Assembly: GCA_951406725.2 (NCBI GenBank)
Contig: OX597817.1
Span: 140,678,001 to 140,742,000 of the forward strand
Direction: 5' to 3'
Source of the DNA: Octopus vulgaris
Taxonomy: Eukaryota
Length of the DNA: 64,000 nucleotides
Numbering within the stretch: the first letter of the stretch is position 1; each line of letters begins with the position of its first letter. Below, piece by piece: positions 1 through 64,000 of this stretch. The notes beneath the pieces are model-generated. The model was given only the letters and a program-made list of their open reading frames with translations. It was not told where the DNA came from and did no database searches. A program made the translations under genes and the position numbers.

Positions 1-88
1 CACTGGGGTCGATATAATCGACTTAATCCGTTTGTCTGTCCTTGTTCATCCTCTCTGTGTTTAGCCCCTTGTGGGTAGTAAAGAAATA
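1..88 (+). mobile_element. 3' end of tRNA-derived SINE family C (cut by window edge)
   Basis: Matches the reverse complement of the tails at 17650, 48972 and 58018 (ctggggtcgatataatcgacttaatcc...gtgggtagtaaagaaata). Confidence 0.85.
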
Positions 89-219
89 CGTATTCTATTT
101 CTTAAGATAAGAAACTAATAACATTAAGATGAAAAATCTACACACTTTCTTTTATATACATACTTTATATACATAAACATGTATTTACATATTTGTTTTG
201 ATATATATATATACACGCC

Positions 220-405
220 ATGATAGATCGTTAGCCACTACACACATTTTTTTCTCCCCTTGTTTTTTCTGTGTCCCTTTCTGTAGAAGAGCGTAGGCTC
301 GAAACGTGCGAGACTTTTTCTATTCCCGAGCGTTATACTAATACATCTGTTTGTTTTGTACACCACCTGTCTTCGTCTTTTGTTTTTTTTTTCGTAAACT
401 CTCCC

Positions 406-407
<2 letters not shown>
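220..407 (+). mobile_element. Penelope-like 3' terminal fragment, family PLE-1, with HHR at 277-312
   Basis: Homologous to 9442-9610, 15600-15812 and 26328-26470; ends in (TA)n. Motif CTTT-CTGTAGA-A-GAGC-GTAG-GCTC-GAAAC-GTG (cleavage triplet degenerate). Confidence 0.75.
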
Positions 408-466
<59 letters not shown>

Positions 467-845
467 CACACTCAACATTTTCGGTGATATTATTGAATGT
501 ATACATCTACACCAACACACATACACACAGACATAGAAACATGTGTGTGAGTGCTTGTGTATCAGTGTGTGTGCGCATGTATGCGCGCACGCGCGTGTGT
601 GGATTGCAATGGCTGCGTGGTTCGTTCCACACGAATGAGAGATCTTGAAGATATCACAACCAAGCGGAACATATATATACACCCGTTGCAGTCAGCAACT
701 TACTAGAATATATGAATTAATCCACCAAATTGTGTGAAGATCTCGATGGAGTCCGTGATTTGATTTGTTCTCAACAAGCAATATATTGCAAATATATACA
801 TATTCTTATTTCTTTAAACACACATACATGCACACACGCACACGC

Positions 846-914
<69 letters not shown>

Positions 915-1047
915 CGTATGTGTATTTGTGTATTTCAACATATATATTTGTGTGTGAGAGAGAAAGAGAGAGAGTCTGTTTGTACGTGTCTGTGTATATA
1001 CATATACATATATACATATACATATATACATACATTTACATACGTAT

Positions 1048-1439
1048 ACTCTCTCTTTTACTCTTTTACTTGTTTCAGTCATTTGACTGCGGCCATGCTG
1101 GAGCACCGCCTTTAGTCGAGCAAATTCTAAGCCTAGTACTTATTCTATCGGTCTCTTTTGCCGAACCGCTAAGTGACGGGGACGTAAACACACCAGCATC
1201 GGTTGTCAAGCAATGCTAGGGGGACAAACACAGACACACAAACACATACACACTTATATATATATATATACATATATACGACAGGCTTCTTTCAGTTTCC
1301 GTCTACCAAATCCACTCACAAGGCATTGGTCGGCCCGGGGCTATAGCAGAAGATACTTGCCCAAGATGCCACGCAGTGGGACTGAACCCGGAACCATGTG
1401 GCTGGTTAGCAAGCTACTTACCATACAGCCACTCCTGTG

Positions 1440-1441
<2 letters not shown>
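1048..1441 (-). mobile_element. tRNA/CORE-like SINE family A, near full length
   Basis: A/B-box head (TGGCTGTATGGTAAG, GGTTCAGTCCC), CORE-like 'CTTGGGCAAGT', internal TA/TG tract, (GTAAAAGA)n tail; homologous to 3787-4195 and 59380-59786. Confidence 0.9.
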
Positions 1442-1479
<38 letters not shown>

Positions 1480-1529
1480 TTGGTGAATTGAAGAAATGGA
1501 GCTGAACGAAGATTGAACAGAAATCGTTT

Positions 1530-1622
1530 TATTTCATTCTACACGTGTTTCGAAAGGCACAATTTACCAAAATCCGATTGAATAATGAGACCATATTGTG
1601 TCTTTCTCTTCAGGAAGAAATA
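1530..1622 (-). ncRNA. Type I hammerhead ribozyme motif (inverted copy)
   Basis: Reverse-complement copy of 1857-1949. Confidence 0.75.
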
Positions 1623-1856
1623 GGAAATCCGTTGGAAAAAACAAAAACAGAACAGAGGCGGAGCAAAACAAATCGAACTAGGCTCCTAAGAGCCCATGGC
1701 AAAACTGTTTATCAGTGTATGTTGAAGATTTTAAAATCTTCAACCACCGGTTCTCAACATACACTGATAAACAGTTTTGCCATGGGCTCTTAGGAGCCTA
1801 GTTCGATTTGTTTTGCTCCGCCTCTGTTCTGTTTTTGTTTTTTCCAACGGATTTCC

Positions 1857-1949
1857 TATTTCTTCCTGAAGAGAAAGACGCAATATGGTCTCATTATTCA
1901 ATCGGATTTTGGTAAATTGTGCCTTTCGAAACACGTGTAGAATGAAATA
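1857..1949 (+). ncRNA. Type I hammerhead ribozyme motif, canonical core
   Basis: UAUUUC-UUC / CUGAAGA / stem II GAAAG..CUUUC extended by CGCAAU..AUUGUG / GAAA / stem III AC-ACGU-GU / GUA triplet / GAA-U-GAAAUA closing stem I. Confidence 0.8.
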
Positions 1950-2155
1950 AAACGATTTCTGTTCAATCTTCGTTCAGCTCCATTTCTTCAATTCACCAAT
2001 AATATTTTAATTTCAATTATCCGCACCAACGCACGGTTGCAACACCATTTGGTTGTACCTCCAACCGTGCTGTCTTCTGCTGTGATTTTTGCTACCAAGG
2101 TATCGGCTAAACTTTTGATTAATCTGCTACAAGATTATTCATCTTTCTATTTCAC

Positions 2156-2220
<65 letters not shown>

Positions 2221-2293
2221 GTATATATATACATATATATTTAATTTTGTATATATATATATGTACACACACATCGGAAAACAATGCATATGC

Positions 2294-2328
<35 letters not shown>

Positions 2329-2744
2329 TATATTCCACCACAGATACACACACGCACATGCACATATACAAGCACATGCATGCATCTGTATCTGTATGTT
2401 TGTATGTGTGTTCTGACTTAGCGATTGTCAATCAATTATGGCTTCTTGTTTCCTCCCACATCGCCACAACAATCTCTTATCTTTGAAATACACTAAAATA
2501 GTAAGAGTTGTCCGATTCTCACAACGAACTCTTTGAAAGCCAGCAACGAAACCAGATTTCAAGCTGCAACTCCTTACGACTTCATGAAACTCTCCACCTG
2601 TTTCATGGGTCGGAAATGGTGACATTTGCTGTGTTGAATTCTTGTTAGAATGTGATATTTACTTACATTTGATACTCTGTGTGTGGGTGCGTGTGCGTTC
2701 GTGTGTGAGTGAGTGTGTGTGCTTGCGTGCATGTGTAGGTATGA

Positions 2745-2787
<43 letters not shown>

Positions 2788-2789
<2 letters not shown>

Positions 2790-3020
2790 GGAGTAAGCAT
2801 ATAAATGTGAAACAAGGTGGAAAAAAGAGTACTCAAATACCAGAGGTAGAGTAATATACTTTATTTAAAAGCAGCAGAAATGTAACAAAAGCTGTTACTC
2901 GGAGTTTCGCGTTCCCGTTCGTCGGACAGTTTTGTTAAAAAAAACGAAACTGTCCGACGAATGGGAATGTGAAACTCCGAGTAACAGCTTTTGTTACATT
3001 ACTGCTGCTTTTAAATAAAG

Positions 3021-3025
<5 letters not shown>
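2788..3025 (-). mobile_element. Penelope-like fragment family PLE-3 with ~79-bp inverted repeat and two HHR motifs (2892-2929 -, 2950-2987 +)
   Basis: CUGU-CCGACGA-ACG-GGAA-CG(C/U)-GAAA-CUC-C-GAG-UA-ACAG; tail matches 14750-14822 in the opposite orientation; (TA)n on both sides. Confidence 0.75.
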
Positions 3026-3090
<65 letters not shown>

Positions 3091-3786
3091 TACCTACTTA
3101 CCATACACATATCGATGCATGCATATGTGCACACATACGTAAATATATATATATATACATAAAAATTATCAGCCATATGTCGACTATATCCCTAGCCAAG
3201 TATCATCATTTCCAAATATATTGACTGAAACCCTGGTTCAGAGAGTAAGGCAGTGTTGTTGTTGGACAGTAAATTATGAAAGTGTTACTAAGCAGTAAAA
3301 TATGGAAAAAGTAACATATATGTTAGCTATGTCATGTCTGAAAACTTTGCAAAAGTGAAAACGTGATTCGAACCCTCGATTCCTAGTCATGTACAGCCAA
3401 CATAATTCCTGTCAACTCGATGAAACCCTCCTTGACCATTTACCTACCAGAAATAGCCGTGCAACTGCCGTCGTATCTCATCTTATCATTTCAAAATACG
3501 AAGGACACACTGGATAATGTCATTTCAAAATATACTCTTTTGTCATTTAAGCAAACGTCGCCCTGACATGATCTCTCTCCACTGAAAAACTTTTGGTCCT
3601 AGATCAAGATTTCATTTAAGCATCATATTTGACGTGAGATTATATTCTAAATAGAATGCTAAACCTTTACCCGGGTAGAGTTCTCATGGCCAAATTCTCA
3701 CAGAAATTTCCAGTTGGTGCCATTCTAATAATTCAAATCAAATTTTGGCACAGTTCTTCTTTCAGGATAACCATAACTTGCTCATA

Positions 3787-4195
3787 GGCGCAGGGGTGGC
3801 TGTGTGGTAAGTAGCTTGCTTTCCAACCTCATGGTTCCGGGTTCAGTCCCACTGCGTGGCACCTTGGGCAAGTGTCTTCTAATATAGCCTCGGGCCGACC
3901 AAAGCCTTGTGAGTGGATTTGGCAGACGGAAATTGAAGGAAGTCCGTCGAATATATGTATATATACATGTATGTGCGTATATGTTTGTGTGTCTGTGTTT
4001 GTCCCGCCAACATCGCCTGATGACCGATGGTGGTGTGTTTACGTCCCCGTAACTTAGCGGGTCAGCAAAAGAGACCGATAGAATAAGTACTAGGCTCACA
4101 AAGAATAAGTCCTGGTGTCGATTTGCTCGACTAAAGGTGGTGCTCCAGCATGGCCGCATTCAAATGACTGAAACAAGTAAAAGAGTAAAAGAGTA
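3787..4195 (+). mobile_element. SINE family A, full length
   Basis: GGCGCAGGGGTGGCTGTGTGGTAAG head, B box GGTTCAGTCCC, GTAAAAGA tail. Confidence 0.9.
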
Positions 4196-4904
4196 TAACA
4201 TAGACCTACCACGATCAGGAGTGGCCTAGGGTTAAACAACAACAACTTCTCACTAACTACGATAGTATCGGTTCTCTAGTTTGCAAAGTTCAGCGTCCGA
4301 GTTTATTCCATTGATCTCTATTCCTTCATAGATGTTCTGCTATCATGTCTTGAAGCCATTCTTGTGTGTGTCTATAGCAACCAACTGACTGTTCTTGACG
4401 AGGTCACATCTTCTCTTATAATAAAACTAAATCCTGTAATACCTTTAACATTGGAGAAGGGTGGGTGGGTGAGAGAAAGAGAGGGAGTTTATATGAGGGG
4501 GAGAAAGAAGCAGGGAAAGTTTAAAAAGATTAAGTAACACACAAGAAACAAAGGAAGACATAAAATGGAGCAAAAGAAAAGCTCAACAGATTACTGTGAC
4601 GTGTTAGTTGAGTTGTTCTGACAGAAAGAGAGAGAGAAAGAGATAGAGACAGAGAGACAGAGTGACAGAGAGAGAGAGAGAGCACGTATAGATGAAAGTC
4701 AAGATCACTACACGATAAAGAATATAGATTTAATCAGCCGCTCCTCTTGTACGAAAGGCAATCTATCCATTCCTCTCACCATCTCAGTCTCTCCACCCCC
4801 TCTCTCTCTCTCATTCTCTCTCTCTCTCCATTATCTACAGGTCCTCCTCTTTTTCTTCGTTTCGTAGATAATAATAATAATTTTAACCCTAGACTTGATC
4901 CAAA

Positions 4905-5127
4905 CCACTACAAGTTTTGGCGACACGACCAGGCAGCGAATGTGCTACATTGGAAACTGCGAAAAGTGGTACGACCACAAACCTGAAGGCATCGTCGAAA
5001 ATAGAAATGCAAAGACTCTTTGGGATTTTATGTCTCAGTGCGACCATGAGATAGAGAATAGGAAGCCGGACATAGTCTTAATTGAGAAAGAAAATAAACT
5101 ATGCTGGATCATAGACATAGCATGCCT
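4905..5127 (+). mobile_element. R4/Dong-clade LINE fragment (restriction-like endonuclease region)
   Basis: RHD...WYDHKPEGIVEN...LWDF...NRKPDIVLI...IIDIAC; close to 51990-52200. Confidence 0.8.
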
Positions 5128-7814
5128 AGTTTTTCTGTGTTTGTTGTTTTTGTTGTTGTTGTCCCTGCTGCTGCTGCTGTTGGTGTTGATAGTGGTGTTG
5201 CAGTTGATTGAGTATATTCCAAAACTTAATTATTTCAGTTGACCCTTAAAGATAAAGTCTATGTAGCCAGAGATCGAACTCAGAATGTAGAGACGTTAAT
5301 AAATACTACAGCATATTACATTCATTGCTCCACCGATCCTATCATTCACCCAGTTCAATAAAAAAATGTTCTAATATTAGTATAATGTCATACAAGTGGA
5401 GCGGAGGCACATTTGGATAAGTGTTCTCAAGTATTCGACTGATGCCTTCCACATTGACCCAATATGTTTTCCGTGCTTACCACATCACACCTATCTGATT
5501 CGAACATATCGATCTCACTGTGATTAGCATTAATTGTTTTGATTAGCTAACTGGTACTATTATTGATGTAATATGTGACTATAATGACATTGGTACTTCG
5601 CTCACTGATCCTAGAAGACAAAGAAAACCTCAGATTTATTGATGCCGTGGAATTTAGTATAAACAGCAACCGCCACAGCAGCAGTACTTTCACATCTGCC
5701 TCTCGTCCCCCGCCCATACGATTCATAAAAAAAAACAGCATCAACAGTCGTAGTTTCCTGTCTCCCTGCCATTTTCGTATTTATAAGATTAAAGCAAATA
5801 TATCCAGTTAATATTCCGCACCTTTATTATTGGTTTTTTTTTTTAAATATAAAAAGGGAAACGTGTATCTCTTTCATTCTGTAGAAACTTTGTATTCTGC
5901 TGCGATCATCTTGATAAAATAACTTCCTCCATTTCCTTTTATTCTGAACAACTTCATTCCTTTATTCTGTTAATCATTTCACTTGACGTATCTGACTAAA
6001 CTTGCAGTTTCCATCCTGGTTTCAATTCATGAATCCCAAATGTTACTGCAGGATTTTTACCTGTTTTTACGTGATTCTTCCCTTTTTCTTTTTTTGTGTA
6101 GCAAACAAATACAAGCAGCGGAAAATGTATCAATTCGCTTGATTTAACACCCAGCAGTATTTGTATCAATCCTCTTGATTTAACTGTAAAAATAAAACGA
6201 GGAATATTGTAAAGGTTTTTCACCTGAAATCGCTAATGTTTTATGTCAGGTAATTGTTAGTTCGGTGTTATTTTACATAAAATGCGGAAATTAGAAGCGA
6301 TTAAGCAATGGCTGCAAGGAGAGGGAGAGAGGGAGAGAGAAGGAGCTGAACAGCAAAATGAGGCAAGCAGGAAGAAGAGATGGAATAATGGAGAATGAAA
6401 TAAACAGCGAATAACTCAGTTGATTTATTTTGTAAGAAAAGGTTGGAAGAACGAGAAAGGTTAAAAAAAGAAAACAAAACAATTTAAGTAAAAATAGTAG
6501 AGAAGGAAAAGAGAAAAAATAAGGGAGAATGAATTGATGAATGAATGAATAAATGGAAAAAAAGGACAGGAAGAACGAAAAAAAAATGAAAGAAAGTAAT
6601 AATCGAAAAAAATATAGGAGGGAAGGAAGAGATGAAAGAACAAATGAAAAATAAAAAGAATCGAAACAAAGAACGTACTCAAAAATAAGAAGAGAACAGC
6701 ATCGAGACTATCCAAGACAATTAATTCAATCCAAAAGAATATCAAAGTGACATTTGGTTATCAGTCTAAATATTCCAATGGTAGACTTTCCGTCCCAAAA
6801 TACAGAACTCTGGTTAGAAACCAAGGATAAGAAAAGAACAAATCTTTCTATCATTTTACGAGAAACTCACGGCCATGAAGTGCCAGTCTACTGAATTCTG
6901 GCTATATTAAAGAAGAGGAAAAAATCATCTTTGAAGAATGGTGAAACATGTTTCACGCAATCTAAGGACTGGTAAGGTGCTGGAGATTTTCATCTATCTC
7001 AAGCAATTTTTCAGCTGTAACCCAAATGAAAAGACACAGATTGAACAACTGACACAGAAAAAAAGTTTAAAACAATCAACAATTTTTTTGGAGGTGGGTT
7101 CCAATGGTGGAATCCGGCAATAGTTTAGGAAGGAGAAGAAACCAGTTTCATGGCAGGATAACAATTTCAAATGGGTGTAATATTTGTCGGTACTGTCATC
7201 AGGAACGAACCAACTTATGGATATAGGAGAGCTTCAGGTTAAACGAAATGTATAATTAAGATAAAATGACAACTAAGTAGATCCATTAAACAACTAATCA
7301 ATAGGATATACTCATGCAGGAAAATCCTGTGACACAACTGCAAGGTATATAAAAGAAATCAACAGGTAAATGGTAGGCTAGAGATGTAGCGTTCAGCAAT
7401 AGATACACGAAAAGATAATGTAGGAACACTGGTACAACTTATTTAGGAGAACCGACCTGTAGCATATAACAACCCACTGCAGAGTTCGATAGACAACACG
7501 AAAATAAAAATCCTTCCCATGTGCTTGCAACATCTAGCGGTTAGGTAGGTTACAGAGTCAATGCATATAAGAGCCGAACACACCCGCTCAATAGAAAGTT
7601 TATAGCAGACTGATGGCTTTATCCAACATTGGATCTGGTAACATCTGTTTCCCTCGCCATGCATTATAATCAAACTATTCTTACTGTTTTGATTCTACTA
7701 ATGGATATTGCCGATTTTCTTCTTTTGTTTACGGATCTACCTAACGAATATCTATTTTAATTGGATTGTTAGTTGGATTTCTCTTCCTTCTCTTCACAAA
7801 ATTAACTACAATAA

Positions 7815-7995
7815 TATAGTTGATGAGTAACGCTCCTGTTTAATGCCTTCTTCTTTGATGATGTAATCCTCGCTCGATACGGTGTTCTGATAGATTGGAT
7901 ACTCTAGAAACAGCTGTTAGGTACACCGTTTTATTAATATATAGCTAAATTAAATGTCCTTGTCAAGTCCTGCTAAATCGCTTGCGTTTTCATTC
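7815..7995 (+). mobile_element. Decayed Penelope-like terminal fragment with HHR remnant
   Basis: TTGATGA...GAAAC-AGCT-GTT; shares ctcgatac, ggata, gaaacagctgt and aaattaaatgtcctt with 8640-8850. Confidence 0.5.
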
Positions 7996-8004
7996 CTGTT
8001 TATA

Positions 8005-8134
8005 TTAGGTTGTCCCAAAAGTTCGTAAACACTTGCGAAAATTGAATTTTTACTCGCCAAGTACTAACAAAAACAACAAAAATTATTCCTCAAAATAAGG
8101 ACATTTATGTTTACGAACTTTTGGGACAACCTTA
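8005..8134. mobile_element. Mariner-type MITE
   Basis: TIRs AGGTTGTCCCAAAAGTTCGTAAACA, TA flanks; second copy at 24872-25012. Confidence 0.85.
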
Positions 8135-8150
8135 TATATATATATATATT

Positions 8151-8217
<67 letters not shown>

Positions 8218-8500
8218 GTGGAGGCGCATTGGCCTAGTGGTTAGGGCAGCGGACTCGCGGTTTCGATTCCTAGACCCGGGCGTTGTGAATGTTTATTGAG
8301 CGAAAACATCTAAAAGCCCCACGAGGCTCCGGCAGGGGGTGGTGATCCCTGCTGTACTCTTTCGCCACTCTTTCTCTCATTCTTTCTTCTGTTGGCCGGC
8401 TCGCTTAGCCAGTGGGGTGGCGTCATTCGATGGCTAACGCATTGTGACCAGCGATGTGTAGCAACATCTGATGGTCTGGTCGGTCACGTGATCACGTGAT
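8218..8500 (+). mobile_element. tRNA-derived SINE family B
   Basis: GTGGAGGCGCATTGGCCTAGTGG head, GTTTCGATTCC B box, GTCACGTGATCACGTGAT tail; homologous to 26524, 29505 and 32010. Confidence 0.9.
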
Positions 8501-8514
8501 ATATATATATATAT

Positions 8515-8849
8515 ACAGAGAGGGGCGGAGTAAGAGGAGTTTTTGTCAGGATGACTGAAATTAATAGGTATGCGTTCTGGGTGCTGAAATAGGCGTGACA
8601 CCACCCTCCCACGCTTTTGGACATAATAGATCACAACAAATATCATTGATGAGAAACATTTTCTCAACTTGCAGAGTCTTCCCTCGATACAATGGTCCAG
8701 TAGGTGGGATATCCCAGAAACAGCTGTCAGTGACTATCTTTTTTTACTATTTTTGCAGTTGGTTATGTAGCTGAATTTAGACTGAAATAAAAGGAAATTA
8801 AATGTCCTTCTGCACTGTCTAATTATTTGCCTTTCCTCACTAACTTTAA

Positions 8850-8852
<3 letters not shown>
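8515..8852 (+). mobile_element. Penelope-like terminal fragment with degenerate HHR (~8647-8735)
   Basis: TTGATGA...GAAAC-AGCT-GTC-AGTGA; lies between (TA)n tracts. Confidence 0.55.
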
Positions 8853-8899
<47 letters not shown>

Positions 8900-9255
8900 A
8901 AAAAACTGACAAATATTACAGGCATTCCCCACACACACTAACTAAACACAGACACACATAGAGATATAAGCATGCGCAAATGAAGACACATACAATAGAA
9001 ATACAAAATAGCTGACGGTTAGTAAGGAGAGACACACACTTAAGAAAGAAGAAAACAAAGGACCACTGATGCGGTCACAGGACTGTGACGAAAGAACTAA
9101 GATTAAGATTAATGTAAAAAATAAATAACGCTGAAGCAAAGTAACACCAAATATATAGTGCGTGTGTTTTTATTGGCTAAACTGGCAAATGACCATTCCT
9201 AAATACAATAATATCTGTTTCAACACACGATTTCACATCAAAAATCCTGCAAAAC

Positions 9256-9293
<38 letters not shown>

Positions 9294-9308
9294 GTATATG
9301 TATATATG

Positions 9309-9630
<322 letters not shown>

Positions 9631-10424
9631 GGTCACACAAGAGATACACATACATACATACATACATACATACATACATACATACATACATACATACATA
9701 CATACATACATACATACATACATACAAAGTTCACAGTTTTCAAAAGTAGTGAATTATAGAGAGTCTAAGGGTTATACCATTCTGGTCTGCACTATGTTTG
9801 TAGTGAATATTTAGTACACACGGTTTGTATGACTATTCTTCACATATGATAGACAATACTGGCTGTGAAATGAAGTTGACTGCTGGAAGTCATGCTTGGT
9901 TCTTTTTCGCTTCTTTCTTTTAGAATAATCTTATATTTAGGCTGGATAACTTTGAATGTTTACTGTCCTACTCACTCCAGCAAATATAAAACGTTCGTTT
10001 TTTTATTTCTTATAGTAAAGCGTTTATGAAAATATATACAGGCACATGATATGTTATTATTGAAATAACAAAGGAAGTACCCAAAATTTATTTTTCTGTT
10101 TATATACACCCTAGTGTTATAACCGGAAATATACAGAGAGTGACGAATATAGAGCGCTCGAGGTTCCGCATTATCATACTCTTTCGTTTACATTTTATGT
10201 TAAATTCTGTGATCCGAGTAAATTTGTAAACAACTCAAACGATATATTTATTATCAGCGTGTCTATATACTATGGGGTGTATTAAACAGTAAAATTCTCC
10301 AACGACTCACTTTGCTATTTAAAGAGGTAACGTGTATCTATACATTTTCTATGGATTATTAATTACCAGAAACACATTGGAGACCGGAATGGCTATGGAG
10401 AATATCGTGTGGCTATTGCAATAC

Positions 10425-10521
<97 letters not shown>

Positions 10522-11288
10522 GCTTGATTATATTTCCAAGAGTAGATATATATATACATATGTCTTAGAATATATTTATATAACGGTATATTTCTTAATA
10601 TCCAATTTTCTTTACTTTATCGAATTCTCTACTAAACACTTTTAACAAGAAAAATATGTATGTAGCAATTGCAAGCTTTTCATCCTACAATTACCAGAGT
10701 GAACTCATTTCCGTTGATTTTAAATTTAAATTCGTTCTTTTATGCTAATCTGGTTTTTACTAAGAAATATGGTCTTCACATCTTGACTTTTTCCTTATAT
10801 CTTCGGTTTTGACACTAAGGTGTGCATATAAGCAACAAAATTCTTTTACGGGGAGAGAAGGATGTTTTAAAGAGTCAAATTGTGAATGAAATCGAATGGG
10901 ATAAAAGATCGTTTTAATAGCGATGGGCGGAAGATAACAACCACCTTCAGCCGATTTGAAATTTAAGTGCTTTAATGAGCATATGGGTGGTGATTTGAGC
11001 AAATTTTCATGGAGAATAGCTGTCCATTAACCCTACGTTTGAAACGTATAAAAACAAATTTAGAAATTTTATAGTCGTGTGGCTCTTTCAAATTTCCTCA
11101 TATTTTAAAGTAGAGCACTTCGGTATGAATTACGCTTTGCTTTCAGTTTTTTAGAAGTCACATCTCATTAGATTTTCTATTTTAGCGCCTGTTCTCTGTG
11201 TATGAGCATGTATGTATGTATTATCTATCTATCAATATATCTATCTATTTGTGTGTATATATATAGATACACACACACACACACACAG

Positions 11289-11368
<80 letters not shown>

Positions 11369-11383
11369 TCATTTTTATTTTTA

Positions 11384-13388
11384 TTTTATTTTATCTAGTT
11401 TCAGCTCACGAGCTGTGGCCTTGCTGGGGCACTACCATTTGGTGTTGCTACATGATTTTACTTCACGAATGCTTTTTAGCAATTGCCATTTGGTGCATGA
11501 GAGAGTTCGATGCAGCTGCCCTCATCTGCACCTCCTGCCGTGAAGTTGGTTCATCTTGGACACCTGACAGGAAGAGATCCAGTTTTATTTTAAACACAAC
11601 TGCATCCACCCCATGCAGGTCTCTCAGGTTATTCGGGAGGATATTGAAGAGCTGTGGGCCTCTGAAGCCCAGGCTATCACAGTATCTTGTCCTACATCTT
11701 GATGGCAAATTTGGAGTCCTTGGCACTATGCAGTGGCGCCCAGTTCTAGTATTTGTGTAACTCTCGATGCCAAAGTTTGGGACAAGTCCTTCTAGGATCT
11801 TCCAGATGTATTTTATGGCATATCTTTCTCGCCTACGCTCTAAGGAATAGAGTCTTAATCTCTTGAGTCTTTCCCAGTAGCTTATATGCTGCACAGAGGC
11901 TATCTTCTTCGTGTAGCTTCGTTGGATCGCCTCAAGTTCTGTGATTAACTTGACACTGGATGGTGACCATAGCTGAGAGCAATAGTTAAAGTGGCTTAGG
12001 ACAAGTGTCCTCCAGAGGACCATCATGGTTCCTGGTCTCTTGTTCTAAATGTTCTAAGAATCCATCCGGTCAGCCGCCTACATTTCATTGCCAATTTAGC
12101 AACATGCACATGAAAGGTTGCATCATCACTCATGTAAATACCCAGGTCTCGCACTGATTGTACCTCTGGGATTGCAATCCCTCCAGGTCCACTGTATTTA
12201 TTGGGCATTGCATTTAGTTTTGCATGCTGATAGCATTAAGCTTAAAACTTTTCAGCATTAAACTACATGCTATTCTTTTCAGCCCACTTGTATATTTTGT
12301 CCAGCTCACATTGCAGGTGCATAGTGTCTTCAGGGTTCTGTATTGCCTGTCAAACTTTTGTATCATCTGCATAACTTGTGATCGTCGGAAACCATGTTAG
12401 GTGTCAGGCAGCAAGTCATTTTCTTCAAGGAAGGTGATTAGTTTCCTTCTGACTATTCGCTCCATGACCTTGCTGATGTGTGATGTCAGAGAGATAGGTC
12501 TGTAGTTCTTGGCCTCCGCTCTGCTACCTCCTTTATGAATAGGGCATATTTTACCTTCCTTCAGTTTTCTTGGAAGTTTGCCGGTTGTAAGGAAGCTCTG
12601 AAAGAGGAACTGCAGTGGTCTTGCTAGGACTCTCTTACATACTTTTAGAAGGATTGCTGGGAATCCATCGGGGCCAGTAGCTGAGTTTGTTTTCATTTCA
12701 TCTATAGCCTTTATCACATCGTCTTCCTTTATATTGATGTAATCAATCATCGCTGCCTCTGATTTTATATCTGCAGTGGTAAAGAAGTCAGTTGGATTGC
12801 TGACTTGAAAATGCCCTAGGGGTGGAGTGAAAACACTCTTGAATTGCTCATTTAGTATTTCACTTATCCTCATTGGATTTCCTGTGAGTGTGCCATCCTT
12901 TACAAGGAGTGGCTCTATCCTACAGTGCACCGTAGCTGTTTCTTTAGCATACTTGTAGAAAGCTCTGGGGTTAGATTTTATGTTGTCTATAGCCCAGGCT
13001 TCTTTGTCTGCTCTTTCTTTTTCATGGGAGGGTTGCAGACATTTTTCAATTTCCAACAGTTTTATTTTCAGGCGGGACTTTTCACTGCTTTCAATTTGTT
13101 TGTTTAGGCGATTTGAAACTTTTGTACGCCGTCTCATTAAAATTTTCTTCTCTCTGAGGATTTTGTTCTTGTGTACAGTGGCCTTTCTCTCTGGGACACA
13201 TTTGTAGCATATGGCTTGCATTACAGACATGAATTGTTGAAGTTTCATGTCGATGTCTGACGAGGAGAGACATTCAGGCCAATTTTGTTTGAGGATCTCT
13301 TTCTCAATTTGTTTCCAGTTTGCCTTATGGAAGTTCAAGCTGGAAAGATTCTGAGAATTTCTCGTAGACTGCATGTCCATGCTTTCCT
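11384..13388 (-). mobile_element. 5'-truncated CR1/L2-group LINE (RT pseudogene)
   Basis: ORF pieces 12397-13380, 12023-12208 and 11463-12026: GPDG, NYRPISLTS, HGFR, YADD, RDLG, SLERRRERY; stops, frameshifts and an internal deletion; A-rich tail. Confidence 0.9.
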
Positions 13389-13456
13389 TTATATATATAT
13401 TACAGTTATATATATATATATATATATATAACAGTTAAAATACTCCTGTCACAACT

Positions 13457-13502
13457 AGGGACCTTGAAGACTGCTTTAATGCAAGAAAGTATACTAATCC
13501 CT
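13457..13502 (+). ncRNA. Candidate minimal HHR in a short unit flanked by (TA)n
   Basis: AGGGA-CC-UUGAAGA-C-UGC-UUUAAU-GCA-A-GAAA-GUAUAC-UA-A-UCCCU; palindromic stem III AGUAUACU; core imperfect. Confidence 0.55.
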
Positions 13503-13883
13503 TAATATTTGATATTCAATATTTCATCTATTTAATAAGACAATCAATACTTCATTTCATTTTACTATATATATATATATTATTTATACTATATATTCTA
13601 TATTCTACATTAATATTATAAAGAATATAAATAAAACATAAAAAACAGAGTTGGAATTCCTTTGAATATATATATATATACATGCTACGTATACATACAC
13701 ATGTACATGCATACATGTTACGTATACATATACATGTTTACATGTTAACACACACAAAAATATATGCAGTTGCTATCATAGTCACGATTATGTGTGTATG
13801 TATGTATAGATAAACAGACAGACAGACGGATAGATAGATAGATAGAGAGAGAGAGATAAATATTATATATGTATATATGTATG

Positions 13884-13946
<63 letters not shown>

Positions 13947-13953
13947 TTATATT

Positions 13954-14260
13954 CAAGGATTGGACAAAATAATGGTAACACCTCCCATAATAGCATCATA
14001 ATTTTGAAATATCTATACAACCGCGAAAAACTTGTTTAATTTTATATTTTTTTATTTATTATTAGTTTTGCTTGTTATGGTTTGCTAAAATTACTGTTTC
14101 TTTTCAGATATTATCAGTAAAAGGTAATTAAAATTCATTAAAATGACAGATCTATCGGACTTTCAAAGAGGTCAAATTGTTGGTGTTCGTATGGCAGGCG
14201 CTAGCGTAGAGAAAACAGCCCAAATGTTTGGTGTATCAAGTAGTACTGTATCGAAAGTAT
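13954..14260 (+). mobile_element. Tc1-like transposon left end with transposase N-terminus
   Basis: TIR-like CAAGGATTGGACAAAATAATGG; 14143-14259 encodes MTDLSDFQRGQIVGVRMAGASVEKTAQMFGVSSSTVSKV (paired-like HTH). Confidence 0.75.
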
Positions 14261-14629
14261 CTAGAAGACCCAAAATTGCAGGTAAAGTTATGTAAACGCC
14301 ACGGAAGGTTCAATAATAGTATGATTGAGGAGTAAAATGCGGGTCGTGTATGAGCATGCATATGTTAAATAATATGAGACAACAATACCAACGAAGTGTC
14401 AAATCTCTCAGAACATTTGTATTTTAATAGTGAGAAATTTGTGGTTTACAGCTATACCTCCGTTTATAGCAAGTTGTATTCTAATACCCTACTAATTTTG
14501 TATATTTTACCTATAAGCTATAAACTTGCTAGCCACTTTATTATCATTATTATTATTAATAATAATGGTAATAATACCATATTTGATTATATATATTATT
14601 ATTATTATTATCATTATTATTATTATTAT

Positions 14630-14822
14630 TATTAAAAAGCAGCAATGATATCACAAAAACTGTTACTCAGAGATTCACGTTCTCGTTCGTCAGAGAGAGA
14701 ACGTGAAACTCTGAGTAACAGTTTTTGTGATACTTTTCCTGCTTTTTAATAAAACATGTTACTCTACCTCTGGTATTTGAGTACCATTTTTACCACTTTG
14801 TTTTGCATTTATTGCTTACTCT
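14630..14822 (+). mobile_element. PLE-3 fragment with inverted repeat and HHR parts
   Basis: Minus arm CUGACGA-ACG-AGAA-CGU-GAAU-CUCUGAG-UA-ACAG (14660-14693); plus arm keeps GAAACUCUGAGUA; tail shared with 2788-2853. Confidence 0.75.
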
Positions 14823-14825
14823 AGT

Positions 14826-15812
14826 GGGGCCATCCGGACTCCCGTCTTCGCCGTGAACAGGGATTATTCTTTTCTCTTCGCTCTTTTGCTCCACATGGGC
14901 TCAACTCTCCTCCCCTCTTCATCTAACCCTCCTCCCCTCTCCTCTCTTCCTTTCACATCTACTTCCTCCCACTCACCTCTCCTCTCTTGCTCCGACTCCT
15001 ACTTCTCTTCACTCCTACCCTCCTTCTCTCTTCTCTTCACTCCTACCCTCCTTCTACCTTTCCCTCCCTCCATCGTCACCCCTTCCTCGTACCCCCACCC
15101 CTACACAATCAAACCCACCTTCCCTATCCATCCCATTCCACCCCACTCCATCCTTACCCCCACTCCCACATACTCCACCTCTACCTCAACCATCAGCCTA
15201 ACCCATACCCCAACTTTGCTTTCTCCACTCTCGCCTCCCCCACATCCCAACACCACCACACCACACCAAACACCACCACACCACATCACACACCACCACA
15301 CCATACCACCACGCCACTCCCCCCACACCACCACACCACACACACAACACCACACAACACACACAACACCACACCACACACCACCATGTCACACAACACA
15401 CCACCACGCACACACTAGCACTGACCACTTCCCAGCACCCACACCATCATCCACACACCTACACATGCACACACGGACACGTCAAGGTCACCAGCCCTCT
15501 TCCACATGCACATACAAGCTCTTTTATACACACACACGCGCACCTTCATTCTGGGATCACCACTACTTTATCATCTCCCCTTCTTCCTAGCACTCCTGTT
15601 TGAGCCCTCTGTCCGGCATTCGCTATGATAGATCGCTAGCTACTACACATTCTTTATTTTCTCTCCCTGTCTCTTTCTGTGTTCCTTTCTGTAGAAGTGC
15701 GTAGGCTCGAAATGTTAAAGCCCTTTTTCACTTTCCGAACGTTAAACTAATACGTCTGTTTGTTGTCTACACCACCTGTCTTCGTCATTTAGTTCTTTGT
15801 GAACTCTCCCTA
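14826..15812 (+). mobile_element. 5'-truncated Penelope-like element (PLE-1): GIY-YIG C-terminus, C-rich 3' region, HHR at 15685-15720
   Basis: 14831-14926 encodes HPDSRLRREQGLFFSLRSFAPHGLNSPPLFI*, the R..E...F.L....P.GLN end typical of PLE endonucleases; followed by the PLE-1 tail and (TA)n. Confidence 0.75.
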
Positions 15813-15911
15813 TATATATATATAATAAGGGTAGAAATTGATATTAGTCAATTAAAACCAGTGGCTTTGCATATTTAAAAAATCCGAAGGTGAAAAATTG
15901 TTACATAAAAG

Positions 15912-16003
15912 ATTAAGAAGAATGGCCACTAAAGTGGACACCTAATATGCTAAACATATGTTTAGCATATTAGGTGTCCACTTTAGTGGCCATTCTTCTT
16001 AAT
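15912..16003. repeat. Perfect 92-bp palindrome in a unit (15827-16007) flanked by (TA)n
   Basis: 46-bp arms with no spacer, centred on 15957/15958. Confidence 0.9.
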
Positions 16004-16005
16004 TT

Positions 16006-16059
<54 letters not shown>

Positions 16060-16149
16060 CAATATTGAAGGAAAAGAAAATGGAGAAAAAATGGATGTAT
16101 AAATAATTTATTTGTATGTCATGATGTCGGAGTGTGTGTATTCGATCAA

Positions 16150-16760
16150 TCAATGCTGGGCAGCAGGCTTTCAAAGCATCATATGCTCGCTAAAGTTGTT
16201 GAGCATAAAAGGTTAGCGTTCACAGCGTGACCATTTGGGACTAGATCAATGTGTAACACCCCTTCGAAATTCCACCAAACACACAACATTCAAACTAACC
16301 ATGTTTGGCAAGATTCTGAATCCTAGATGGTATGAAGTCATTGATTTCTCTCATTATAATTATGAAAATAGATCTCTTTTTCATTACCATTTACAATTCA
16401 ACGCCAAACACCGTCATCTCACGTTGTTGAATCTAGCCATTGGTCAGTTCATGAAGAACTCGTCAAAAGCATCTGTTCACAGGGCCAAACATATGAAGGT
16501 GTAAATTGATGGCGCTTTGTGAAGAATCATGTTTTGCCAACATTGTACGGATGCTTGTGCATGGATGCTGTTCAATCATTTCAAGCAACGTCTCATCCTC
16601 CACAACAGAATGTCTCCCTCGCCTTGGTTTATCTTCGAAGCTGGTATCACCTTCTTTGAAATGTCTGAACCAGTTTAGTGCCACATAATTTCTTTTGTCG
16701 CTGCCCTTTTTTCCATAGGTAGTGTAAAATAACTTAGCAAGTATTCACCACTCATTATCA
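16150..16760 (-). mobile_element. Decayed mariner transposase
   Basis: WFRHFKEGDTSFEDKPRRGR HTH region, HELT motif, and LVPNGHAVNAN..YAQQL..L from the catalytic domain; frameshifted. Confidence 0.8.
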
Positions 16761-17140
16761 AGGTTTTAAAATAAAGAATAAACAATTAATGTTTATATGT
16801 TAATTGAGAAAAATAAGATATATATTTCAGCAACTTGGACAAGTTGTACCAAATTAATAATAAAACATGGAGATACAAGTTGCCAAAAAAAAAACATCCG
16901 TGAAAATCCAAAAGAAAGATATCTTTTGACTTTACCAAGTACAACCAGAAAGAAAGACAGAGAAAAGCAAACAGATGGAGAGGGAGAGAGAAAGAGAGGG
17001 AGGGAGGGAGAGACAGACAGACAGACAGACAGACAAGCTAAAGAAGTGCTGCACTGAGTGGAGATCTTAATTCGTGACGGTTTAAAGAAGCGACTAGTAT
17101 TTAAATTAATTTAGTGTTTGCATTAACTAAATAAACAAAC

Positions 17141-17222
<82 letters not shown>

Positions 17223-17649
17223 AGTAACAAAATGCAATCAAAAGAAGAATATCGATTAAATTAAAATAACGATTGCTATTATTAATTACAAAAATTACTG
17301 TTATAAATCATAATTATTACTGTTATTAATTATAGCAATTGCTATAATTAACTATATTAATTATGATGCTGCGTTACGTAGGGTTAATGACGACTAGCAG
17401 TGCTTGGTAGGTTATTTCTGATCACGCTCCTAAATCATGACAGGCATGGTTCTGGGGTTAAGAAGCTCGTCTAGCGACTCTGTCATTCGCTCTCATAAGG
17501 CAGCACTTCAGGTGTCTCCTTCCATGCCCAAGGGGTCAACTAAAACCGTGTGAAAGTATCTGGTAGAGGGAAACCATATGAAAACCTTTTAAAGTAACAG
17601 GCTTCCCCACAGTTTTCGGATGGTGGATATTATCACCATGTTGAATACC

Positions 17650-17870
17650 TATTTCTTTACTACCCACAAGGGGATAAACACAGAGGGGACAGACAAGGAC
17701 AGACAAACGGATTAAGTCGTTTGCATCGACCCCAGTGGGTAACTGGTACTTATTTAATCCACCACGAAAGGATGAAAGGCAAAGTCGACCTCGGCGGAAT
17801 TTGAACTCACAACGTAACGACAGACGAAATACCGCTAAGTATTTCGGCCGGCGTGCTAACGATTCTGCCA
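17650..17870 (-). mobile_element. SINE family C with 10-bp TSD
   Basis: B box GAGTTCAAATTCC, GCCTTTCATCCTTTC central domain; GTTGAATACC repeated at 17640-17649 and 17871-17880. Confidence 0.9.
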
Positions 17871-17885
17871 GTTGAATACCGTTAA

Positions 17886-18010
17886 ATGGAAATTGAAACT
17901 GGCTTCTCGAGAGTGAACTTATTTCTGACTTCGGTACGAATGAATTCCGGTAAAGATTGGGAAGATGACATATTCATGGTGTTACCAAAGATTGTTCCAA
18001 TGTAAAGGAA
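17886..18010 (+). mobile_element. Possible decayed hAT transposase C-terminus
   Basis: Translates as ETGFSRVNLFLTSVR, resembling the E.GFS....L...R hAT dimerisation motif; a short match only. Confidence 0.35.
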
Positions 18011-18555
18011 GTGAATCTCTGAAGCCAGCTTGTGAAGCTGAGTTTTCGAGTTCGTCTCACCGTATTTTCGAAACTTCACAGCCTCGTGGATTTTGTATGA
18101 TTTAGTCAGAATGGAGAGAGAAATACCGATGCGGATGCCTCAGAGCTGGCGGAAACAACCACAGTTTTTAAATTATTCACAGACCGGAAATATGGATGCA
18201 ATATTAAGAAAGTCAGTTTCACAAAGGTTACCCAAAGTCCAGGGGATGATGTTAAACCGGCCAAAATGGTAAACATCTATCAGATGAGCTTCCACACAGT
18301 TTCCTTTACCAAATTTTACTCACAATGGTTTGGATATTATGGGAGAAAATATTTAAACACGACTGCTGTGGTGTGAGATCGAACGTGGAACCACGAGATT
18401 TCGATTCGAACTTCTAATGCTATGCCACCATGAGAAATGATTGAATTAAAATAATGTTAGATAACAGAGATAAAAGGATCACGCATATGAAAAGATTAAA
18501 AGGAAGATACAGGTATTGTATGATTGTATGTGATGTGTGTATGTGTATATGTGTA

Positions 18556-18624
<69 letters not shown>

Positions 18625-19129
18625 GCATACACACACACACATACACACGTAAGGTGAGTTATTATTGCCATTCAGCTATGAAGACTCCATCGTCACTGTA
18701 ATCCAGATGAAGAGATAACAATAACCTCAGGACATTCTTCATTTTAAAAGTCATCCAATTACGATTCACTACATTTAACTCGATTCTATCGCCTTCTTTA
18801 TCTGACTGGCATCTAATTTCTACAGCCACACACTTGATAGTGTAACGATTAACTAGTCGAAGAGACGATAGTTCGAATCTTTCCGACAGTACTACATTGT
18901 TTCCAGATTGTTTCAAGACACTTGACTCTTTGTGAGTCAGTTTCTCTATCAGAAAGTAGGCACTGCCTCATGGTATAAAGCATTACCCTGTAAGCAGTGG
19001 TAGCACTCTAAAATTTGACGAGTGTTTCATCGATTGTCTGCCCATAGCCCAACTTTTCTCATAGATACACTTGCCCTCTTTTCAAAAGATATACTGATGA
19101 TGATCAGAATCAAGATCATTATCATTATT

Positions 19130-19795
19130 TCCATTTCACTACTCAGAGCTCTTGACTTTAATTGCTCTGTTTAATTCTATCAAAGCAGACATCAACTTTT
19201 TGTCAAAGATCTCACAGGGTCTCTTCCCACGGTACTTAACACCCAAGTAGGAATCTCAAAATCCTTTCTGAACCCAATTAAGTAGTTTTTTTTTTTAAAT
19301 CCCAATTGTCACCCACAATTTTCTCAAACCTGGTTGTTAATGTCCCCAGTGTCCCTACAACGACTGGCATTCACAGTTACCCTCTTCATTGCTCATATTC
19401 GTGTAACTTCATCTTTTAGTAGATCCTACTTTTCAATTTCCGATTGCTACGTTATCATTCTTCCTTCTGTATTCCTTTTGGGCCAGTTTGCTACACTCGC
19501 AATACGGGTGAGATTGTTTCGTTTTTGCTGCCACATAATCTTAGCAAGGGGCGAATCACTACTCTTATCTATCTGGAACTTAGTGTAATTAGTTTTCAGA
19601 GGTCGTTTCTAGGCGCTGTGTATTACTGCATCAATGCATCCTTTCAGATCATTTTTTCTTTGTGACCTCCACTTGTGGATCTTGTCTTTTCCTTCCGTTT
19701 CTCTGAGGTATTACCCATGTACCACTTCCATTTTCCGGTTGTTCAATCTTTGTTTTTTTCTCACCATGTTTCTTAAATTGTTTGTGGGTTGTTAC
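19130..19795 (-). mobile_element. Decayed R4/Dong-clade LINE 3' fragment
   Basis: Minus strand reads LKTNYTKFQIDKSSDSP..LCGSKNETI..CSKLAQKEYRR (CCHC region). Confidence 0.7.
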
Positions 19796-19805
19796 ATCGT
19801 TGCTG

Positions 19806-20005
<200 letters not shown>

Positions 20006-22533
20006 GAGAAATGCCAACGTTTCTTTGAGCAAAACAAACAGTTCAACTCCGACCTCAAAAGATTCTACCAAGAATTCGGCAAAAGTAAAATCAGCACCAA
20101 CACCAGAAGTGGAAAAAATTTGGAAAGAAATATGGTCGGCGAAGGAACAACCTTAGAAAAGATCTATCAAAATAACAAACACAGCACCTAAACAACTTTG
20201 GACTCCTATAACATAGGAAGAGGTTACACAGGCACTGCAAAAACTACGCAACTGGAAGGCACCAGGGTACAAGGTCCCTAATTTTTGTTAAAATTATCCA
20301 ACAGGAATACATGAGAAATTCAATGAGGTGCTAGTAAAGCCAAAGACATCGCCTAAATGGCTCACGGAAAAGAAAACTATCCTAATTCCCAAATCGACTG
20401 AAACAGCACACCTACAAAATTACAGATCGATTACTTGTCTCCCTACAATCTACAAATCCATAACTGCAATTATATCGCAGAGAATGGACAAACATCTGTT
20501 CCCAGAAGAGCAGAAGGGATGCTGCAAGGGCTCATACAACTGTAAAGCTCAGTTATTGATCAATAAAACCATAACTGAAGACAGCCAGAAGAAAAAGAAG
20601 GGCCTAAGCATGGCTTAGATCGATTATCGAAAGGCTTTTGATAGTATACCCCACACGTGGAACCTAGATGCACTAGCCATGAACAAGGTAGAAACGATGA
20701 TCATAGCATATATAAAACATTCCATGAATAAATGGCAAGCAGTATTTCAGCTCTAGACAAAAAGGGACTCATAAAAACAAAGCTATCTCCATTAGAAGAG
20801 TAATATTCCAGGGAGACACGTTTTCTGTTTGGCACTGACACCTTTATCTGACGTGCTAAGCAGAACTGGATGTGGATACAACTGCAACGGTAAAACAATC
20901 AATCATCTTTTGTATATGGATGATCTAAAGCTGCATGCTGCAAATGATAAACAGCTGGAAACATTATTACAGAGAGTGCATGAATTTACCAAAGAAATAA
21001 ACATGAAATTTAACTTAGAAAAATGTGCCAAAGCAACCTTGAAAAGATGAAAACTACTTAGGAACCAATGAACTAGATATAATACACGCACACAAATGAA
21101 AAAGAGGATAAGAAAAGAATACTATACACGAATTAAATTAATACTGAAAACACAGCTCAATGCGAAAAACAAGATAATAGGTATCAACACTCAAGCCGTC
21201 ACAGCTACAATATTCTTAACTAGACTCTATATGAACTAATCAAAATAGACAGGAATATAAGAACAATAAGGACAGTATTTAGGATGCACGACCCAAAATC
21301 TAACATAGAAAGGTTATATTTACAACGTATCAAAGTTGGTAGAGGTCTTAAACAACTAGGAATCTATTATAAGATAACCACCATAGGATTACAGAAATAC
21401 CTACTTCAGAAGCAAGAAAAACTGGGATAAATAGCCACAAAACACGAGCAGAACAAAAAACTGTTTTCTGTCTTTAAGGAAACTGAAAAATACAAGAAAG
21501 AAGCCATAGTACCTGACAACTATGAAGAAACGACAAAAGCTGTAAAGCAACTGAAACCGAAACTAAAACTGCAACAACAACGGATCATGATAAAACGATG
21601 GCAAGAAAAACCACTTCGTGGCAAGTACTGGGTTAAAATAAACAGAAAGGAAATAGACAAAGCAAAAGCCAGGCAATGAGTAAGAAGCTCAGGACTCGAA
21701 GCAGAGACTGAAGGATTTTTAATTGCAGCACAAGACCAGAGCCTCCCCACTAGAAATCACCAAAAACGCCCAAATGAAAAGAAATACAAGTAACTGCAGA
21801 ATATATGGTGATGGAGAAGAAACAATAAATCATATTTTCTCTGGCTAAGAAGGAATATATACACAGACATGACAGAGTTGGGATCTATATACACTGGAAG
21901 GTATGCCAATACTATAGAATAACAACAGAAAAAAGGTGGTAAAGGCACGCACCAGAAAAGGTCCCAGAAAAAGGAGAAAGCAGCCACACTTTCGGATATG
22001 CCAATACACACAGATAGAGAAATCAAAGCTAACATTGTTGTCAGAGATCACCAAGAAAAACTGTCTTCTGATCTATGTATCAAAACCAATAAATGGCAAT
22101 GTATTTCTAAAAGAAACGGATAAAGTTTCAAAATATAAAAATCTGGAAATAGAGGTAACTCGAGTGTGGATCCTAAAAACAGAAACAATTCCTATAATTA
22201 TAGGTGCATTAGGTATGATTAAAATACATAACCAAAACACCAGGACTTCAGAAATTATACAGAAAATAACACTACTAGGCACCGCGCACATCCTGCGTAA
22301 AGCATCTTCAATACAATGAAAATAAGAGCAGCACAACAAATTAATCTCAAATTTTAAGACAAACATAATTTTCTTATGTTTTCTTAAACATTGTCTAGAA
22401 CAACACGGTGTGCAAAGCCAAATATATGGCACCCTAGGCATAATACCAACATGAACTTCTAACCTGTTGTCTCTTGAGGTCTTTGCGTGAGACTTGGAGC
22501 CAACTTGTAAAAATACAAATCAAAAGTCAAACA
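20006..22533 (+). mobile_element. 5'-truncated R4/Dong-clade LINE (RT + CCHC + RLE), pseudogenised
   Basis: KAPG, NYRSITCLPTIYK, EEQKGC, IDYRKAFDSIPH, IFQGD, HLLYMDDLKL, ETEGFLIAAQDQ, RHD, KYKNLEIE; 3' UTR shared with 49862 and 51102; runs into (AAT)n. Confidence 0.9.
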
Positions 22534-22534
22534 T

Positions 22535-22558
22535 ATAATAATAATAATAATAATAATA

Positions 22559-22605
<47 letters not shown>

Positions 22606-22680
22606 AATGATGATAATGATGATGATGATGATGATGACGACGACGACGACAACAACAACAACAACAATAATAATAATAAC

Positions 22681-22759
<79 letters not shown>

Positions 22760-22760
22760 T
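22535..22760. repeat. Compound (AAT)/(GAT)/(GAC)/(AAC) microsatellite
   Basis: Directly visible. Confidence 0.95.
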
Positions 22761-22864
22761 GACACCTGCTTATTGATAGACATTGGTGTCCCTCCTGACC
22801 AAAATACTGCCCAAAAAGCAGTGGAGAAATTGGTTGCCGTAAATTTCTGCTTTACCTGCATCTC

Positions 22865-23352
22865 TATCGCGTTTGCATCAGGTATTTAGTTGATATTTCC
22901 TGTTCCTGGATTGTAAACGCATAGCCTTCAAAGTGGAAGGTAGCAATCCGGCTATTGGTCCATGATAGACTGCTTTCATGATCAATGTTAGTAGAATTTT
23001 CTACTAATATATCCATGCATGGTCTTCTGCTGATATTCGCTCCTTTCATCTGATGATACGTTGCGGTAGAGTCGTGCGACTTATTTGGACATGTAATTAA
23101 GATTATCAGACAAGGAATGTTGCTTAAGGAACTGGTTTTCCTAGTCTCATGAGAGGCTGTCCCCTTGGAATATGCCCCTGTGATACTGTATTCTATCAGT
23201 GATAATACAATCATACCTTGAGATTAATTTCAAGTTGGTGTCCCACGATGATACAAGTCAGCTGTGGCTTTCACTTTAGCAAGTCGAAAATTTTCTTGCA
23301 TCCGTGAGTGAGGAACAGGGTTAAAGGCTTTCTTGTAGTCTAGCCACATTTC
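22865..23352 (-). mobile_element. R4/Dong-clade RT fragment
   Basis: MWLDYKKAFNPVPH and RGIFQG on the minus strand. Confidence 0.7.
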
Positions 23353-23369
23353 AAACTACACACACACAT

Positions 23370-23443
<74 letters not shown>

Positions 23444-23480
23444 GAAGGTTTGAAAATGCAATTTTAAAAGATGTTTATTC

Positions 23481-23522
23481 ACTTGACCGGTTTCACTTTT
23501 TTAGAAAAAGATTGTCAAAAGT
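23481..23522 (-). ncRNA. Minimal HHR with U3-A8 core
   Basis: ACUU-UUGACAA-U-CUUUU(UCUAA)AAAAG-U-GAAA-CCGG-UC-AAGU; palindromic ACCGGU stem III, GUC triplet; ~40 bp from (TA)n. Confidence 0.65.
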
Positions 23523-23879
23523 AAAATGTAAAAGTTTTGTTGTGTTAGGTACTGGTTGTCACAAAATATTACTATACATATATACATTCTTTGATAATAA
23601 TAAGAACATGTTAAAAACAGTTTACAAGGAAAAATCTTGGGAAAATATTAAAAAATTAACAAGTTCATTAAAATATTAGGCACAAAAGATTACAATACAT
23701 ATATACATTCTTTGATAATAATAAGAAAATGTTAAAAACAGTTTATAGAAAAAATTATTAAAAAGTTCATAAAGAATATTGGGATTTCATTAGAAATCAT
23801 GTTTGTTTGGAAGTATCTATATATATATACACAGAAAATTATATGTTCAAAAAGGTCATATATATATATATACAACTCA

Positions 23880-24017
23880 CTTTTGTCAGTTGAATGGGCT
23901 TGAGTAACGTGAAAAAAAGTGTCTTCCACATAGACACAACACGCCGCTAGGAATCGAACACACTACCTTACAATCATGAGCCGAAAACCCCTAACCACTA
24001 ACCTACGCCCTTCACTA
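23880..24017 (-). mobile_element. Old tRNA/CORE-like SINE head
   Basis: GGTTAGTGGTTAG..GTTCGATTCC followed by degenerate CORE-like sequence. Confidence 0.6.
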
Positions 24018-24871
24018 CAGATACATATACACACAGATACATATATACACGTATATACATAAACATACATACACACACATACACACATACATACACGCAT
24101 ACATAGACGCGCGCACACACTCACATGCACACACATGCATATACACACACAAACACACATATCCTTTCACGTACACACAACACTCAGATTCAGTAGAACT
24201 GCATATTTCATAGAACTAAACATCGCCTCTAAAATAAAGAATAAATTTGGTGCCAAGGGATTCTTGAAATTCACCATTGATCGATTCAATATGTTTTGGG
24301 CCGACAGATCGAAGGATCTAGAATTTCTTACTCACAGCCAAACTGTTTCCTCTTTCCTTGCAAATCTGGAGAGTAGAATTTCCAGAAGAGTGCTGTCGGC
24401 AATGGTGGATGTGTATAATTGATGAAGAGATCGATGAATTCCAGTGCTAAGCAATAACTTGAACATGATTGAGACGTCAATAAGTATTCGCCTCAACTTA
24501 ATAACCATTGGCTGACAGATGCGCTTGATTAATAAACCCCAAACAAATAAATATACTTATCACACCTATACACACACACACGCGCACACACACGCACACA
24601 CACATGCACACACACACACACACTCACACATATATACAAGCAGTAGTAGCAGATAAATCTTGATTTATTACCCAAGCACGAGCTAAATACTAAAAAAAGG
24701 AAAAGAAAAGGGTAAGTGACAATATAAGCGATCGCATTATATGCGTGACATTACCCTATCTACTGCCAGTGGAGATAAAAATAAGAACGCAATCAGCCCA
24801 CAGGAAAATATCAACTCAAATCAAAACTGTCTTAGTCCAAAGTTAAGCCTAACCATTTCTTTGACTATTTA

Positions 24872-25012
24872 TTAGGTTGTCCCAAAAGTTCGTAAACACT
24901 TGCGAAAATTGAATTTTTACTCGCCAAGTACTAACAAAAACAACAAAAATTATTCCTCAAAATAAAGACCATTATTTTCCAAGACTTTCTACGAACTTTT
25001 AGGACAACCTTA
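24872..25012. mobile_element. Mariner-type MITE, second copy
   Basis: First ~93 bp identical to the 8005 copy; TIRs and TA flanks. Confidence 0.85.
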
Positions 25013-26327
25013 TATTACCTTTCGTTTTTGGTTTTGGTTTGCAAGATTCTTTATATGAGTTCGTGTGTTGAAGCATATTCTATTGTGTCTGGGGAGGGTC
25101 ATTTTCTTTTTGTGCCTTATAATATAACACACTCACCGGTAAAATTTCCACTTTTTTCTTATTTTTATTTTCCTAAAATTTTCGTTGCGTCTTGCAACCT
25201 TTTCAATAGTCTTGACTCTGACCGTTATTTACACTGCGTTCCCTTTTGTTTGTTTGTGCGCATGTGTGTGGGTCAGTGTTCGTGTGTGTGTGCCTATACA
25301 TGCATGCATGTACGCATGTATGTATGTGTGTGTTTGCATGTGTATGTATGTATATATGTGTGTGTATGCATATGTATATATGTATGTATGTGTGTGCATC
25401 TGTATGTACGTATCCTGCATATTTATGTGCTTGCATGTCCGTGTTTGTATATTTTCTATGTGTGTGTGAGCATGTGATTGCATATGTATGCACCTCTGTC
25501 TCCTTGTGTGTGCATGTCTGTGTATGTGTGTGTGTGTGTGTTATGCAACTATGTACCATGTTTGTATGTATGGATGTGCATCTTTATATGTGTGGATCCG
25601 TGTCTCCATATGTGTCTTCATACAGTCTATATACATATCCGTCTGTTTATTTACATAGCTATATGCTTACATACAGAAATAAAATTTCCGATTGCGAAGA
25701 ACTTATAAATTAGTGCCAACGAGGGATAGTTTTGGAGTGGTAGTTTTACATGCTAAAACAAGCAGCCAAATCTACTTCCAATCTCACCCTACCATCTTAG
25801 AAAAATTATTGTTTCACATTTGTTCTTTCGTGCCTATGTGTGTCCTTCTATGAGGTAGTTTGACTTTCTAAAGCTAACAGCTAAATCTACCTCGAATCAC
25901 ACCAAGAGAGGAATGGTGCATTGGATAATGAAGCAGAGAAGGAGTGTTTCAAGGAAGAAATCAGCTGTCACAGCTGCAACACCTTTAATAATAGGTCGGC
26001 TCCATCAGGAATGACTTGGTGTTCGGACAAATTCCTTCGAGGGATACCAAATAAGCCACTCATATCTAGTTGCATTTAAGTCAAGAACAATATTCTACTT
26101 GAATAAACCATGATCCCTTAAAAATTGTCTTTAAAATAACTCGACAGATCCTATCAGGTGGCGCTGTTAAGTCAGACATAGCTGAAACATATCTAAGATA
26201 TATAAGTTACACACACACACTCACTCACACATACACACACACGCGCGTACACAAATACACATATATAGATACACACACATGTTCAGACACACACACACAA
26301 ACAGACATATATATATATATATATATA

Positions 26328-26469
26328 GGGAAAGTTTACAAAAAAAAACAAAAGACGAAGACGGGTGGTGTACAAAACAAACAGATGTATTAGTATAACG
26401 CTCAGGAATAGAAAAAGTCTTTTAGGTTTCGAGCCTACGCTCTTCTACAGAAAGGTACACAGAACAAAC

Positions 26470-26470
<1 letters not shown>
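26328..26470 (-). mobile_element. PLE-1 terminal fragment, HHR at 26419-26454
   Basis: CTTT-CTGTAGA-A-GAGC-GTAG-GCTC-GAAAC-CTA-AAAG; lies between TA tracts. Confidence 0.75.
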
Positions 26471-26523
<53 letters not shown>

Positions 26524-26527
<4 letters not shown>

Positions 26528-26786
26528 AGGCGCAATGGCCCAGTGGTTAGGGTAGCGGACTCGCGGTCGTAGGATCGCGGTTTCGATTCCCAGACCGGGC
26601 GTTGTGTGTGTTTATTGAGCGAAAAACACTTAAAAGCTCCACGAGGCTCCGGCAGGGGGCGGTGATACCTGCTGTACTCTTTCACCACTATTTCTTCTGT
26701 TGGCCTGCTCGCTTAGCCAGCGGAGTGGCGTCGTTCGAAGGCTAAAACAATGTGAACGCATCTGATGGACTGGTCGGTCACGTGAT

Positions 26787-26794
<8 letters not shown>
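26524..26794 (+). mobile_element. SINE family B
   Basis: Homologous to 8218-8500. Confidence 0.9.
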
Positions 26795-26823
<29 letters not shown>

Positions 26824-26849
26824 CATACATAAACACATGTAAATAAATC

Positions 26850-27228
26850 CCTAGCTCACGGTCAAAGATGGGGGTTCTCCTCTCAAGCGAAACGCTGTCG
26901 TGAGTGCCGCTGGGTGATGGACTCGGGTGATGATGTTATTCCACGCTTTCCAATCCATGCCGCTTGCCTTAGCATTCTTGAGATCGAGGCGCACCGAATA
27001 CAGGTCTTCCTAAATTTGTTTCACCCATGTTTTCTTTGCCGCGCTGCGCTGGATTCTCCAGTGCGTGAGTCGCTACCCTCCACAAAAGCTGATGTGAAAG
27101 TTCTCTGGTGCTCATTCTTCAGATGAGGCTAACCTTGGTCTTCAATGGTTGACTGCTGCTAGCATTGTTCTCGGATGTTGTTGTTTGAGAGACAACAAGG
27201 ATCCAACGAAGACATCGCATTTGAAACA
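26850..27228 (-). mobile_element. RTE-like LINE 3' fragment
   Basis: FQMRCLRWIL and R..QRKTWVKQI.EDL motifs. Confidence 0.6.
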
Positions 27229-27319
27229 CCCCGGTGCCACGCACTAGAACTGAACTTGGACTCGTGTTTTTGGAAGGCAAGCTCCTTACCACACAGCTAC
27301 GCCTGCGTATATATGCAGA

Positions 27320-27391
<72 letters not shown>

Positions 27392-27573
27392 CCATAGATG
27401 GAATTTATAAATATATTAATGTATCGCTACGCGATACGTTCCTAGTTCGTATTCCTGGAACGAACTCATTCATTTATTTGTCTATATGTATATGTATGTG
27501 TGTGTGTGTGTGTGTGCGCGTGTATGTGTATGCATATATGACTATTAATCTTTTCCTTGGGAAAGTTGACTGT

Positions 27574-27625
<52 letters not shown>

Positions 27626-28154
27626 AAGACCCAGAGAGCCAGAGACAGAGAGAGAAATATCGACATGCATGCGTACACAGTGCATACGTATAGTTCATGT
27701 ACGTATTACGTGCATATTCATATACACATACATAGAAATGCACAAAAGCATACATACGTCATACATGTATACAAACATACACACATGCATACATGTAAGC
27801 AAATATACATACACACATGCATATGGACATACATGTGTACATGCATACACAATCAGAAGGTGTATTAGGATATATAAATCTGTTAATCTCCCTCGCTGGT
27901 TTGATAAATAGCGTCAATTAGTTAACTTTAAGTGCTTAAAAGCGTATATATGTGAGTGCAGTGTGTATACAAACAGCGGGTGTATATTGCCTATATATTG
28001 TTCCTAGAATGAATCATTCAAACATACACATATACACGCATACACATACATACATATATACACATGTAAATAGACATACATATATATAGGTATACATCAT
28101 ACACACATACACACACACAAACATACACTCACATACATATATACACATTCAAAA

Positions 28155-28374
28155 TGTGACCGCGTGTGTACCGTTACCGTTGGCGATTTTTTTTCCTCCG
28201 TCTTCCCTTCCTTGGGTCTTTCCTTTTCCTGTGTTTCTGACGAAGAGCTCCGCTCGAAACGTTGAACCCTCCTTCTGTCCTTCTTTTCCTGAGCGTCCAA
28301 TAATACTATATTTGTTCCACGTCCTCGCGTTGTTGTGTTTTCTCTTTGTGTTTTCATGTTTGGATTAACTTTAT
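28155..28374 (+). mobile_element. Penelope-like terminal fragment family PLE-2, HHR at 28233-28267
   Basis: GUUU-CUGACGA-A-GAGC-UCC-GCUC-GAAAC-GUU-GAAC, canonical core; homologous to 47505-47710. Confidence 0.8.
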
Positions 28375-29204
28375 ACACTTATATACATACATTCTTCCTA
28401 ATAATTATCGGTGCATTTGTAAAGAACACTCTGGAAATGCTAAGATTTTCAAGAAAAGAATAAGAGACTAGTTAACATGCACTTTTGAGATTAAATCTCT
28501 AAGTAGAACAGGAAAAACACGCTATACGTTCTTAAAATTCAATATGTAACAATTATTCTTGTTTTTTGTTTTTTTTAATTTCTACTGCGAAAGCTAATAT
28601 TCTTTGCTAGAAACCATCTTTTAGCCTATAAGTTAAATTCTTATAACTAAATATAAAAAAAAACATATAGTATCACCCACATCATTATCGGAAGGAAATA
28701 TTTCCTCCTGATGATGAGGTAGGTGATACCATAATTTAAATTTGTGTTATTTTAAATACATTTGCTTACATCAATTTATTTCATGAATAGTCTACGCTCA
28801 ACGCACACGCTACTGTATTTACAGACCACCTAGTTTCTGCAAAGCTGTAACGCAAATTCTGCTCTCTTTACTCTTTGATATTAAACTATGAACTTTCCGG
28901 ATATCTACCGATCTATGAACAACTCCTATGAACTTCCGTTTTCCGGCTTTTTTTTTAATCTTTTTCAGTTTTTCTTCATAATTATATTTATACTCGCTTC
29001 TGTATAACGAATTTATAAATACTTTGATCTCATTAACAGCCGCCTATCCAACTTCTATTATATGTTATTATACTATACCACGCGCGCGCCGCTTATGTGT
29101 GAGTGCGAAGTGTTAACTATTCAATTAATGTTTGACTGTTTTGATTCATATATAGCTTTACATATAAAAGCGCATAAATATATATACAAAAATTTATACA
29201 TATA

Positions 29205-29463
<259 letters not shown>

Positions 29464-29504
29464 GTGTGTATATGCGTTTATGTATGCATGTGTATAGTGT
29501 AAAT

Positions 29505-29795
29505 CACCGTGATCACTGTGACCGACCAGGCTGTCAGATGTTGCTACACATCGCTGGTCACAATGAGCTTCGCATTGTATTAACCTTCAAATGACGCCAC
29601 CCCGCTGGCTAAGCGAGCACGCCAACAGATGAAAGATTGAAAGAAAGTTGTGGCGAAAGATACAGCAGGGATCGCCATCACCCCCTGCCGGAGTTTTCGC
29701 TCAATAAACATTCACAACGCCCGGTCTGGGAATCGAAACTGCGATCCTACAACCGCGAGTCCGCTGCCCTAACCACTGGGCCATTGCGCCTCCAC
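29505..29795 (-). mobile_element. SINE family B with 11-bp TSD
   Basis: ATAGTGTAAAT at 29494-29504 and 29796-29806. Confidence 0.9.
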
Positions 29796-30121
29796 ATAGT
29801 GTAAATGCAATGGGAATTAAGAAAGGACAGCACAGAATGGGGAAGGTTTAACGTACGAAGTTTTACCTCAATGCTATAGACCTTTACAATATGGCGTTTT
29901 CAGTACTGAAACCCATTGCTAATTAATGGAGGGTGTTAGACTTTCCGGAAACAGAATGTGTCTTAACGTTTCAGATGTTAATACTTCATCAAAAAAAGGA
30001 AAAATACAATAAATATACACATACATACACGCACACACACACATACACACACACACGCGCACACACACATACACACACATACTCAAGATGGATTTCAGCT
30101 ACGCCTGCGTATGTATGCAAA

Positions 30122-30175
<54 letters not shown>

Positions 30176-30715
30176 CCATAGATGGAATTTATAAATATAT
30201 TAATGCATCGCTACGCGCGTTTCCACAATTCACATGTTTGTTACGTTCCTAGTTCGTATTCCTGGAACGAACCCATTCATTTATTCGTAAGGAATAAGTC
30301 AACTGACGGCTACTGTAAAAGATATTTATATGAAGTGTCACGGCTCGGTGGAGGAGGAACAGTAGCCACGTGAATACAAAGCCAAATTTTCGACTAGATG
30401 GCCATGTATGTAACCCTTGTCTCTCAATATCTCTTTCTGCGTTTGTGTAAGAAGGTTCCTTCTCAACCATATAGTTCCGCATTCAGTCCCACTATGTCAG
30501 CATGTGTCTTCTACTATAGACCCAGGTCGACAAAGCCTTGTGGTTGGTTTGGTGCACAGAAACTGAAACAAGTAAAGATTTTCTTGTTCTGTACTTCACC
30601 ACACGTACTGAGTTGTCCTGAGCTTTTCCAAGTGTAATAACTTGTCTTGTAATTTTCTAGGTTTATAATCTTAAGAATATTATTTCTCTTGCTCGCATTT
30701 TTCCATGTAATACAT

Positions 30716-30784
<69 letters not shown>

Positions 30785-31283
30785 CATACATTAAGAAAGA
30801 ACGAGAGAGCGAAAAAACGAAAGAATTGGACAGTTGGTTAGAGAGAGTTTATGTGTGTGTTTATCGACAAACCACGTGTGATCACAAAAGAAGTGTGTGT
30901 ACCTATGTATGCTCTTGAATGTGTGGATGTGTCTTTTATATTCTGTCTTATTCTCTTCTCTCTTCACTAAAACACACTCACACACACACACACACACACG
31001 CACGCACACACACACACACGCGTGCGCCATACTATTTATCAGAGACAGCATTTGATTTATAATCCTAAAGTGTCTTACTATAGAACTTACTTATTTTATC
31101 CTCGTCATTAATCACTAATAACTGATGATTAGCAACACACTGCATGCATGCTTCTAGGGAAGAGTAGGCGTTTCGAAAGAGTATCAAAGAGTAGCCGGTA
31201 TGGGAGGAATTGTTGTATACAGTGCTCAGGTGCATATCTATATATATGTATGTATGTACGCATATATACTTATGTATATGTAA

Positions 31284-31326
<43 letters not shown>

Positions 31327-31462
31327 CGTGTGTGTGTGTGTGTGTGTGTGTATTTGTGTGTGTGTATGTGTGTGTAATGTATATATATATCTATATATAT
31401 ATATATACATATATATACATGTAATATATATATATATATACATACATATATACACACACACA

Positions 31463-31567
<105 letters not shown>

Positions 31568-31599
31568 ATATTTATATATATATATGTATGTATGTATAT

Positions 31600-31657
<58 letters not shown>

Positions 31658-32009
31658 CATAGATTTACGTACATGTGAGGATGTGTGTATGTGCGTATTC
31701 TACACTCTCCATTAATTAGCAATGGGCTTCAATACCGAAACCGCCATTCTGTAAGAGTCTATATTCCTCAAAAACATTAATACCAAGCCACTGTCGATGT
31801 TACCGCGTTGTCAAGATTGATGGTGGTGTTGGTGGTGGCGGTGATCATTGTGGTGGCTGTGGCGGTTGTGTGTGTGGGGGGGATCATGGTGGTTTCCTTC
31901 GTCGTCGACGTCATTGTTATCGGGAGAGTTGTGGTTGTAGGTATTTGTATGTGGTAGTAGTTGTTGTTTTGGTGGCGCTCTTACTGTTGGTGGTTGCTGT
32001 TGCTGTTGA

Positions 32010-32172
32010 GCGAAAGAGTACAACAGGGGTCGCCACGACCCCCTGCCGGAGCCTCGTGGAGCTTTAGGTGTTTTCGCTCAATAAACACACACAACGCCCG
32101 GTCTGGGAATCGAAACCGCGATCCTCCGACCGCGAGTCCGCTACCCTAACCACTGGGCCATGGTGCCTCCAC
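32010..32172 (-). mobile_element. SINE family B, 3'-truncated
   Basis: Head nearly identical to the 26524 copy; TTGCTGTTG on both sides. Confidence 0.85.
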
Positions 32173-32404
32173 TTGCTGTTGGTGGTGGGGATGGTGGCGT
32201 TTGTGGTGGTGGAAGTGGTGGTCGTCGTCATCGTGATGTTTCTCGGTCGTCTACTTGAACTTTGGCACAATCCTGACGGTTATGGAGCAGTGGTTGCTTA
32301 TTAGTGCTGAATATTATGGGTTTGCAGTAATAGAGAAGATCAGTTATACACACATAAACACACGCTCCTAAATAGACAGACAGACATATGCATGTGTGTG
32401 TTTT

Positions 32405-32441
<37 letters not shown>

Positions 32442-32591
32442 ATTTGTTAGGGAATAAAAATTCTGGCATAACAGGGGTTCAAATTATCCTCAATGAAGAA
32501 ATATATATTTTAATTTAGAGATAGTAGGCCCCTTCATCTCACCATATAAAAAAAAGAATTTTTATTTTAAATACCTACTATTTTATAAGTT

Positions 32592-32686
32592 GGCTACACG
32601 TGTTTCCTGAGGTACATTTCCCGGTTCCTAAACCACTCCGTGTTTTGCTGGAACCCTTCTTAAAATGTAACCCCAATCATCAGGCC
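32592..32686 (-). ncRNA. Type I HHR with long stem-loop II in a Penelope-like fragment (~32438-32740)
   Basis: GGC-CUGAUGA-U-UGGGG-U-UACAUUU...AAAUGUA-CCUCA-G-GAAAC-ACGU-GUA-GCC. Confidence 0.75.
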
Positions 32687-33619
32687 CTTACATCACTTTA
32701 TCATCGCTCAATACTATAAACTATATTTTAATTTTTCAAAACCCATAATTATGTGTAAAATAGGTACGTGTAAATTAGGCTCGCTGGACCCTGCAGTACA
32801 CACACTTCAGATAAAAATTCAAATAAAAAATTACAAAAATAAAATTATTTTTGTTATTTTTGTAATTTTTACTTTTGTAATTTTGTATTTGAATTTTTAT
32901 CTGAATTATGGTATTCGTCCAGAGATAGTATCTTTTATGGGCTTACCGTGTTTATAAAATACACCTAAATCAGTAGCAGACAAACGCCGTTGAGCAGCGG
33001 GTGTGAGAATGCTTGATGCTATTCCTGCCTGTTTGAGCTTTGTCAGTAGCTTGTATTCATTGGCAACCGCATGCTAAGAGGAAATCTGCCGCCTCTGGTG
33101 CTGGAAAGCCGTGACTGCAATTAGTTGTCCAAGTGAATAAAATTCGTTATATGCAACGAAACAAGTATTAGCATAAAATAGTCACCTGTGGGTCTTACTT
33201 AGTGCAAATACATCGTGAGAAGGCAAATTTACAGCAGTATTTATCCAAAGATAATATCTCTTATGGATGTACTATGTTTAAATAAAAAAAAAAACACAAA
33301 TATGCCAGTAGCATCCAAAATTGATTTTCGTCTTCCAGTCAGGATGCTAGTCATCAGAAAGTTTTGCAGTTCAAAGTGGCAACAGAGTGAAACGCGGGGG
33401 TAATCGAGAATTAATTGATTTTTTTATCTGGTAATGTAGCAAGAACAGAAACAATGAAAGAGTCCTTCATTGGGACGGTGCCAAATTCGTTTCTTTTAAG
33501 AACAAAAGATCTGAAGCACTTCTTTTTAAAAAAAGAAACACCACTACACCTCCTACCCCCTTTAAACGTAAACGGCATTCAATTAAGAACCCTCACAGTC
33601 GCTTCAAATGCCGTAGGAT

Positions 33620-34110
33620 CCTAACGAAAGTGCACCGTTAGGGCCGCATCACAAAAACTAGCTTCTCTCTTCAGAACTAGAAGCTATTTCAGTGCTCAAC
33701 ACCTACTGAGGCTCACAGTGAAGGACTTCTCCCGCATCTATGCCCACTGATAACCTCGACTGCATCTATGGCAGGGCCACACCATCGGATACACTGCAAG
33801 TCTTTAGCTCACAGACTTGTCGATTCTCTCTATTGCGCTTGTGAATGCCTCTGCTCCTCTGAACGAGCTCGTTTCATACCTCACCACTCAGCCACACCTG
33901 ACCCGCATTTCTTTCAAGTCGCCTTTGTTGTCCCCAGTCTTTCCTGGTCGGAGACTCCCCCTCTCCAATCCCCACCCTTCTCATGTCTTTCCTGCTCTAA
34001 TTTCAACTAAACCTTAATGACATCACGCTCACTGGCTTCGTGGAGGTGGGGTGTAAAGTTCATGGCCCACATCACTAGTTTCCTCAGTCCCTGCTCTTTA
34101 TGTATTAACA
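33620..34110 (+). mobile_element. Old CR1/L2-group LINE 3' remnant
   Basis: SLAHR..SL.Y...LCSSE and SHVFP motifs across frames; heavily decayed. Confidence 0.45.
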
Positions 34111-34222
34111 TCAACTTCCGTATTTTTATCACTATACATTACACTCTCGTAATGCCATACTATTTCTATGGTCATTCATACGTCTTGTGTTATATAGCAC
34201 AAAGTTCTCAAACACTGCGTTG

Positions 34223-34378
34223 GGATGCAAAGCTACACTATGGCACAAACATACACCGTGGCACAAACATACGCCGTGGCACAAACATACGCCGCTGCAC
34301 AAACATACGCCGTGGCACAAAGATACACCGTGACACAAAGATAGTCTATGACACAAAGATACGCCGTACGGCAAAGAT
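34223..34378. repeat. 18-bp minisatellite, about 8 units (TGGCACAAACATACGCCG)
   Basis: Directly visible. Confidence 0.9.
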
Positions 34379-34620
34379 GGTTCTAGTATAAAGATATGCT
34401 ACAAGGGGTATCTAAGACTATTGAGGATTTTTAAAAATATGATTTAAGGTTTTTGGCTTGAAAAATAACCTATTATTCATAATTTAGTTCTACATAACTG
34501 GATTGACAAAACGACACTTACAATGGTTTTCCATATTTTACAATAAATTTTAACTTTCAAAATATATTTTTAATTTTAATTTTCCAAAGAAATTACGCCA
34601 GAAATTTTATGCACACTACA

Positions 34621-34790
34621 GGGTGATGAGCTGACCAATTGTTAGCATGTTGGACGAAGTGCTTTGCGGCATTTCTTTCGGTCAGTTACATTCTGAGTAC
34701 AAACATCGCCGAGGTTAACTATGCTCTTCGTCTATTTCGCGGTCGATTAGGTAAGTACCAGTCAGTACTGGAGTCAATGCAATCGCCTCA
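34621..34790 (+). mobile_element. Old SINE family C copy
   Basis: Degenerate match to the head and central domain of family C. Confidence 0.6.
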
Positions 34791-35325
34791 AAACTGCTGC
34801 TCCCTGCAACGGACCGGTACTGCGTTCAAGTTGATGTTGCGATCCCACTCACAAATATGACATGGAAAGAAGGTAACCAACGTTACAAGTCACAAAGCTA
34901 AAGAAAAGTATGAAAATATAACACTACAAGTGAAAAATATTGCAAAGCCAAGTTATATCATATGTGAACACCATTCTATATTAATGCAAGACTTATACAC
35001 GTCTGTCAACTATATGCAGTAGTATCGCGGAACTATAAGTTATTGCATAAAATCAATTTGCGGTGTTAAATAGACTTTCAAAAGATTACTGTAACGTATT
35101 TTATTTTTATTCTTTCTGCCACTCCATCGCCTGTTATATCTAATAAAATAAATGGTTGTGTGAATTGAAATAATAACTTATATACGAGGAATTTTATTAC
35201 ATTAGCACAAAATATAAATGTAGAATCGGCCATTATTATCTATTAAATTATCTTTTCACCTCTACATCTGCCAGTCTATTTCTCTGACTATTTATCGAGG
35301 AATCTAACACTTACATAAGCACAAC

Positions 35326-35379
<54 letters not shown>

Positions 35380-36098
35380 GAGAGAGCGAGAATGTGTGTG
35401 TGTTTGTGTGTAAGAGAGAGAATATACGTAAGTGAATTTGCGTGTCGGTATTTAGAATTAAACATTTCATTATAACATTAGCCGTGAATATTATATGATA
35501 ATGACTATGTATCTGTGTCAGTGTATATGTGTATGACTGTTGGTGCTACATGCTCACACACACACACACACACATACATACATACACTTACACTCACATT
35601 TGTACATGTATATGTATATATGTATGTGTGTGTGTGTGCATGTGTGCGTGTTGTGTAAATATCTTGCTCACGTACCTATGTATCTATATTAACTCGCACA
35701 TAGATCTAACATATTGCAAATTATGCAGATGGATGTAAATATATGGGTGCATACCGCTATGATTATACAAGTCATAGGAGGTTTTTTAAGTGTGTTTATA
35801 CAACACTGTATGTGTATGCATACGAGCAAACACACATATATGTATATATATATATATATATATACTCACACACAGGCACGCACGCACACACACACACATA
35901 TATACACAGAGAGAGGTAAACGCAACATATGAATGTAAAAGCACCCAAAAACCGTGTATGACGAAATATATGCGTGCGTATGTGTATGTGAATACATACA
36001 TATATGCGTGTGTGTGTATAAATATATTCATATATATATATATATGTATATATATACATACATATATATGTATATATATACATATATATATATACATG

Positions 36099-36152
<54 letters not shown>

Positions 36153-36365
36153 TATATATATATATATATATATACAAGCACATATTTATATATATACACA
36201 CGGAATCATGTGCACCTGTGTGTGCATATGTGTGTTTCGGTGTAGTTTCTGTGTTGCTATATTCGTGAATCTTTTTATTAAGGATGTCATGTATATTCCC
36301 ATTGTTATGCAAAGCCATATATATGAGTGTGCATATATACCTATATACGTATATATTTGTATGAC

Positions 36366-36400
<35 letters not shown>

Positions 36401-36419
36401 GTGTGTGTGTGTGTATATA

Positions 36420-36499
<80 letters not shown>

Positions 36500-37302
36500 A
36501 AAATGAAAAAATATATGTGTGTGTCTGTGTGTGTGTGTGTGCGTAAATGTCTATATATGTGTATACATGTGCATGTGTACACATGTGTATACTTGCTCTG
36601 AGCTGCGCTGTCAACATACGTAGAGTCTATTCGTTTATCATTATACTTAGCGTTGATATTCATATTCTTTTCATTATAATCTTCATAATTGCCATTATCA
36701 TCATCATCATCATCATTATAATTACCAACACACCAACACCTCCGCCATTCTCATCGGCACCAGCAGCAGCAGTAGCAGCAGCTTCGTCGTCCTCATAACC
36801 ATCGTTGTCACTATCACCATCATCATCATCATCACCATCACCATCACCATCATCATCATCATCATCATCATCATCATTATTACAATCACGAACATCACCG
36901 TTGTCGTCGTCGCTGTCATCGTGAATACATTAGAACGCCAATACATAAATTAGCCGGCCTGTATTAATAAGTACGTCATTCATTTGAAATTTAATTAGAA
37001 ACAAACCATTTAAAAATCTATTAGTACGGAGTTGATTGCGAAATGTTGCTATGATGTTAACTGAAACTATTTATTATCAGTGTTTAGAGGCAGCCGAGGG
37101 ACACATGCAGAGACGTCAGGCCAATGATCCTATATATATATATATAGAGAGAGAGAGAGATGAGAGAGAGTGAGAGATAGAGATACATACATACATACAT
37201 ACATACATACACACATACATACATACATACGTACGTACGTACATACATACACACATAGATACATACATGCATACATACATACATACATGTGTATGTGTAT
37301 GT

Positions 37303-37349
<47 letters not shown>

Positions 37350-37404
37350 CATACATATACATACACAGATAGATAGACAAACTGACAGAAATCAGCCATA
37401 ATAC

Positions 37405-37615
37405 CTATTTCTTTACTATTCACAAGGGGCTAAGGACAGACAAACGGATTAAATCGATTATATCGACCCCAGTGCGTAACTGGTACTTATTTAATCAACC
37501 CCGAAAGGACGAAAGGCAAAGTCGACCTCGGCGGAATTTGGACTCAGAACGTAGCGGCAGACGAAATACTGCTAAGCATTTCGCCCGACGTGCTAATGGT
37601 TCTGCCAGCTCGCCG
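37405..37615 (-). mobile_element. SINE family C
   Basis: Homologous to 48972-49203 with a short deletion in the tail. Confidence 0.9.
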
Positions 37616-39144
37616 GTGCAAAATATTTATAATTATTATATTAACACATAACAGGCTAACTGTAATAATTCGTCTCAGCGAAACCTCTCAATCGGGTTTC
37701 TGTGCAAAAACAGAGAAACTTAGATCTCGGTGTTGGTGGTGTATGTAAATGGAAATGAGTCGGCTGGGCGCGGCTAATTGGACGCTGACGAAATGTCCCG
37801 GGTGACTGAACATTCAATTTATTTTGGCCACAAGACGTTTTGACATTGAAGGCAAATAAACACATGAGCACGCGCAGAAATGTACACATACAGATAGAAA
37901 GAATAAGAGACAGAGAGTGAACATGACTGGCTACAAATATAACTACACGATTTGGGGGAATTATACATATTCACTTTCCACACTCACATAATTATCACAA
38001 GATCTTCAATAGACTCACGGTTAAAGTTAGTTATAGTTATCTCCATAACATAGGATCGATGATCTTCAATCACAATAAGAATTAATATCATTAAATCTTG
38101 TAATTGTAGATCTCACGATAACATTCCTCTGAACAGTATGTGTCCAGAAAAAGAAAGGGTAACAATGCTAACACCACTGTCATGCCCAGGACCATAATCA
38201 CTCACATTGGGGTGAGAGGAAGTATTTTCAAGAATGATACACGCAACACTTCGGTTATAGATAAGAACAAAAGATAGGCCACATTTTTATCCAATATGGT
38301 ACGGAAATTTAAAGGCTGAGCCGTGGGGAACCCCCCTAAAACATGGAGCCCTATATTTGTTGACTTTAGTCAACAAATATAAGGGATGAGGCAGCCGATG
38401 CAACATCTGTATCACAGAGAAATTTAGATTCATAATATCGACAATGAACATTTTGAACATTAGGGAAAAATCTTTCTCCTATTGCATGCACTAACAATAA
38501 TTTAAACTGCGAACCCCTCATCTACCTTCCAACCTTTCCAACCAGGATTATGCATAACTTACACATTCTCCCAGGAACTTATACTGGGATTCTAAACTGC
38601 ACAGATATGTGCAGTATAAACATAACACATTTTGAAAACATCACAGGATTTACCAAGAATGCTTTTATGAACTTATAACTTCATCGATTAATTTACCCTA
38701 AAAAGAACTGTGGAAACTCCGTAAAGAAGAAGATACACATGTACATATGTCCACAAACACATGCTGGATACACAGTATAAATTCATATACATTTATAAAT
38801 ATGGGTATGCGTTAATGTTCACGCATAATGTAAATAGTATATGTCGAATGCAAGTTCTTACAAAAATCCAGGACCTGTGAAAAGGAAAAACGATTAAGAA
38901 ATGCCTAAAAAGTTGCTTCCCTTCATATTCGCATTAGGGTTAAAGTTCTGCATAGTGTCATGTAACCCCGTGTATTTTCATCTAAAACGGAAACAAATAC
39001 CACCAATTTAAAAGCATCTCTTGAAAACGGTGCAACTCTTTTTCACGTGAAACTATTGTAGCATTGTTAATCCACAAATAGAGAATATTTATCCGGCAAA
39101 TGTGGTATTGAATATTCATCCCCACTGTTCGATACTATTCTATA

Positions 39145-39192
<48 letters not shown>

Positions 39193-39304
39193 ATGCGCAC
39201 ATCAGTCACACATAGTCATTAATGTTCATGGTTAATGTAACATACATACATGCCTACATACATAGATATACATATACATACACACACACACACATATATA
39301 TATA

Positions 39305-39385
39305 ATATTCTAGAAACAGCTGTAAGACCTATCTATAAATGTTCTAATATCTATACAGCCTTGGTTTTTTTTATCTCATTACGCA
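39305..39385 (+). mobile_element. Penelope-like terminal fragment with the 3' half of an HHR
   Basis: GAAAC-AGCT-GTA-AGAC; tail (ataaatg..cta..cagccttggtttt..tctcat) matches 55460-55530 on the minus strand. Confidence 0.6.
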
Positions 39386-39531
39386 AAAATTCATATATAT
39401 ACACACTGACATAGAACCAACGTTGAACCCTTTATTCGCAATATTACCGAATCTGGAACTTAACTAAGGTCTGTCTATAGCACTTATTCAGCATTACCTG
39501 ATACCTTTGGGTCTCAATGACACCATTATCT

Positions 39532-39597
<66 letters not shown>

Positions 39598-39649
39598 CAT
39601 CTTCCAAACCATACATTCAAACCTACCAATAGCCTTACAGAGCCCCAAA

Positions 39650-40168
39650 ATGAAAAACATATTAAACAAATATAGCATAAAAAACAGTAGACGACAGGAC
39701 AAAAACCTAAAAAAACACCTAACAAGAGCGAAATTCTCTTCAGAAACTAAAACGGAATTCTTTGCAAAAGAGTGCGGAGATGGTAGATGTGGGACCTGCA
39801 GCAACCCCACCTACAAATACATAGAGAGCAACAGAGAGATAAGATTTAAAAATGGTGTCATATTCAAAGTAAATGCAGATATGAACTGCAAGACGCAGAA
39901 CGTCATATACTGCATAACCTGCCCCACATGCAAGGAGAATTACGTAGGAGAAACTGGTAATTCTTTGTGCCAGCGAGCCAGGATCCACCGACAACATATT
40001 CGGCAGGAAGAACTACGCAAAATACCACTAAGCACACACCTAGCTACATGTGGAGAAGGAAAATTTAAGATATTTCCCTTCTACAAGTGTCCGAAGAATG
40101 ACACCCCCTTCAGGAGGAATATGGAAAAACATTTCATAGCTAAGTTCTCCCCCAAATTAAATGGCTGA
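39650..40168 (+). CDS. PLE C-terminal region: Cys linker plus GIY-YIG endonuclease (remnant; RT missing)
   Basis: RQDKNL, CxxxxCxxC, NVIYCITCPTC..YVGETG, R..HR, E..FI....P.LN; open frame with no stops. Confidence 0.85.
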   Translation: MKNILNKYSIKNSRRQDKNLKKHLTRAKFSSETKTEFFAKECGDGRCGTCSNPTYKYIESNREIRFKNGVIFKVNADMNCKTQNVIYCITCPTCKENYVGETGNSLCQRARIHRQHIRQEELRKIPLSTHLATCGEGKFKIFPFYKCPKNDTPFRRNMEKHFIAKFSPKLNG

Positions 40169-40691
40169 AACTTTACTCAACATACATTGAAGGAAAAATC
40201 TGTGTGTGTGTAGATGTGTGTATTGCCTGTTATATACATCATATTATATTATTATCTTTATAATTCACTTCCATCTTTACCCTTTAATTGTCACTTTAAT
40301 TTTAACTTTCCTATGACATACAACTTTCAAGATGGTATAATTTGGTTGTTCATTTTGAACCGATAAAAAGGTTTTTTCAAATATTTTATGTATAAGTCTG
40401 TGTGTGTGTATATATATGTGTTGGTATAAATATCAACACACAAAAATATTTTTTCTTCTCCACTTCCTCCCTTATTTTTATTTTTATTTTTATTTTTATT
40501 TTTATTTTTTTATTTTTTATTCTTTATATTTTTATTTATTCTTTATATTTTTTTATTTTATTTTTTATTTTTTGTTTTTATTTTATTTTATTTTTTTTTT
40601 TTTTTAATTTTTTATTTTTATTATTATTATTTTTATTTTCCCTTTTCTCTTTTTGTCTCTCTCCCCTTCTCCAAACACACAGACACACACA

Positions 40692-40734
<43 letters not shown>

Positions 40735-40938
40735 CACACACAGACACACAGAGACACACACACACACACACCTCCACAGAATGATCATAGAAAGTGTGAC
40801 CCCAAATGACATTTGCCAGGCCAACCTATGCACAACACACACTCAGTGACATTGAAATGGACAGCCAAAGTTCTTATAAAACCACAGGGGGTCCAGCAGA
40901 CCAACGGAAATAACACTTCTTCACTCTCAGATATAAAT

Positions 40939-41024
<86 letters not shown>

Positions 41025-41099
41025 TTTCTCTCTGTCTCACTTCCTCCTCACCCACTACTACGAAACTATAAAAAGGTTCAAACTACCCACAACTGATTT

Positions 41100-41137
41100 G
41101 ATTTGAAAACCCACTAGAATGGGAGCAAGCGCTAATC
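41100..41137 (+). ncRNA. Variant minimal HHR (U3-A8; GCAA in place of GAAA)
   Basis: GAU-UUGAAAA-CCCA-CUAGAA-UGGG-A-GCAA-GCGC-UA-AUC; palindromic AGCGCU. Confidence 0.55.
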
Positions 41138-41328
41138 CGAATGATATGATATATATGTAAAAAATGTAATATATAAATAAATATCTACAAATATGAACCA
41201 TCTGATCTGATTACCTCAATTTTTCTAATATATACATACATATACATACATATATACATATACATGCACATATACATACGTACATACATACATACATACA
41301 TACATACATACATACATACATACATACA

Positions 41329-41361
<33 letters not shown>

Positions 41362-41375
41362 GTATATTTGTATGT

Positions 41376-41675
41376 AAAGAGTAAAGGCAACCTTCGGTCA
41401 TGAATGACCATGGGATCGCAAGTAGAAAGTTCCCTTCCGAGACAAAAGTCCGGGCAAAGTTGTTTACGGAAGACTACCAGTTGCCCACGTATTCCACCCT
41501 TCTCTCTCCACGCCACTTTACCCAAGGGAAAGGCAAAGGGGCCGATACAGCTTGACACCAGTGACGTCGCAATTCATTTCTACAGCTACAGCTAAGTGAC
41601 TTGCTCAAGAACTCAGCCCCGGTCCTGGAATCGATCTCAGTACTTCATGATTGTGACTGAGCCACGCGTCTTCAC
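41376..41675 (-). mobile_element. tRNA/CORE-like SINE (family E)
   Basis: GCGTGGCTCAGT..GATCGATTCC head, TTCTTGAGCAAGTCACTT, distinct tail ending CTTTACTCTTTA. Confidence 0.65.
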
Positions 41676-41766
41676 ATACTTAGATGTATAAATATATATT
41701 AAATATATGTATACATATATATATTTGTATATATATATATATATATACATATATATGTTTGTATAA

Positions 41767-41828
<62 letters not shown>

Positions 41829-42050
41829 ACACGCATACATTTGGGTGTTTATGTGTGCCTGTATAATTCCAGTTACCAAATTCAATTATAATTATTTTTC
41901 TGTACTGTTAATTATAATTACATACAAAGAATGATCGACATTTATGTAAAATTTAATAAAATGTTACAATTCAAAAAGCAAAAATTCTTTCATTATAATA
42001 ATTGTATTGCACGAACGCGAGCGCTCACGCACATACATCATGCACACATG

Positions 42051-42099
<49 letters not shown>

Positions 42100-42124
42100 C
42101 ATATATATATATATATATATATTG

Positions 42125-42318
42125 ATAGATATGGTAAGGCAACAATCAAATGAAAGAGACCTCTATATTATGTAAATAGATGAATTTATCTGTAAATATA
42201 ATATGTGACAATTATTCGGTAGCCATGACAAACCTCCGAGTTTCGGATGTCGGGGCGGAAACCCACGCCGCTATCTCTTCAGTTATCCGGCTACCGAATA
42301 ATTGTCACATATATTTAC
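42125..42318 (-). mobile_element. Penelope-like fragment: HHR-like motif (42227-42287) enclosed by a ~31-bp inverted repeat
   Basis: GAUAA-CUGAAGA-GAU...AUC-C-GAAA-CUCGGAG-GU-UUGUC; arms ~42191-42224 and 42289-42319. Confidence 0.6.
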
Positions 42319-42324
42319 ATACAC

Positions 42325-42355
<31 letters not shown>

Positions 42356-42433
42356 TGTATGTATGTATCTATGTATCTACGTATGTATGTATGCATGTAT
42401 GTATGTATGTATGTACGTATATACATAACGCAC

Positions 42434-42480
<47 letters not shown>

Positions 42481-42713
42481 CATACAGAGATTTCATTGTA
42501 TAAGAGATTCCTTAATTCATCAATTGTTATATATAAGATATGTGAGTACAGATGTACATATAAATGTGTTTCTGTGTATGCATGTATATAGGAATGTGTT
42601 CTTCGTTGAATATGTATGCACATACTTACACACGTATAAACGAATACAAGTGCGTATATACACAAATATACAAACAAAATTATATGTCGTTGCATAAAAT
42701 AGTTGAACATTAA

Positions 42714-42786
<73 letters not shown>

Positions 42787-42823
42787 GCGTGTGCGTGTGT
42801 CTGTGTGTATTTGGGGCTTTTTT

Positions 42824-43255
42824 TCCTATTTTACTGGTTTTAACCAAAAGCTGGGATTATGCTGAAGCATCGCCTTTCAATATGCTTGGATCTTCTTTCT
42901 GCATTGTTTTTGATGAAGAAACGAGTTGGATGGCGCCTCTCTGCTTTGTGCCTGCTGCCTGCGATGTAGGATTATATGGGATTTCAGACAAAATTTTGCC
43001 CAGATGTTTGTTCAAGATCTTCACATCTACGCCTCGCAAATTTCTGAGGTTGTTTGGCAGAATGTTGAACAGTTATAATCACTGAAAACGAAGCTATTCA
43101 AGTACTGGGTCCTTATTCAAAATGGTGAAGACTAGATCCTCGGTATTATGCAATGCCGCCTTGTTCGACGGTTGGTACAGCTTTAAATTCCAAAGTTGAT
43201 AGCTAGACCTGCCAGGATCTTCCATATGTATATCACTGCATATCTTCCACGCCTT
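42824..43255 (-). mobile_element. CR1/L2-group LINE 3' fragment (older relative of the 11384 element)
   Basis: [32 protein letters not shown]; shared 3' tail. Confidence 0.8.
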
Positions 43256-43316
43256 TTGTGTGTGTGTGTGTGTGTGTGTGTCTGTCTGTCTGTCTGTGTG
43301 TGTGTGTGTGTGTGTC

Positions 43317-43355
<39 letters not shown>

Positions 43356-43491
43356 TGTTAGGTATGATGTTCAGAAATTGAATATTGAGAAAAAAGAATT
43401 TTAGAAAAAATCCTTTTATTTCTTTATTATTAGCTCTTTCGTTCCTTTTTTCTCAATAAACACGCATATATATGTGTATATGTAAATATAT

Positions 43492-43580
<89 letters not shown>

Positions 43581-43808
43581 GTTTTTATTGTTATTTTGCA
43601 ATTTACTTAATCATCGGTATATTAATGTTATTTAATTGTTTATATTTCTATTGTATGTAATTTTCTAGATGGTGTAATTTAATTGTTCGTTTTGAATTGA
43701 TAAAAGGTAGTTTTTTTAAAATTTTTTTATATATAATATATTTTGTGAAATTTGATTTAGTATTTCTAAATTGAATTTTTCCCTGTAAGTTAGGAATAAT
43801 ATTCCCTC

Positions 43809-43930
<122 letters not shown>

Positions 43931-44044
43931 ATAACATTGTTTGTTTTTATAGTTATATATGATGCAGTTGAATATCAAATTGAACGTTTGATCGATACTC
44001 TTCAATACAGTCCGTGTATGTATGCATATATATAAATATAAATA

Positions 44045-44850
44045 GGATGCACTGGCCCAGAAGGGACTTCAATTCCTAAGTCCCTGAATCAAAATCAGCG
44101 TGTAACCTGGGCATTGACTTGAGTAATGATGCATCTTTCCAGGTGCATATTACTAATTTGGGAATAGAATGCGGACGGCTAGCTGGATGGATTCTCCGAA
44201 CTATCAGAACGAGAGAAAAGGAAACTATGGTGGTGTTTTGGAGGACATATGTCCTCAGCTGCTTGGACTATTGCTCCCAACTATGTTCATGACATAGTAT
44301 AAAATTAACGGCGGAACTTGAAGTAATCCAATGAAGTTACACAAAGAAAATCGTCTCAACGCCACGTATCAGCTACTGGCAGAGGCTGAAAGAGTTAAGA
44401 CTCTTCTCCTTAGAACGAAGTGGTATGCAACTGGAAAATCCTGGAAAGACTTGTACCAAACTTTGGTATTGAAAGTTACACAGACAGCAGAACGTGGCCC
44501 ACTGCATTGTACCAAACAGCCCACCATAACCTTCACAATACAGCACAAAGTACTGCAACATCTTGGATTTCAAGGGCCGACAGATCTTCAATATCCTTCT
44601 ACCAAAATGCCTGAGAGACCTGCAGGGTGTCGATGTAGGAGCCTTGAAAACAAAACCGAATCTCCTCCTGTTAAGGGTTCCAGATGAGCCTATACCACAG
44701 CAGGAAGCGCAGATGAGGACAGCAGCATCAAACTCCCTCATTCACCACATGCCACATATCAGAGGAGGTTTCAAATAAGGAAGGTGTAACACAGCCAACG
44801 GTGTTGCCCCGGCATGACCGCAGCTTTAAAGATGAAACACGTTAAAGAGT
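44045..44850 (+). mobile_element. CR1/L2-group LINE 3' fragment
   Basis: [39 protein letters not shown]; homologous to 11400-12200. Confidence 0.85.
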
Positions 44851-44869
44851 TTCACATACACACACACAA

Positions 44870-44909
<40 letters not shown>

Positions 44910-45082
44910 TAGAAGGTTTGGAGATGATGCACAGGTATTATATAATAGAAGAAATAAGGTAGTCAGAAATCTAGATGGTTTTATATTTACAGATATTTAT
45001 TAATATGTCACATGTTTTTATAAATCATATAATAGCGCTTGCGTCCACTCTCGTGGAGTCTTCAGTCTTCTGAAGACTCCAC
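44910..45082 (-). mobile_element. Penelope-like terminal fragment, HHR variant at 45033-45065 and a 13-bp foldback
   Basis: CUGAAGA-C-UCCAC-GAGA-GUGGA-C-GCAA-GCGC-UA; inverted repeat 45053-45065/45070-45082; tail matches 41175-41230. Confidence 0.65.
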
Positions 45083-45101
45083 TATATATATATATATATA
45101 T

Positions 45102-47703
45102 CCCTCTTTTCTGCTTTCTGGTTTTGGTTGATGGATCCTCGGTTCCCGTGGAGCGGGTTGTTCGGGGGCCCCGCGCGCGCACGCCTTGGCGCGTGCTGGG
45201 GGTTGGTCGGCCCCATGGGCTTGCGTTGTATTGTTTGTGTGTTGTGTGTGTGAGCGTGCTTCGTGTGTGTGGGCGTGCTTCGGGTGTGTGCATGCGTATG
45301 TATACATACATACCCACACACACGCATGCATCCCTACCCACATACATACACGCACACCTACTCACACACACACTTACACACACACATACACACACACACA
45401 CACACACATACCCGCACACACACACATACCTACTTCAGACATACACACACACAGACAGACACCCATACACTCACACTCACACGCATACACACACACACAC
45501 ATACACACGCACACGCACACATACACACACACCTACATACATACAATACACTTGTACGTACACACACTTACATTCATACACACACACACCTACACAGCCA
45601 TACCTTCACTCATACATACACACATACCTACACACACACACAAACACTCACAGACACACACCCATACATACATACACCTATACACACACGCCTACACACA
45701 TACATACACACATACATAAACACACACATACACATACACATACATACGCACACACACATATACTTACACACATGCACACGCACATACATACATACATACA
45801 CCCATACACATACGCACACACATACTTACATACTCCTATACGCACATACATACACACAGACATACACACATACACACTCACACACATACATACACACACA
45901 CATGCATGACAAACACCCATACACTCACACTCACATACACACACACACCAACATATACACGCACACGCACACATACACGCACACACACCTACACTCCCAC
46001 ACACATACATACGCACCTACATACACACACACACGCATACACACGCATATTACATACGTACACACACACCTACATACACATGCATACACACACACACACA
46101 AACATACACGGACACACCCATACATACATACATACATACATACACCTATACACACACGCCTACACACCTACATACACACACATGCATACACACACACACA
46201 TGTACGCACATACACACACATATACGCACATACATATATACCTACACACATGCACACACACACACACATACGCACGTGCATACGCATACATGCATACGCA
46301 TACATGCATACGCATACATGCATACATGCATACACACACACACACGCACGTACACATACATACACACACACACACATACATACACCCATACACATACATG
46401 CATCCTACACACACAGACATACACACTCACACATACATACACACACACACACTCACTCACACACCTGCATGTACGCGCACACACATGCACATACACACAC
46501 TTCCACACACACACACGTACATACATACACACTCATACACATACACACACACACACACACACGGACATACATCTATATACACACATATACACACACATAC
46601 TTACATACCTTCATCGGACACACTGACACCCAGACTTACACACAGACACACTCACACATCCACACACATACATACTTACACACACACTCGCAGGCGCGCG
46701 CACAAACACGCTTGTGCACGTTCGAGCACGCATACACGCATGCATGCACCACGCTCGTGGTTGACCGACTAGATCTCCTGTACGTATCTGGGGCCGGCGC
46801 GTGTCTTTGGGTTCTCCCACGCCTGTCGCCGCGGGACCACTCTTCCATCTTCCCCTTTCCCCCCCTCTCCGCTGCAGTTTTTTCCTTAAACCCCCCTCTT
46901 TGTACACACACGCACACACATACACACACCCACTCACACACACATTTGCATATATATATACATTACACTTACACACACTTCAAATTTACTTGCCATACAC
47001 ACAACTACGCACACTAGACACACACACACTACCACTCAACACACACACTGGCACGTTACATACGCCCCCACCCTTTCCCTCCTTCCCTTCTTCCCTCCTT
47101 CCTCCCTTTTTTTACCACTGACCACTCACTCGAGACTTGCTATGTCACCCGTTCGCCCTGCACGCACTAACATATACATATTTTTTGTTTTTTTATCTCG
47201 CCTCACACACACATACACACACGCACACGCACACACTCACACATACATACACACGCACACACACATACCTCCCTGTTTCTGATCTGCCTTTCTGACTTGC
47301 TAGGGTACCCCCACACCACTCCTTTAATTCTACTACTGCCTGCTACTAGCCACTGTCCACCATACACACACATACACACACACGCACACACTCACACACA
47401 CACCCTCGTCTTCTCGCACACCTTTTTTACCATTCCCTCTTTGATTCAACTCTCCTGTTTTTAAAAAACATTTTCCTCCTTTTTTACCACTTCCGTCTTT
47501 TTAGTATGTGACCTCGTGAAGACTACCTGCAATTTTTTTCCTCTGTCCTCCCGTCTCGGGATCTTTCTTTCTCCTATGTTTCCGACGAAGAGCTCCGCTC
47601 GAAACGTCATACCCTCCTTCTTCCATTTTCCTGAGCGCCTAATAATAATAATACTGTAATTGTTCCACGTGTTGTTGTTTTTTCTGTTTTCCCGTTTGGA
47701 TTA

Positions 47704-47710
<7 letters not shown>
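45102..47710 (+). mobile_element. Probable PLE-2 element: GC-rich start, ~2 kb degenerate CA-rich tract, HHR at 47578-47612
   Basis: Bounded by (TA)n at both ends; GUUU-CCGACGA-A-GAGC-UCC-GCUC-GAAAC-GUC; tail homologous to 28155-28374. A single origin for the whole span is inferred. Confidence 0.55.
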
Positions 47711-47744
<34 letters not shown>

Positions 47745-48349
47745 CCAATAAGTTTATTGACATAAACATATTCATATACATGGATATATATGTATATGTG
47801 TATGCACATACACACGCACGCACACACACATACACACGCACTAACACACAGAGCCATTATAAAATCATTATGCTATATTTCTTTTGTTTAAGTTTAGTTT
47901 TACACACAGAAGTATTAATCTGTAAAAATCATGAGTGAAATGATTTATTACTTTTTAAATGGATATATTTATGCGATTGTTAATTTTCATTTCCTCTGCC
48001 GACTGTGAAGCGATTCTCGGCATCTTCGTCCTGTTTTTGCAGTAGCTGGTTTTCAGCTCTCTGTTAAAGACCGTTAGATAGTTCATATCATCGCGAGAAC
48101 AGGGTTCAATTGCATAAACAGTAGTCTTTAGGTGGCCTCCTAAAATACAGTTGAATTTATTATTAAGCGTGTCATGCAAATTACTCAGCGGTATTCCTTC
48201 CAGCGCTTTACATTCTCGTCACCAAATCGATTCTGTCTTTCATCCTTTCTGGGTTGATAGAATAAGGATAGTCAAGTACTGCAGCCGATGTAACCGACTA
48301 GCCTCCGCCCGCTAAAATTGCTAGGGTTGTGACTAATTTATGAATGAAA

Positions 48350-49260
48350 TCCTTTTTCATTTTAATCTATTTCATGGTATATTAGTTAGGAAGAGTTTTG
48401 TCTTGAGGTTTGGTGACAGCAAATCTCAAATCTCAAGAATCTTCCTGAGGTTTCTTACAGAACACACGATTATACATCCCTACAGGTCGACAAAGGGAGT
48501 CTTAATTCCAAACTTTTACACTCTCTTAAGTAGCATTTGGGGTGTTGTTGTGCCAAGAGTACCAATTACCCCCAGGAATTATTCTCATCAAAGTCACTCA
48601 CAAGCCATTCATGTCTATAGCTAACTCCTTATATTTCTCATTTTTTTTCTTCAATTTCTCTGGTATCCTGAGAAATTGAAATAAATTCTCTGTGTATTTT
48701 TGCTATGAGTTGCTTTATTTCGGTTTTGGTCACTTTGCCTTCTCGCGGGATATATCACCGGACGTTTGCAAGAGTATATCCTTGATATTTTTCATGTTTC
48801 TTTTATTATTCTTGTGTTTCGAGTATAGTATTGCAGTGTGAAATGCATACAGTACTTCAGTGTAGTCATATGTCCATCGTTCTTCTGGTTATGGTTTTTG
48901 GTTTTGAGAAGTGACATTAAGAGAGGGTTCTGTATATTCAGTGTTAACATTTTGATAGAACACCGTATCTATTTCTTTACTATGCACAAGGGGATTAACA
49001 CAGAGGAGACAAACAAGGACAGACAAACGGATTAAGTCGATTATATCAACCCCAGTGCGTAACTGGTGCTTATTTAATCGACCCCGAAAGGATGAAAGGC
49101 AAAGTCGACCTCGGCGGAATTTGAACTCAGAACTTAACGGCAGACGAAATACTGCTAAGCATTTCGCCCGGCGTGCTAACGTTTCTGCCAGCTCGCCGCC
49201 TTAATAGAACACCGTATCTAGAGGTGTGCTAAGGCTTATTTCGTATCGTGATCGCCTGAA
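48350..49260 (-). mobile_element. Old R4/Dong-like LINE 3' remnant interrupted by a SINE
   Basis: EKYKELA...IIP.VIGTLGT on the minus strand; heavily decayed. Confidence 0.5.
48972..49203 (-). mobile_element. SINE family C, full length, 17-bp TSD
   Basis: ATAGAACACCGTATCTA at 48955-48971 and 49204-49220. Confidence 0.92.
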
Positions 49261-49861
49261 ACTCAAAGATCGAAATTCATTTCTATTTCTTTCCATAGTT
49301 TTATTACCAAACACACCTGCTTTTTGCTCTGTTTAAAATGAAACGTGTTGCATTTTTTATTCATTATTATATCTCACTTTTAGGTTGTTTAAACACTTTG
49401 TACTGTGTTGTCTTGTTCGTGTTTGAAGTGCATAAACATTACATTTATGTGTATATGTGTAGAAGTGGGAATACATGTATGATTAATATTTGTACTCACG
49501 GTTTTTTTTATAGGGACATTGCATATTTGCGTCTTGTTTAAATTGTATTAGAATATCTCATCTCCATGTGTTTATTTACATTTTTACGCACGTGACTGGC
49601 TGTGATAACATGCCTGGCAACAACTGTTAGATGTACGAGAGAAATATTTCGGCGTTATGAAAAAGCTTACATTGAAAAACAGTTTTATTTTCGATTTGTG
49701 TGTGTGTGTGTGTGTTTCTTAAATCCTGTTTGGAGATGATCTCAGGTTTAATCCTTCCTCGCAGTCACCTTGCTCACCATATCTATGATGTTTGTTATTC
49801 GATGCGGAACTTGTATACACGTTCATGATGTTTGTTATTCGCTATTATTATTATTATCTTT

Positions 49862-51054
49862 TTATGTTTGACTTTTGCATTATATTTGTACAAGTTGGCT
49901 CCAAGTCTCACCCAGAGACCTCAAGAGACAATAGGTTGGAAGTTCGTGTTGGTGTTAGGCCTAGGGTGCCAAATATTTTGTTTTGTACATAGTGTTTTTC
50001 TAGAGAATGTTTAAGAAACCATAAGAAAATTTTGTTTGTTTTAAAACTTAAGATTACATAGAAAGTATTTTGTGTAGGATATGAGCAGTTGCCATGAGTA
50101 CTATCGTTTGAATTTCTGACATTTTGGGGTTTCCTGGTATCTGAGTTAGGTAGCAATTAGCCCTTTTGCTATCATTCCCAGAGTACCTATGACAACAGGT
50201 ATTGCTTTAGTCTTGAGGTTTCACATTTTGCTAATTTCTATTTCAAGATCTTTATATTTGCTCAGTTTCTGGTAGGTCTTGACAGATACGTTTATATCGA
50301 TTGGGACAGTCATATCAATGAGGAGGCATGATTTTCGTCTGAAGTCTATCAATATGATGTCTGGCCTATTCGCATCTATCCTTCTGTCAGTTTGAATGGT
50401 GAAGTTCCAGAGGAGTGAGATGTGATCATTTTCAAGCACTGGAGGTGGTTTGTGTTCCCACCAGTTTTTATCATGGGGCAAGTCCAGGCTTTTGCAAATT
50501 ACCCAGTGAATATACTGTGCAGCTCTACCATGCCTGTTGAGATACTCTGTAGACGCAAAAAGACTGCACTTGGAGACAACATGATTAATGGTTTCATTTT
50601 GTTGTTAACATACACTACATGTTGGGCTACTGCCGTTCTTTAATACGTCGGCCTGGTAGTTCCTTGTAGGTAGGCATTGATTTTGAGCTGCTATGATAAA
50701 CCCTTCTGTTTTAGATTTTAAACCAGAGGTCATTAGCCATTGATGGGTCATGGCTTTGTCAACATCAGCATTATTCGCTCTCTTTGGGTATTTGCCATTG
50801 AGAGGTTTTTCTTGCCATTTATCAGTCAGAATATCTAAGGCAGCAGTTTTAGCACGGGTTTTCATGCGCTAAGCTTTTTCTGCGCTTGTTTCTCGTATGT
50901 CTAATTCCGAAATTTGTTGTATTTGGAATTCACTTAGATATTCCTTTGCCTGTATTGTTACTGTGTATGATGCTTTCTTTGTTTTCATGTTTTGAGACAA
51001 GTTTTAACATCCAGTCCTCAGAGTTTTTCAGGTAGGTGTCTAGGCCAATTGTGA
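49862..51054 (-). mobile_element. R4/Dong-clade LINE 3' part
   Basis: WQEKPLNGKY, TEGFIIAAQNQ, CSVC, NRPDIIL, LIDMTVP, KYKDLEIE; (AAT)n tail. Confidence 0.9.
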
Positions 51055-51101
51055 CCTAGACACCTACTACTACTACTACTACTACTATTATTATTATTAT
51101 T

Positions 51102-51581
51102 AGACAAAACTTATGCCTCCTCATTGATATAACTGTCTCAATTGACATAAATATATAGGTCAAGACTTACCTAAAACTGAGCAAATATAAAGATCTTGAA
51201 ATAGAAATTAGCAAAATGTGGAACCTGAAGACTAAAACAATACCTATTGTCATAGGTACCCTAGGAATGATCGCGAAAAGGGCTGATTGCTGCCTAGCTC
51301 AGAAACCAGGAAACCCCAAAATGGCAAAAATTCAAAAGATAGCGCTCATGGGAACTGCCCATATCCTACTTAAAATACTTTCTATGTAATCTCAAATTTT
51401 AAAACAAACTCATAATTGTCTTATATTTTCTTAAACATTCCCGAGAACAATATTTTGTGCAAAACCAAATATATAGCACCCTACGCTTAACACCAGCATG
51501 AACTTCTAACTTTTTGTCTCTTGAGGTCTCTCGATGTGACCTGGAGCCAACTTGTACAAATACAAAGCAAAAGTCAAACAT
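51102..51581 (+). mobile_element. R4/Dong-clade LINE 3' end, inverted relative to the 49862 copy
   Basis: High similarity to the reverse complement of 49862-50335; (AAT)n tail. Confidence 0.9.
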
Positions 51582-51595
51582 AATAATAATAATAA

Positions 51596-52290
51596 TACAA
51601 ATGCCACAGAACCGCTATTATTAGAAGTAAGAAGGTCAGGCTTTTGTAGGATGAGAGATTGCAAAGATAAAGCACTATACAAGAAATTGAAAACGAATGA
51701 AACTGAAAATAGGTGGGTACAGAAAAGAATGCATGGTTAATTCCATAAGGATGTTGAAGATAAGTCCGACAGAGAAAGATGTTGGCTGTGGATGACTAAA
51801 AGTGATTTAAAAGCAGAAACGGAGGCTCTAATCTGTGCTGCCCAAGAGTAAGCACTAAGAACACGCTACATGAAATACAGAATAGACAACACATCAGAAA
51901 ATGATAAGTGCAGAATCTGTGAACAAAACGGTGAAACAGTATGGCATATTACCAGCCAATGTACGCAACTAGCACAGAAGTAATGTAAGAGACGCCACGA
52001 CAATATAGCCAGGCTTGTCAATTGGACACTCTGCAACAAGTATGAACTTGACAGAGCAAACAATTGGTACGACCACAAACCTGAAGGTATCGTCGAAAAG
52101 AGAAATGCAAAGATCCATGAGATAGAGAACAGGAAACCGGACATAGTCTTAATTGAGAGAGAAAACAAACTATGCTGGATCATAGATATAGCATGCCCAG
52201 CTGACAACAAGGTATGCGATAAGGAAGAAAGAAATGTCGAGAGATATGAGAGGTTGGCTTGGGAAGTTAAGCAGTTGTAGTCGATGAAAA
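51596..52290 (+). mobile_element. Second R4/Dong-clade family fragment
   Basis: KRMHG, LKAETEALICAAQ, CRIC..ETVWHI, RHDNIA, KPDIV. Confidence 0.85.
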
Positions 52291-52402
52291 TAGCACAATA
52301 GCTGTGCTCGCGATATGCAGTGCCTAAATAGTGGTAACTATCACATTATTCTGTGTTCTAACACAAAGCCCACTTCTGATTAGGAATAAATAAATATTAC
52401 CT

Positions 52403-52468
<66 letters not shown>

Positions 52469-52618
52469 ATGCTCCACTTATATTTATGTATGTATGTGAG
52501 CGTGTGTGTGCGCGTGTATGCGTAGAGAGGGAAATGCAGACATACATATACACAAAAATAAGCATATACTATACATACATAGACGCATACATATATACAA
52601 ACATACATACATACATAC

Positions 52619-52679
<61 letters not shown>

Positions 52680-53024
52680 AAAACAAATATATATATACGG
52701 GCGAACGCACGCGCACACGCATATATGTATATTTCTATGTGCCTATTATAATGTTACAACGACGTACGTTTGGTTGTTAATATGTAGGTTTATTTCTGCT
52801 ACAACTTTTTGAGCGATCGATATGTTATAATAACAGCTAAACTGGGGTAATATTAGTTTCAAAATATCAGGTGACACGCACACACACTTACCCCCGCACG
52901 CACAGATATTCATGCACACACATTCACACAAACAAATACATACACTTAAGCGGTAGACACAAACATTTTTCAATACACGGTTATAAATATATATATATAT
53001 ATACATATTTTATATATATATACA

Positions 53025-53147
<123 letters not shown>

Positions 53148-53504
53148 TATGTGCATATATGAACATATAAGCATTTCTATATATTTATATATGTGTGTGA
53201 ATCCGTGTATATGCCTATGTGCATGAACATATATATAAATACGTTTGTTTGTATGATGTATATACATGTATGTGGGTATATATGTGCGTATATATATACA
53301 TGTATGAATATATATACATTTATAATATAGAAATAAACATATATACATGCACACGTATATTTACATATATACATACACACATACTCATATATATATATAT
53401 ACTTACATATATATATATATATAATATATATATATATATATGCATATATGCATATATATGAATACTTATATATAAATATACATATATGATGTGCATGTAT
53501 GTGC

Positions 53505-53601
<97 letters not shown>

Positions 53602-53890
53602 TGGGGCGAGTAAAGAAAGAGATGAGAGAGAAGAGCTACAAGTATACAAACATACAAATATGTTGATTCTTATCCAACCGTTATGTATTCGATATATATA
53701 TATATATATAATTATTTGGCTATATTTCGGCGAATACATCTGTGTATTTATTCGGTCGGGTTAGTTGTCGGTGTCGGTGACGGTTTGTGGCTGTGGCGGT
53801 GATGATGTTTGGTAAGTAAATATCGATGTAGGAACAGAGATGTGATACGTGTAAGCTAATATACAGAATAATCGCCAACTGCTGCGATGT

Positions 53891-53940
<50 letters not shown>

Positions 53941-54248
53941 TCATGCGCATGTATGTGTTTGTATGTGTTTATTAGGATTCTGTCATCTCTAAATGAATGT
54001 CAAAGCAGTTGTTGAGATAAGATTGTTGGCGAACAGCATGATGCGACTAAAACTAAACCATGCTATGGTGCAGTAGCATGCATTTACTACGCACTGCAGC
54101 ATCACTGGAACGTTGCATTTCCAATTCGAATTCACTCACAAATGCAATCAGTAATACGAGATATTTAAAAAAGTATTATCTCTCCAATGCCACACCTTTC
54201 AGTTTGAAGTGGTATGGCTTAATGACTCCAAAACCACACCATTAAGTC

Positions 54249-54360
54249 GAGTAGGAGACCTTTTGGTGCGACCGTTTTGGCGTGGCCGTTTTGGCGCGGC
54301 AGTTTTGGAGCCGACTGTTTGGCGCCGCTGAATCGACGCTGACTTATTCGACACCAAACG
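54249..54360. repeat. GC-rich ~14-bp tandem repeat (CCGTTTTGGCGCGG), possibly a DNA-transposon terminus
   Basis: About 5 units visible, decaying rightwards; no partner end found. Confidence 0.6.
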
Positions 54361-55376
54361 TTTTAATATTCCCTCTCTCTCCCTCTCGTCTTTCGTTCTT
54401 GCTCTTTCTATCTTTATGTATGTACACGCGTGTGAATGTGTGTGTGTCGTATGTTAGTGTGAGTTAGTTCCGAACAAAGAAATTGCTATTTTAATTAAAT
54501 CTATAAAATATTGTTTCAGCGATCCTGGGGACATATCAAACCTTGCCATAACTTGCACAAAAAACATGCGGATGTAAAATGTACCCCTAAGCCTTACTCT
54601 CCCTTAACTAAATACCCCGAATATAGCTTAGACAAGAAAATAAATGAGATAATTGGAAAAATAGTATGGATATGATAGAAATATTGACTTGTAGATTTAT
54701 TCTCAATACCTTCCGCCAGATTCCAAAGTAGACTGTGTTCGTCATATGAAAATAGCTCCTCTTTACCTCGACTTTGTGTTCAGTCAGAAGTATTCGGGTG
54801 CTTTTTGTTAATAAGTCACATTACGAAACACCAGTTTCCTAGAATCTCCTGCACTAATGAATCGAGTGCGTGACGGAGACACATAATCGTTGTAGAACAA
54901 AAAGCTGACGATCACAGCAGTGATATGCATCTGTAAAACTAAAATGGCTCGGAGAGTTATAGGTTCATAAATCATCTTCTTCTATACAATCTTGGTGATG
55001 TATCGCTGTTAATATGGCACTAAAGTTGACCATTTATCATCCTCAGCAAACGAGGTGTTTGCTTCTGTCAAATATATATTTTGCAAGCAAGCACAACCAT
55101 AAAACTAGAAACAGCAACAACATGTACACCAAATTACACAATACACTGTTAAACATAGACGGATACTTTAGACGGTATAATGCCTCGTATAGAAAATCTT
55201 AATAATCAGAGCTGTAATACCCTTCGGTATGAGCTGACGGATCTTTGCTGACCTGACGTCAAATAAATATCAATAATAATATGTTGTATATACAAGAGGG
55301 GCTTGTCAACGGAAAGTCTAGTCCTCACACTATCAAGATATGAGACTTTATAAATCTAAAATATAATATGGAAAAC

Positions 55377-55459
<83 letters not shown>

Positions 55460-55460
<1 letters not shown>

Positions 55461-55565
55461 AATAAGATGAGACATCAAAACCAAGGCTGTGTGGAATTTA
55501 TAGGACATTTATAAAGAGAAAGTAGTTTCTGGGATATTAGGAATATTCCTTCATCAGAGACGGTA
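55460..55565 (-). mobile_element. Penelope-like terminal fragment, HHR with stem III deleted
   Basis: GUCU-CUGAUGA-A-GGAAUAUU..AAUAUCCC-A-GAAAC, lacking the AGCUGUA-AGAC seen at ~39318. Confidence 0.6.
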
Positions 55566-56954
55566 TGAGAGAGTTAACTAGAGGGAATAGTAGAGTTCAA
55601 TATGAAGAGTTATTTTGGAAAGACTCCTATGAATGAACAGCCCATGGAATTTATTTAGTCTCAGGTCAATCTTTGACCTATCAAACCTATTATCAGAAGA
55701 ATCCAACCCAATGACATTCTCACTATTCAGGAAGACTTATTTTGGAACTACATTAGCCAGTGTATTTTTTTCTTTAAATTAGTAATGTGGGGTTAAAAGA
55801 AAGGCGGCTGCTCTCTCTAGTAATTCCGGTGACCACGTAGACCTCACTCTTATTATGCTGTGTAAATCAAGTGATTCTGAATATGCTACCAGCTCGGTTT
55901 TAAAATTGCAATATTGAGATTTGATAATTAGTCGGTATATCCTCCGAGATTAACGAGACCGATAATGCTGGTGTTCGTTTTGTACAGTTAAAAGTTAATA
56001 CTTGCAGGAAAGATATGGTCAGATACAAATTCCAGAGGGACGAAGTTATAGCAGGAAGATTTTGACTCAGTCGTTGTATAGTTTGGTTAGCAAGAGAAGA
56101 GATGGGTGTGGTGTAATATAGAGGGCTGTCACTGGTGAACGAGTACGGCTTAGTGACGTGTACCATATTTTTATGCTCTTGTTGGTTATGTGGTCGTGCT
56201 GCGCATAGACAACCACTCAGTCTCATCCTAATTGACCCAGCTAGCATATCAAGGATATAAGAGGGAGGAGAAGGAGGAGAAAGCTACACCAGTAGTCAGC
56301 TGGTACTTATTTATGGCTGACGAAAGTGAAACAACATGAAACGTAGTGTCTTGCACAAGAACGCAACACGTCCTCCGAGGCAGGATTTGGTCCCACAACA
56401 TTGTGATTGCGAGACGGACACCTTAAGCACAAGGTAACTTGGCAAAGTGACATTATGCTGAGAGAACTGGATGTGGAATGAAGGGACAGAGACCACAATA
56501 GAAGCGGTACGAAGGGCAGAGAGGGGAAATAGTACGTATAGTTTGGGTGTATTGGTGGGGAACTTCGTTCCAGTCTGTTAAAAAGTATATTTCATGGAAT
56601 CCAGAATTTTTTCGGAAATTATAGAGTGGTTTACAATGCGTTGCTTACTCATGCTTTTTAATTGCTTATCGGGAAATCTGTAGGTTCAACTATTTATTGA
56701 TTTTTTAAATTTATTTATTTATTTTGTTTTAAGCACCAACATTATAGGTATTTATGCTCCGGTGAAATTTAAAAATTAACTCGTAAATAAACGAAACCCT
56801 CGAATCCATCACTGCACACACACACGCATGCGGAGGCACACACATATGCACACACAAACACGCATGCGCAGCAACACACACACACACACACACTCATATA
56901 CACACATACACACAGTTGCATATCTATGTATATATTTATGTATGTTTGAAGATA

Positions 56955-57062
56955 ATCAAACCAAATTGCTATCATTTCCAGCCACTCACCCATTGATGTA
57001 TTTCTGCCAAATTTGGTGAAAATCCGTTCAGCCGTTTTCCAATAATTTTGCAAAGACACAAA
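56955..57062 (-). mobile_element. Possible non-autonomous Helitron-like end
   Basis: AAAACGGCTGAACGGATTTTCACCAAATTTGG resembles, from recall, termini of invertebrate non-autonomous Helitrons; no other end found. Confidence 0.35.
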
Positions 57063-57117
57063 GATGAGCGATTACAATACCATGCGCGCGTAAGAGAAAG
57101 CAGAGTAATTATGGGAA

Positions 57118-57520
57118 GAAGGCTCAATATAAAAACAAACCAAATTAATTATGGGAAGTAGGCTCAATGGGAAAAACAAAATCAGGGCAATGAACAGATA
57201 GGCTGGTTCCTTAATGCGATATGGCGCAGGTGTTCTTAGGTGAACAAAGAATGAGCTAGAGGAAATGGACAGAAAAACTAGAAAAGTGATGACAATTAAC
57301 AAGGAACTACACCCCAAAAGCGATACTGACAGACTGTATGTGCCAAGGAACAGCAGAGGAAGAAGCCTCATAGGATGCAAGATCTGTGTTGTCAACGAAA
57401 AGAAGAGTCTGGGCTGGTACATCAAACAGCAGAGTGAATCCTTTCTTGCCGATGTTAGAATTAACAATACAATACCTACCGAAAATGCGATGCACCCACA
57501 AACAGCTTACAAACAAGATG
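57118..57520 (+). mobile_element. R4/Dong-clade LINE fragment (post-RT)
   Basis: LNGKNKIRAMN, MDRKTRKVMT..LHPKSDTDRLYVPR..RGRSL. Confidence 0.85.
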
Positions 57521-57521
57521 A

Positions 57522-57638
57522 AGAAGGCTTTCATCGACCCGGGGCTATAGTAAAAGACACTTGCTCAAGGTATCACATAGTGGGACTGAACCCGGAACCT
57601 TGTTGTTGTGAAGCAAACTTCTTACCACACAGCCAAGC
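57522..57638 (-). mobile_element. SINE family A head fragment
   Basis: GGCTGTGTGGTAAGAAG..GGTTCAGTCCC..CTTGAGCAAGTGTC. Confidence 0.7.
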
Positions 57639-57639
57639 C

Positions 57640-57965
57640 GGGAACTCCGTCGGTTACGTTGACGAGTGTTCCAGTTGATCCGATCCAAGGAACAGACTGT
57701 TCATGAAATGAACGTGCAAGTGGCTGAGTACTCCACAGACACGTGTACATTTAGCGTAATTCTCTTGGAGATTCAGCGTCATACAGTATGTGACAAAGCT
57801 GGCCCCTCGTAAATTACAGGTACAATTCATCTTTATCAGCTGAATGGACTGGAGTATTGCAAAGTAAAATATCTTGCTCAAGGACTTAACCAGCAGCCGG
57901 TAATCGAACTCCTGGCCTTACAATCGTGAGCTGAATACTGTAACCACTAAGCCACGCATCTCCAC
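57640..57965 (-). mobile_element. tRNA/CORE-like SINE (family D)
   Basis: GCGTGGCTTAGTGGTTA..GAGTTCGATTACC..GTCCTTGAGCAAGA; distinct 3' half. Confidence 0.7.
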
Positions 57966-58017
57966 ACACATACATATACAGACATACACACACACATACA
58001 CATACATACAAACATGT

Positions 58018-58247
58018 ATTTCTTTACTACCCACAAGGGGCTAAACACAGAGGGGACAAACAAGGACAGACAAACGGATAAAGTCGATCACATCGACCCC
58101 AGTGCTTAACTGGTACTTAATTTATCGACCCCGAAAGGATGACAGGCAAAGTCGACCTTGGCGGAATTTGAACTCAGAACGTAACGGCAGACGAAATACG
58201 GCTACGCATTTCCCCCGGCGTGCTAACGTTTCTGCCAGCTCGCCGCC
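58018..58247 (-). mobile_element. SINE family C, full length
   Basis: Homologous to 48972-49203; TACACATACATACAAA(C/T)ATGTAT on both flanks. Confidence 0.9.
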
Positions 58248-58595
58248 ATATACACATACATACAAATATGTATGTATGTGTATAGTCAGTATGAGAAGTA
58301 CACGTAAGCTTATGCTATCGTAATACACAGTTTTACACAAAACCCTTAGAGTGACTCTTAGCAGAAGAGGCAGGAACGAAGAGGTCGAATCGGCTTCGCA
58401 GGAATGAGGATAGAGGCACTACTCGCATTTTACTGGAGTTGTGTGTTCAATAACAGTTTAAATCAATTCCACATCAATTAAAGTTTAGTGGGCGTAGGAT
58501 ACGTCCCCCTCCTTCAGATATCTAAACATTTTCTATACCCAAGAAAGTTCGATATGGAGATGAGTCAAACTGTTTTGTGTGTGTATATGTGTGAG

Positions 58596-58653
<58 letters not shown>

Positions 58654-59379
58654 TACGATGGACTTTTACAGAGTCAACTCGAAGCTATATTAGAAGCTTC
58701 TTGGTCACGGTTCCACGCAGCGGATCCAACGCCGAACCACATGTTTGACAAGCAAACTTCTTGCCACACAGCCATCTCTTTGCTTAGTCAAGAATTGTGT
58801 TGAGACATTTTGAAATGAAACCAAATACAAAAGCTTATTGATACGTTTCGCTTTCCCCTGAATTGAATCGTTTGTTTTTTTTAATTTCAAAGCTGCATTT
58901 TAAAATGTTACTGCTATTCTTTTTTTATATAACTTTTCATTGCTTTTTAATTGCTTTTTGTTAATCAACTTTCTCTCTCACCTCTTCGTCTTAATATTTC
59001 TTTATGCCTCTATTGCAAGCAGTATCCAATTCCTATTCCTCCCCTCTCTCCTCTTTCACTCCCACTCTTTCTTTACCAGCATCAACAACAGCAACAACAA
59101 TGGCAGCAATACCCTCGATCGAGAAACGTACTCTGAGTTGTCTTGACTTTAAAGCGATACTTAGTATATTTATCAATAAGTTTGGATAGTCGCGGCTGGA
59201 CCATCATTAAATCATAGGTTGATTCAATTAGGATTAAGCTAGTACTAAACGACAACGACAACCAACCTTAAACAATAATCTCTCTCTCTCTCTGCAGAGC
59301 CCGAAACCCTTACCAACACCTCCATTCAGGTTTGATCCTTACAAACCAAGCAACTTATCTCTTCTTGTCTTACACAGTT

Positions 59380-59786
59380 GTGGCTGTGTGGTAAGTAGCT
59401 TGCTAACCAACCACATGGTTCCGGGTTCAATCCCACTGCGTGGCATCTTGGGCAAGTGTCTTCTGCTATAGCCCCGGGCCGACCAATGCCTTGTGAGTGG
59501 ATTTGGTAGACGGAAACTGAAAGAAGCCTGTCGTATATATGTATATATATATATATGTGTGTGTTTGTGTGTCTGTGTTTGTTCCCCTAGCATTGCTTGA
59601 CAACCGATGCTGGTGTGTTTACGTCCCCGTCACTTAGCGGTTCGGCAAAAAGAGACCGATAGAATAAGTACTGGGCTTACAAAAAGAATAAGTCCCGGGG
59701 TCGAGTTGCTCGACTAAAGGCGGTGCTCCAGCATGGCCGCAGTCAAATGACGGAAACAAGTAAAAGAGTAAAAGAGTAAAAGAGAG
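59380..59786 (+). mobile_element. SINE family A, slightly 5'-truncated
   Basis: Very similar to 1048-1441; AGTTGTG on both flanks. Confidence 0.9.
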
Positions 59787-60077
59787 AGTTGTGTTCCTAT
59801 CTAAAAATGTTTACGGCCACTTATTGCAAGGGAAATAATCACTTCTAGATAAATCTTAGCACGATTAGAAGTTGGAATTTGAAATCAAAGACCAAGGAAG
59901 AAGAGGCGTAGTATACGCTTGAGGTATATTCGAGCCCGTAAGTAATCCAATCAGTGGATTTTGTCATGCAGAATATTTCTCACTGGAGAGAAAATGGCTG
60001 TAAGTACACCGAGTCAGCTCACACCGTTTCCTAGGCAGACTGTTGCTTTCTAATCACAGGTAATCATGTAAATATCG

Positions 60078-60230
60078 TGGATATGGAAGTGCTTAGAGTG
60101 TTGAGCTCATGATCGAAAGGTTGTCGGTTCGATTCCTGGACCGAGTGGCACATTGAATCTTTCAACGGGACACTTCATTCCACATTACTGCTGCTGCTGC
60201 TGCTGCTGTTCATCTGTAAAGGAGTACCAT
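60078..60230 (+). mobile_element. Old tRNA/CORE-like SINE head
   Basis: GGTTCGATTCCTGGACCG B box and degenerate CORE-like region. Confidence 0.55.
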
Positions 60231-60807
60231 TTTGGTGGGTCAAAGGTAGGGGAACCCAGGGAGTATTTATGCATGCACAATAAGGGCAATTGTGTTCAGG
60301 TCATACTTCCGAGTGACGGATACACTGTGTCCGCTGGGGCTGCCAACGCTCAGCTTGCATATGTGTGTGTTGCAGCATCAAGGATTTGTATGTGTGTATG
60401 TGTATGTATGAGTGTGCTTGTATGAATGTGTCTTTGTTTTTGTATCTATGTATGTTTATACGTTGTTGTTTTTTATTAATGTTAACTGTTCACTTTTGCT
60501 TCTATTTAACTGTTATTTGAATCGTAATTCTTTAATCCTATTTTATGTTTGATCACGATTATGAACCACATAATGTGTGTGTGTGTTTGATCGACATCCC
60601 TTGTGATAGGGTTTGTTACCTTAAAAGCACGTTTCCATGACATGAATTCTTGCAGTAGATTTTACACATCACGTCAATAAAACCCACATTTCAGCACCAA
60701 GTCTCTCTCACTGAACGAGTTTATGTAAATCATTGGAACTTGTCATATGCTTATTTACTTTGTATCTATAAACAGTTATGTGTGTATATATATATACATA
60801 TATATAT

Positions 60808-60908
<101 letters not shown>

Positions 60909-61013
60909 CACATATATATATACACATATATATATATACACACATATATATATACATATATATATATATACACATATATATACACATATATATACACACA
61001 TATATATATATAT

Positions 61014-61122
<109 letters not shown>

Positions 61123-61240
61123 TACATATATTTATGTATATGTGTGTATGTATGTATTTATATACTTACATATATGTATTTGTATACACACACACGATTT
61201 TCATCCTTTATATGTCTAAATTATCTTTTCTCTTTTTCAG

Positions 61241-62337
61241 CTGCATTGGCTAGAAGCAAAAGCACGCCGGGACTGGTGGAGTCCCTGGGGCAAGTACCCG
61301 TCGATGTGATGACAATGCATCGGCACCATACACTTCCAGCCGGGTTGCCAAAAACCCAGAATTCATCTGCACCCAGCCGTGTTGGTAGTATCCATTCTAA
61401 CTCTGGTAGGAGTGATAATGGCGATGAGACCCGAAAATGTGACATGGCTGCTGGCCCTGAAACCAGCAATGGTCATGTTAATGAAGTTGTCAGAATACAG
61501 GAAGAGACCTTGTCGAAAGAGTTTCACGAGGACACCAGCAGTATATGTACTCTGGCTACATCGTTAACAATATCAAGTATAAGTTCTATGATAGCAGTGA
61601 ACTCATCACCATTGAAGTCGCCTCTCTGTACTGATAACTCACGGTCAGTATTTTCACCGCCAACATCACCCCACTTACTTTACGGAAGTCACACAGAACA
61701 GTCACAAACACAGACCATGCAAACTTTGCTTCCTGAAATGTCGATTGGTACCCCTCCGCGTGTGGTACCCTCACCTGTTTCAACTCATCCTTACCATCAG
61801 CAAATTACTCCTTTCTGTCTACAACCCACTTCTTTCACCGTGAACACCACCCCCCAGGTATCGACGTATTTCACGCCGTTTTGTGCCTCAAACTATTCTC
61901 CCTCCACGCCAACATTTTCTCGGTCTGTTGCTGGAAGCATTCCTTCTTCGCAGACCAATCTTTGTCCACCGTTGTCACCATTCCCTCCACCACTTTCGGT
62001 CAGCCCGTATCCGGGACAAGCACCGAGCATTCAATTAAGTCCACTGCCTGGCAGCAGTGTTACTGGCAGTTTTACCGGAAGCCTCACGTCACCACGAGAT
62101 ATGTCTCATGATCTTCTTCTGCAAGAAATTTCTAGTCTTCGAGAACGACTCAATTGTTTGGAAAGTGAAAATGCCGCCATGACGGTAAAACTGAATCAAC
62201 AACAGTGGGATGTAGAACATCGACTTGCAGAAATTGAGATGCACATGTGTGGTGGCGATAGTGTGGCTAGTATCGACGAAAGTCTTGAAGAAAAATCGGG
62301 GCTTTTGGAACCGGTAAACCGTGAATCTATTATATGA
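61241..62337 (+). CDS. Terminal coding exon (~364 codons) of an unidentified protein: Ser/Pro/Thr-rich region, C-terminal coiled coil, ends ..NRESII
   Basis: Strong acceptor (tcttttctctttttcag) at 61240, phase 1; 1.1-kb non-repetitive open frame with higher GC; heptads in [22 protein letters not shown]...RLAEIE; TGA at 62335-62337. The first ~155 aa of the listed ORF is TA-repeat read-through. Confidence 0.9.
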
Positions 62338-62430
62338 ATGGATTCGCCTACTCTAGGGCTACTTACCAAGGATTTCTTTAAAATGTGCAAAATGCTGGAA
62401 TGACGAAACAGCAGAAAGAGAAGTATCACG

Positions 62431-62436
62431 AATAAA
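62431..62436 (+). promoter_or_regulatory. Candidate polyadenylation signal
   Basis: First AATAAA after the stop; others occur further downstream (e.g. 63962), so usage is unknown. Confidence 0.3.
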
Positions 62437-64000
62437 CATACCCCAATAGGTTTAAACAAGCGGGGGGATGCACACACATACACATATCTATAAAGACACA
62501 TACCCAGATACAATGTATGTCTTCCGGGCTCTGCATACATAGAAACGAGTTGACAGAAATAGGTTCTTCATCAAAGTACTACATATATAATACACACACA
62601 CTCAACACACACACACGTGTGTTTGTGTATGTATGTGAGTGTATATGCATATATATATATATATACACACTTTGTAATGTACAAGTAATTAAATATTAGA
62701 AAGATAATTATTAGATATAGATAATTTAGATAGATAATTATGATCATACATATATTCCAACAACGCATGTGTACACGCACATAAATGCATATGTATGCGT
62801 ATAATTTACATGCATACATCTATGAAAGTACATATACATGTTTTTTTTTCATATGCATACAAATATGTATATGCATATATATTGATATGTGTATGAATGT
62901 CTGACAATTACTAGCGTAAGATATAAACGGAACTCCACGAAAATACAGGCCAAACGATCTTGTTCGATCTGAAATCTGAAAAATCATGAAAAGTGCTAAA
63001 AAAGTTAACACAGTTATCTTTAACCGTTCATGAGGATATAAGTATGAGAAATATTGGAATATTTCTGAATACTAACAAAATATTAACAAAACATTAGCAA
63101 TCAAAAGGGAAGAAAAAGTAACCATGAATACATTCGTGCGCGTACGCACACACACACATACACACTCAGGCATACAGAGGTGCACACACACACACATATA
63201 TATATACACGTATTTATACACACGTATATGTCTATAAAATATATATGTACATATGTGTATATAAACACATATACATGTATGAACTCCCATATACACAAGC
63301 CTGCAAATCCTGCACACATACACACACACACACACACACTCAGAGCAAGAGACATAAACCGAAAGATTGAATTTGAAATAAGAAACAGCAACAAAATACG
63401 GTAACTAAGTTCTATTTTTCATAAACAACATAAAACGAAAGGTGAAAACGAAAAACAGATAAAAGCGGTTGGACCCACAATTTTTCAGTCCTCTTAAGAG
63501 ATTGGAATTAAACACAAGCCATTCCAATAACCTAGAATTGGTGAAGAAGAACACGAAGAACAAGAACTGACAGAAAATCATTCTTTAAAAATTTATACGA
63601 AAGCTAACACTGATCAAAGGACTAAATTTTGGAAATACAAGAATTTTTACATATTTGAATTTGAACAAAGTTTGATTTTTTTTTTCGATATGGGAGAGAG
63701 AGAAAAACAAAACTCCATTAGGAGTAAGTTATTAAATATAAACATACAAAAGAGATTCATGGTATTATGTGGGTGGATCCGTGCTTCACTGCTTGATTCT
63801 TAATGACCATTTTTATATTATTTTAAATTTCCTCTCATTCTCTCCCTTGACGTGTGAACTCTTCAAGTTGTTACTCTGGATTAGGAGAGATTCTGCTGTT
63901 CTCTTAAGTTGTTTGTTTGTTTGTTTGTTTGTTCCTATATTTACTTTTAGAAAAAAACAGTAATAAATATGGCACCCATTTAATTATATAAACGAATACA

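Follow-up and report, generated by a model that had tools for sequence, protein, structure and literature searches.

A minimal hammerhead motif with U in place of A at core position 6 is carried in the terminal repeat (pLTR) of PLE-1, a Penelope-like retrotransposon family of Octopus vulgaris, in the oldest and the youngest subfamilies alike, and probably acts as a slowly self-cutting RNA (rough probability 0.55). The family was identified in a window of 64,000 nucleotides, that is, the whole stretch of DNA analysed (contig OX597817.1, positions 140,678,001 to 140,742,000), and its copies were compared through the genome. The masters of the family have U6, their frame for a reverse transcriptase (RT) and a GIY-YIG endonuclease lies between near-identical pLTRs, and the hammerhead block is unchanged between subfamilies save at N7 and H17. 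Position A6 is treated as near-invariant in hammerheads, and searches for these motifs usually require it. PLE-1 lacks the canonical A6 of CUGANGA and is filed here as a variant; because searches demand A6, they overlook a family that numbers at least 17,000 copies.

The features of the window are collected in Table 1. The copy at 14826..15812 comprises the end of the endonuclease gene, a low-complexity 3' UTR, the pLTR and a terminal (TA)n tract. In its motif, stem I is formed by 15685-88 and 15717-20. The core occupies 15689-95, U6 being the letter at 15692, and is followed by an extra A (15696), a stem II of 4 bp (15697-15708) capped by the loop GUAG, GAAA at 15709-12 and a palindromic helix III stub; the predicted cut falls after 15716.

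Table 1. Features of PLE-1 and of its sister family PLE-2 located in the window
Feature	Positions	Strand	Core (position of C3)	Remarks
5'-truncated PLE-1 copy, subfamily a of the present grouping	14826..15812	+		layout matches the full-length element L178
C-terminal GIY-YIG endonuclease, last 32 codons and stop	14828..14926	+		stop at 14924-14926
pLTR 3' part, common to the short window copies	15621..15812	+
Minimal type I hammerhead motif	15685..15720	+	CTGTAGA (15689)	predicted; decayed at 15698 and 15713
Short PLE-1 pLTR copy	216..405	+	CTGTAGA (281)	core 281-287 with U6; H17 and stem I decayed
Short PLE-1 pLTR copy	9440..9613	-	CTGTGGA (9547)	U6 core; low end approximate
Short PLE-1 pLTR copy	26330..26470	-	CTGTAGA (26450)	U6 core
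PLE-2 sister-family motif	28233..28267	+	CTGACGA (28237)	canonical A6; same stem II, 3-nt loop
PLE-2 motif	47578..47612	+	CCGACGA (47582)	A6 with U4C

The four PLE-1 motifs and the two PLE-2 cores listed by the first-pass annotation were all found with the letters it gave; its coordinates 277 and 15685 are the starts of stem I, and 9516 and 26419 are the low ends of the minus-strand motifs. The summary of the PLE-1 core as CUGURGA held for U6 and failed for the purine at N7, where all four letters are found across the family. The stems and GAAA had been described as largely kept, and the motifs are indeed recognisable, but all four have decayed outside positions 6 and 7. In the motif at 281, H17 is G and stem I contains two mismatches; the one at 15689 has a U-U mismatch in stem II plus C15.2U; the one at 9547 has C11.1U and G16.2A; and the one at 26450 has G16.2C. 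Each being decayed, none of them is a candidate active copy. The U4C change of the second PLE-2 motif is likely decay as well, since this copy is grouped with 22 other copies of the P2a group. An alternative register of the PLE-1 core, with a U inserted and A6 intact, was set aside, as it needs A at N7, present only in some subfamilies, and loses G8. No hammerhead family appeared among the best 150 of 420 matches in the Rfam scan of the window.

Short copies (window 216, 9613 and 15621) often start about 65 nt before C3, which suggests a preferred 5' end. Other repeats are present in the same window. A different one, arranged in head-to-head palindromes at 14634-14825 and at 2925(-)/2954(+), has CYGACGA together with a short stem and GAAAC but lacks the ending usual for type I; the PLE-1 copy 14826..15812 starts exactly at the end of the repeat 14634-14825. 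A decayed motif resembling a minimal hammerhead, with the core TTGATGA, lies at 29992(-) and is by blast unrelated to PLE-1 and PLE-2. The open frame at 39521-40165(+) contains a distant Penelope-like linker and GIY-YIG region, 26% identical to the protein P0002, and belongs to a different Penelope-like family. Finally, two frames at 11466-13434(-) resemble a broken LINE reverse transcriptase region, the family being judged by eye.

The copy at 14826..15812 had been said to begin with 31 codons ending in FAPHGLN; a coding stub is there, with 32 codons that reach SPPLFI beyond FAPHGLN. Alone, the stub (14828-14923) has no Pfam match. It is 26/29 identical to the C-terminal end of P0001, a Penelope-like RT-endonuclease frame from the genome, and 83% identical to residues 938-966 of P0002, and relatives carry it upstream through CxxC..YIGQT..EH..RH. 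The proposed tie to a GIY-YIG C-terminus was thus borne out by the identity to the frame end and by the upstream extension of the motif in relatives. The genome searched comprises 2.8 Gb in 227 contigs; in the protein search, 150 of 12,425 candidates were scored, many of them tied and with long open frames, and 20 long-ORF loci with frames of 1,009-1,211 aa were taken for study. Among them is a full-length element extending upstream of PHGLN, L178, whose recovery had been proposed as a check. It starts with the 3' part and pLTR of a preceding copy; an ORF (ATG at 2841) and its low-complexity 3' UTR come next, and then a second pLTR followed by (TA)n. The protein matches RVT_1 above cutoff (32.2 bits) and GIY-YIG below cutoff (17.4 bits, E 0.0054), the latter domain (PF01541) being identified in many homologues. 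This single ORF, in which RT precedes a C-terminal GIY-YIG endonuclease, is that of an EN+ Penelope-like element, and same-strand motifs about 4.5 kb apart bracket the ORF in 15 of the 20 long-ORF loci, as in the partial tandems of pLTRs. P0002 has a CSRPRCRTC linker and then CxxC..YIGQT..EH..RH; a CX2-5CxxC linker between RT and endonuclease together with a CCHH motif are given as the marks of Neptune/Nematis (PMC8557442), and by these motifs PLE-1 is classed as a Neptune/Nematis-type Penelope-like retrotransposon. The named protein relatives come from marine invertebrates and are 44-52% identical; the closest relatives overall reach 62%.

U6 is the prevailing state of the family. Exact matches to core plus stem II numbered 17,348 genome-wide, 16,703 of them with U6, and the reversed control gave 0. 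The remaining 645 look like later point changes; the first 100 listed, counted by eye, have C in 72, A in 19 and G in 9. As a rough comparison only, the pattern being different, minimal motifs with A6, taken over every type of stem II, gave 7,650 matches. In the 20 long-ORF loci all 36 young-type motifs read CUGUUGA, with a median pairwise pLTR difference of 0.7%. Copies picked by their coding part, ignoring the core, gave U6 in 13 of 14 motifs (14 of 30 loci having a motif in reach) and in 36 of 37 in a second set (32 of 50 loci), with A6 in none of either set. The first-pass annotation had placed the substitution in the transposing master, to be abandoned if the consensus of young copies had A6 or if the stems were unconstrained; the coding-picked and young copies place U6 in the masters, and stems and core are constrained across six subfamilies as described below. 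In four contig runs under four organism labels the stretch is present and no other letter is listed at position 6; as none is listed at the known variable N7 either, the table is too coarse to serve as evidence.

A tree was built from the pLTRs of 206 copies after masking of positions 6 and 7; in it the A6 family PLE-2 falls outside the PLE-1 ladder, and the PLE-1 groups listed are all mainly U6. The oldest of them, in the first 100 of 1,016 copies listed and counted by eye, has U in 83, A in 8, C in 8 and G in 1. Eight A in 100 is high for a transversion, yet the A6 copies are not clustered on the tree; a small A6 branch may exist within this group. Among 160 loop-variant PLE-1 copies, 91 of the first 100 listed have U6 (by eye), and no intermediate lineage ordering the U6 and loop changes was identified among the copies listed. 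No A6 revertant replaced U6 while the adjoining N7 changed at least three times.

The constraint on the motif was evaluated in 152 PLE-1 copies assigned by their flanks to six subfamilies (27, 8, 17, 45, 20 and 35 copies), unclassified copies being dropped; the grouping drew on the stem I flanks and, for three groups, on H17. Between subfamily majorities 2 of 36 motif columns vary against 71 of 146 gap-free columns outside (Fisher p 7e-7), an invariance that is partly built in, since exact patterns served to retrieve many of the copies and dictated the 5' core in the oldest group. The coding-picked copies give the same picture free of the exact-pattern bias. The two varying columns are N7, with U, C, C, G, A and U, and H17, which is either A or U and in no majority G. 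N7 and H17 are the positions left free in the hammerhead. Over 81-89 endonuclease codons, the majorities of subfamilies a, c and e differ from that of d by dS values of 0.40, 0.49 and 0.88 respectively, the last perhaps too high since the subfamily e majority has one decay-made stop; dN is about 0.05. The coding majorities of a, c and e derive from 6, 8 and 5 copies, and b and f contributed no coding sequence. If the a-d rate (20.5/65.7 sites) is taken, 34 unchanged sites still have a chance of only about 3e-6, while the stasis of U6 alone, a single site, is not significant (about 0.48 for e-d). Since only N7 and H17 change while the flanking columns vary and synonymous sites diverge this far, the fold appears to be under selection, and the pattern of constraint favours a fold still in use.

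Young copies and subfamily majorities have all the elements of a minimal type I hammerhead, namely stems I and II, GAAA, G10.1-C11.1, an extra 9a base, a palindromic helix III stub and an NUH site. Within PLE-1 loop II is fixed and the stems have no compensatory change, which indicates that the constraint is partly on sequence rather than on pairing. Between families paired changes do occur: the fourth pair of stem I is C-G in PLE-1 and G-C in the P2b group, and paired changes in stem II are present in rarer A6 families. The stretch CTTCGTCTTTT, about 65 nt past the cut site (e.g. 15780-15792), is fixed in the majorities of all six PLE-1 subfamilies. Its complementarity to the 3' strand of stem I makes a competing pairing possible, one that does not appear in the predicted monomer folds.

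Genomic traces of cutting were sought in two ways, neither of which yielded a clear one. Thirty young-type loci matched the pattern of a junction at the cut site, nearly all in microsatellites, and 5' truncations were not enriched there, with 6 of 35 listed loci starting at the cut against 5 of 35 at a control TA in loop II (by eye). Since the element has TA at the cut and the starts number 6 against 5, microhomology suffices for these junctions; uncut RNA as a template would also give non-enriched ends at this site. T-ended RNA joined to the element at the cut was also looked for; the 3 loci obtained are two mutated elements and one microsatellite insertion, and none is a small-RNA chimera. 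The best fold predicted for the young monomer is a non-catalytic rod pairing U6 with A15.1, at -10.8 kcal/mol, whereas stems I and II by themselves reach -8.4 kcal/mol; the z-score, -0.8, is unremarkable, and the fold predicted for the dimer is not the active one either. A natural A6C change is reported to keep low but detectable activity, which is better in Mn2+ (PMC3088659; PMC7151607).

The explanation preferred for these observations is that of a slow ribozyme; dimer formation, help from protein and cutting itself are the parts of it that we infer. A tandem transcript would carry two motifs, the ACGU palindromes of which could pair to form helix III, and the element's own protein would probably aid folding, by analogy with PAc, a Penelope-like element of the green anole whose hammerhead is described as cutting only with protein (PMC11167929). 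The dimeric motifs would then cut after H17 at a low rate, A6U lowering it. The lowered rate could be borne at little cost, since insertion probably relies mainly on uncut RNA as template, as reported for PAc in vitro (PMC11167929), and some cutting, or the folded shape, would still matter enough for the other core letters to be retained. Weighing against this explanation are the counts of truncations and junctions at the cut, the predicted rod and the part of the constraint that lies on sequence. An active variant and a dispensable cleavage, offered by the first-pass annotation as alternatives, are not mutually exclusive. A more tentative proposal, and a doubtful one at present, is that U6 is a naturally selected working variant of the core, down-tuned or switched on by the element's own protein and possibly with more than one origin in animals. 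On this reading the U6 lineage is the one that kept expanding, and the most common minimal hammerhead in the genome escapes searches with CUGANGA.

The main rival is a catalytically dead fold, in which A6U abolished cutting and the motif was kept as a protein-binding, dimerisation or translation signal. PAc insertion in vitro is reported as unaffected by hammerhead mutants, with no cut-site reads left (PMC11167929), and Naiad elements are described as spreading without canonical motifs (PMC8557442); in PLE-1 itself the ends at the cut site are not in excess, the fixed loop II agrees with such a signal, and no A6 revertant lineage prevailed despite large copy numbers. It is nevertheless rather unlikely, as the catalytic letters G8 and G12 are fixed and H17 is only A or U in the majorities, a pattern that a dead signal does not obviously need. 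The opposite possibility, that the GUAG loop or an element protein makes U6 about as good as A6, draws on the joint presence of U6 and the 4-nt GUAG loop in six of six subfamilies, the A6 sister groups having varied 3-nt loops, and on U at 1.7, which is also fixed. However, the known loop-loop tertiary motif requires a 3' A of loop II that pairs with U1.7 (PMC2632901) and loop II of PLE-1 ends in G, the lineage record does not order the U6 and loop changes, and where all double mutants of a type III hammerhead were scanned, single mutants of the CUGA turn are described as having low activity and no rescuing second mutation (PMC9901934), a result that also weighs against the slow ribozyme. A compensated, efficient variant is improbable.

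The constraint could also act on DNA, the block being part of a pLTR promoter or an endonuclease target and the RNA fold a relic. Promoters have been located in pLTRs (PMC6765202) and other pLTR stretches are invariant too, accounting for 75 of the 146 columns outside the motif, but a constraint of this kind predicts neither N7 and H17 as the exact free positions nor the paired stem changes between families, and it is given very little credit. The slow self-cutting RNA set out above is retained as the main reading. PLE-1 matters as a young, intact lineage that gave up A6 and yet preserved all other core letters over a span of 0.4-0.9 synonymous changes per site. The A6 sister family in the same genome makes a natural pair with it that bears on the role of hammerheads in Penelope elements, and this U6/A6 pair could tell whether cutting, slow cutting or the fold alone is what the elements require.

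A natural A6U was not found in the literature searched; Lunse et al. 2017, on hammerhead variants of Penelope-like elements, lies outside that literature and could list U6. A metagenome scan for U6 motifs, with a pattern that required TT before the core, gave 69 stretches against a rough chance estimate of about 40, and two sequence types among them have both stems. One type (6 loci) was set aside, as it lies inside a long ORF at the single locus checked. The other (L313, RCNF010026062.1, 1166-1535) is a single decayed Penelope-like end in which the core reads CUGUCGA and stem II is a different one, its endonuclease end resembling, by eye, P0012, a close protein relative of PLE-1; being one decayed copy, it does not establish a U6 family elsewhere. 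Nothing was found in viral contigs, and a search of the PDB brought no match.

Four known systems are close to PLE-1. The minimal hammerheads of metazoan Penelope-like elements (Cervera and de la Pena 2014, PMC4209133) share with it the location in both pLTRs, the short stem I and the dimer-type layout, as well as the extra nucleotide between 9 and 10.1, G10.1-C11.1 and the palindromic 15.2-16.2; they differ in that the core variant described there is U3-A8, while PLE-1 has U at position 6, and one of the two supplements of that paper contains three CUGU matches, all outside the core. The A6C hammerhead of phage Bcep176 (PMC3088659, PMC7151607) is likewise altered at position 6 in nature while the rest of its core is complete, but the letter is C, at a single phage locus, as opposed to U in about 17,000 exact retrotransposon copies, and its helix III differs from that of PLE-1. 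PAc, a Poseidon element (Frangieh et al. 2024, PMC11167929), is likewise a Penelope-like element with a C-terminal endonuclease, a pLTR hammerhead and AT-rich targets; it belongs to the Penelope/Poseidon clade and its motif overlaps the ORF start, whereas the ATG of PLE-1 lies about 750 nt past the upstream motif (2091 versus 2841 in L178). The EN+ elements of the Neptune/Nematis type (Craig et al. 2021, PMC8557442) resemble PLE-1 in the RT, the CX4CxxC linker and the CCHH-type GIY-YIG, and in partial tandems, inverted truncated copies and microsatellite targets, the difference being the core variant of PLE-1. The minimal hammerhead of Penelope-like elements is a known kind, to which are added here a full-length young element, a dS-based test of constraint and the two negative tests for traces of cutting.
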